From contig JAAFKJ010000123.1 of NCBI GenBank assembly GCA_021399395.1, positions 1 through 42,996 on the forward strand: 42,996 nucleotides of DNA, written 5' to 3'. Below, piece after piece: positions 1 to 42,996 of this stretch (its first letter is position 1; each line of letters starts with the position of its first letter). The position numbers were made by a program, and so were the translations under genes. Source of the DNA: Candidatus Heimdallarchaeota archaeon. GTDB taxonomy: Archaea > Asgardarchaeota > Heimdallarchaeia > Heimdallarchaeales > Heimdallarchaeaceae. Under the pieces are notes generated by a model. It saw nothing but the letters and a program-made list of their open reading frames with translations. It did no database searches and had not been told where the DNA came from.

Positions 1-75
1 ACCGATAACTGCTATAGTTTCATCTCTTATATGTTGTAAGTTTCCATCTTCCTCAATAAAGACTTTCTTAACCAT
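1..75 (-). CDS. ilvC: Ketol-acid reductoisomerase, N-terminal fragment (runs off window)
   Basis: Manual translation MVKKVFIEEDGNLQHIRDETIAVIG matches the IlvC N-terminus leading into the IAVIGYG Rossmann motif; not in ORF track. Confidence 0.7.
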   Translation of the reverse strand, partial: MVKKVFIEEDGNLQHIRDETIAVIG

Positions 76-177
76 GTTTCAAAGGTAAATTTCTTCATAA
101 TAACAATTTTGGTGATAAGTCTTCAGAGTAGATACATGTCTTTTTTTGGGTTTAAATATCGAGCTTAAGACATAATT

Positions 178-1074
178 TTGATAGTAATGAATACTGTAGA
201 GAAGGGGAAGAAGGTTAATTCAGAATTAAAAGGTAAAGTAATTATCATTACTGGCGCTTCATCAGGAATAGGGAAAGCGGTTGCTTTGTCACTGGTTAAA
301 TATCAGCCCAAGATGGTAATTTTTGCACGACGAGAGAAAAAACTCATGCATACAGCTAGAGCTTTGAAAAGACAAGGAATGAAGCTTTTACCAATAGTAG
401 GAGATATCAGAAATAGAGAGGATAGGGTAAAATTAGTTGATTTCACTCTGAAAGCATTTGGAACTATTGATGTTCTGATTAATAATGCAGGGTTAGGAAG
501 AGCAAGTCTTTTCGTAGATCAATCTGAAGAGGAAATCGATGAATTGATTGAAACAAATTTCCTGTCTTTAGTAAAACTTACTCAAAAAGTTGCACAAGTG
601 ATGAAGGAGCAACAAAACGGGCACATAGTTAATCTATCTACATCTTTAGTTATGCTACCAGCATATCCATTTGCTGTTTATTGTGCAACAAAATCCGCAA
701 TTATGACTTTTGGGGATTCAATAAGAAAAGAGATGCAAGATTATGGAGTATCTGTTTCCACTGTTTTTCCAGGACCATATAATACGGAATTCCACGAAGT
801 AGCGCATTGCGACAAAGAAAAATTCGCAGTTTATGATACTCAAAAATTAGCAAATAAGATTGTAAGACTACTCTTGAAACCAAAAGACAATCTGATACAA
901 CCTTGGTTCTTTTCCATATACTCTTGGCTTTCTAAGAGATCTAAAAGATTCAAAAAGAAAGTTTCAAATGAAATAGGTGATTCAATATTAAAAGCAAAAC
1001 AAGCAAAAGAGAACGAACTCAAGATAGAAAAAGAGCAGATAAAAAGAGAAAAGGTTCCAGCCATAATTCAGTGA
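178..1074 (+). CDS. Short-chain dehydrogenase/reductase (SDR)
   Basis: TGASSGIG, NNAG and YCATK motifs; start may be ATG 187. Confidence 0.92.
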   Translation: MIVMNTVEKGKKVNSELKGKVIIITGASSGIGKAVALSLVKYQPKMVIFARREKKLMHTARALKRQGMKLLPIVGDIRNREDRVKLVDFTLKAFGTIDVLINNAGLGRASLFVDQSEEEIDELIETNFLSLVKLTQKVAQVMKEQQNGHIVNLSTSLVMLPAYPFAVYCATKSAIMTFGDSIRKEMQDYGVSVSTVFPGPYNTEFHEVAHCDKEKFAVYDTQKLANKIVRLLLKPKDNLIQPWFFSIYSWLSKRSKRFKKKVSNEIGDSILKAKQAKENELKIEKEQIKREKVPAIIQ

Positions 1075-1247
1075 AAATGGGTTTAACAACCAAATATCTG
1101 CTTTAGCTTTCTTTTTTCTTTATTTTAATTAGTGTTATTAGATATAGAAACTAGCCTAGAATTTTGAAGAATTATGTTGGTTTTTGGAACAGCTAGCCTC
1201 AGAAAATAATATTGATTGTCATTTAAAAACACAAAAAAATCTGTGTT

Positions 1248-1421
1248 TTATCCAAAGAAATTGTCAATTGAGGTTGTAGACCAATCAATTAGACTGAAAA
1301 TTACTCCAAAGATTATCGCGAAAATTAGAATAGCGATTCCAATAAGGAGAATTTCCTCTAATATTGGACTTCCTCTTTTCTTTGGTAATCTTAGTTTTCT
1401 TAGTAGTATGAATTTGAACAT
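1248..1421 (-). CDS. Small (57 aa) class III signal peptide, Flp/type IV pilin-like protein
   Basis: MFKFILLRKLRLPKKRG|SPILEEILLIGIAILIFAIIFGVIFSLIDWSTTSIDNFFG: basic leader, KRG cleavage site, Glu at +5, hydrophobic helix; TTTAAATA about 30 nt upstream. Confidence 0.7.
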   Translation of the reverse strand: MFKFILLRKLRLPKKRGSPILEEILLIGIAILIFAIIFGVIFSLIDWSTTSIDNFFG

Positions 1422-1501
1422 TGTATTCAGTTCTTGTACTAAAAGACTCTATTTAAACTCAACAAAATTAAGAATATAGGAAAAATGGGAGAGGGAAAAA
1501 A

Positions 1502-2440
1502 CTACCTCAATAAATTATTCAAAACTGCCATTACTGTGTGTAATCTGTTCTCAGCTTCATCAAAGACAATGCTATGATCACTTTCAAAGACTTCCTCTGT
1601 GGCTTCCTTATGTTTGTAAGGTAAGCAATGCATGAATACATAATCGGATTTTGCGTTGGAACAAAGCTCTTCTGTAACTATATAATCATTGAAAGCTGCT
1701 AATTTAGCTTTTTCTTGATCTTCTTCACCCATGGAGATGAAGGTGTCAGTTACAACAATATCTGCATCTGTAACTGCTGATACAGCATTACTAGTAATAG
1801 TGATATTGGCTCCTGTTACATCTGCAAACTCCTCTGCAAGTGCAATAGTGTCATTAGATGGTTCATAACCCTTAGGTGTAGCAACAGACACATCCATGCC
1901 CATCTTTGCGCATCCAATCATCAATGAATTGCAGACGTTGTTTCCATCTCCGACCCAAGCTAGCTTTAATCCTTCAAGCCGACCTTTGTGTTCTTCAATA
2001 GTTAGCAAATCAGCTAAAATTTGAAGTGGATGATATTTGTCAGATAACGCATTAATGATTGGAACTGTAGAATATTTAACAAGTTCCTCAACATCTTCGT
2101 GTGCGTAAACTCTTGCTAAGACGCCGTCAACCATTCTAGACAGAACACGGGAAGTGTCTTTGATTGTTTCTCCACTACCTAGTTGGATGTCTGCAGAACT
2201 TAGAAACAGAGCATGACCACCTAAGTAATACATTGCTACCTCGGTTGAGACACGGGTTCGGGTTGATCTTTTCTGGAAAATCATTCCAAGTGTTAGTCCC
2301 TCAAGAGGTAATTCATTTCTTTCAAAAGCTTTGAATTTAGCCTTCAATCGTTTAGATTCATCAAGAAGAAAACGTATTTCTTCTGCTGTATAATCTACTA
2401 AGGATAAAAGTGACCTGCCTTTTAAATCCATTTTATTCAC
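1502..2440 (-). CDS. argF: Ornithine carbamoyltransferase
   Basis: STRTR, HPLQ, SMG and HCLP motifs; start may be ATG 2431. Confidence 0.95.
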   Translation of the reverse strand: MNKMDLKGRSLLSLVDYTAEEIRFLLDESKRLKAKFKAFERNELPLEGLTLGMIFQKRSTRTRVSTEVAMYYLGGHALFLSSADIQLGSGETIKDTSRVLSRMVDGVLARVYAHEDVEELVKYSTVPIINALSDKYHPLQILADLLTIEEHKGRLEGLKLAWVGDGNNVCNSLMIGCAKMGMDVSVATPKGYEPSNDTIALAEEFADVTGANITITSNAVSAVTDADIVVTDTFISMGEEDQEKAKLAAFNDYIVTEELCSNAKSDYVFMHCLPYKHKEATEEVFESDHSIVFDEAENRLHTVMAVLNNLLR

Positions 2441-2617
2441 TGGGTCAAAGGAATAGGGAAAATATAAAAAATGTTCGATATGACTTGCTGCTTCCTCTTT
2501 CTCTCTTCTTCAGATTCATTACAACATAAGAATAGATAAAGAAATTCAATGAATTTTTCAAATCAAAAGGAAGTTGTTCTTGCGTAGAATTCTTAAATTA
2601 GTGAATATAAGGTATAA

Positions 2618-3025
2618 GTGAGAAAAATGGTTGATTATAAACGTCTTATAATTTCTATTGCAACTGGTGCAGTTCTTGGTGTAGCTTGTATTATTGGTGT
2701 AGGCGGACGAGTTGAAGGAGGATATGCTGGTAATGTAGGCTATCTGATCGGTATATGGGCAATGCGCGTAGTTCTAGGAATCATTATTGGACTAGCAGCT
2801 GGAATTATACTCATTAAAGGAGAAGGATGGGAGAAATGGGTAAATGCTGGAGTAAGAGGAACTTTGTTTGGTTTAATAGTTTCAGCAGCAGTTTTACTGA
2901 TGGATCAATATGTGGGTTATACAACTTTCGTAGCAGGAATAGCTTATGGAACAATAATAGATTTGGTGGCTACATTCTTTACAAGAGAAAAGAAAGAAAA
3001 AGTAGAAAAAGAAGAAAAAGATTAG
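2618..3025 (+). CDS. Small 4-TM membrane protein, unknown function
   Basis: Four Gly-rich hydrophobic segments and a charged C-terminal tail. Confidence 0.8.
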   Translation: MRKMVDYKRLIISIATGAVLGVACIIGVGGRVEGGYAGNVGYLIGIWAMRVVLGIIIGLAAGIILIKGEGWEKWVNAGVRGTLFGLIVSAAVLLMDQYVGYTTFVAGIAYGTIIDLVATFFTREKKEKVEKEEKD

Positions 3026-4227
3026 AAGAAGGTTGGTTCGCCTTCAAACACTCTTTCTGGAGGTTCCATCTTCATGGTTTCTTCAGCAGATAGAATCTCG
3101 ATTAGTTCATAATTGGATATACCCAAACCCAACTTTTCAGCATAAACAACTGTTTCATAGGGATCTTTATACGGACCATGAACTCTAGTGAAAGGATGAA
3201 GATCTTCGTCTGGATTAAGATTGACATGCTTAAAGTATGGAGGAATATTCTTCTCAATCAATCCCTCTTGTTTGATTAAATCAAGAGTTGCGGTCTCAAC
3301 AGCAACAATATCTTTACTACCAACAACACCAATATCATTAACAATGGAAGCTTGACCTAAACCTAAGCAATCACAGTACGTTGTTATATTTAACAAGAAA
3401 TTAATATACATCACCTTAGCAGGTTCAAAGGTTTTCAATACTTCATTTGTTGCTATAGCCATCATCTCGTTAAAAGCAGCATAGCTTTCACGTGGTACTT
3501 TTACTGCACCTAAACCTCCATCAACTTGCAGGCAGGTCATACATTGGTGACAATCATGATAATTTCTTCTAAGATTATCTTTCTCTTCGTCATAACTCAA
3601 GGCACCATAAGGACAAGATTCTACAAGTTTTTTGGCTAGTTCAGGATTACCTTTAGCTTTATCCCAGTATTCATCAACACTTGAAGCTCCATGGATTTTT
3701 CTCCATCGAGTAGGACCTGAGTATCCTCCTAGAGCTAGGTTTTTGATTGCTCCCCCATATCCACAAGATCCATGACCTTTGGCATGAGAAAGATCCACAA
3801 GAACATCTGCATCCTTGAGTGCTCCAGCTAGTTCTAGATTGTCTATACCTCTATAATTAACCTCAACTGTAGATGTATAACCATCCTTTATCCCTGCTAT
3901 AGGAATAACTGGGCAGCCACATGTTTCTTGAGTATAACCTCTATTAACAGCATTGTAAACAGAAGTCGGGTTATCTGTAACAAAAGGATACCCTCCTCGT
4001 TTCTTAATAGCTTCAACAATTCGACGAATAAAATAAACAGGTATTGTTTGGTAACCCTCATTGAAACCAAGGTGCATTTTAACTGCTACCTTATCCTTCT
4101 TCTCAATCGGTGTTTCATCTAGCAACATTTCTGTTATTTTATCCACTTTAGCACCAAACGAAGCGAAAGCAGAATTTCTTCCGTGTTGAATAGATCCAAA
4201 ATAAACTTTAGCTTTTTCTGAACTCAT
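3022..4227 (-). CDS. DUF362 family Fe-S protein
   Basis: KVAVKMHLG, SHAKGH, GGAIKNLALG, CP...CxxCxxC and CDC motifs; start reset to MSSEKAK to avoid overlap with the divergent SDR. Confidence 0.85.
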   Translation of the reverse strand: MSSEKAKVYFGSIQHGRNSAFASFGAKVDKITEMLLDETPIEKKDKVAVKMHLGFNEGYQTIPVYFIRRIVEAIKKRGGYPFVTDNPTSVYNAVNRGYTQETCGCPVIPIAGIKDGYTSTVEVNYRGIDNLELAGALKDADVLVDLSHAKGHGSCGYGGAIKNLALGGYSGPTRWRKIHGASSVDEYWDKAKGNPELAKKLVESCPYGALSYDEEKDNLRRNYHDCHQCMTCLQVDGGLGAVKVPRESYAAFNEMMAIATNEVLKTFEPAKVMYINFLLNITTYCDCLGLGQASIVNDIGVVGSKDIVAVETATLDLIKQEGLIEKNIPPYFKHVNLNPDEDLHPFTRVHGPYKDPYETVVYAEKLGLGISNYELIEILSAEETMKMEPPERVFEGEPTFF

Positions 4228-4318
4228 AATTGTGGGTAAACGTGGAAATATTTTAAGGTTATTGGATAAAGTTTTTACTTGAACGAGAATTAATTTACAT
4301 ACTGAAGTTGTTGATGAT

Positions 4319-5191
4319 ATGGCAAATGATACTTGGATTAAAGGAAAAACTTGCATGATAACTGGAGCTAATACTGGTATTGGTAAAGAAACAGCAAGAA
4401 AGATTGCAGCTCTAGGGGCACATGTAATTATGGTTTGTCGTAATCCAGAAAAGGGCGAAACAGCAAGGAAAGAAATTATCGAAACAACAACTAATCAGGA
4501 TGTTGATCTTTTAATCTGCAATCTCTCATCATTGAAAGATGTAAAACGTTTTGCTGAGGAGTTTCAAAAGAACTATTCCAATCTTCATGTGCTGATTAAC
4601 AATGCCGGTGTTTTCCGAATGAAGAGAGAAGTAACTGAAGACGGATATGAGATTACTTTTGGAGTAAATTATCTCGCACACTTCTATCTGACCAAACTTC
4701 TGCTACCTATTCTAAAGAAAAGTTCTCCATCTCGCATAGTAAACCTCTCTTCAGATATGCACAAGTTTTACAAAATAAAAATAAAAGACCCTCTTCTTGA
4801 GAAAAGATACAGTGGGCAACAAGCATATAGTAATTCCAAAACTGCCATGGTATTGTTTACCAACAAACTAGTAAGAGAGTTAGAAGGAACCAATGTATCT
4901 GTTTTTACAGTTAATCCTGGTCACGTTAAAACACAGTTAACAACAGCAGGCCTCCCTAAGTGGTTTTCAACTATATCGAACCTTATCCCTAATCGTAGAA
5001 CACCTGCAATAGGTGCAGAATCTTCCGTTTATGCAGCCGTTTCTCCTAGTCTAGAAGGACTTACAGGTCTTTACTTCAGTGATTGTAAAGAATCAAAAAC
5101 AGCTAAGATGACCAAAGATCCAGTCAATCAAGATTATCTCTGGGACTTGAGTGAAGTATTGGTGTCAAGAGCTATAAAAAAAGAAGATTAA
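4319..5191 (+). CDS. SDR oxidoreductase, retinol dehydrogenase-like
   Basis: TGANTGIG, NNAG, FGVNYLAHF, YSNSK, GLYFSDC. Confidence 0.92.
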   Translation: MANDTWIKGKTCMITGANTGIGKETARKIAALGAHVIMVCRNPEKGETARKEIIETTTNQDVDLLICNLSSLKDVKRFAEEFQKNYSNLHVLINNAGVFRMKREVTEDGYEITFGVNYLAHFYLTKLLLPILKKSSPSRIVNLSSDMHKFYKIKIKDPLLEKRYSGQQAYSNSKTAMVLFTNKLVRELEGTNVSVFTVNPGHVKTQLTTAGLPKWFSTISNLIPNRRTPAIGAESSVYAAVSPSLEGLTGLYFSDCKESKTAKMTKDPVNQDYLWDLSEVLVSRAIKKED

Positions 5192-5236
5192 TAAACATTT
5201 AAACTGATTTTGACTAAATATGTGATGTTGTGAAAA

Positions 5237-6169
5237 ATGCCTAAACCATATGCAGTTGTTATGGAAGAGATAAAAAATGCCTTGAAGGGGAAAGCGGGAG
5301 AAGAAAGGGCAAAAGAAATTAGACGACTTCTAAAAGAAATTACATGGGATGTAGGAGATTACAAGAGAATCAAAGATAAGCTTAGACGAGAGTTATCAGA
5401 AATTGAGGTAATGGAACAAGCAAAAAGAGCCTCTCGAAGAAGTTCTACAACTAAGAAAGAAACTCCCCAATTTCTTGTAATAGGTCTAACAAATAGTGGG
5501 AAAAGTACTCTGATAAACAACCTGTGTGGAACAGAAATACAAGTAGGCGATTATGAATACACAACTACAGAACCACAATATGGTGCCATGGTACATGGAG
5601 GAATAAAATTCCAGGTAGTAGAACTTCCAGCAATAAGCGAAGGAGGATGGATATACGATAAAACTACTCTAGGAATGGTGTATTCAACAGATTGCTTGAT
5701 AATAGTTGGACGATCTTTTGAAGAGTTTTCAGTTGTACTAAAAGAGTTAGAAGAGCAGAATATAGAACTAATACCAAAAAGATTGGGGGATGGATTTGCT
5801 CAAACAAGTCCAAGAACAATCCCAACAATTTTAGTTAAACAGGAAAATCTAGGATTAATATCCCACAATGAGTTGAGGAATGCATCATTCAATAACACTG
5901 AAGAAATAAAGAATATCTTGCTTGAAATAATCAATTCCACAAGAGTATTTACTATGAATTCTTTCAACGAGATAGAAGAAGAGCCTGTTATGTTTTTCCA
6001 AGAAAATCTGATTGTGAAAGATGTAGTTAGTAAGATGAACAAAAGCAAGATGGATGTTTTTAAGGACGCTGTTGTTCTCGAAGGGGGACCTAATGGAAGA
6101 AGAAAACGAGTAGGAATAACTTACGAATTACAAGATAAGGACGTAATTCACTTAACTTTCAAAAAATAA
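5237..6169 (+). CDS. OBG/DRG-like GTPase with TGS domain (divergent)
   Basis: G1 GLTNSGKS, G2 YEYTT, C-terminal RVGITYELQDKDVI (TGS-like). Confidence 0.8.
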   Translation: MPKPYAVVMEEIKNALKGKAGEERAKEIRRLLKEITWDVGDYKRIKDKLRRELSEIEVMEQAKRASRRSSTTKKETPQFLVIGLTNSGKSTLINNLCGTEIQVGDYEYTTTEPQYGAMVHGGIKFQVVELPAISEGGWIYDKTTLGMVYSTDCLIIVGRSFEEFSVVLKELEEQNIELIPKRLGDGFAQTSPRTIPTILVKQENLGLISHNELRNASFNNTEEIKNILLEIINSTRVFTMNSFNEIEEEPVMFFQENLIVKDVVSKMNKSKMDVFKDAVVLEGGPNGRRKRVGITYELQDKDVIHLTFKK

Positions 6170-6188
6170 AATAAAAGCTGGAGTATAA

Positions 6189-6746
6189 TTACTCCAATTT
6201 TGAACCGCAACTTTCACAGAATTGAGATCCTGCTGGAGGTTTGTGACCACAGTAAGGACAGAAGCTAACATCTCCAGTTGGGAAGATAACCTCAGCTTGT
6301 TTCTTAGGTAAGGGTGAAACAAACTCTTGTGATTGTTCGTATTTAGTCTCTTGGCCAAAAATGATTTCTCCAGTTTCACTGTCATAACTATATTGAATAC
6401 CCCTCTTAGCTCGAAGATCAAGAAGGATACGAAGGATGTTATTTGGTTTAATACTAACTTCTTGTGCAAAACTCTCAAGTTTTACTCTACCTGTACGGTT
6501 AAGTGTAGCACCATAGACGGTGTCTCTCATTCTTTTATCCCAATAGATGGTGCTAAAACCACCAATGAAAATGAAGAATGCAGGGATGAATAACCAATAA
6601 CCCCAACTCCTTAAACCGATGAAATTGATGTCGTAAGCATTAAAGACTAAAGCTAGAATTCCAACAATAGAGAAAACTATGGCAGTACCAAAGGTAGATA
6701 AGTTACCTGTGTAATTTTTTTTGTAATAATATCTGTTATCAGACAT
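6189..6746 (-). CDS. Membrane protein with C-terminal zinc ribbon
   Basis: Two TM helices, probable winged-helix-like middle region, CPYCG...CESCG; start reset to MSDNRYY. Confidence 0.8.
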   Translation of the reverse strand: MSDNRYYYKKNYTGNLSTFGTAIVFSIVGILALVFNAYDINFIGLRSWGYWLFIPAFFIFIGGFSTIYWDKRMRDTVYGATLNRTGRVKLESFAQEVSIKPNNILRILLDLRAKRGIQYSYDSETGEIIFGQETKYEQSQEFVSPLPKKQAEVIFPTGDVSFCPYCGHKPPAGSQFCESCGSKLE

Positions 6747-6872
6747 AATATAACCACAAATAAAGGAAAGCATGGATTCTTTTAAACCTAAGCATTTACC
6801 GTGATTCATCAAACCAGAATCGGAACAAAAAACTTTTAATGGAAAGAAGAACAGAAAGGATAGAACAAAGGT

Positions 6873-6980
6873 GCCCAGATAGCTTAGCTGGGAGAGCGCT
6901 AGACTGAAGATCTAGTTGTCGCGTGTTCAAGAATCGTTTCAGATGCGTTCTGAACGTTGAATATCACGCTCTGGGCTCCA
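6873..6980 (+). tRNA. tRNA-Phe (GAA) with 32-nt intron at position 59/60 (6932-6963)
   Basis: GCCCAGA/TCTGGGC acceptor stem, CTAGA-CT GAA GA-TCTAG anticodon arm, T stem GCGTG/CACGC interrupted by a bulge-helix-bulge; encoded CCA. Confidence 0.92.
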
Positions 6981-7249
6981 ATTTTTCCTTTCTTTTCGAG
7001 TTTACATATGATTCTAAGGATTAGATATTAGAATTCGATATGTTTGAGGGTACTTTTTACCAATCAGAAAGAGAAGATAATCTGCTATATTCAACCAAAA
7101 TAATGATTCTTGGATGAAAAAGTAATTTAATTTTAGAATAGATTTTTTAATAAGTTAAATGATAGCAAAATTGATGAGTGGGATGCAAGATTCATACATC
7201 TTTGGTTTAAGGTAGTTCTGAATCTCCACTCATCACTAAATTCTATTCT

Positions 7250-7272
7250 TCACGCTCTGGGCTCCAATTTTT
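7250..7272 (+). repeat. Direct repeat of tRNA-Phe 3' exon (copy of 6964-6986), att-like
   Basis: TCACGCTCTGGGCTCCAATTTTT is identical at both positions. Confidence 0.9.
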
Positions 7273-7546
7273 TCCTTCCTTAAATCTTTGTAAATTGTTT
7301 TGCCTTTATCTGGATACTTTTCCTTTTGTGTTTTTAAGTCTAAATTCAATTGTTTATCTGAAGCTAGCCACTTAATCTGCTAGGTGGCTCCAAGATTGAT
7401 TACACATTCATCCCCAATGTTTCTCAGGCTAGCTTCTCCCTTTCCTTCTCTACAGTTCTATCTATATTTCTTCCTCAAAGTCCTTATTACTTTCTTAACA
7501 GAAAAAGAGTGAATCTTTTAAAGTATACATCTTACTTCCTTGTAAA

Positions 7547-8047
7547 GTGGTGTCTATGCGAGGAATGAGAAGAAAGGAAAAAGCAATAGAAGACATTGAA
7601 GAACTGCAAAATATTTTACACACTGTTAAACATATCACCGTAGCAATGTGTCAAGATAACGAACCCTATTTGGTTACTTTGAGCCATGGTTATGATCCAA
7701 AAGAACACTGTATTTTCTTCCATTGTGCAAGCGAGGGTAAAAAAATCGATATCTTGAAAGAGAACAACATTGTTTGGGGACAAGCTTTAGTTGACGAAGG
7801 ATATATTCAAGGAGCTTGTGATCATCTATATGCTACTGTTCAATTCAAGGGCAAAGTGCGCTTTCTAGAAGACTTTGAAGAGAAAAAGGCAGCTTTGGAA
7901 CTTATGATAAATAAACTAGATGAGAAGCCAGAGGAAGTTGCTGAGAAACAATTGACCGAACAGTCTGTAACCAGAGTAGCAGTTGGTAGGATAGATATTG
8001 AATATATGAGTGGGAAGAAATCTAAAGATATTATCATCAGTCTTTGA
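7547..8047 (+). CDS. Pyridoxamine 5'-phosphate oxidase / NimA family flavin-binding protein
   Basis: MRRKEK N-terminus, PYLVTLSHGY, FFHCASEGKK, MSGK; start may be ATG 7556. Confidence 0.88.
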   Translation: MVSMRGMRRKEKAIEDIEELQNILHTVKHITVAMCQDNEPYLVTLSHGYDPKEHCIFFHCASEGKKIDILKENNIVWGQALVDEGYIQGACDHLYATVQFKGKVRFLEDFEEKKAALELMINKLDEKPEEVAEKQLTEQSVTRVAVGRIDIEYMSGKKSKDIIISL

Positions 8048-8084
8048 CACTAGATTGATAAGTGTCTTAACTGTCAAAACAAAC

Positions 8085-8321
8085 ATGGCTATCTTTGGTA
8101 AATGTGGTCAGTGTGGAAAATCTTTAGATGAGGGGAAAAAAACTTGTGGAGCTAGTTTTGCCATGTGTAATAAATGCAAGATGCTCATCCACCCACATTG
8201 TATGGGGGAACACCGACTTATGCACAATCGTCAGGATAATGTAGCAAAATATGCAACAAAAAGGACATCTGTTTCTATTCTCGCAAGAATCTTCTCCTTC
8301 ATTAAAGGAATTGTTGAGTAA
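8085..8321 (+). CDS. Small Cys/His zinc-finger protein
   Basis: CxxC...C...CxxCxxxxHxxC...H...H; start reset to MAIFGKC. Confidence 0.7.
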   Translation: MAIFGKCGQCGKSLDEGKKTCGASFAMCNKCKMLIHPHCMGEHRLMHNRQDNVAKYATKRTSVSILARIFSFIKGIVE

Positions 8322-8390
8322 ATCTAAATCCTGATTGTATAATCATTGAAAGAAGCCAATATTTTTAACATTCTGACACCACTTTTGCTT

Positions 8391-9374
8391 ATGGAATACC
8401 GAAGATTAGGTTCTACTGGAGTCAAAATTGCTCCAATTGTTCTTGGAACAATGCAGATGGGATGGAGAGTTGAGGAAGAAGAGTCTTTCAAAATAATGGA
8501 TAAAGCACTTGAATTAGGGATTAATTGCTTTGATACAGCTGATGTCTATTCGTATTGGGCAGATAACAGTTATCCTGGAAAGACAGAAGAAATAATAGGT
8601 CGATGGCTAAAGGATAGAGATACTAGAGATGATCTTGTTTTAGCTACTAAACTAAGAGGAACAATGAGCGACGATATTAATAATCGAGGTTTATCTCGAA
8701 GACATGTTCATCAAGCAATCAAGGCGAGTTTAAGAAGATTGCAAACTGACTGGATCGACCTTTATCAGATACACAGTTTTGATAATGATGTACCCATTGA
8801 AGAAACACTTCATGCCCTCAATATATTGGTTGATGATGGTTTAGTCAATTATATTGGTGCATCAAATATACACCCTTGGATGTTAGTTGAATCCTTTTGG
8901 GTAAGTCAGAAAAATGGTTACGTTCGATTTGAAACTGTTCAACCCCCATATAGTATTGTAAGACGAATGCTTGTAGAACATCAGATGGAACATGTGATCA
9001 AAAAATATGGTCTGGGTGTTATTCCTTACAGTCCTTTAGCAGGTGGTTTTCTAACAGATAGATACTCTAGAGATGGTCCAATACCAGATACTCCACGTAG
9101 TGAAGGAGCACAAAAGCGCTACTTTACAGAGAAGAGATGGGCTATACATGAAACAGTAAAAGAAATTGCTGATGTTAAAGAAGCAAAGATGACACAAGTA
9201 GCAATAGCTTGGATATTGGCTAAAGATTTCATCACTGCACCTATAGTAGGAGCCAATAGTGTTGAGCAGCTCGAAGATAATCTAGGGGCTTTAGAAATAA
9301 GTCTAGATGAAGATGAAATAAAAAGATTAGACGAAGTGTCAGATTGGGTTGCTGATTACGAAGCACTCAGATAA
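8391..9374 (+). CDS. Aldo/keto reductase
   Basis: MEYRRLG start, FDTADVY, DLYQIH, YSPLAGG. Confidence 0.93.
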   Translation: MEYRRLGSTGVKIAPIVLGTMQMGWRVEEEESFKIMDKALELGINCFDTADVYSYWADNSYPGKTEEIIGRWLKDRDTRDDLVLATKLRGTMSDDINNRGLSRRHVHQAIKASLRRLQTDWIDLYQIHSFDNDVPIEETLHALNILVDDGLVNYIGASNIHPWMLVESFWVSQKNGYVRFETVQPPYSIVRRMLVEHQMEHVIKKYGLGVIPYSPLAGGFLTDRYSRDGPIPDTPRSEGAQKRYFTEKRWAIHETVKEIADVKEAKMTQVAIAWILAKDFITAPIVGANSVEQLEDNLGALEISLDEDEIKRLDEVSDWVADYEALR

Positions 9375-9396
9375 TATTCAACAGGATAAGTTATAG

Positions 9397-10185
9397 ATGA
9401 AAAAAATAGGATTAATCGGACTTGGTTATATCGGTACTACCATCATCGAAGCAGTAACTGATGAAACAATAGAAGATGCCATTATACAAGCTGTTTATGA
9501 CATAGATGAAGAGAGAATGAAAGAAGTTCACGGTGAATTTCCTGAGTTTAGACTTATGGAAGATCAAACCGATTTTCATGACTGTGATGTTGTAATAGAA
9601 TGTGCAATCCAAGAAGTAGTAGCACAAATATTTGATTCAATTGTGCAAGACGAGAAATACTTCATTCCTATGAGTGTTGGTGCCTTTATCACCATTGACT
9701 CTCTCTATTCAAAATATCAAACACTAGATAAAATGAAGAAAAAAAGAATTCTTCTTCCTTCTGGTGCCATAGGTGGGTTTGATTGTATTGAGACCGTTAA
9801 AGCTGAAAGAATACAATCGGCGAAATTGAAAACTAGAAAACCCAAAAGAGTGTTCAGAAATAGTAGTTATATTGAAGAGAATGAAATCAAACTAAGCGAT
9901 GCTACTCCAACAATTATCTTCACGGGGAATGCAAAACAAGCTGCAACACACTTCCCTAAAAGCGTAAATGTGGCTGCACGTTTGGCTCTCTCTACTCTAG
10001 GACCTGAAAATACTCTAGTTGAGATTATAGCTGATCCAACAGTTTCACAGAATATACATACGATTGAGATTGAATCAGATGTTGGAAAGTACACATTCAA
10101 TTTTGAAAACAATCCATCACCAATTAACCCTAAAACAAGTTGGCTTGCCGCATTATCTGCAATTAACACAATAAATCAGATATAA
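9397..10185 (+). CDS. nadX: L-aspartate dehydrogenase
   Basis: GLGYIG, SGAIGGFD, FPKSVNVAA, NPKTSWLAALS. Confidence 0.9.
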   Translation: MKKIGLIGLGYIGTTIIEAVTDETIEDAIIQAVYDIDEERMKEVHGEFPEFRLMEDQTDFHDCDVVIECAIQEVVAQIFDSIVQDEKYFIPMSVGAFITIDSLYSKYQTLDKMKKKRILLPSGAIGGFDCIETVKAERIQSAKLKTRKPKRVFRNSSYIEENEIKLSDATPTIIFTGNAKQAATHFPKSVNVAARLALSTLGPENTLVEIIADPTVSQNIHTIEIESDVGKYTFNFENNPSPINPKTSWLAALSAINTINQI

Positions 10186-10229
10186 ATAAAAATGAAAAAA
10201 TGAAGGGGTTTTGAACTAATATAAGTTAT

Positions 10230-10910
10230 TTATTTCCAGAATTGATACCACTTTTTCTCTTTCTTCTCTTCTTTCTTACTAATAGTGGTCCTTAACTCAA
10301 TTACTCTGTCTTTTATCCCTAATTTGAAAACCATATCTCGGAAACCTTCGGGTTCATTCTCTTCTTCAATAACATATACCATTGGAGCGAACTTTCGTTC
10401 AACTTCAAGCTTACGTGATATTCTGCCAGCTTCATATTTTTCTTTAATTTGGCAATCTTTACCTATCCAAATGTAGATGTCTTTGTTAGCATCTAGTAAG
10501 AAAGCGTCATCAGATTTGAAATATTGATAGCCTACTGGTACATCTATGATATCTATTTCTCCCTGATCGTCTTCTTTCAGCTGAAGTAATCGCATATCTT
10601 TGTGGATTTTCTTTTCAAAATGCTTCAGAAAACCAGGTGTATCCCCTTCTACAACTTCAAAGTCAATGATTTCTTTAAAATTAGCGGGTTCTTCTCCTTC
10701 AATAATTGATTTTATCTTCAAATCCTTCTTCTTCTCTTCTGCAAGTTTAGCTCCCCAAGCACCAACAGCTTTGTCGTCAGCATAAGATCTTGATCCTATC
10801 CAGATCCATAATTCTGTATCTGTTTCTACAACATACACATCACCATTCAGAAATTTGTAAGGATCATCTAGAGTTTCTAATTTCTTTTTTGAAACATGAA
10901 ATACTTCCAT
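10230..10910 (-). CDS. Two-domain gelsolin-family protein (Asgard 2DGel-like)
   Basis: Two gelsolin repeats (GDVYVVE..LWIWIG; SDDAFLLD..IYIWIG..EK..A; EEENEPEGF); start reset to MEVFHV. Confidence 0.88.
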   Translation of the reverse strand: MEVFHVSKKKLETLDDPYKFLNGDVYVVETDTELWIWIGSRSYADDKAVGAWGAKLAEEKKKDLKIKSIIEGEEPANFKEIIDFEVVEGDTPGFLKHFEKKIHKDMRLLQLKEDDQGEIDIIDVPVGYQYFKSDDAFLLDANKDIYIWIGKDCQIKEKYEAGRISRKLEVERKFAPMVYVIEEENEPEGFRDMVFKLGIKDRVIELRTTISKKEEKKEKKWYQFWK

Positions 10911-10979
10911 AGCAGAATTAGGGCTTAGGAATAATATAATGGTTTGCATTAGGCGTAACAAAATTCAAAATAGGAAACA

Positions 10980-11972
10980 TTACACTTCTTTTATCTCCTC
11001 TACCTTCCCACCTATATCTAATCCAGCATTTCTCCCTCTTCCTTCAAAGATTACTCTTTCTTCTTTTCTACCTAGTTCAACTAGTTTAACATCTACTTGA
11101 GCCGTGATGCTTTCCAATATGCGTCCTGTCATGGAACCTTCAACAGGTGATGGAAGGTCTACAGCTTTAGCTTTATGAGCTTCAATCTCTAATCTTCTTT
11201 TTCGATCAGTGAAGTGCATCACTATCTTCTGATCCCCAATACTTAGCTTTGAAATTTTGGCACCAGTATAATTTGTAAAACGATAAATCTCTCCTTTATG
11301 GTAGAAACCTGCAACAAATCCATCAAAGGCACTACCTATCCAAGGTATTTTGGCGAAAGATGCCATTAGAGATGTATCGGTGGTAGCAAAATGATTAGAT
11401 TGTAACCAGAGGTAATAGTGTGGAAAGCTTCTACCATAATCTTTCTCAATGTAACCTCTTCCTCCAGTAAAGTCTATCTTCTTACCATTTATCTCCAATT
11501 CTCCATCTAGAAGATGATCAAAGCCAAGAACACCATGATAGCATTCCATGAAAGGAACGAATCTGTACCAACCCATAATCCCTGGAGAAAAAGCTTTGAC
11601 TGGCCAATTCTTAATGTTTGGATGTTTGATCTTTCCTTTTATCTTGTAGTTGTCTTTGTTGATATCTAACTCAATGAATTCGGAATTGAACTTGTTCTTT
11701 CCAATACTTACATCAAAACTATTCTTAGAAAATTTGAACTCAGAGAAATCATACTCAAAGAAATTCATTTCTGCTTTCTTACCATCGAAAAACTGTATGA
11801 AAGAAGTAGCTTTACCATCATTCTCAAAAGAAACACCAGGAATAATAGCATAGACATTTTCCTCTGTTTTATCTACAATCTTGAAATACCAGCCTTCAAA
11901 ATATGATTTCATTTTAGATTTACCTTGATAATTACTAGGTTTCCAAATATTCCTGAATCTTCTAAACATCAA
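10980..11972 (-). CDS. Tocopherol cyclase family protein
   Basis: YFEGWYFK, GIMGW, MECYHGV, GYIEKDYGRSFP..Y.WLQSNHF. Confidence 0.88.
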   Translation of the reverse strand: MMFRRFRNIWKPSNYQGKSKMKSYFEGWYFKIVDKTEENVYAIIPGVSFENDGKATSFIQFFDGKKAEMNFFEYDFSEFKFSKNSFDVSIGKNKFNSEFIELDINKDNYKIKGKIKHPNIKNWPVKAFSPGIMGWYRFVPFMECYHGVLGFDHLLDGELEINGKKIDFTGGRGYIEKDYGRSFPHYYLWLQSNHFATTDTSLMASFAKIPWIGSAFDGFVAGFYHKGEIYRFTNYTGAKISKLSIGDQKIVMHFTDRKRRLEIEAHKAKAVDLPSPVEGSMTGRILESITAQVDVKLVELGRKEERVIFEGRGRNAGLDIGGKVEEIKEV

Positions 11973-12104
11973 GTTCTCGCCAGATAGATATTAAATTACT
12001 GTTTTATAATGATTATTGATTCACAAGACAAATCTAACAAATTTCTCAAGAGTCGTGATTTTCTGTTTTTGGTGTTTTTATATCCTATTTAGTAAGTAGG
12101 TTGA

Positions 12105-12166
12105 GGGTGTGAACATCTGCTCGTCTTTAGCCGAAGCTACCTTACAACAGATGAACAAAAACACCC
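12105..12166 (-). ncRNA. Candidate structured RNA (long hairpin capped by cUUCGg)
   Basis: Nested pairings GGGTGT/ACACCC, CATCTG/CAGATG and TAGC-TTCG-GCTA on the minus strand. Confidence 0.45.
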
Positions 12167-12186
12167 AATAAATAATGGTGAATAAA

Positions 12187-12309
12187 ATGAAACAAACAAA
12201 ATATCAGAATATGATAAGGCAAGCAGAAAATGAGTGGAAGTATACTTTAGAGAACAAAGCGAAGCAGAAGAATATTTACTTCTTCAACGGGCAGTTAATT
12301 CTCTGCTAA
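12187..12309 (+). CDS. Possible 40 aa small protein
   Basis: MKQTKYQNMIRQAENEWKYTLENKAKQKNIYFFNGQLILC, preceded by a GGTGA SD-like motif; alternative ATG 12175. Confidence 0.35.
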   Translation: MKQTKYQNMIRQAENEWKYTLENKAKQKNIYFFNGQLILC

Positions 12310-12348
12310 ACTTTAAATTAACATAGGTTCTTCTTCCTATGAGCAACA

Positions 12349-14424
12349 TTGAACAATGAAACATCACAACAACCTGTTCGGATCGGTATTGATACCGGAG
12401 GAACGTTTACAGACTACGTTATTGTTTCGGAGGGGTATATTCGAGCTTGGAAGACTTCAACAACTCCAGAAGACCCAAGCGCCGGTATAATCTTTGGATT
12501 TAACGAAATAATGGATAAGTTTCACTTTCAAAAAAATGATGTAGAAATCATTGTTCACGGAACAACTATAGGTACAAACGCATTTTTGGAGGATAAATGT
12601 CCTCCCATTGCCTTTCTAACAACGAAAGGATTCAAAGATATTATAGAAATCGGAAGGCAACAAAGATCTGACTTATACAATCTAAAGTTTGAACAGAAGT
12701 ATCCTGTAAACTTCAACAAGGATTTTCTGTACGAAATTGAAGAACGCATGGATAATGAAGGCAAGATTCTAACACCTCTTGATTTGAATTCGTTAAACGA
12801 CTTCATTTCCAATCTGAAATCTAAGTCAATTGAAACAACAGCTGTTTCCTTATTATTCTCTTTTCTTAATCCATCACATGAGAATGAAATCAGTCAGTTT
12901 CTGAGCGAGAAGGGATTTAATGTTTTTACTTCCTTTGAAATAAGTCCTCAGATAAAAGAGTATGAACGTTCAGTTACTACTATTGTAAATGCTAAAGTTA
13001 GTCCTGTAGTTAATTCATATCTATCAAGATTACAAAATAAATTGGTAAGAAATCACATCCATGCTCCTTTGTTAATCATGCAATCGAATACTGGGATGAG
13101 TGATGTTTCAACAATTGGTAAATCGGGAATACAAACCCTCTACTCAGGTCTAGCAGGAGGAGTACTGGCCGCTGCAGAGAGTCTAAAACATCTGAATCGT
13201 ACTCATTTGGTGTCTTTAGATATTGGAGGAACATCGACAGATGTTTCAACTCTAATTGACGGACCTATTGTATTAAGAGAAAGAAATTTTGGTGGTTTTC
13301 CTTTGGTTGCTAGCATGGTTGATGTTGAAACCATAGGAAGTGGAGGAGGTTCCATCGCTAAATTCAAAGATGGATTGTTGACAGTGGGACCTGAATCTCA
13401 GGGGGCAAATCCTGGTCCAGCATGTTACTCTCTTGGAGGGAAACTGGTTACATTGACTGATGCTAATCTTTACTTAGGCTACGTTAATGAAAACAATTTT
13501 GCTGGAAATCTGAATATAGATAAAGAAAAATCTATACAGTATTTGAATGATCTTTATACAGAAATAAATTCCTCTCCGTTCTCTCTAGATATAGAATCTA
13601 TAGATGAGTTAGCAATTTCAATCAGAAAGATACTGAACAATAACATAGCAAATGCAATTAGAGTAGTAACAATCCAAAGAGGATTGGACCCAAGAGATTT
13701 TGCACTATTGGGTTTTGGAGGGGCAGGTCCTTTGCAATCGTGGGAAATTGCTCAAGAATTAGAGATGGGTGGTGTAGTAATCCCTCCTTTCCCTGGAGTT
13801 TGGTCTGCATTCGGTCTTATCTCTTCAGATATTAAACATGAGAAAACTCAATCGTATCTTCAAACAACAGATAATCTGGATCTGGAAGAAATTAATAACA
13901 AAATGCAAGAAATTCAACAAAATCTTGGTGAGATACTAAATAGCGAAGAAGTTGCGGAAGAGAAACACCGATTCAACTATTCGCTAGATATTCGCTATGT
14001 TGGACAATCTGATTTTCTTACATTAGACATTGCGTTTCCTTTAACTGAAAGTCAATTAGCTGAGACTATCAGTCGTTTTCAAATTTTACACAATCAGACT
14101 TATTCCTGGTTTGATAAAGAACTTCAAGTTGAAGTTGTTAATACGTCAGTTATTGGGATTGGTCTTGTTCCAAGAATTGAGTTACCTAAACTGACTGTAG
14201 GGAATGAGCAACCACCACAAGAGGCATACAAAAAGAGCAGAAAGGTGAATTTTGAAGGAAATTGGATAGATACTCCTGTATTTGAAAAATCACAACTTCT
14301 TGCAAATAACATTCTAGACGGACCGTGTATAATAGATCAGCTAGACACAACTACGGTAATCCCTCCTGGAGTTAAGGGAATTGTGGATAAACTAGGATAT
14401 ATTGCACTGGAGGAGATGAAATGA
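12349..14424 (+). CDS. hyuA: Hydantoinase A / 5-oxoprolinase ATP-binding subunit
   Basis: IGIDTGGTFTD, HGTTIGTNA, DIGGTSTD, GPESQGANPGPACY. Confidence 0.92.
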   Translation: MNNETSQQPVRIGIDTGGTFTDYVIVSEGYIRAWKTSTTPEDPSAGIIFGFNEIMDKFHFQKNDVEIIVHGTTIGTNAFLEDKCPPIAFLTTKGFKDIIEIGRQQRSDLYNLKFEQKYPVNFNKDFLYEIEERMDNEGKILTPLDLNSLNDFISNLKSKSIETTAVSLLFSFLNPSHENEISQFLSEKGFNVFTSFEISPQIKEYERSVTTIVNAKVSPVVNSYLSRLQNKLVRNHIHAPLLIMQSNTGMSDVSTIGKSGIQTLYSGLAGGVLAAAESLKHLNRTHLVSLDIGGTSTDVSTLIDGPIVLRERNFGGFPLVASMVDVETIGSGGGSIAKFKDGLLTVGPESQGANPGPACYSLGGKLVTLTDANLYLGYVNENNFAGNLNIDKEKSIQYLNDLYTEINSSPFSLDIESIDELAISIRKILNNNIANAIRVVTIQRGLDPRDFALLGFGGAGPLQSWEIAQELEMGGVVIPPFPGVWSAFGLISSDIKHEKTQSYLQTTDNLDLEEINNKMQEIQQNLGEILNSEEVAEEKHRFNYSLDIRYVGQSDFLTLDIAFPLTESQLAETISRFQILHNQTYSWFDKELQVEVVNTSVIGIGLVPRIELPKLTVGNEQPPQEAYKKSRKVNFEGNWIDTPVFEKSQLLANNILDGPCIIDQLDTTTVIPPGVKGIVDKLGYIALEEMK

Positions 14425-16004
14425 GTTCGAAGTTTAGTTTAATAGAAGCACAGGTAATTAACCAAGCACTAACCAATGTTGCTTTAGAAACAGGTATTGT
14501 CCTTCAACGTTCAGCTTTTTCCCCCAATATACGCGATCGATTAGATTTCTCTAGTGCTATCATGGACAAAGATGGTCGTTTGATTGCTCAAGCAGAACAC
14601 ATCCCTGTTCATCTAGGAGCAATGCCAGAAGGTGTGCAAGCACTTATCAAACACTTTGGTAAGGAAAACATACTTGATGGGGATATATACATCGCAAATA
14701 ATCCTTACTTGGGCGGAACGCATTTACCTGATATAGCAGTTGTAAAACCTATCTTCTTTGATAACTCTCTTGTTGGATATATCGCCAATAGATGTCATCA
14801 TGCTGATGTTGGGGGTGTTGTCCCCGGGTCTATGCCTAGTGGTAAGTATACTTTGGAAGAGGAAGGATACATTATTAACCCAACTGTTTTAGAACGAAAC
14901 GGGGTTTTAAATCAAGAATGGTTCAATGAGTTTCTATCTAACATACGCGTACCAGATGAAAGAAAAGGAGATATTCAAGCACAACTCGCATCTACTAAGA
15001 TCGGGGAAAAGAAGTTTCACTCTCTTCTAAAGAAATATTCTCTAGACAGAGTTCAGCAGATAATTGATTTTCTTAATGAAAGATCTAAAAATGCTTCTTT
15101 GGAACTTATTAGGACAATACCAGAAAATAAGAGGGTTAGCTTTACTGATTACATGGATAATGACGGAGTAAAGGATGCACCCATCGGTATAACAGCTGAG
15201 GTTGAAAGGAAAGGTGATAAACTCATTATTGATTATAGTAAAACAGAATCTCAAGTTGAAGGGAATATTAATGCTACCTATGCTGTTACGCTCTCTGCAA
15301 CCTACTATATTATACGTTGTTTAGTTTCTAGGGAATATGCAACCAATAGTGGATTATATGAACCATTGGAGATAATAACGAAAAAAGGAACATTGATTGA
15401 TCCTCTTCCACCAGCTGGAGTGGCTGCTGGAAATGTTGAAACAAGTCAACGTATAACTGATGTGATGATAGGCGTTTTCTCACAGTTATTCCCAGAAATA
15501 GTTCCAGCTGCTAGCAGCGGTACAATGAACAATACTATTATTGGTGGAGTAGGTCCCAACGGTGTTCAATTTACTTATTATGAAACAATAGCCGGAGGAA
15601 TAGGTGCAGGAAAAGACTATGCTCCTCCAAATGCGAAACACAGTCACATGACAAACACAAGGAATACTTCTGTAGAAGTTCTAGAGAAATACTATCCTCT
15701 ACGAATTCATGAATATTCAATCCTCCCCAATACAGGTGGTGAAGGGATGTGGTCAGGAAGCAACGGTGTTCGCAGAACTATTGAGTTGGTAGCAGATGAA
15801 GCTATTCTATCCATTCAAAGTGAAAGAAGAAAATATTCACCCTTTGGTTTGTTTGGTGGTAAGGTTGGAGCTAAAGGTAAGAACCTCTTAAAGACTCCAG
15901 ATGAGACTATAGTTCTTCCATCAAAAGTTACTAAGAAAATAAAGAAGGGAGACATCGTTATTATAGAGACACCTGGTGGTGGAGGATACGGAAAAGAGCA
16001 ATAA
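14421..16004 (+). CDS. hyuB: Hydantoinase B / 5-oxoprolinase subunit
   Basis: HIPVHLG, GGTHLPD, HHADVGG, HMTNT, TPGGGGYG; 4-nt overlap with hyuA. Confidence 0.92.
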   Translation: MSSKFSLIEAQVINQALTNVALETGIVLQRSAFSPNIRDRLDFSSAIMDKDGRLIAQAEHIPVHLGAMPEGVQALIKHFGKENILDGDIYIANNPYLGGTHLPDIAVVKPIFFDNSLVGYIANRCHHADVGGVVPGSMPSGKYTLEEEGYIINPTVLERNGVLNQEWFNEFLSNIRVPDERKGDIQAQLASTKIGEKKFHSLLKKYSLDRVQQIIDFLNERSKNASLELIRTIPENKRVSFTDYMDNDGVKDAPIGITAEVERKGDKLIIDYSKTESQVEGNINATYAVTLSATYYIIRCLVSREYATNSGLYEPLEIITKKGTLIDPLPPAGVAAGNVETSQRITDVMIGVFSQLFPEIVPAASSGTMNNTIIGGVGPNGVQFTYYETIAGGIGAGKDYAPPNAKHSHMTNTRNTSVEVLEKYYPLRIHEYSILPNTGGEGMWSGSNGVRRTIELVADEAILSIQSERRKYSPFGLFGGKVGAKGKNLLKTPDETIVLPSKVTKKIKKGDIVIIETPGGGGYGKEQ

Positions 16005-16160
16005 ATTGTGTTAGTTCTGTATTATTTTGGTATTATTGATTTTCTTGTACTTTATTTTCAAGCTCTCTAAAGTTCCAAGAAGGCATTTTTGCTTTTAGAG
16101 TATTTTTGTCGTATATTCTCTTCACAAAACATTTAGATAGGTCTAAACTAAACTTAGTTC

Positions 16161-16952
16161 ATGGTAGAAGATGAACCTCTTTTAATTGTGGAAACAGTAG
16201 GAGAGAAAAGCAATATTTTACTTATTACTCTGAACCGTCAAAAGAAGTTGAATGCATTAAACAAAGATATGCTTGATTTGCTAAATAAAACATTCAAGTC
16301 GTTACAAGATAATCCCAACATAAGAGCTGTTATTATTTATTCAGAAGGTAAAAGTTGGAGTGCTGGAGTTGACTTAAAGTGGGCTTCAAGCTTAGGATGG
16401 AAATTCATTCTGGCAATTAAGAAAGGACAAAAAGTATTTGCTAGAATAGAAAAACAACCAATTCCCGTTATTGCAGCTATCAATGGATATGCAATGGGTG
16501 GAGGAATGGAGTTAGCACTTTCTTGTGATATTCGTATTGCAGCTGATACAGCTACCTTTGCACAGTCTGAAACATCTATAGGTTTACCTCCAGGTTGGGG
16601 TGGAACATATCGCTTACCAAAAGTCGTTGGCTTGAGTACAGCTAAAGACTTGATCTATACAGGGAGAAGATTTTCTGCTGAAGAAGCTCTTGAAATGAAG
16701 TTTGTAAGTAAAGTAGTACCTCTAGAAGATCTAAGGAACCAAGCAATAGAGATTGCTGAATCTATTGCTAGAAATGCACCAATAGCTGTTAAGGTATCTA
16801 AGAAAGCCGTCAATAAAGGCATTTCAACCTCTGTTAAAGGAGGATATAGGGCAGAAAAGAGAGGGGTTTGGCGTTGCTTCAGAACTAAAGACATAAGAGA
16901 AGGAATAACAGCTGTTTTCGAGAAGAGAAAACCTGAGTTCAAAGGCAAGTAG
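16161..16952 (+). CDS. Enoyl-CoA hydratase/isomerase
   Basis: SAGVDL, AAINGYAMGGGMELAL, PGWGGT, EKRKPEFKG. Confidence 0.93.
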   Translation: MVEDEPLLIVETVGEKSNILLITLNRQKKLNALNKDMLDLLNKTFKSLQDNPNIRAVIIYSEGKSWSAGVDLKWASSLGWKFILAIKKGQKVFARIEKQPIPVIAAINGYAMGGGMELALSCDIRIAADTATFAQSETSIGLPPGWGGTYRLPKVVGLSTAKDLIYTGRRFSAEEALEMKFVSKVVPLEDLRNQAIEIAESIARNAPIAVKVSKKAVNKGISTSVKGGYRAEKRGVWRCFRTKDIREGITAVFEKRKPEFKGK

Positions 16953-16979
16953 TTTCTCGTAGAGTTGAAGTGATTCTAT

Positions 16980-17723
16980 ATGAATCAGGCTGAAGTAACA
17001 CACGCAGAGGAAGAATATTTAGAAACATTTTTTTGGTTTTTTGAGTATGGGAATAAACACGTTAAAACTAATCAAATAGCTGAGATGATGAATGTTGATC
17101 CTGGTACAGTTACTTCTATGTTCAAGAAACTATCAAAGAAGGGTTACATAAACTACAAACCATATTATGGTGCTGAGCTAACTCCAAAGGGAGAGGATAT
17201 TGCTAGAAAAGTTGTTAGAATGCATAGATTATCCGAAAGTTTCCTTGAATGGTTAGGTCTTCCTTGGGCTATGATTCATGAGGAAGCTTGTAAATGGGAG
17301 CATGTTTTGACAGAAGAGATAGCAGAAATGATCGAGAAAAAACTAAAACCTGAGCGAACTCCTTATGGGGCAATGATTCCACCAAAGGTAGGTATTAGCC
17401 ATATTCCAACAGAGAATAAACCATTAGCTCGATTTAGTCCTAATAATAAAATAGTAATTGTAGAAATAATAGAAAGAGCGATTGCTAGACACTTTCCCCA
17501 TGAAGCCACTCTTCAAGAAGTATACATTGAGTTAGAAGAAAAAGGATTGAAACCTGAAACAGAGTGGATGATCATCTCAACAAAAGTTAGGGAAGATGCT
17601 ACAGTTGAGGATTGGGCACTTTCTTATGACCTAGATATGACTTTGGAAAACAAAGATAGAAGAAAAATAAAGGTCCCATATTATTTGGTGAATATGATTT
17701 TAGCCAAAAAAATTTCTTCTTAA
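16980..17723 (+). CDS. DtxR/MntR family metal-dependent regulator
   Basis: EEEYLE, HTH, HRLSESFL, EACKWEH, FeoA-like C-terminal region. Confidence 0.92.
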   Translation: MNQAEVTHAEEEYLETFFWFFEYGNKHVKTNQIAEMMNVDPGTVTSMFKKLSKKGYINYKPYYGAELTPKGEDIARKVVRMHRLSESFLEWLGLPWAMIHEEACKWEHVLTEEIAEMIEKKLKPERTPYGAMIPPKVGISHIPTENKPLARFSPNNKIVIVEIIERAIARHFPHEATLQEVYIELEEKGLKPETEWMIISTKVREDATVEDWALSYDLDMTLENKDRRKIKVPYYLVNMILAKKISS

Positions 17724-17749
17724 TAATGCTGTTTCTTTACTCTGATAGT

Positions 17750-18232
17750 TCATTCAACCTGATCTTCTTCAAATTCTTTCTTTAATTTTTCATCTAGTTC
17801 TTCTTTTTCTTTTTTCTTTTTCCTTCTTCGATTTACGAGTATGTCGGCAACAATTAACGCTATTACAACTACTGGTATTGCAATTGCTTGAGTTATCCAA
17901 CAATTAGTGCTGTACTGTTGCTCTAGAATAAAGAAACCTGAAAATATAATCAGATAAGTTGTGAGAGCAAAGACTATGATTAATATGATTCTAACTAGAG
18001 TTGAAATAACAATCTCTGCATTCCTGTCCCTTTTTTTCTTTCTAATAAAAGCCATAGCCATCCCAGCGGAAATAAGAAAGCCAAATCCAACAGCTGTTAA
18101 ACTAGCTGCAAGTAAAAATGTCATCATATCAAACAAAGATACAATGAAAAACACTACTCCTCCTATCATCAGACCAAGAGCAGTATACATGTAAACCTGG
18201 TAATCTTCGGGAACACCAATAAATAGTGTCAT
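17750..18232 (-). CDS. 4-TM membrane protein, unknown function
   Basis: Four hydrophobic helices and a charged tail. Confidence 0.78.
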   Translation of the reverse strand: MTLFIGVPEDYQVYMYTALGLMIGGVVFFIVSLFDMMTFLLAASLTAVGFGFLISAGMAMAFIRKKKRDRNAEIVISTLVRIILIIVFALTTYLIIFSGFFILEQQYSTNCWITQAIAIPVVVIALIVADILVNRRRKKKKEKEELDEKLKKEFEEDQVE

Positions 18233-18331
18233 CAGTTAGTTTTAGTTAATATGTTCTATAAATCCTTTTAGATGATTTTTGAAGGAAGAAAAGAATTTAG
18301 GGAATTAAAGAAGTATGGAAAAGAGTCGTTC

Positions 18332-19765
18332 TTATTCTGTAAGTTTCCAGAGAATTCTTTTTGGAGTATCTTCTAGAGCAATTCCTGCTTCTTTTAGATC
18401 ATCTCTTATTTTATCACTCATTTCCCAATTCTTCTCTTTTCGATATTCTCCACGAATTTCGATTAGGAGTTTGATTAGTTTTTCCACTTTATCCAAGGAT
18501 AAGTAACTGTTGAAATCTTCATACAAACCAAGAATTGATCTGAATTCATCAAAGAGTTTGTCAGCTTCTTTTATAGCTGAGGAATTGATGTTTTCTGCTT
18601 TTCTTAGATAATCATTGACATCATTAGAAAATTTGAAAACCACTGCAAACCCATTTGAAGTGTTAAAATCTTCATCCATTGCCTCAATGAAGTCATTGCG
18701 AGCCTTCTCAGTTTTTTCAATTAACTTCTTATCTAACTCTGAAAGTTTAGATTCATCTTTTTCCATAATTTCATCTGCATAGTTTTTAGTAAGTAAAATC
18801 ACGTCAAATAATCTATCAGATGTAACTTGAGCTTGATCTATGACATCATCAGTAAACATAATTGGACTACGATAGTGGGTTTGAAGAATAAACAATCGAA
18901 CTGCATCAGCTGAATAGTGTTCTAGTAATTCAACAATATTAACGAAGTTTCCTAGAGATTTGCTCATCTTTTCTTTATCAATATTGATAAAGCCATTGTG
19001 GAGCCAGTAATTAACGAAAGGTTTTCCTCTAAGTGCTTCAGCTTGAGCTATTTCATTTTCATGATGAGGGAAGATGAGATCTTGACCGCCGCTGTGGATG
19101 TCAATGAGTTCTCCTAAATACAAACCTGACATCAAAACACATTCACTGTGCCAGCCGATACGTCCTTTTCCCCAAGGTGAAGGCCAATATGGCTCTCCTG
19201 GCTTCATCGCTTTCCATAATGCGAAGTCAGCTGGGAATTTTTTATTGGGATTCTTTGCATCTTCTGTACCTTCTTGAAGAATATTTTCTATTTTCTGATT
19301 TGATAGTTTTCCATATTCTTTGAACTTTCTAACATCAAAGTAAACATCACCATTGCTCTCGTATGCATATCCTTTTTCTTCTAATTCTTGTACAAATTCT
19401 ATCATTGGGTTCATATGGAGCATAGCTCTTGGATGTACAGTAGCGGGTTTTAGGTTTAAACTAGCCATATCTCTTCGGAAATAGCTTAGATACTCCTCTG
19501 CAACTTCAAGTACACTTCGTTTCTCTTGATTTGCTACTTCTATCATTCTATCTTCAATATCTGTAAAATTCATGATGTAATTCACTTTATATCCTCTATA
19601 TTCGAGATATCTGCGGATAGTATCAAATGCGATAGCAGATCTAGCGTGCCCTAGATGCATTAACCCATTAACCGTTGGACCACAGTTGTACCACTTAACA
19701 ACGTTAGGTTCAATAGTCTTGAACTCTTCAAGTTGACGGGTAAGAGTACTATAGATTTTAATCAT
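18332..19765 (-). CDS. cysS: Cysteinyl-tRNA synthetase
   Basis: CGPTV, HLGH, GWHSEC, FPHHENE, KMSKS. Confidence 0.97.
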   Translation of the reverse strand: MIKIYSTLTRQLEEFKTIEPNVVKWYNCGPTVNGLMHLGHARSAIAFDTIRRYLEYRGYKVNYIMNFTDIEDRMIEVANQEKRSVLEVAEEYLSYFRRDMASLNLKPATVHPRAMLHMNPMIEFVQELEEKGYAYESNGDVYFDVRKFKEYGKLSNQKIENILQEGTEDAKNPNKKFPADFALWKAMKPGEPYWPSPWGKGRIGWHSECVLMSGLYLGELIDIHSGGQDLIFPHHENEIAQAEALRGKPFVNYWLHNGFINIDKEKMSKSLGNFVNIVELLEHYSADAVRLFILQTHYRSPIMFTDDVIDQAQVTSDRLFDVILLTKNYADEIMEKDESKLSELDKKLIEKTEKARNDFIEAMDEDFNTSNGFAVVFKFSNDVNDYLRKAENINSSAIKEADKLFDEFRSILGLYEDFNSYLSLDKVEKLIKLLIEIRGEYRKEKNWEMSDKIRDDLKEAGIALEDTPKRILWKLTE

Positions 19766-19888
19766 AAGACTAGTTCAAAATCTGCTTAAAAAAGCGTTTC
19801 GCTCAGACAGAAGTTAAAATAATTTAGCTTCAGAGGTTTTTCTCTCTAAAAAAATAAATAGAACCATTGAATCTTTCAGTAGAAGGAA

Positions 19889-20878
19889 ATGACAATATTA
19901 GTTACAGGAGCAACAAGTGCTGTGGGTTATTTCATAGCAAAGAGAGTGAGAGAACAATATCCAGAGACGGAGATCAAAGCTCTATCCCGTTCAGGAAAGA
20001 AAGCAAAAGAGTTAGAGGAATTGGAGATAGGTATAGTCAAGGGAGATCTTACTGATATTAATTCTCTCTACAAAGCTTTGCAGGGTGTTGATATAGTTTA
20101 CAATGCTGCGGGAGAAGCACGAGATTATATCCCATCAAACCTCTACTATGAGGTCAATGTAGATGGGACAAGAAATATACTCGAAGCATTTGTTAAGAAT
20201 AAAGGTAAGAGGTTTATGCATGTTAGCACTGTTGGTATATATGGTTATCAACCAAAACATCAACCCATAAAAGAAACTCATCCTAAGAAATCTGACCATC
20301 CTTATCATAAAACCAAGATGATTGCTGAAGACCTAGTTTTTCAATATGCAAGGGAGCATGGTTTTTTTGCAACAGCTGTTAGACCACCTTACATTGTAGG
20401 ACCAAGAGATAGGCAAGTTGCACCAAAGGTATTTGATTATCTATTGAAGGAACGAAAGATTCCATTAGTTGGTGGGGGAAATGCCATTGTTTCCTTTGTT
20501 CATCATGATGATGTTGCTGAAGCGTTAGTTCTTTCTGGAGAAGTAGAATCTGCAAATGGTGAAGCTTTTCATGTTATTGGTGGAACGTGCACAGCCAGAG
20601 AACTGTTTCAGCTAGCAGGTGAAATCACTGGAAAAGAACCCATTTTTCAAGAAATAGGTTTTCCATTAGCAATTACTGTAGCAATAATGAGTGAAACTAT
20701 GGCAAAAATAAAAGGTTCAAAACCAAAAATCTCGAGAAGAAGGGTAAATCAATTCAGTAGAACACGAGTGTATAGTATTGATAAACTAAAAGAAATAGTT
20801 GGATTTGTACCAAAATACGATGTAAAGAAAGCATTTCAAGATGCATTCACTTGGATGAAAGAAGAAAAGATAATTTAG
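19889..20878 (+). CDS. NAD-dependent epimerase/dehydratase (extended SDR, 3-beta-HSD-like)
   Basis: LVTGATSAVG, VNVDGT, YHKTK, VGPRD. Confidence 0.88.
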   Translation: MTILVTGATSAVGYFIAKRVREQYPETEIKALSRSGKKAKELEELEIGIVKGDLTDINSLYKALQGVDIVYNAAGEARDYIPSNLYYEVNVDGTRNILEAFVKNKGKRFMHVSTVGIYGYQPKHQPIKETHPKKSDHPYHKTKMIAEDLVFQYAREHGFFATAVRPPYIVGPRDRQVAPKVFDYLLKERKIPLVGGGNAIVSFVHHDDVAEALVLSGEVESANGEAFHVIGGTCTARELFQLAGEITGKEPIFQEIGFPLAITVAIMSETMAKIKGSKPKISRRRVNQFSRTRVYSIDKLKEIVGFVPKYDVKKAFQDAFTWMKEEKII

Positions 20879-20893
20879 TGCATCATGATTCTT

Positions 20894-21631
20894 CTATTCA
20901 AATCCATATTTCTCTTCTATTTCATATATGGTCATTTTATTGGATTTTTCTTTGTAGCCCTTCTTCACAAAAAGATTGAATTTGAACAAGTCTAGAAACC
21001 CTTTGAAAAGTCTCTTAGTTCCGTATTTTGATTTTCCACTTAATCGAGGACGATGAGAGACTTTCTTCTCTGATATTCTAAAACCTCTGCTTGCTATAAT
21101 TGCAGGTAAATATCTGTGTGCACCTTTTATCAATGATAAATCTGTTACAACTTCTTTTCTATAAACTCTTAACATACAGTTATTGTCATGAATCCGAACT
21201 TTGCTAAAAATTCCATTAAGAATATTATAGATCTTTGAATTGAGTTTCTTAATTGCCGTATCTTGACGATTATTTCTCCATCCGCAAATAACGTCAAAAT
21301 CGTTAGTCAGTTCTAAAATAAGTGAAGGTATATTCTTTGGATCATCCTGCCCATCTCCATCAAGTGTAACAACTATCTCTCCTTTTATGTGATTAAATCC
21401 AGCAGTTAGAGCTGCACTTTTCCCAAATCGCTGACTTAGTTGAATGGCTCGTAAATTGTTCTTACCTGATATCATTTTTTTTAGATTAACGAGTGTATTG
21501 TCGTTTGATCCATCATCTATGAAGATAATCTCGAAATCTTGCGATTGTTCAGCAAGTACATCTCTCAGCTCTTCATAGAGTGATAGTACATTATCTTCTT
21601 CGTTGAATACAGGAATGACTGCGGATATCAT
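20894..21631 (-). CDS. GT2 glycosyltransferase (polyprenol-phosphate glycosyltransferase-like)
   Basis: SAVIPVFNEE, IDDGSND, DGDGQDDP; start reset to MISAV because the ORF extension overlaps tRNA-Ala. Confidence 0.9.
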   Translation of the reverse strand: MISAVIPVFNEEDNVLSLYEELRDVLAEQSQDFEIIFIDDGSNDNTLVNLKKMISGKNNLRAIQLSQRFGKSAALTAGFNHIKGEIVVTLDGDGQDDPKNIPSLILELTNDFDVICGWRNNRQDTAIKKLNSKIYNILNGIFSKVRIHDNNCMLRVYRKEVVTDLSLIKGAHRYLPAIIASRGFRISEKKVSHRPRLSGKSKYGTKRLFKGFLDLFKFNLFVKKGYKEKSNKMTIYEIEEKYGFE

Positions 21632-21701
21632 AATGATAAACAGGGGTGCTTTTACACTAACAAAAGTTTTTCCAAAGCTCTTAAGATGTCTAAAAGAAAG
21701 A

Positions 21702-21777
21702 TGGTGGACTGGTCGGGACTTGAACCCGAGGCCTCTTCGGTGCAAGCGAAGCGATCTTCCAACTGATCTACCAGCCC
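21702..21777 (-). tRNA. tRNA-Ala (TGC)
   Basis: GGGCTGG/CCAGTCC acceptor with G3:U70, anticodon TGC, TTCAAGT T-loop, CCA. Confidence 0.96.
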
Positions 21778-21979
21778 GTGTTAGATTGCTTTCTATTAAT
21801 TCTTTTTTTAACGTTTCGATATCGAAATTCTTTTTTTTACAGTCAAGAAATCATAAAATAGCACTTTTATGCTTTTTCTTGATAATAGCCGGGTATTACA
21901 CTTCCCGACAAAAACAAGTCCACAAACTACCGACAAAAAAGGTAAAACTGGAGATTAAATCTAATTTGGCGTAAAACAG

Positions 21980-22140
21980 CCCCTCCCCATAGTTTCCAAT
22001 GGAAATAATGGTTTATTGGCGTTTAAGCCTCTCTCTTGAGAAATCAGCAATCCCGCAAATTATTTCCTTATATCTATTAAATTTCCATTGGAATAATAAA
22101 ACGTTAAGTAAATATATTAGATGGTTTTTTAAGTAAATAT
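21980..22140. promoter_or_regulatory. Inverted ORB-like boxes and AT-rich repeats (candidate replication origin or operator array)
   Basis: Minus strand ATTTCCATTGGAAACTATGGGGAGGGG (21980-22006); plus strand ATTTCCATTGGAA (22081-22093); TTAAGTAAATAT twice. Confidence 0.5.
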
Positions 22141-22176
22141 TATCTCAGTATAAATAACGAAAACTGCAAGAAATAA

Positions 22177-22497
22177 GTGATGACGATGGTAACAATCAAC
22201 GAAGCACAGAGAAAATTGCTCGAACTCATTAACAGTAGAAACAGTGTAAAACAATTAGATGTAATGAATATTCCAAAAACCCCTAGTAGAATAATGGGAG
22301 AAAAGATGTTGAATGCTTTTGCAACCCAAATACTGGATGATTGTGAAGGATTAGAATGTGATCCAACAATTGAAGATGAATTAATTGAAAGTCTATTAAG
22401 TACACTAGCATTAGCAGGTGTAGTAGGAATAGATTTAGAAAGAAAATTAGTGGAAATATTGGGTTTAATGGAAATTGTTACTGCTGATAGTTCATAA
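22177..22497 (+). CDS. Hypothetical protein, weak MazG-like helical C-terminus
   Basis: IEDELIESLLSTLALAGVVGIDLE resembles the MazG-family EEELADxxxxLxxLAxxxGIDLE. Confidence 0.6.
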   Translation: MMTMVTINEAQRKLLELINSRNSVKQLDVMNIPKTPSRIMGEKMLNAFATQILDDCEGLECDPTIEDELIESLLSTLALAGVVGIDLERKLVEILGLMEIVTADSS

Positions 22498-22737
22498 TAT
22501 CAAGAACAAGCAAGTCTCTGTCGGTGGGAGGGATTCACTCTCATCCCTACAAGTATAAGTGATGAGAACATCTAAATAAGCGATTTTTAAGATTAGTTTG
22601 ATAATTAGTCCAAAACATAGAATGGTTAAGTTAGGACTATATAATCTTAAACGGGAGGAACGATTCACATTGTTGTTATACAATGAAACATTATATATTA
22701 TTTTGATCTGATTCATTAACAATTAAATGCGTTTAAG

Positions 22738-23604
22738 CTATTGAAGGCAATATACTGCTGAATGGCTTGTGGTATCTATAAATTTAATATGAAAATCATT
22801 GTCTTTGATTATTTCCTTCAACTTGTCAGGATTAATGAAATTCCTTGTATTTCTATAAATCTCTCTTTCTTCTAGTTCGTATTCTCGAGTTAATCGGTTA
22901 TATGAGGAATATGTGATTGCTTGCATTCCATAGTCTTTCTTAACTGCTGGAAAAAGGTAATGCTCGCTTGCGATAATGTCATTGCCTGGTTCTATTAGTA
23001 ATTCTCCGCTGTAATCTCCTTTTAGATTTTTTGAATTGAATTTGTTATCAGTTGCTTTTGGTTTGTAAGTTGAAAAAATAAATAACCCATTAGGATTCAA
23101 TTGTCTCCTTACAGCTGAGAAAAACTCTTTCAACATTGAAATAGGTAAACTTGGAAATGTATTCATTGGTAGAACTATAACATCAAACTGTCTTTGATAC
23201 ATGTTATTATTCTTTAAGAAATCATCAAAAAAGACATCACAATTTTCTAGCAATAAGTTCTCTTTTGAATAAGCTTGGAAGTATTTCTTACAATGTTTAC
23301 AGACCTCTATTCCAAATAATTGTGCCTTTTCAATTTGCTTCTCATTTTCTATTGTAATCTTGTTTAGAACTCTTCCATAAGCAGTACCAATCTCTAATAT
23401 TGCTGTTGGATTGTTATCAAATATGAATTGAATCTCAGGATCATCTCTATTAGCATGATTTTTCCTTCTTCTCCAAAAAACATCAGCCCAAAAATGTGAG
23501 GAATGTAAATCGTTTCTTATGTTTAATATTGATTCATTTTCCATTAAGAATCCAGAGTCATGTAGTTTCTGCAATTCAGATTCGATTTCATGCTTGGAAA
23601 ACAT
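22738..23604 (-). CDS. Class I SAM-dependent methyltransferase
   Basis: ILEIGTAYGRV, FDVIVL, LNPNGLFIF. Confidence 0.85.
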   Translation of the reverse strand: MFSKHEIESELQKLHDSGFLMENESILNIRNDLHSSHFWADVFWRRRKNHANRDDPEIQFIFDNNPTAILEIGTAYGRVLNKITIENEKQIEKAQLFGIEVCKHCKKYFQAYSKENLLLENCDVFFDDFLKNNNMYQRQFDVIVLPMNTFPSLPISMLKEFFSAVRRQLNPNGLFIFSTYKPKATDNKFNSKNLKGDYSGELLIEPGNDIIASEHYLFPAVKKDYGMQAITYSSYNRLTREYELEEREIYRNTRNFINPDKLKEIIKDNDFHIKFIDTTSHSAVYCLQ

Positions 23605-23696
23605 AAGATTCTACTGTAACCAACTGCTGACCGAAAACTTACTCAATCTTATCTAAAAGGCACAAGAATTATCTGAAGGGAGAAGAAAATATAACT

Positions 23697-24296
23697 ATGT
23701 TAGTTAGAATTGGTATAGCAGCATCCATGCAAGGAGTATCAGCGAGCACTATGAGAAGGTGGGAAAGGGAAGAGAGACTCCTCCCTTACAAGAGGACAAG
23801 AGGAGGGCACAGGAGATACAAACTCTCGCAAATGATAGGAGAAGAAGAACAGGAGGAAGAGAACGACCCTCAGCTCAACCCGATAGTGCTAGGATATGCT
23901 AGGGTAAGTGGAGCAAAACAGAAGAAGGAGTTAATTACTCAGCAAGAACATCTACTATCTTTTGCTAAGCAACAAGGGTGGAAGGTAGAGAAGATCTTTA
24001 CAGATATTGCTTCAGGGATGAATGACCAGAGAAAAGGATTACACGCGCTACTACAAGCTGTAGCAACGAAGCAACCGTTTGCTGTCATCTGCACATATAG
24101 AGACAGGATAGCGAGGTTCGGGACGAAAGTGATTAACCAGTTTTGCCAGACCTTTGACACGAAAGTTATCTCTGTGTATCAACGAGAAGAGCAAGCAGTA
24201 GAGAAAAAGTTAGTAGAAGATATGATCGCTCTCCTCACCTCGTTTGCAGGGAGATTGCACAGACAGAGGAGAGGGAAAGCACCACCAAACCAGTGA
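23697..24296 (+). CDS. tnpA: IS607 transposase (MerR-type HTH + serine recombinase)
   Basis: GVSASTMRRWE, RTRGGHRRY, YARVS, DIASG, DRIARFG, LVEDMIALLTSFAGRL. Confidence 0.95.
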   Translation: MLVRIGIAASMQGVSASTMRRWEREERLLPYKRTRGGHRRYKLSQMIGEEEQEEENDPQLNPIVLGYARVSGAKQKKELITQQEHLLSFAKQQGWKVEKIFTDIASGMNDQRKGLHALLQAVATKQPFAVICTYRDRIARFGTKVINQFCQTFDTKVISVYQREEQAVEKKLVEDMIALLTSFAGRLHRQRRGKAPPNQ

Positions 24297-24344
24297 TTTT
24301 TCTCGGGTTTATATAGCAATCTAAGTATTATACTTACGAAGAAG

Positions 24345-26288
24345 ATGGGCACACAAGCAGCAAGCACCTCTCAAACTTCTCCGCCTATTCTCTTAGACAA
24401 GGTGATGAGGAGTTATCAGATAGCGCTGAAGTGTGACACACCCTCTCAACGAGAAGAAATCAACCGAAGAATTAGGGATTTTGAAGAAAGACAACACAAC
24501 CTCCTCGGTCAAGATGTGGTCAAAAAAGCTTTAGCCCTCTATCGCACTAACCCCAAGGAACGCTTCTTTGTTCGCCAAGTAGGGAAAGCGGTGGGGAAGA
24601 ACCCTAACATCGCTGAGAGCGCTTATCACTGGCTCCAGATAGCAGTGAAGGGGAAGATAGACAAAGAGCAGAAAGTGCAAGGGATGCTCAATTTCTTGCA
24701 TAAGAACCCTCAACAATTAGTAGAATGGATGATTTTCGGTCGCTCTCCTTATACTGAAAGCAGTCTGGGAAAATATTGGCGACTGCACAGAAGGTACGTG
24801 ATTAATCTTCTTACAAGTTCTAGAACGCAACTGGACAGTTATAGTAAAAAGACCAAGAGGAACTATTATTTTTCCAATTCTTTAGTCCTTAATGGAGCGC
24901 TCCCTACTTACAATCAACAAGATGTTGTCCAAGCAATCGACGATGCTCTAACTCACCAGACCACTACTTTCTCCCAACTACCTTCCCTCTCGAAGAACCA
25001 GCAAGCGTTCATGAATAAACTCCACCTCTTAAAACAAGAGCAAATAATTGTTGCTCCTTTCCTCACCTCGTGGATCAACAGTTACCAAACTTCTCGTTGG
25101 AAAAGTCTCAAACAATTAGCTAAGGAACTAGCAGAAATAATGGGTAAACCTACTCGAAAACTCTTCTCTGCCGTCAGGCAGGTGGTAGTTTTCACACTCT
25201 TTGACCAGTTCATGCAGAGTGTCCCTCAGTTATTACAAGGTCTACCTGTAACTGCACTCGTTCCCCCACCATTTAAACGTAAAAAACAAGGAAGATTACC
25301 AGTAAAATTGTTAATGAAAAAAGATTATGTTATCACCCGTGAAGGGAATGCAAAAGATTTGACCAGACAAGTAAAGAACCATGGTAGAACCACTTTAGGT
25401 TTTCCGCAGAAGGGGAAGAAGAAACTAACAGCTCAAGTGCTCTTTCCCCCCAAAGTCTTGGAGTATCTCCGAAATGGTGCCGAAATTAAAGTTTTCCAAG
25501 TTAGTAGTGGCAGTGCTCCCAGTTTCAAACCCCGTGTAGATGTGGTGCTAGAAGGGACGCATGACTGCTTCCGCTCTCACAAGCTCCTCCACACTTACCT
25601 CCCTAAGATTCCTAAAGGTAAGAAGCAAATCCTAGGGTTAGACATCAACCGCTTGGGAGAGTTTATGGTGGCATTTAATTCCCCCGTTTCAGTTCCTTCA
25701 GATTTGATGAACCTAGCTGAACGCTACAATCATCTCAAGAAAGTTATAAAAGAGCTCAACCTCGGTTTCCTCCGCAAACGTAAAGAGTACAACATTCTTG
25801 GTAGCTGTAAACTTAAGAGCGAACTTACTAGAGTCTATAAACGTCGTCACCGTCTTCTCCGTGAGATTACCCGTCGTTTACCTCATTTCTTAGCTGCAGT
25901 GATAGTGAAGAAGCAGTGCCATACTCTGAAGATCGAAGAGTTGGAGGTTGATCCTTCTGGTACCAAAGGAGCTTTAGCTCAAGCTATTTACACCATGCCT
26001 GATAATCTTTACATTTACAAGAAAGCTGTCTGGTTAGCTTCGCTTGAATTGGGTTACGATGTCCGTTTAGAGACGGTCAACCCTTACCATACCAGCAGTG
26101 TCCACCACAACTGTGGAGGGACTATTCTCCGTCACCCCGGTTCTGGAAATTATGACTTCGCCCCTTGTGGTAAATGTGATCAAGTGGTCAACACTCATGC
26201 TAACGCTGCTCTCAACATCTCTTCCCTCCCAGGTACTCTCCTTCCTTACAATCTCTTCCCCTCAACACACGTGAGGGGCCCCACTTAA
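24345..26288 (+). CDS. tnpB: TnpB-family RNA-guided nuclease homolog, unusually large
   Basis: RuvC-I GLDIN, RuvC-II IEEL, VNPYHTS, HxxC/CxxC zinc finger, RuvC-III NTHANAALNI; TTTATATA at 24308-24315; alternative start ATG 24405. Confidence 0.85.
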   Translation: MGTQAASTSQTSPPILLDKVMRSYQIALKCDTPSQREEINRRIRDFEERQHNLLGQDVVKKALALYRTNPKERFFVRQVGKAVGKNPNIAESAYHWLQIAVKGKIDKEQKVQGMLNFLHKNPQQLVEWMIFGRSPYTESSLGKYWRLHRRYVINLLTSSRTQLDSYSKKTKRNYYFSNSLVLNGALPTYNQQDVVQAIDDALTHQTTTFSQLPSLSKNQQAFMNKLHLLKQEQIIVAPFLTSWINSYQTSRWKSLKQLAKELAEIMGKPTRKLFSAVRQVVVFTLFDQFMQSVPQLLQGLPVTALVPPPFKRKKQGRLPVKLLMKKDYVITREGNAKDLTRQVKNHGRTTLGFPQKGKKKLTAQVLFPPKVLEYLRNGAEIKVFQVSSGSAPSFKPRVDVVLEGTHDCFRSHKLLHTYLPKIPKGKKQILGLDINRLGEFMVAFNSPVSVPSDLMNLAERYNHLKKVIKELNLGFLRKRKEYNILGSCKLKSELTRVYKRRHRLLREITRRLPHFLAAVIVKKQCHTLKIEELEVDPSGTKGALAQAIYTMPDNLYIYKKAVWLASLELGYDVRLETVNPYHTSSVHHNCGGTILRHPGSGNYDFAPCGKCDQVVNTHANAALNISSLPGTLLPYNLFPSTHVRGPT

Positions 26289-26376
26289 ACGACGGTTAAA
26301 AAGCCTCTGGCAAGTTTAACCAAGTTTCATAACGTGTGTTTATTATGCTATATTAAGTCATCTTATCTGAAATACC
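26250..26376 (+). ncRNA. Predicted omegaRNA (right-end RNA) scaffold
   Basis: Three hairpins and a 9-bp long-range complementarity between the tnpB 3' end and the element right end; 5' boundary uncertain. Confidence 0.55.
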
Positions 26377-26449
26377 ATTTTGAAATATTTGGATTTTTAA
26401 AGCCAAAAGATAGAGATATAAACACAACTAGGTTCCCTATTTTGATAAT

Positions 26450-26974
26450 ATGGTTGGTTTAAAGCGCGGTGTTGTTGAATTAAAACCTTATAATCCGAAG
26501 TGGAAAGATCTCTTTGCACAAGAAAGCAAAGTAATCGCTTCAGCAATTTCAGATTTCTTGGTAGATATTCAGCATATGGGTAGTACTGCCATTCCAGATA
26601 TAGTTGCTAAACCAATTATAGATATTGCACTTGCGATTAATTCCCTTGAGAATATTGAGAAAATCATTGCTCCATTAGAGAAGATAGGTTTCATCTACAG
26701 GGGAGAACAAGGAATTCCGGATAGACATCTATTTGTTAAAGGTGGAGAAGAACTCAGAACCCATCATCTTCATGTTATGTTTAATGAACATTATGAATGG
26801 AAGAAACACATGGCCTTTAGAGATTACTTACTAGCGAATCCTGAAGAAGCACGTGAATACTCGGAACTAAAAAAGAAATTAAAACAAGAGTATAAAGATG
26901 ACAGAGTTGCTTATACCGATAGCAAAACTGAATTTATCAATGGAATTCTAGAAAAAGCTATGAAATCAGATTAG
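26450..26974 (+). CDS. GrpB family (UPF0157) nucleotidyltransferase-fold protein
   Basis: HMGSTAIP..AKPIIDI, THHLHV, FRDYL, YTDSKTEFI. Confidence 0.9.
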   Translation: MVGLKRGVVELKPYNPKWKDLFAQESKVIASAISDFLVDIQHMGSTAIPDIVAKPIIDIALAINSLENIEKIIAPLEKIGFIYRGEQGIPDRHLFVKGGEELRTHHLHVMFNEHYEWKKHMAFRDYLLANPEEAREYSELKKKLKQEYKDDRVAYTDSKTEFINGILEKAMKSD

Positions 26975-27303
26975 TAAAGTTTCCCACCTAGAGGAACTTC
27001 TGTATCTGGACTAAGTAGTATACAATCACCTGCTTCATCAGGTACTCCAACGATTAATATTTCTGACTTTGATGGACCAATCTGACGTGGAGGAAAATTA
27101 ACTACAGCCATGACATACTTGCCTTTTAGTTCTTCTTTAGTGTAATTTGTTACTAATTGTGCAATGGACTTCTTTGATCCAATAGTCTCCCCAAAATCAA
27201 CAACCAATTTGTAAGAAGGCTTTCGTGCAGCTGGATAATCTTCTATACTCACAATCTTACCTACTCTTAAGTCAACTTTCTCAAAATCAGTGAATGAAAT
27301 CAT
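26971..27303 (-). CDS. csaA: CsaA / Trbp111-like tRNA-binding chaperone
   Basis: DFEKVDLRVGKI, ARKPSYKL, VVNFPPRQIG. Confidence 0.9.
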   Translation of the reverse strand: MISFTDFEKVDLRVGKIVSIEDYPAARKPSYKLVVDFGETIGSKKSIAQLVTNYTKEELKGKYVMAVVNFPPRQIGPSKSEILIVGVPDEAGDCILLSPDTEVPLGGKLY

Positions 27304-27362
27304 AAGCCATATTTGTATAACACCTTATTATGATTTCTTAAAGAACAGATTTGAAAATTTAA

Positions 27363-27437
27363 TGGAGCCTCGGGGGGGATTTGAACCCCCGGCTAATTGA
27401 TTACAAGTCAATCACTCTACCTCTGAGTTACCGAGGC
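27363..27437 (-). tRNA. tRNA-Thr (TGT)
   Basis: GCCTCGG/CCGAGGC acceptor, ATTGA-CT TGT AA-TCAAT, CCA. Confidence 0.96.
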
Positions 27438-27660
27438 TACATTCAACAAGGAGTTTTGAGCATAGTCCTATAAAAAATATTTTGATAGTCACTAAAATCT
27501 ACACTTGAGTGTAAACGATAGATTATATTTATGCAGACCCCGGGTCAAAACTTTCATTTTGTATCTGTTGATGCGCTTGAAAAGACTGGTGTAGAAATAA
27601 GAGAATAGAAAAAAAGGTTTAAAAAGAAAAAGAAAGTAGAACGAATGTAACCACCATGTT

Positions 27661-27737
27661 GCCGTTGTAGCTCAGTCCGGTGGAGCAATCGGCTGTTAAC
27701 CGATCGGTCGTGGGTTCAAATCCTACCAGCGGCGCCA
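27661..27737 (+). tRNA. tRNA-Asn (GTT)
   Basis: GCCGTTG/CAGCGGC acceptor, ATCGG-CT GTT AA-CCGAT, CCA. Confidence 0.96.
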
Positions 27738-27746
27738 TTTCTTACT

Positions 27747-29045
27747 CTATTTCTTGCTTAGTACAATTTCATTCAAGGCTTTAAGGAAGATTCTGATTTC
27801 CTCATGTGTATTATAATGAACTAAACTAATACGGTAAACATTGGGTTGGTTATAGACATCTTGAGCATAAGAATAGAAATTAGCTGCTCGTGCTGCTATA
27901 CCTGCTTCTTTCCATAACCGTTGAGCTATTTCATCTCCAGGGATGTTATCGACTTCAATAGAAAAGGTTGGATCTCTTTCGATTAAGCGATTTACATCTC
28001 TTATTCCAAAAACGGTCACACCAGGTATGTCAAGTAAACCTGGTACATCATCATATCCTGTGAGTATAGATTTTGAAAATCCTACTTCATACTTCTCGAT
28101 TGCATCCATTGCGATTCTAAGTGAGCGTTTCTTTTCTCCTAATAGTCCATATTTCTCTCCATCCTGAGATTTAATTTGGTCAGAAAGCCAATGAAAATGA
28201 TCCATTACTCCGCTGATTGATGCAAATGTTGCTTGATTTCTTGTTCCCCATTCATACTTACCTGGAGGAATATTGGTTGCAGGTTTTACTTTGAAAGGCT
28301 TGAGCGCTTCTAGATGTTCTTGTTTGCCATAAAGATAACTTCCATGAGAACCAAAGAGTTTGTATCCTGAAAAGACTAGAAAATCACAATCCATAGCTTG
28401 AACGTCTGTTGGACCATGTGCTATGTGATGAACTGCATCTACAAGGAAATACGCACCAACCTCTTTTGCCATCTTTCCAATTTCTTCCAAAGGACTCTTT
28501 GTACCTAACATGTTTGAAGCTGATGTAACAGTTACAATCTTTGTATTTGAATCAATTAACCCTTGTAAATGTTCCATATCCATGGTACCTTCCTCCATAT
28601 TGAGCTTTGAGAATCTAAGTTGTTGGATTTTACCTCGTTCCTCCAATTCAACCCATGGACTAATATTAGTATAGTGCTCGTAATCAGTAGTGACTACATT
28701 TTCTCTTCCTGTAAGCTCTTTTCCTAAGGCATAACTTAAATTGAAGAATAAAGATGTAGCAGATTCACCAGAAACAATTGTAGAAGGAGATGGGGCATTT
28801 AGAAAATCAGCCACAGCTTGCCTTCCTGCTTGAATAACAGCTTCAGCCTGTTTAGATTCGGCAAAGATGGCACCTACATTTGCACTACAATTTATCCGGG
28901 CTTCAGCTTCAGCTTCTGCTGCTTTATCAACTACAAGCGTTGCTGTACCATTATCAAAAAAAGCTCGTTTTTGACCAGTGAAATCAGTAACTGCTCTAGG
29001 GAAGGCAACCCTAATCTGATTTATTAATTCTTGATTGAACATCAT
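27747..29045 (-). CDS. Class V aminotransferase, cysteine desulfurase-like (lacks catalytic Cys)
   Basis: FFDNG, EHYTN, VDAVH, FSGYK (PLP Lys), GIAARAANFY, RISLVHYNT. Confidence 0.88.
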   Translation of the reverse strand: MMFNQELINQIRVAFPRAVTDFTGQKRAFFDNGTATLVVDKAAEAEAEARINCSANVGAIFAESKQAEAVIQAGRQAVADFLNAPSPSTIVSGESATSLFFNLSYALGKELTGRENVVTTDYEHYTNISPWVELEERGKIQQLRFSKLNMEEGTMDMEHLQGLIDSNTKIVTVTSASNMLGTKSPLEEIGKMAKEVGAYFLVDAVHHIAHGPTDVQAMDCDFLVFSGYKLFGSHGSYLYGKQEHLEALKPFKVKPATNIPPGKYEWGTRNQATFASISGVMDHFHWLSDQIKSQDGEKYGLLGEKKRSLRIAMDAIEKYEVGFSKSILTGYDDVPGLLDIPGVTVFGIRDVNRLIERDPTFSIEVDNIPGDEIAQRLWKEAGIAARAANFYSYAQDVYNQPNVYRISLVHYNTHEEIRIFLKALNEIVLSKK

Positions 29046-29071
29046 ATGATAGTTTTTGATTCACAATTAGA

Positions 29072-29920
29072 TTAAAAGTTTCTGACATAATCACTCAATT
29101 GTCCCAAAAACTCTAATCTCTCTTCTGGTTTGATATCTCCCCTAGATAGATCAAGTATTACTCTATGAATTCCATTTTCTTTATATTCATTGATCAGCAA
29201 TTCCAAATCTGTATCTCTATAAACATCAACATGAACTGATAAATAGAAATCTCTACCCTTTAGCCTCTCTTGATGAGGCTCAATTAGTTGTTTGATTTCC
29301 TGACCACTTGCACCAGCTGGATGTAATCCATCACCGAATTCTATCGCTGTTTCTACCATATAATCCGATGTTCCTGCCACAATTAAAGGTAATTCAGAAA
29401 GCTCAGCCCTTAAAGGTTTGAAGCTTACATTTTGAAATTGATAATATTCTCCCTCAAATGAAGTTTCGCCATTCCATAAGGCTCTAATAATTTGAAGACC
29501 CTCCCGAAGTTTGCTACCACGTTTCTTAAAATTCTCACCAAGGAAACCAAATTCCTTCTCGTTCCATCCTGCACCAAATGTCATCACAACTCTACCATCA
29601 GTTAAATAATCTAAAGTAGCTAGTTGTTTAGCAATGATGATAGGATTTCTTATTGGAAGTACAAGCGTAGATACTCCAAACTTAATTTTCTCGGTGTGTC
29701 CTGCAAGAAACGCTATAGTTGTCAATGGTTCAGCAATATTATTGTAGAGTGCAGTAGTTGTATCACCATAAATTGTTAATCCTTTCTCATCAGATTGCAT
29801 GATATGATCAACCATCCAAAGGGATTCAAAACCTGCTTGTTCAGCTACTTTTGCAGTTTCGATTAAGAAGTCCCTCTTTAAATTAGCATCAAAATTTTCT
29901 ACTGTATAACCAAACTTCAT
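29072..29920 (-). CDS. LLM class (F420/flavin-dependent) oxidoreductase
   Basis: AEQAGFESLWMVDH, IAKQLATLD, GAGWNEKEF. Confidence 0.9.
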   Translation of the reverse strand: MKFGYTVENFDANLKRDFLIETAKVAEQAGFESLWMVDHIMQSDEKGLTIYGDTTTALYNNIAEPLTTIAFLAGHTEKIKFGVSTLVLPIRNPIIIAKQLATLDYLTDGRVVMTFGAGWNEKEFGFLGENFKKRGSKLREGLQIIRALWNGETSFEGEYYQFQNVSFKPLRAELSELPLIVAGTSDYMVETAIEFGDGLHPAGASGQEIKQLIEPHQERLKGRDFYLSVHVDVYRDTDLELLINEYKENGIHRVILDLSRGDIKPEERLEFLGQLSDYVRNF

Positions 29921-29965
29921 TTTCTATCACTTGAATTATTAATTTACACCTAAACAAGATAAACT

Positions 29966-30277
29966 TTATTCTACAATTCTTTCAACTTTGAATATTACAG
30001 GTCTTATCCCATCAGGACAAGCTGTATAAATCATATTTTCACCTGTCCAATCTGAAAAATTTCCTCCATTTTTTAAGATTTGAACATTCTTGTATAATCC
30101 AAACCATGCATGATGGCAAAAATTTTCAGGCATATTTCCTGTTTCATCTACAATGAATTCTTCACCCATATTAAGCCAGCAGATTGGTATAGGTCTTCCA
30201 TCTGATCTTATGAATTCCTCTCCAAGAATGTCTTTTGGACTAAATTTCTTAATTACAGTTAATTTTACTTGAGACAT
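29966..30277 (-). CDS. TIGR04076-like small Cys protein
   Basis: PENFCHHAW, ACPDGIRPVIFKVER. Confidence 0.8.
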   Translation of the reverse strand: MSQVKLTVIKKFSPKDILGEEFIRSDGRPIPICWLNMGEEFIVDETGNMPENFCHHAWFGLYKNVQILKNGGNFSDWTGENMIYTACPDGIRPVIFKVERIVE

Positions 30278-30370
30278 TGAGTTTAACTCCTATTTTTGAT
30301 AAACAGAAAGAAGTGTACACAGACAGTTATAAGGCAAACGTTCAAAATATGTTCTCTCTTTATATGATTA

Positions 30371-31396
30371 ATGGGCAAAGAAGAGATCAATGTTCTATGT
30401 ATCTGGCAACCAAACGAAAGATTGCTGCGGTATCTGGAAGAAGGATTAAGCAATTATCCACAAGTTAAACTAATTATCCCACCAAATTTAGATCAAGAAA
30501 CCTTATTGGAACTAGCTCCTGAAGCTGATATCATCATGGGTTGGAGACCAATAAAAGAGTTACTTGAAACTGCTAAGAAAGCTAAACTCTTCATTAATCC
30601 TGGTGCTGGAGTACAACATCTCATCCCTATTTTTAAGGAGGTTACAGCTGATAGAGAATTAACTCTAGTTAATGGGCATGGTAACGCCTATTTCACTGCT
30701 CAACATGTTGTAGCAATTTTATTAGCTCTTATGAATAAGGTAATTCTCCATCATAATTGGATGATAGACGGTCATTGGAGGAGAGGTGATTCTTTTGCTA
30801 CTTCCATTCCTTTACGCGGACAAAAAGTTGGTTTACTCGGATATGGTGCAGTAAATCGTCTTGTACATAAATTCTTGGTGGGCTTTGATCTTGAATTTTC
30901 AGTTTTGCGGAGAGATTGGAGTAAACATACTGATTCTTTGCCAACACCAGTTGAAAAATACACATTTGAAGATTTGTCAAAGTTTTTGACTGAAGTAGAT
31001 ATTTTGATAGTGGCTATTCCTTTAACCTCAAAAACTGAAGGATTAATCAAAGAAAAAGAACTAGTACTATTGGGTAAAGATGGTTTTCTTGTTAATGTAG
31101 GTCGAGGTCAAGTAATTGATGAAAGAAGTTTGTATAAGGTCCTTAAAGAGGAAAAAATTGCTGGAGCAGCAATAGATGTTTGGTATAATTATCAACCAGA
31201 ACCAGATGTAGATGGAAAAAAGTACCCTACCAAGTATCCTTTTCATGATTTAGATAATGTTATTTTATCTCCTCACAGAGGAGCATCTCCTATGAGTGAT
31301 TTGAAAAGATGGGATGAGCAAATAGAAAATATATTACGTTTTGCTGATGCTCGAAAAGATTTCATCAATGTTGTAAATCTTGATGAAGGGTATTAG
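30371..31396 (+). CDS. D-2-hydroxyacid dehydrogenase family
   Basis: GLLGYGAV, VNVGRG, IDVW, LSPH. Confidence 0.9.
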   Translation: MGKEEINVLCIWQPNERLLRYLEEGLSNYPQVKLIIPPNLDQETLLELAPEADIIMGWRPIKELLETAKKAKLFINPGAGVQHLIPIFKEVTADRELTLVNGHGNAYFTAQHVVAILLALMNKVILHHNWMIDGHWRRGDSFATSIPLRGQKVGLLGYGAVNRLVHKFLVGFDLEFSVLRRDWSKHTDSLPTPVEKYTFEDLSKFLTEVDILIVAIPLTSKTEGLIKEKELVLLGKDGFLVNVGRGQVIDERSLYKVLKEEKIAGAAIDVWYNYQPEPDVDGKKYPTKYPFHDLDNVILSPHRGASPMSDLKRWDEQIENILRFADARKDFINVVNLDEGY

Positions 31397-31970
31397 AACT
31401 CTTCCACGCTTTGTATTTTTTATTGAATATTATAGCAAAAGGGAATGCAAGTGAATAAATGAATAACTCAAAAAGCACCGAGCCTTCTTCTGGTGGAATT
31501 CCTTTTAACCTACTTTCAAAAGCATCCAAAGTGTTTCCCATGAGATTTCCTATGGTAACCATTTCTATAACGAGTTGAATGTCTCTTGCTTCTTCTTCAC
31601 CATAAAATCCTATTACACTTTCCCAAATTTCAGATGAAGGTTTCCCTCCAGTTTCAGCATAATGCTGTGCATAGGCAAGTGCTACTACTTCATCAGGATC
31701 ACAAGAACCAAAATCTTGTGTCATTATTTGTTCTATTTCCTCTTCACTACAACCCTGATTAATTGCTGCTTTTGTGTGCCCCCACTCACAATATCTACAA
31801 CCATTAACGGCCGTTACTGCAAGCATTATACGTTCTTGAAATTGTCGACTTACTCTTCCTGATTTCCGTGCTCCCTTAATATTGGAAGATTTCTTCATCA
31901 TTCTAACAATATCTCTGAAAAAGATTCTAAAAGTGTATGAACGTTTCCTAAAGTATTGCTTGCCCAGCAT
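31365..31970 (-). CDS. Carboxymuconolactone decarboxylase / AhpD family
   Basis: ERIMLAVTAVNGCRYCEWGH. Confidence 0.88.
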   Translation of the reverse strand: MLGKQYFRKRSYTFRIFFRDIVRMMKKSSNIKGARKSGRVSRQFQERIMLAVTAVNGCRYCEWGHTKAAINQGCSEEEIEQIMTQDFGSCDPDEVVALAYAQHYAETGGKPSSEIWESVIGFYGEEEARDIQLVIEMVTIGNLMGNTLDAFESRLKGIPPEEGSVLFELFIYSLAFPFAIIFNKKYKAWKSSNTLHQDLQH

Positions 31971-32051
31971 GAAACAAACCTAAAATAACAAGATAAAAAC
32001 ATCTCTATGTATATTAAAATAAATAAAAATAAAAAGAAAAGAAAAAGAATT

Positions 32052-33092
32052 TTAGATTTCAGGAAAATGACAAGCTATATAGTGGTTTGGTTCGACTTCT
32101 TCCAAATCTGGTGTAACTTTTGAACAGAGTTCTTGTGCTTTGTAACACCTTGGATGGAACGGACAACCTGAGGGGGGATTTATTGGACTTGGGACATCTC
32201 CTTCCAGAATAATACGATCCATTTTAATACGAGGATCTGGACGAGGAATGGCAGACAGCAAAGATACTGAATAAGGATGTCCTGTTTTTCTGAATAACTC
32301 TCCTGTTGGTGACATTTCCATGATTTTTCCTAGATACATGACCGCTACTCTATCTGAAACGTGTTTGATAACACTGAGATCATGTGCAATAAACATGAAA
32401 GTTAGATCGAAGTCTTTCTGTAAATCGTGTAACAAGTTCAAGATTTGTGCCTGAACTGAAACATCTAAAGCAGATACGGGCTCATCTAACAGAATAACTT
32501 CTGGATGAATAGCTAATGCTCTTGCAATTCCTAGCCTTTGTCTTTGCCCGCCACTGAATTCATGAGGGTATCTCAAAGCATGATAATCTTCTAATCCTAC
32601 CTTAGCAAGAATTTCTAGAACCCTAGCTTCTTTTTCTTCATATAACATGTCTGGAAAATGTATATCAAAGGGTTCTTTGATTAGGTCAAGAACCATTCTT
32701 CTTGGGTTTAAACTGGAATAAGGATCTTGGAATACCATCTGGAGTTGTCTTTTAACTGCAAGTTCTTCTTCTCTGGTCATAGGTTGAAAAATATCTATTC
32801 CTTTGAAGTAAACAGAACCTTCGGTTGGTTCCTCAAGTTTCACAGTTACTTTAGCAGTTGTACTCTTACCACAACCTGATTCTCCTACAATACCAAGTGT
32901 TTCACCTTTATTCAGAAAAAGATTCACACCATCTACAGCTTTGATATGAGCTACAACGCGAGAGAAGAGTATAGATTGTTGGCTTACAGGAAACCATTTC
33001 TTCATATTATGAATAGAGATAATTGGTTGAGTTTTAGCATCCCAACTAGAGAATAGGTCTACTGTCTCAAATTCTTCAAACGTTGTTGTCAT
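32052..33092 (-). CDS. oppF: Oligopeptide/dipeptide ABC transporter ATPase
   Basis: GESGCGKS, FSGGQRQR, DEPVSALD, PSGCPFHPRC. Confidence 0.93.
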   Translation of the reverse strand: MTTTFEEFETVDLFSSWDAKTQPIISIHNMKKWFPVSQQSILFSRVVAHIKAVDGVNLFLNKGETLGIVGESGCGKSTTAKVTVKLEEPTEGSVYFKGIDIFQPMTREEELAVKRQLQMVFQDPYSSLNPRRMVLDLIKEPFDIHFPDMLYEEKEARVLEILAKVGLEDYHALRYPHEFSGGQRQRLGIARALAIHPEVILLDEPVSALDVSVQAQILNLLHDLQKDFDLTFMFIAHDLSVIKHVSDRVAVMYLGKIMEMSPTGELFRKTGHPYSVSLLSAIPRPDPRIKMDRIILEGDVPSPINPPSGCPFHPRCYKAQELCSKVTPDLEEVEPNHYIACHFPEI

Positions 33093-33093
33093 T

Positions 33094-34125
33094 TTAGACC
33101 TCCTCCTTTACTGCAGCACGATCAAGTATTGCCTCTTTACCTACATGAAGATCTAATTCCTCAAAGTGATGGCATGCTACTCTACGTCCCCTTCCAAATT
33201 TATGTTCGGGAGGACGCATACGAGAACAAATCTCTGTTGCATACTTGCATCTTGGATGAAAACGACATCCTTTAGGTGGATTGATGAGCCGTGGCACATT
33301 TCCTGGAATGGTCATTAAACGAGTCTTATCTGCTTCTAAACTTGGAATACTTTCGAAAAGAGCATAGGTATAGGGGTGCTTTGGATTGACGAAAATGTCT
33401 TCTGTATATCCAGATTCAACAACACGACCTCCATAAAATATGTGTACTCTTTTAGTAATTTCAGCTACTACTCCAAGGTTGTGTGTAATAAGCATCATTC
33501 CTAATCCTAGTTTTTGTTGCATATCCTTAATAATCCCAAGAACCTGTGCTTGAATAGTTACATCTAAGGCAGTAGTAGGTTCATCTGCGATTAACAGACT
33601 TGGTTGCAAAGCTAGTGCTCGTGCAATAAGAATTCTTTGCCTCATACCACCACTGAATTGATGTGGGTAATCTGTTATACGTGTTTCTGCTTCAGAAATT
33701 CCAACTTGATCAAGAGATTCGATAGCGATTTCCAATGCTTCCTTTTTACTACATCTTCTATGAAGAGCAATAACCTCTGTCATTTGATCAGAAATTTTGA
33801 AGATAGGGTTAAGACTTGTCATAGGATCTTGGAAAATCATAGCTATTTCTTTACCTCTGATTTTTCGCATTTGAAGGTCAGGTAAATCAAGCAAATTGAC
33901 TCCTTTGTATATGATGTCTCCTGAAACAGTTTTTCCGTTTTTAGGCAGAATCCTTAAAGTAGAATGTGCTGTTACAGTTTTTCCACAACCAGATTCTCCT
34001 ACAACTCCAACAGGTTCTCCTTTCATAACATCAAAGGATACTCCATCTAAGGCCTCAACTATTCCAGATTCGGTATAGAAATAGGTATATACATCTTTTA
34101 GTTCTAAAATTGGTTTTTCAGTCAT
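33094..34125 (-). CDS. oppD: Oligopeptide/dipeptide ABC transporter ATPase
   Basis: GESGCGKT, FSGGMRQR, DEPTTALD, GCRFHPRC. Confidence 0.93.
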   Translation of the reverse strand: MTEKPILELKDVYTYFYTESGIVEALDGVSFDVMKGEPVGVVGESGCGKTVTAHSTLRILPKNGKTVSGDIIYKGVNLLDLPDLQMRKIRGKEIAMIFQDPMTSLNPIFKISDQMTEVIALHRRCSKKEALEIAIESLDQVGISEAETRITDYPHQFSGGMRQRILIARALALQPSLLIADEPTTALDVTIQAQVLGIIKDMQQKLGLGMMLITHNLGVVAEITKRVHIFYGGRVVESGYTEDIFVNPKHPYTYALFESIPSLEADKTRLMTIPGNVPRLINPPKGCRFHPRCKYATEICSRMRPPEHKFGRGRRVACHHFEELDLHVGKEAILDRAAVKEEV

Positions 34126-34131
34126 TTTGTA

Positions 34132-35391
34132 TCACTCTCTCAATCTTGGATCTAAGGCATCTCTTAATGCGTCACCTAGTAAGTTAAAGGCTAATACCAC
34201 AAAGAATATTGAAAAACCTGGAAGTAACGCTAATTCAGGATTTGTTTTAAGCACTGTTTGTGCATCGTTAACCATTTGTCCCCAAGAGATTGTTGTAGGA
34301 CTTCCTAGTCCTAGGAAAGTCAAGCCTGCTTCTGCAAGAATACCTCCTGCAACACCAATTGTAGCTATAACAATAATTGGAGCTAAGATATTTGGAAGAA
34401 TATGTACCATAATGATACGTCTGTTGCTCGCACCTAGTACCCTTGCTGCATTAACATAATCTAAATTGTAGATTTGCCGCGTGTTCGCACTAACTAACCT
34501 ACATAACCCAGCCCAACCGAAAACACCAAGCACTATGATGATAACAATTGACTGCGGGATCTGTCGTAGAAATTCTAGTCTTCCTCTTCTTATGAAAGAA
34601 ACAGCTAGAATAGCAATTACGAGAAATGGTAAAGCAAGAAACATATCTGTAAGTCTCATGATTATTTCTTCTGTCCAACCTCTGTAATATCCAGCTAAAG
34701 CACCCAGTGTCACACCTATAAGGACTGATAGTACGGTTGAGAAAACTCCTACTGTCAGGGAAACTTCACTTCCTGCAAGCAATCTTGAAAATTCATCTCT
34801 ACCAAGAACATCAGTACCACCTGGATATTTTAAGTTTGGATTAGCGAGTGATCCTCCACCGTTCCATGCATCAAAGAGGGGTTCTACTCCTACAGAACTA
34901 AATGGCATTAGGATTGGATAAATGATGGCTAAAACTGTGATTCCAATAACTAGAGCACCAGATAGCAAGGCTACTTTGTTTCTTCTGTATCTTCTCCACA
35001 CTAATGACCATTGAGAAGGACTCCTTTCTCTTAGAGTTCCATCCTTTGCAATAATCACCTCTTTCTTAGCTGTTGATTTTCTATAATAGTGCCAAGAAAA
35101 TCTAAATCCAGTCCAAATCAGAGCTAGAACTGTTACAAAAAGGAAATACATTCCCCATCCTTGGGCTGAACCAATGCCAACATATTCTACAGAGACTCCA
35201 AAAGCCGGTATTAGAACACCTATACCTATGAGTATTACCAAGAACTCAGTAATGTAGTTCAGAAAATAATGTTTCCAAAGCACGGCTAATGTTCCGACCC
35301 AGGACATTGATTTTGGTAATCTGTGTTCTACTAGGTAATCGTCTAATCTCTGTGCGAAAGTCATTTTTGTTGTATCTTCTATTCTTTGCAT
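34132..35391 (-). CDS. oppC: Oligopeptide ABC permease with N-terminal extra TM helices
   Basis: GTDVLGRD, EAA-like YVNAARVLGAS, GDALRDALDPR. Confidence 0.92.
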   Translation of the reverse strand: MQRIEDTTKMTFAQRLDDYLVEHRLPKSMSWVGTLAVLWKHYFLNYITEFLVILIGIGVLIPAFGVSVEYVGIGSAQGWGMYFLFVTVLALIWTGFRFSWHYYRKSTAKKEVIIAKDGTLRERSPSQWSLVWRRYRRNKVALLSGALVIGITVLAIIYPILMPFSSVGVEPLFDAWNGGGSLANPNLKYPGGTDVLGRDEFSRLLAGSEVSLTVGVFSTVLSVLIGVTLGALAGYYRGWTEEIIMRLTDMFLALPFLVIAILAVSFIRRGRLEFLRQIPQSIVIIIVLGVFGWAGLCRLVSANTRQIYNLDYVNAARVLGASNRRIIMVHILPNILAPIIVIATIGVAGGILAEAGLTFLGLGSPTTISWGQMVNDAQTVLKTNPELALLPGFSIFFVVLAFNLLGDALRDALDPRLRE

Positions 35392-35406
35392 TTTTCATCC
35401 ACCATA

Positions 35407-38019
35407 TTATAGTTCAATTCGGGGGTCAACAGCAACATACGCTATGTCTGTTAATAAATTCCCTAGCAGTATTAATATCGTAAGCAACGCCGTCGTACCT
35501 AGTATCATTGGAAAGTCTAACAGGTTTACAGCACTAACATATTTGAATCCTAGTCCAGGCCATGAGAATAGTGTTTCAGTAATTGGAGCTCCTGCAAGAG
35601 CTGATGCTAGAAACAATCCAACATATGTAACTACAGGGATGAGAACATTTCTGAAAGCATGTCTCCAGGTAATAGCTCTCTCTGAAAGTCCATTTGCTCT
35701 AGCTGATAAAATATAATCTTGTCTAAGAACTTCAAGCATTGTTGATCTTACCAATCTGGTATATAGAGCAATAGATGCAAATGTCAAAGCTATTATTGGT
35801 AAAACCATATGCATCATTGAATCTAGTAATCTAACTGATACATTCGCCCACCACGTTGACATATCGCCGCTCCAGAATAATTGCCAATTCGTATTACTAA
35901 ATACTGCAGTTGGGGTTGGTATACGATGAGCTTTAGCAGCTGGGAACCAGCCTAATCCATACCCACTAAATATGTATATCAATAGTAATCCAAACACGAA
36001 AATAGGCATTGAAAGACCTAATAATGCAAATGCACTAGCTGCTGAATCAATCCATGAATTTTGATTCTTAGCTGCTAAAACCCCTAAAGGTATTGCTATT
36101 AGGAGTGCAAATACAAAAGATGCTAATTGAAGTTTTAATGTTTCCCAAACTAGTCCTCCTATCATATCATTGATAGATTGACCTGATTGGAAACTAGTAC
36201 CCATATCACCATGAAGTAAATTATAGAACCACACTACAAATTGAACATAGATGGGCTGATCTAACCCTAATTTGCGCGTAAGGTTTATTCTATCTGCTTC
36301 CGTTACTCTTTGTTTCCCTAGAAGAAGCAATGCTACGGGATCTCCCATTCCACTGACCATTACAAACGTCATAACACATATTGCTATAAATAGAGGAATG
36401 AGGGTTAGCAATCTTCTTGTGATATATGTTGTTAATCTTAAAGAAACTACATTCTTAATCCATTTAACTACACCAGTTCCTCCCATTCTCCTAGTCAAAG
36501 TAGATCCAGTTGGTTTTTGCCAATCGACAGGTAAGAAAAGACCAGTGAGCATCACAAAGACGCCTATTACAAATATATAGAAACCAGGTTCAATGGTTCC
36601 AGTAAGAGCTATATCGAAGTAAGCGGGATTTGAATCATTAGGGTTAAACGTAACAGGATTTACGGTAAGTGCTTCTTGTCCCGTAATTACTGCTTCATAT
36701 CGTCCAGCAGCAATAATTATAGACCGGTTCATTGCCAGAACGGCTGCTATTAGAGACACAAGCAAAAGGACACCACCAGCTATATCAGCCATAATTCCTC
36801 TAGATTTCAACTCTCCACTTTGGAAAACTTGACCTAGAACTATCGCCATAAGAGCGAAGAGTATAGAGAACCAAATTGCTGCTGCTAAAATAACTACGCT
36901 GCTAGGAACTTCTGCCTGCAAGTATCGGGATTGTGTTACATTGTTGTAGGTATCATATGTTATCAGTCTATAATCAATACTGAAGCTGTATACTTCAACA
37001 AGATCTCCATAACTATCTCTGTTAAAACGAGGTCTTACACTATAAACTTCTAAACCAGTTCCTGTTTCAGCAACGTATGCATATCCATCGATAACAAAAA
37101 GTGCTATTGATTCTGTGGGGGTTTCAAATATGCCTGCTTCATATAAATTTGTAGGGTCAACAATTGAAACAATATGTAAACCGTAACTGGAATCTACAAC
37201 ATAAGCGTGTTCATTGTCTATATCTATTTCATTAACGATTCCAGATACTTGATACTGACCACCTAGCATAGGGGCATCAAGACTTGTTATATTGATTGAT
37301 TGTAATCCGAAGTTTTCACCTACAATATATGCATAATTGCCTTGCACATCAACATCATAGACTGGATTGCCTGCTTCATAAGTTCCAATTAAAACTGGAT
37401 CTGTTGGATCACTTACATTTAGAATATGTAATCCCACTGTAGAATCTACAACATAAGCAACGTCCTCTCGGACCACCACACTATTAACATCTCCAGAAAT
37501 GCTATAGGTGCCTTCTTGAGTTGGTGTGGCTGGAATACTTACATCTAAGATTTGTAATCCTACTGTAGAATCTACAACATATGCATAGTCATTTGCAACA
37601 TATACATTGTTTGCACCGCCTGCGATGCCATACGTTCCTAAACTTGTTGGTGTCGTTGGATCTGTTATATCAACAGTTTGTAACCCTGTATTCGTATCCG
37701 CAATATATGCAACATTGTTTGCAACAAATATACCATTAGCACTACCAGTTATACCGTATAGTCCTATAGTGTCTAGAGCCATGGGGTCTGTTACATTTAC
37801 AACAATTAAACCTGCATCGGCAGTCAGAACGTATGCAAAACCACTATCATAATAGACAGCAGTTAGATTATTTGCAATTATTTGTGTATCAACTAATACA
37901 ATGGGTTCCGGCTCCGCAGATGTTGAATCAAAATCAAGTCCATACAAAGGTACAAAAGCTGCGATAAAGATAAGGAGAAATCCAACAATTTTAAGAGAAA
38001 TTGCTACACTTTTATCCAT
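35407..38019 (-). CDS. oppB: OppB/DppB permease fused to N-terminal LVIVD-repeat domain
   Basis: About six ~42 aa AYV(V/A)D..GL.I.D(V/I)(S/T)DP repeats, then TM helices, then YITRRLL..GDP..LGLDQP..RSTMLEVL..HAFRN..DPRI. Confidence 0.9.
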   Translation of the reverse strand: MDKSVAISLKIVGFLLIFIAAFVPLYGLDFDSTSAEPEPIVLVDTQIIANNLTAVYYDSGFAYVLTADAGLIVVNVTDPMALDTIGLYGITGSANGIFVANNVAYIADTNTGLQTVDITDPTTPTSLGTYGIAGGANNVYVANDYAYVVDSTVGLQILDVSIPATPTQEGTYSISGDVNSVVVREDVAYVVDSTVGLHILNVSDPTDPVLIGTYEAGNPVYDVDVQGNYAYIVGENFGLQSINITSLDAPMLGGQYQVSGIVNEIDIDNEHAYVVDSSYGLHIVSIVDPTNLYEAGIFETPTESIALFVIDGYAYVAETGTGLEVYSVRPRFNRDSYGDLVEVYSFSIDYRLITYDTYNNVTQSRYLQAEVPSSVVILAAAIWFSILFALMAIVLGQVFQSGELKSRGIMADIAGGVLLLVSLIAAVLAMNRSIIIAAGRYEAVITGQEALTVNPVTFNPNDSNPAYFDIALTGTIEPGFYIFVIGVFVMLTGLFLPVDWQKPTGSTLTRRMGGTGVVKWIKNVVSLRLTTYITRRLLTLIPLFIAICVMTFVMVSGMGDPVALLLLGKQRVTEADRINLTRKLGLDQPIYVQFVVWFYNLLHGDMGTSFQSGQSINDMIGGLVWETLKLQLASFVFALLIAIPLGVLAAKNQNSWIDSAASAFALLGLSMPIFVFGLLLIYIFSGYGLGWFPAAKAHRIPTPTAVFSNTNWQLFWSGDMSTWWANVSVRLLDSMMHMVLPIIALTFASIALYTRLVRSTMLEVLRQDYILSARANGLSERAITWRHAFRNVLIPVVTYVGLFLASALAGAPITETLFSWPGLGFKYVSAVNLLDFPMILGTTALLTILILLGNLLTDIAYVAVDPRIEL
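37411..37585. repeat. Near-identical 49-bp intragenic repeats 126 bp apart
   Basis: 37411-37459 vs 37537-37585 share the CTGTAGAATCTACAACATA core. Confidence 0.85.
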
Positions 38020-38141
38020 AATTAATCACTCGAGTGGAATGAATAGTATAATCTATTCTTTTATTGAAAGACGTTGAAGTTTTTATAAATGTTGTCTAGT
38101 GTTATTCTATATATAAAAAAATAAGAGATTCTCCTTTTGAG

Positions 38142-38155
38142 TCGGAAATTTCCGA
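38142..38155. promoter_or_regulatory. Perfect 14-bp palindrome, candidate operator of the opp operon
   Basis: TCGGAAATTTCCGA, about 120 bp upstream of oppB. Confidence 0.45.
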
Positions 38156-38355
38156 AATTTTTTTCTAAATTTAGTTTGAATAAAGCTTTGACCATTTTTA
38201 AAGCGGTTCATCAGAATTTATCTTAATTATTGGAATGAAAAAATGAATAGTTGAAAATAAGGATTAAAATCAGAGAAAGCTGAAATAAAGCTTGGTAACA
38301 AAAAATATTTAAAGAAACCATGAAAGGAAAAGCTGGCGAAGGCCTATCGGTAATA

Positions 38356-38433
38356 GGGGCAGTGATCTAGCCTGGCTATGATACCTCCTTGACGTGGAGG
38401 AAGTCGGCGGTTCAAATCCGCTCTGCCCCACCA
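38356..38433 (+). tRNA. tRNA-Val (GAC)
   Basis: GGGGCAG/CTGCCCC acceptor, CCTCC-TT GAC GT-GGAGG, CCA. Confidence 0.95.
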
Positions 38434-38442
38434 CAATTAATT

Positions 38443-39357
38443 TTAAGAAAATAATCCTTCTACGCTTAAATATCTTTGACCAGTGTCGGCAAGGATTGTA
38501 ACAATAGTTCTTCCTTTATTTTCTGGTTCTATAGCAATTTTTTCTGCTGCTGTACAAACCGCTCCCGAACTGATACCTACCAAAATTCCCTCTGATTTAG
38601 CTAACCTTTTACACATATTGTATGCTTCTTCTTGTTTAATAAGTACAATTTCATCAATTATCTCCCTGTCAAGTGTTTCAGGTACAAAACCTGGTGCAGT
38701 TCCCATCATTTTATGAGGTCTGAATATCCCTTGAGAAATGTATGGGGATTCTTGGGGTTCAACAGCAATAAGCTTCACAGATGACTTCATTTCTTTGAGA
38801 TACTTACCTGCTCCACATATTGTACCCCCTGTTCCCAAACCCGCAATTAAGATATCTATTTTCCCTTCAGTATCCTCCCATATTTCTGGACCTGTAGTGA
38901 GATAGTGAGCTCTAGGGTTGGACTGATTGACGTGCTGTCCAACATAGAAGAACTCTGGATTTTCTTTCAGAATCTCTTTTAATTTCTTACGAGAACCTTC
39001 AGTCCCTAATTCTGCAGGTGTTAAAATTAACTCGGCTCCTAAAGCTCTTAATATTTGTCGTCTTTCAATACTCTGTATTTCAGACATAACCAGAATTGCT
39101 TTATATTTTCTTATAGAAGAAATGAGTGCTATCGCCATTCCTGTATTTCCACTTGTACATTCAATAACAGTATCTCCTTCTTTTAACAACCCTTCTTTTT
39201 CAGCATCTTTGAAAATTTGAAAAACTGGTCTATCCTTCAGACTGAAGGGGTTCATGAATTCACATTTACCATATATGTAATCTTCTGGAAAGATTCTGCT
39301 AAGACGGAGAAGTGGTGTATTTCCAATAAGTTCTGTTATATCTTTGATTTTTCTCAT
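38443..39357 (-). CDS. cysK: Cysteine synthase (O-acetylserine sulfhydrylase family)
   Basis: IGNTPL, SLKDR, TSGNTG, GTGGT, GISSGA, DTGQRYLS. Confidence 0.9.
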   Translation of the reverse strand: MRKIKDITELIGNTPLLRLSRIFPEDYIYGKCEFMNPFSLKDRPVFQIFKDAEKEGLLKEGDTVIECTSGNTGMAIALISSIRKYKAILVMSEIQSIERRQILRALGAELILTPAELGTEGSRKKLKEILKENPEFFYVGQHVNQSNPRAHYLTTGPEIWEDTEGKIDILIAGLGTGGTICGAGKYLKEMKSSVKLIAVEPQESPYISQGIFRPHKMMGTAPGFVPETLDREIIDEIVLIKQEEAYNMCKRLAKSEGILVGISSGAVCTAAEKIAIEPENKGRTIVTILADTGQRYLSVEGLFS

Positions 39358-39370
39358 TTTTCAACCTCAT

Positions 39371-40444
39371 TCATATTACTACGTAGAATTTCTTTCTATT
39401 AAGGAAGAAAGCCAATGTCCAAAGAATGACAACACTCACTATTCCTAGAAACATTACAAGAGCAACATGGGTATTGATATCTAAGATCAAGAAGGTCAAA
39501 GCTATCAGTATTGGGTGCAGGATGTACAATAGGAGCGGATTTCTTCCCATCGGTTGCAAAATACTTCTGTTTTTTGTTAATTGTTTCTTATCATAGATGA
39601 ACCATAGCAGCCAGAAAAGAATAGCCCCTAAACCAACAGTGAGTAATATGTAGGATGCAGTAACTCTCTCTTTGGATATCCCTCCAAATTGAGGCCACCC
39701 TGTATATCTCCAAATAACATGCCAAATAATCCCACTAGCTGTAAAAGCTCCTCCACAACCAAGTATAAACCACTTATTTGTTTTTCTAAAATCATCTACT
39801 ATAGCTGTACATAGGAGTAAGAGAATACAAAAACCAATACCTCCTATAATACCCCCATGTTGGTCCATTAGATTCAGATCTCCCAGAAGGATCATTTCTG
39901 TTCCTACTTTTACAGGTATTGTGAGTATATACTGGTAAACTGCTAAACAAACTAGCCCAATTACAAATCTGATAGCTCTGTGGAATTTGATGAAAAACAT
40001 TGTGAATATTCCTGCTAAACCGATTGCTTGTAGAACTCCCCAAGAAAATAAGATGCCATTCTCAGTGAAAAAATACGTGGCACCAAGTGCTCCCATCCCA
40101 TATAAAGCGGCATATCTTCTTAGAAATCTTAGAAATGCTTGATACCAACCCTTTTTTTCATAAGTTTGATTGAAAGACATTGTATAAGTTAAACCAATAG
40201 CAAAAAGGAAGAAAGGAGTTACTAGATCTACATATGTGAGTCCATAATCTAGTGCATGTTTAGACCATGCTGGAACTGTATTAAAAGGTGCAATAACATT
40301 GACAAAAATCATTGAAATTATAGCTAATCCTCTAAAAACATCAATGGAAAGATATCTGGGTTCTTTATTCAACACCTTTTCTTCATTTTCTGATTTGATG
40401 GCTTCAATATTTTCTTCTTGAGTATGTGTAGCACTAACTGCCAT
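39371..40444 (-). CDS. HGSNAT-like membrane acyltransferase
   Basis: RYLSIDVFRGL, DLVTPFFLF, GVLQAIG, MGRNPL; multi-TM. Confidence 0.85.
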   Translation of the reverse strand: MAVSATHTQEENIEAIKSENEEKVLNKEPRYLSIDVFRGLAIISMIFVNVIAPFNTVPAWSKHALDYGLTYVDLVTPFFLFAIGLTYTMSFNQTYEKKGWYQAFLRFLRRYAALYGMGALGATYFFTENGILFSWGVLQAIGLAGIFTMFFIKFHRAIRFVIGLVCLAVYQYILTIPVKVGTEMILLGDLNLMDQHGGIIGGIGFCILLLLCTAIVDDFRKTNKWFILGCGGAFTASGIIWHVIWRYTGWPQFGGISKERVTASYILLTVGLGAILFWLLWFIYDKKQLTKNRSILQPMGRNPLLLYILHPILIALTFLILDINTHVALVMFLGIVSVVILWTLAFFLNRKKFYVVI

Positions 40445-40488
40445 AGGATAACAATTAGGTATAAGGTAAAAATCTTTTCTTAAAAAAA

Positions 40489-41325
40489 CTAAAATCGATC
40501 CAAATCATTACCTGAAATTATTTTTCCGTTATACCTTGTTTTTATTTCCTCTACTAATTCATCTTCTGACTTCCCCCAGAATAGCTGATGATATAGAATC
40601 AGAAGTTTTGGTTTAACTTTTTTAGCTATTTCTCCCAATTCATATGTGGATGTATGCATATTATTGTGATATGCTTGCCAAGTTTGAGGTAACTCTCCAT
40701 AACCCTCTGCTGAGTATACTTCGTGGATTAGGATATCGCATTCAGAATAATATTTGATCAGTTCATTAGAGGGAGCTGTATCACCAGAAATAACGATTAC
40801 TTTGTCAGGAGTATGGATTCTGTATCCATATGCCTTCAATAATCCATGATTAACAGAAAATGCTTCAACTTGAATGTTTGAATCATGAAATATCAGCCCA
40901 GGCTCAACTTCATGAGCGTTTACTTTGTATCCTGTTGTATTGGCTGGTTCCAGACCTTCAGTTCTTGCTCTAATATCCTCTTTGTAAGCTTTCACAATCT
41001 GTTCTGTCATTTGCGCTATTCCTGGAGGACCATAAACCTCTAATGGATTTTGTCTTCCAAGAACCCAAGTAGTAAAAATCAAATCTGGATATCCGATGGT
41101 ATGATCAGAATGTAAATGAGTTAGAAACACCGTTTTTACTGACTTTACATCTATGTTTGCTTCTTTCATTCTCCGAACTATTCCAGAACCAAAATCGAAT
41201 AGATAAGGAATATCGTTAACTAGTATGGCTACACAAGGACCAAATCTATTTGGTAGAGCATTTGGTGTTCCCGTTCCTAAGAGTATCACTGTTGTATTCC
41301 CTAGGTTTTCGTCAGCTATGTGCAT
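40489..41325 (-). CDS. Metallo-beta-lactamase fold hydrolase, RNase Z/arylsulfatase-like
   Basis: LLGTGTP, THLHSDH, SGDT, LIHE, HTS. Confidence 0.9.
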   Translation of the reverse strand: MHIADENLGNTTVILLGTGTPNALPNRFGPCVAILVNDIPYLFDFGSGIVRRMKEANIDVKSVKTVFLTHLHSDHTIGYPDLIFTTWVLGRQNPLEVYGPPGIAQMTEQIVKAYKEDIRARTEGLEPANTTGYKVNAHEVEPGLIFHDSNIQVEAFSVNHGLLKAYGYRIHTPDKVIVISGDTAPSNELIKYYSECDILIHEVYSAEGYGELPQTWQAYHNNMHTSTYELGEIAKKVKPKLLILYHQLFWGKSEDELVEEIKTRYNGKIISGNDLDRF

Positions 41326-41385
41326 TGACTATAGTTTATCTTTAAGATTTAAATAGAAATCGGAAGACAGTATCTTAAGAAGCAA

Positions 41386-42342
41386 ATGACTTTACTAGAA
41401 GAAATACTTGAAGCAGAGGTTAGGATTAGACCCTACATCAAAGAAACCGCATTAGAATATTCCCCAATTTTGAGTAAGATGGGTAACTGTCAGGTTTATC
41501 TTAAACTAGAGAATCAACAAGAAACTGGTTCCTTTAAGATTCGAGGTGCTATGAATAGTTTAATTTTTCTAAGTGAAACAAAAAGCAAAAATTATTTCAT
41601 AACCGCTTCATCAGGAAATCATGGTGTAGCTTTTACTCATGGTGTGAATAAACTGGGGCTTAAAGGAACTATATTCCTACCAGAAAATGCATCCCCTGTT
41701 AAAGTTAAAGCACTAAAGGATCAAAAAATTGAGATCACGTTACATGGAAATGATTGTGTTCAAGCGGAAATGTATGCAAGAAAATATGCAGAGAATAACT
41801 CTATGGATTTTATTTCACCCTATAATGATCTGAAGATTATTGCAGGACAAGGCACTATAGGTATTGAAATAGAAAATCAACTAGGTGTCCCAGATTATGT
41901 TCTTGTTCCAGTGGGAGGAGGTGGTTTAATTTCAGGTATCGCAGGATATCTAAAGAATAAGTTTGAAGAGGTTAAAATCTTCGGATGCCAACCAATTAAT
42001 TCTCCAGTTATGTATGAATCTATAAAAGCTGGAAAGATAATCGATTATGAATCACAACCTACACTATCTGATGGTACTGCTGGAGGTATTGAACCCAATT
42101 CTATAACCTTCAATTATTGTCAGAATTATGTTGATGATTATATCCTAGTTTCAGAAGAGGAAATCAAAAACGCTTTAAGATTGCTTTATGAAGAACATAA
42201 AATGATGGTCGAGGGTGCAGCAGTTTTAACAATTGCTGCATTTATTCAGAAAATTAAAGTTTTTCAAGGATCTAAAGTTGTTCTTCTAATTAGTGGTTCA
42301 AAGATAAGTACGGACGATTTCAAGAAGATTGTTGATCAATAG
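41386..42342 (+). CDS. Threonine/serine dehydratase (no ACT domain)
   Basis: KLENQQETGSFKIRGA, ASSGNHG, PVGGGGL. Confidence 0.92.
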   Translation: MTLLEEILEAEVRIRPYIKETALEYSPILSKMGNCQVYLKLENQQETGSFKIRGAMNSLIFLSETKSKNYFITASSGNHGVAFTHGVNKLGLKGTIFLPENASPVKVKALKDQKIEITLHGNDCVQAEMYARKYAENNSMDFISPYNDLKIIAGQGTIGIEIENQLGVPDYVLVPVGGGGLISGIAGYLKNKFEEVKIFGCQPINSPVMYESIKAGKIIDYESQPTLSDGTAGGIEPNSITFNYCQNYVDDYILVSEEEIKNALRLLYEEHKMMVEGAAVLTIAAFIQKIKVFQGSKVVLLISGSKISTDDFKKIVDQ

Positions 42343-42350
42343 TCATCTGC

Positions 42351-42848
42351 TTAATATTCCTTAAACACTCCAATTTCTAAATTGTCATTTTCTTCTAATA
42401 AATCAAGTTCTATAATAGAACCCATATTCTTTCTATTTAGCAATTCAGTAATCATCAAGTAATCAGAAGGAATGATGTTCTCTCTTTCATTTACAATATC
42501 TTCATTAGAAAACCAACACAATTCTCCCTCATCAGATTCCCTCAATACATCTGATTTTGCCTCAGTCAAGCAAAGAAAGATGAAAAACTGTTTGGATGTT
42601 ATAGTTGTCTTATTGTTTTTTAATTTCTCATTAAGAATTGCCTTGATACCCTTCCACTCAACAGACAAACCTGTTTCTTCTTTTATTTCCCTGAGAAGAG
42701 CTTCTTGAATTCCTTCATCAAAGTTAATTTTTCCTCCTACCAGAGCCCACTTCTGTTGATAGTCTCCCCTTTCTCTTTTGATGAGTAACCATTCCCCATT
42801 ATGTTCAACACCTCCTACAACAATATTAAGAATCCTTTTTTGAGCCAT
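42351..42848 (-). CDS. NUDIX hydrolase
   Basis: GGKINFDEGIQEALLREIKEETGL Nudix box. Confidence 0.92.
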   Translation of the reverse strand: MAQKRILNIVVGGVEHNGEWLLIKRERGDYQQKWALVGGKINFDEGIQEALLREIKEETGLSVEWKGIKAILNEKLKNNKTTITSKQFFIFLCLTEAKSDVLRESDEGELCWFSNEDIVNERENIIPSDYLMITELLNRKNMGSIIELDLLEENDNLEIGVFKEY

Positions 42849-42996
42849 TAATATGCAATTAGAACATTCTAATTCTAAACTTTTGCCCTTATATCTTAAA
42901 ACATCTCATAGTTAGATTTTTGTCATGTAGTCATGTTAAATGGACTAACCATCACTCTGATTGTATGCGTTAGATCAGATATTACTGGAGCTTTTA

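Follow-up and report, generated by a model that had tools for sequence, protein, structure and literature searches.

TnpB proteins, the ancestors of Cas12, are encoded by some of the most abundant genes in prokaryotes. The TnpB-derived Fanzor2 proteins have been proposed to descend from IS607-type elements, and the TldR proteins, which Wiegand et al. are said to have reported in 2024, are nuclease-dead exapted TnpBs. His is a catalytic residue in several other RNase H-fold nucleases, including Argonaute (DEDH), Cas9 (H983) and the RuvC of T. thermophilus. Among TnpBs, an Asp-to-His replacement at the RuvC-III position defines the major clade RIIIr-4; the survey that defined it (Altae-Tran et al. 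2023, PMC10691335) takes the conservation of the His clade as an argument for activity, lists further RuvC-III-rearranged and archaea-only serine-recombinase branches as predicted active, and proposes 'altered substrate specificities' for rearranged sites. The nuclease-dead TnpB derivatives described in the same survey are immobilised, tied to host genes and have lost several catalytic residues. One RIIIr-4 ortholog, a Nocardiopsis protein of 529 aa (Nety et al. 2023, Supp. File S2 row 39), processed its omega-RNA and scored 'N' in a dsDNA TAM screen in which 32 of 59 orthologs, drawn from all clades, were also negative; alternate substrates were suggested for such orthologs. In the literature searched, which lay outside subscription journals, this was the sole cleavage test of a His-type TnpB that we found, and no description of the Heimdall family presented below was met with. 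DNA cutting by the His-type clades is, in short, a prediction of 2023 accompanied by one dsDNA-negative ortholog.

Here we analyzed a window of 42,996 nucleotides, the whole stretch of contig JAAFKJ010000123.1 under study, from Candidatus Heimdallarchaeota archaeon. The element within it is an autonomous insertion sequence that belongs to the IS607 family and comes from an Asgard archaeon of the Heimdall group, and we are nearly certain that it carries a His-type TnpB together with an omega-RNA-like scaffold. It supplies an intact and selected gene, a scaffold with a defined end (26339), candidates for the guide and for the TAM (ACYGT), and a natural empty target.

Boundaries, target site and upstream genes of the element

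The element and the features of its ends and upstream half are as follows.
23618..26339, + strand: IS607-family element of 2722 bp, delimited by comparison of an occupied with an empty site and by sharp conservation edges at both ends
23613..23617, + strand: ACTGT at the left junction, a pre-existing target motif and candidate TAM, from the empty-site comparison
23635..23650, + strand: paired motifs AAACTT and AATCTT at the left end, spaced by 10 nt, to which TnpA may bind
26312..26327, − strand: paired AAACTT motifs at the right end, 10 nt apart
23697..24296, + strand: tnpA, uninterrupted, encoding an IS607-family serine recombinase of 199 aa (NF033518, PF00239, PF00376)
24308..24315, + strand: TTTATATA, the conserved archaeal TATA-like box of tnpB, 37 nt 5' of its ATG

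The empty site comes from another genome of the genus (locus L075, genome G133), where the two flanking genes lie 126 nt apart and the sequence reads ...GATTCTACTGT directly followed by TTATGATAC.... Comparison of the occupied and empty sites left TGT as the only sequence in common between the junctions, indicative of IS607-type insertion; it forms the last 3 nt of ACTGT, and the same core is present at the right end. Because TGT is common to both junctions, 23615-26336 is an alternative register. The insertion involved neither long inverted repeats nor a target duplication and has a short core at both junctions, as in IS607. GC content is 0.43-0.44 inside the element and 0.31-0.39 in the flanks. 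The boundary reads ACYGT in all 16 loci selected on the sole criterion of a full tnpA, and the Y of the left-end ACYGT equals the Y of the right-end TGYGT in 20/20 elements. On the strength of one empty site and this conservation, ACYGT is a candidate TAM; it could in part be a recombination site borne by the element rather than a motif recognized by TnpB. The subterminal motifs, at positions 23 and 33 from the left tip and 13 and 23 from the right tip, have equal spacing and inverted orientation and were seen in most of the 20 elements.

The tnpA product matched NF033518 with 167.5 bits (2.2e-49), the cut-off of that model being 110, and consists of a MerR-like N-terminal HTH (PF00376, 1.6e-9) and a resolvase domain (PF00239, 1.1e-20). 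In a regular-expression search, 51 of 53 loci had a box of the TTTAWATA type between -34 and -43 of tnpB; the two exceptions (L003 and L021) have CTTAAATA in the same place. On the 3' side of the element, a spacer of 110 nt is followed by grpB, and no CRISPR array adjoins the window element. A CRISPR effector reading of the gene was rejected on this arrangement and on the unrelated flanks across 51 loci.

The His-type TnpB and its enlarged helical lobe

The second gene of the element and its protein have the following landmarks.
24345..26288, + strand: tnpB-like gene, 647 aa, His-type (D433-E531-H618), an open frame with profile and fold matches
24441..25259, + strand: all-helical enlarged lobe, residues 33-305 (~275 aa), from DSSP on the AlphaFold2 model
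25641..25643, + strand: codon of D433 in RuvC-I (LGLDINR), invariant, at the C-terminal end of strand 429-434
25935..25937, + strand: codon of E531 in RuvC-II (KIEEL), invariant, at the end of strand 527-531
26103..26177, + strand: zinc-finger (TNB) region, H587-x2-C590 ... C608-x2-C611, invariant in 25 distant members
26196..26198, + strand: CAT codon of H618 at the RuvC-III position, from the profile alignment and 51 loci

The RuvC-III stretch, AAC ACT CAT GCT AAC GCT GCT CTC AAC ATC, encodes NTHANAALNI, from which the Asp of the canonical (D/N)(R/A)DxNAAxNI is absent. A profile built from 37 family members aligned 'kvnthlnaaknia' to 'YKVNADYNAARNIA' of CnCas12f1 (8hr5, E 2.3e-6). This places H618 in the column that the Cas12f motif fills with Asp, which we take to be the catalytic RuvC-III residue of that protein. 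His stands at this position in 37/37 aligned homologs and in 25/25 superfamily members down to 20% identity, as well as in all three paralogs of the same genome. It is also encoded in 51/51 loci, by CAT in 24 and CAC in 27, and this uniformity with both synonymous codons in use excludes chance as its origin. A few relatives, L099 among them, have Gln instead, so a change at this residue is compatible with a retained IS607 context. None of the alignments made contained a carboxylate that could substitute for the lost RuvC-III Asp. Among the 37 sequences, D433, E531, H587, C590 and C608 never vary, and conservation of C611 is 90% or more; in the 25 distant members these six residues and H618 are all invariant. 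The first zinc ligand is His rather than Cys, giving an H-C-C-C set.

By sequence, membership in TnpB is marginal. The TNB model PF07282 scored 26.1 bits, 0.2 under its gathering score of 26.3, and the curated TnpB model NF040570 reached 18.4 bits (E 0.0011, cut-off 100) over residues 493-626 only. An hhalign comparison with the ~400-aa TnpBs of the same genome, used for column mapping only, gave a probability of 2.5% and an E-value of 0.019. The AlphaFold2 model was confident (mean pLDDT 86.2, pTM 0.70) and its Foldseek matches included Cas12f and TnpB chains at probability 1.00, with 68 chains at E<=0.001 (8hr5, 4.5e-10; 8iaz, 1.1e-7; 8h1j, 3.9e-6). TM-scores reached only 0.2-0.35; such low values are to be expected when a protein of several lobes is modelled in the absence of RNA. 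The nearest ESM Atlas clusters were Cas12f1- or TNB-bearing (score 0.97). In the model, the helical lobe lies between the first beta strand (residues 20-29) and a beta-rich region (residues 320-404), and from this position we read it as the REC lobe.

All named relatives are from Asgard archaea, with a protein size of 640-650 aa in this family. An exhaustive phmmer search retrieved only 165 relatives among 1.84 billion representatives, none of them named as bacterial; a second homolog search, with the broad 25-member alignment, filled up with the Heimdall family and brought in no further taxa. All 22 of the genus's other genomes contain the family, each giving several matches. Among 62 loci, tnpA is full in 16, a remnant in 13 and missing in 24, nine at contig ends being unjudged; tnpA-less copies still have the left end 100-200 nt upstream of tnpB, and tnpA or its remnant precedes 7 of 16 distant relatives. 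The dN/dS ratio is 0.12-0.17 gene-wide and 0.10-0.14 over residues 30-310, the helical lobe; the gene and its enlarged lobe are, by this measure, under purifying selection. As judged from the sequences collected, the protein belongs to an Asgard-restricted lineage whose fixed traits are the D-E-H triad of RuvC, the H-C-C-C zinc ligands and the ~275-aa helical lobe.

A first-pass annotation, made from the DNA letters, had described uninterrupted tnpA and tnpB frames (the latter of 647 aa), intact RuvC-I Asp and RuvC-II Glu, an HxxC..CxxC finger, the His codon within NTHANAALNI, a long helical N-terminal half and a TATA-like box of tnpB's own, and had assigned a TnpB-type protein to an IS607 element of a likely Asgard host. 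The open frames, the invariant D433, E531 and zinc ligands, the CAT triplet on the Cas12f Asp column, the helical model, the recurrent box, the NF033518 match of TnpA and the Cas12f/TnpB fold bear all of this out. Its worry that close homologs might all carry Asp fails because His and the N-terminal expansion proved to be clade-conserved in the homologs collected.

A predicted omega-RNA-like scaffold and candidate guide

The 3' end of the element contains the following RNA features.
26257..26339, + strand: structured core of an omega-RNA-like scaffold, predicted from covariation, ending at the right boundary
26257-26263 with 26273-26279, + strand: predicted scaffold hairpin
26265-26271 (loop) with 26333-26339 (terminal), + strand: predicted scaffold pseudoknot
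26287-26290/26324-26327, 26295-26300/26315-26320 and 26304-26305/26309-26310, + strand: predicted scaffold stems
26340..26359, + strand: candidate guide segment, the flank DNA directly 3' of the scaffold, its 20-nt length being assumed

With the predicted structure, 96.9% of the alignment cells are paired, compared with 22-45% when the partners are slid. Compensatory changes occur in eight scaffold pairs, four of which belong to the seven pairs of the pseudoknot, a level reached in 0/500 shuffles. Conservation over a 3' stretch of ~190 nt exceeds that of coding sequence, and in the three closest pairs dS falls from 0.48-0.58 over the whole gene to 0.23-0.30 over its last 67 codons. A search of 23400-26600 against Rfam gave no match at E<=1. 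The DNA that follows the terminal ...ACGTG(T/C)GT is unrelated in all 51 loci with an intact 3' end, so sharp is the boundary, and the candidate guide segment matches the empty-site sequence beside ACTGT.

Proposed function, alternatives and relation to known systems

The comparison of sites shows that TnpA inserts the element at ACYGT; the crossover falls in a short core, in this case TGT, which is left at both junctions. The conserved TATA box would drive a tnpB mRNA whose 3' end and the final ~50 nt of the element may jointly fold into the pseudoknotted omega-RNA scaffold; the transcript would continue into flank DNA and so acquire its guide. The protein-RNA complex is expected to recognize element-free sites as ACYGT followed by a guide match and would probably cleave them. 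His618, standing in for Asp, would coordinate a metal or act as general base, and the element would be restored when the cut is repaired from an occupied copy. We favour this proposal as a whole, that is, element, His-type TnpB, guide RNA and predicted cleavage together, and hold it to be rather probable.

The strongest competing explanation, which we regard as unlikely though of real weight, is an RNA-guided DNA binder, still carried by a transposon, that does not cleave DNA and whose RuvC only processes its own RNA. Such a protein would mark or hold element-free sites, steer TnpA or block transcription, similar to Cas12 variants that bind and do not cut. The canonical third Asp is missing throughout the lineage, RNA processing would equally demand conserved D, E and H, and the tested RIIIr-4 ortholog was RNA-processing yet dsDNA-negative, with alternate substrates proposed for orthologs of this kind (Nety et al. 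2023). That negative is weak evidence against cleavage because 32 of the 59 orthologs were negative too. Kinship of the Nocardiopsis protein to the Heimdall family is unproven, which bears on the weight of its negative. The published dead TnpBs, as presented in PMC10691335, are immobilised, host-gene-tied and short of several residues, whereas the elements here are mobile (flanks unrelated in 51/51) and differ at one position, which is invariant; nor, as far as we can infer, does an IS607 element have a known benefit from a protein that only binds.

Less probable still is a D-E-H centre that acts on ssDNA or RNA, or only nicks, with the element using a route other than double-strand-break homing. 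It would agree with the 'altered substrate specificities' raised for rearranged sites in PMC10691335 and with purifying selection on a helical lobe that could hold a different substrate, but the layout of TAM plus guide at the empty site is the standard arrangement for double-stranded DNA. A domesticated, TldR-like host regulator beside an old transposase is very improbable: tnpA is indeed missing from the same-genome paralog L003 and from 24/62 loci, but in the window copy tnpA and both ends are intact, an empty site exists within the genus, tnpA-less copies retain both ends at unrelated places, and a conserved neighbour gene is absent. That the His arose privately in a gene on its way to decay, or is a sequencing error, is ruled out by the uniform His (37/37, 25/25 and 51/51), the three same-genome paralogs and the dN/dS of 0.12-0.17.

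Under the preferred reading of a His-type TnpB that cleaves element-free sites, activity with His would widen the known chemistry of RuvC nucleases; if the protein only binds, it would be a mobile and naturally nuclease-poor RNA-guided DNA binder. In either case, a transposon-borne TnpB of Cas12-like size without CRISPR bears on the origin of the Cas12 REC lobe. A more far-reaching version, which we advance tentatively, holds that D-E-H is a working RuvC with its own chemistry (for example Mn/Fe over Mg, or nicking) in an Asgard-restricted lineage, that Asp-to-His arose independently of bacterial RIIIr-4, that a Cas12-sized helical lobe grew on a transposon without a CRISPR array, and that the lineage was the source of the fusion proteins, 1,000-1,800 aa long, that occur in Odin- and Hodarchaeales. 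If true, it would represent a separate natural route from TnpB to large RNA-guided effectors and a new programmable-nuclease scaffold.

Among known systems, Fanzor2 of mimivirus (9b0l) has a TnpB-derived fold and was a weaker match (4.0e-5, rank 46) than the Cas12f and TnpB structures, of which Cas12f stands at 4.5e-10. No eukaryotic or viral relatives occur among the named matches, all of which are archaeal, and a special link to Fanzor2, which the first-pass annotation had mentioned as background, finds no support here. TldR-like exapted TnpBs have in common with the window protein the TnpB scaffold and a non-canonical catalytic site; unlike them, the window element is mobile and changed at a single invariant position. 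The IS607 TnpB of ISFba1 (8iaz, 1.1e-7), which also has a serine-recombinase TnpA context, and the IS200/IS605 TnpB of ISDra2 (8h1j, 3.9e-6) resemble the window protein in fold, and both have a scaffold that shares sequence with the gene's 3' end, terminates with the right end of the transposon and engages its last bases in a pseudoknot, as predicted here. In contrast to the window protein, these two TnpBs are ~400 aa long and have a D-E-D centre and a C4 finger. Cas12f proteins (CnCas12f1, 8hr5; AsCas12f, 8j12; 7wju) gave the best structural and profile matches, but the window gene is transposon-borne, has no adjacent CRISPR array and encodes His for Asp.

The closest counterpart is RIIIr-4, compared here through its description in PMC10691335. 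Both have a fixed His for the RuvC-III Asp and keep the RuvC-I Asp and RuvC-II Glu. Among RIIIr-4 and the archaea-only branches Ser-6, MazE and RIIIr-6, some members are serine-recombinase-linked and some archaeal; activity is predicted there, cleavage being a prediction. RIIIr-4 is said to be without the C4 finger; the Heimdall family has no canonical C4 finger either but an invariant H-C-C-C set, which may or may not count as such a loss. The family, which may lie within RIIIr-4 or Ser-6 or be an Asp-to-His lineage of its own, further differs from the branches described there in its size of 640-650 aa, its helical lobe of ~275 aa and its named relatives, all Asgard. The first-pass annotation had proposed a candidate new RNA-guided system unless the protein fell into an already characterized clade. 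The latter holds by half, since RIIIr-4 is catalogued and one ortholog has been assayed (Nety et al. 2023), while biochemically the clade is uncharacterized. With Asp-to-His already defining RIIIr-4 (PMC10691335), the claim of novelty has to be given up: the window protein is a variant of the catalogued Asp-to-His TnpB type, not a new system.

Ends and mobility of the IS607 element

The element carries two genes, and the uninterrupted tnpA and tnpB, the 647-aa frame, the NTHANAALNI motif and its His codon, all reported in the first-pass annotation, were each read in the DNA:

23697-24296, +, tnpA, uninterrupted frame, 199 aa
24345-26288, +, tnpB-like gene, uninterrupted frame, 647 aa
26196-26198, +, CAT codon of H618, inside NTHANAALNI encoded at 26190-26219

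GC content of both genes is 0.43-0.44 versus 0.31-0.39 in the surrounding DNA of the window. Judged by its NF033518 match (167.5 bits; cut-off 110) and its MerR HTH and resolvase domains, TnpA is clearly an IS607 serine recombinase. A TTTAWATA box lies 34-43 nt upstream of the tnpB start codon in 51 of 53 loci. The public gene call on this contig (P0002) has 565 aa, 87% of the frame, implying a later start (24345-24590 region); the N-terminus conserved in homologs supports the 647-aa frame.

Conservation among relatives begins at ACTGTAACCAACTG (23613) and stops abruptly after ...TTTCATAACGTGTGT (26339). Of 62 loci, 51 have the 18-nt terminal motif (at most four mismatches), and past it their sequences are all unrelated; in the other 11 the contig stops before this point is reached. 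In another genome of the genus (G133, locus L075), only 126 nt separate the left-flank gene, which is 91% identical, from the right-flank grpB, and this empty site reads ...AAGATTCTACTGT|TTATGATACTAT..., compared with ...AAGATTCTACTGT|AACCAACTG... at the left and ...ACGTGTGT|TTATTATGCTAT... at the right junction of the window. Because TGT is the sole sequence common to both junctions, the element measures 2722 bp. Serine recombinase crossover takes place in a short core, and the TGT-only junctions fit such an event. At the left boundary, all 16 loci selected solely by a full tnpA have ACYGT. Its Y equals that of the right-end TGYGT in all 20 two-ended elements (11 C/C, 9 T/T); since these were chosen by a regular expression demanding AC[CT]GT, only the Y-Y agreement is informative. 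AAACTT-type motifs with 10 nt spacing occur in inverted orientation at both ends. Comparison of loci thereby shows 23618-26339 as a mobile IS607 element. Among the 62 loci, tnpA is full in 16, a remnant in 13 and absent from 24 whose upstream sequence extends for at least 700 nt, the other nine being not judgeable; several tnpA-less copies retain the left end 100-200 nt upstream of tnpB.

The element occupies a short spacer between divergent genes, a methyltransferase/spermidine-synthase-like gene (22738-23604, -) and grpB (26450-26974, +), and puts 2.8 kb rather than 126 nt between their start codons.

An enlarged TnpB-like protein with a lineage-wide histidine

Known TnpB models matched the 647-aa protein weakly and only at its C-terminus (PF07282, 26.1 bits, gathering score 26.3; NF040570, 18.4 bits, cut-off 100). 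An AlphaFold2 model built from a 37-sequence family alignment (mean pLDDT 86.2, pTM 0.70) has the following parts:

residues 20-29, first strand
residues 33-305, all-helical block
residues 320-404, beta-rich part
D433, end of strand 429-434, RuvC-like part
E531, end of strand 527-531, RuvC-like part
H618, start of helix 617-627, RuvC-like part

Foldseek returned 68 PDB chains at E<=0.001, with low TM-scores of 0.2-0.35; Cas12f ranked first (4.5e-10), with ISFba1 TnpB (1.1e-7), ISDra2 TnpB (3.9e-6), Fanzor2 (4.0e-5) and several larger Cas12 types also listed. The protein adjoins Cas12f1/TNB clusters in the ESM Atlas. These comparisons show a TnpB/Cas12f fold in the predicted structure, whose three RuvC positions hold D, E and H.

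A word-indexed search with the protein recovered 126 proteins, mostly of 620-650 aa, whose named sources are nearly all Heimdallarchaeota, with one Thorarchaeota and one 'subsurface metagenome'; exhaustive phmmer against 1.84 billion representatives gave only 165 matches at E<=0.001. Among 37 aligned members sharing 40-88% identity, D433, E531, H618, H587, C590 and C608 never vary, and C611 is at least 90% conserved; in 25 full-length members reaching down to 20% identity, no change occurs at D433, N435, E531, H587, C590, C608, C611 or H618, which settles the first-pass question of whether the His is clade-conserved. A strict motif regular expression found His in 45 of 47 matches, the remaining two being off-site. 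The family profile matched CnCas12f1 (8hr5, E 2.3e-6), with 'vnthlnaakni' aligned to 'VNADYNAARNI'. At the DNA level, 24 of 51 aligned loci encode H618 with CAT and 27 with CAC; a private mutation is refuted by this use of both codons and by retention of His across aligned homologs. Read from these alignments, the histidine is a trait of the whole lineage. Four tails (P0141, P0162, P0191, P0233) have Gln at this position; the Gln relatives read DTQ or NTQ, including L099:1095-3293 (-), with tnpA still upstream, and may be natural variants whose function is lost or altered.

In seven pairs, dN/dS for the whole gene lies at 0.12-0.17; for residues 30-310 it is 0.10-0.14. The window's genome holds three paralogs, about 77% identical, with a full tnpA in two and a remnant in one. 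A broad profile found matches in 51 of the phylum's 301 genomes, in 26 of 28 from the family and in all 22 others from the genus, the genomes being incomplete and matches not equalling copy numbers. Of the 59 species-genome loci, 55 come from MAGs bearing the title Heimdallarchaeota and 4 from MAGs called simply 'archaeon'; named distant relatives belong to Heimdall, Hodarchaeales, Odin, Promethearchaeia and Helarchaeales. An IS607-type tnpA or remnant lies upstream in seven of 16 distant loci fetched; one of the 16, L103, was rejected as an ordinary DRD-type TnpB.

At L023:3001-4938 the frame of one copy is broken by a stop after codon 83 despite an end-to-end tblastn alignment, which marks it as decaying; a few broad-profile matches among phylum genomes likewise contain stops. 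At L024:4306-5355 (-) a second family copy, in opposite orientation, shares a contig with the first at a distance of about 2 kb, so copies cluster.

A covarying 3' structure and candidate guide

Conservation over the final ~190 nt of the element exceeds that of its coding sequence, and for the three closest pairs dS falls from 0.48-0.58 gene-wide to 0.23-0.30 across the last 67 codons. The structure tested on 51 loci comprises:

26257-26263 with 26273-26279, +, hairpin
26265-26271 (hairpin loop) with 26333-26339 (terminal seven bases), +, pseudoknot
26287-26327, +, three-part stem

As given, 96.9% of cells are paired, against 22-45% when partners are slid by 1-3 columns. Eight pairs changed on both sides, including four of the seven in the pseudoknot; none of 500 shuffles attained eight, a comparison in which related sequences may beat shuffles without any structure. 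Stronger evidence comes from the slide control and the compensatory pairs. Comparison among loci shows the element to carry a covarying 3' structure ending at its boundary, and we infer that this is a guide RNA. Rfam gave no match to the element region (23400-26600, E<=1).

Since this conserved, covarying scaffold runs up to 26339, the flank beyond is the candidate guide, and the empty site has its match directly 3' of ACTGT. In TnpB systems the target lies directly 3' of the TAM; ACYGT is the putative TAM.

By eye, the 3' ends of L095, L096 and L099, whose proteins are only ~22-28% identical, resemble the window scaffold: close to the stop codon stands a G/C hairpin, and AACGACGG-like and CCAAGTTT-like words follow. 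This hints at a very old scaffold core.

Activity and comparison with known TnpBs

The copy in the window, well preserved, belongs to an enlarged His-type TnpB lineage that sits on IS607 and is restricted to Asgard archaea. The first-pass annotation was correct in what it observed and posed the right question, but its label of a candidate new RNA-guided system was too strong: Altae-Tran et al. (2023; PMC10691335) divide TnpB into five major clades and already catalogue the catalytic change as a trait of one, RIIIr-4, with the RuvC-III Asp 'mutated to histidine' and no C4 finger. They also list further RuvC-III-rearranged branches and the archaea-only branches Ser-6, MazE and RIIIr-6, and infer continued activity of such enzymes from conservation. 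The literature searched (subscription journals outside coverage) held no description of the Asgard family and no His-type TnpB cleavage.

The window's genome has 22 NF040570 matches, 14 over the cut-off. Ten of its other TnpBs were read (L063-L072, on contigs C154, C17, C145, C95, C63, C106, C15, C131, C161 and C170); they have ~400-440 aa, Asp in NADxNAAxNI, 'IGYN' where the RuvC-II Glu is expected, and no CxxC pairs. They look like the published RuvC-II-rearranged type, and the host would therefore bear two non-canonical TnpB lineages side by side.

We consider it moderately probable that the protein-guide RNA complex would cleave element-free sites, because D/E/H are invariant over deep divergence, the transposon lifestyle has lasted and selection is purifying; the features described for dead, exapted TnpBs are the opposite of this invariance, mobility and purifying selection. 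Other observations count against cleavage. No carboxylate compensating for the missing RuvC-III Asp appeared in the alignments made, and, in Nety et al. (2023; PMC10278001), 27 of 59 orthologs were active in a TAM screen, one from a RuvC-II-rearranged clade, while the only RIIIr-4 ortholog (Nocardiopsis, 529 aa) processed its RNA and was negative. A binder or an RNA-processing-only enzyme, the reading to which that assay would point, is less likely; that the triad instead serves another substrate, or nicking, is improbable. Cleavage, the favored reading, is now directly testable with a defined scaffold end, a candidate guide and TAM, and a natural target.

Giant His-type relatives of 1,227-1,784 aa occur in Odinarchaeota and Hodarchaeales (P0146, P0166, P0180, P0186, P0187, P0280), with the TnpB-like part at the C-terminus; P0180 and P0187 have weak mid-protein MazE/AbrB-like matches that stay under the gathering score (E 7e-4 and 9e-5). 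Compared by description, the Asgard family resembles RIIIr-4 in having His for the RuvC-III Asp, and the giant P0180 and P0187 recall the MazE/RHH-TnpB branch, which Altae-Tran et al. (2023; PMC10691335) place in that clade.
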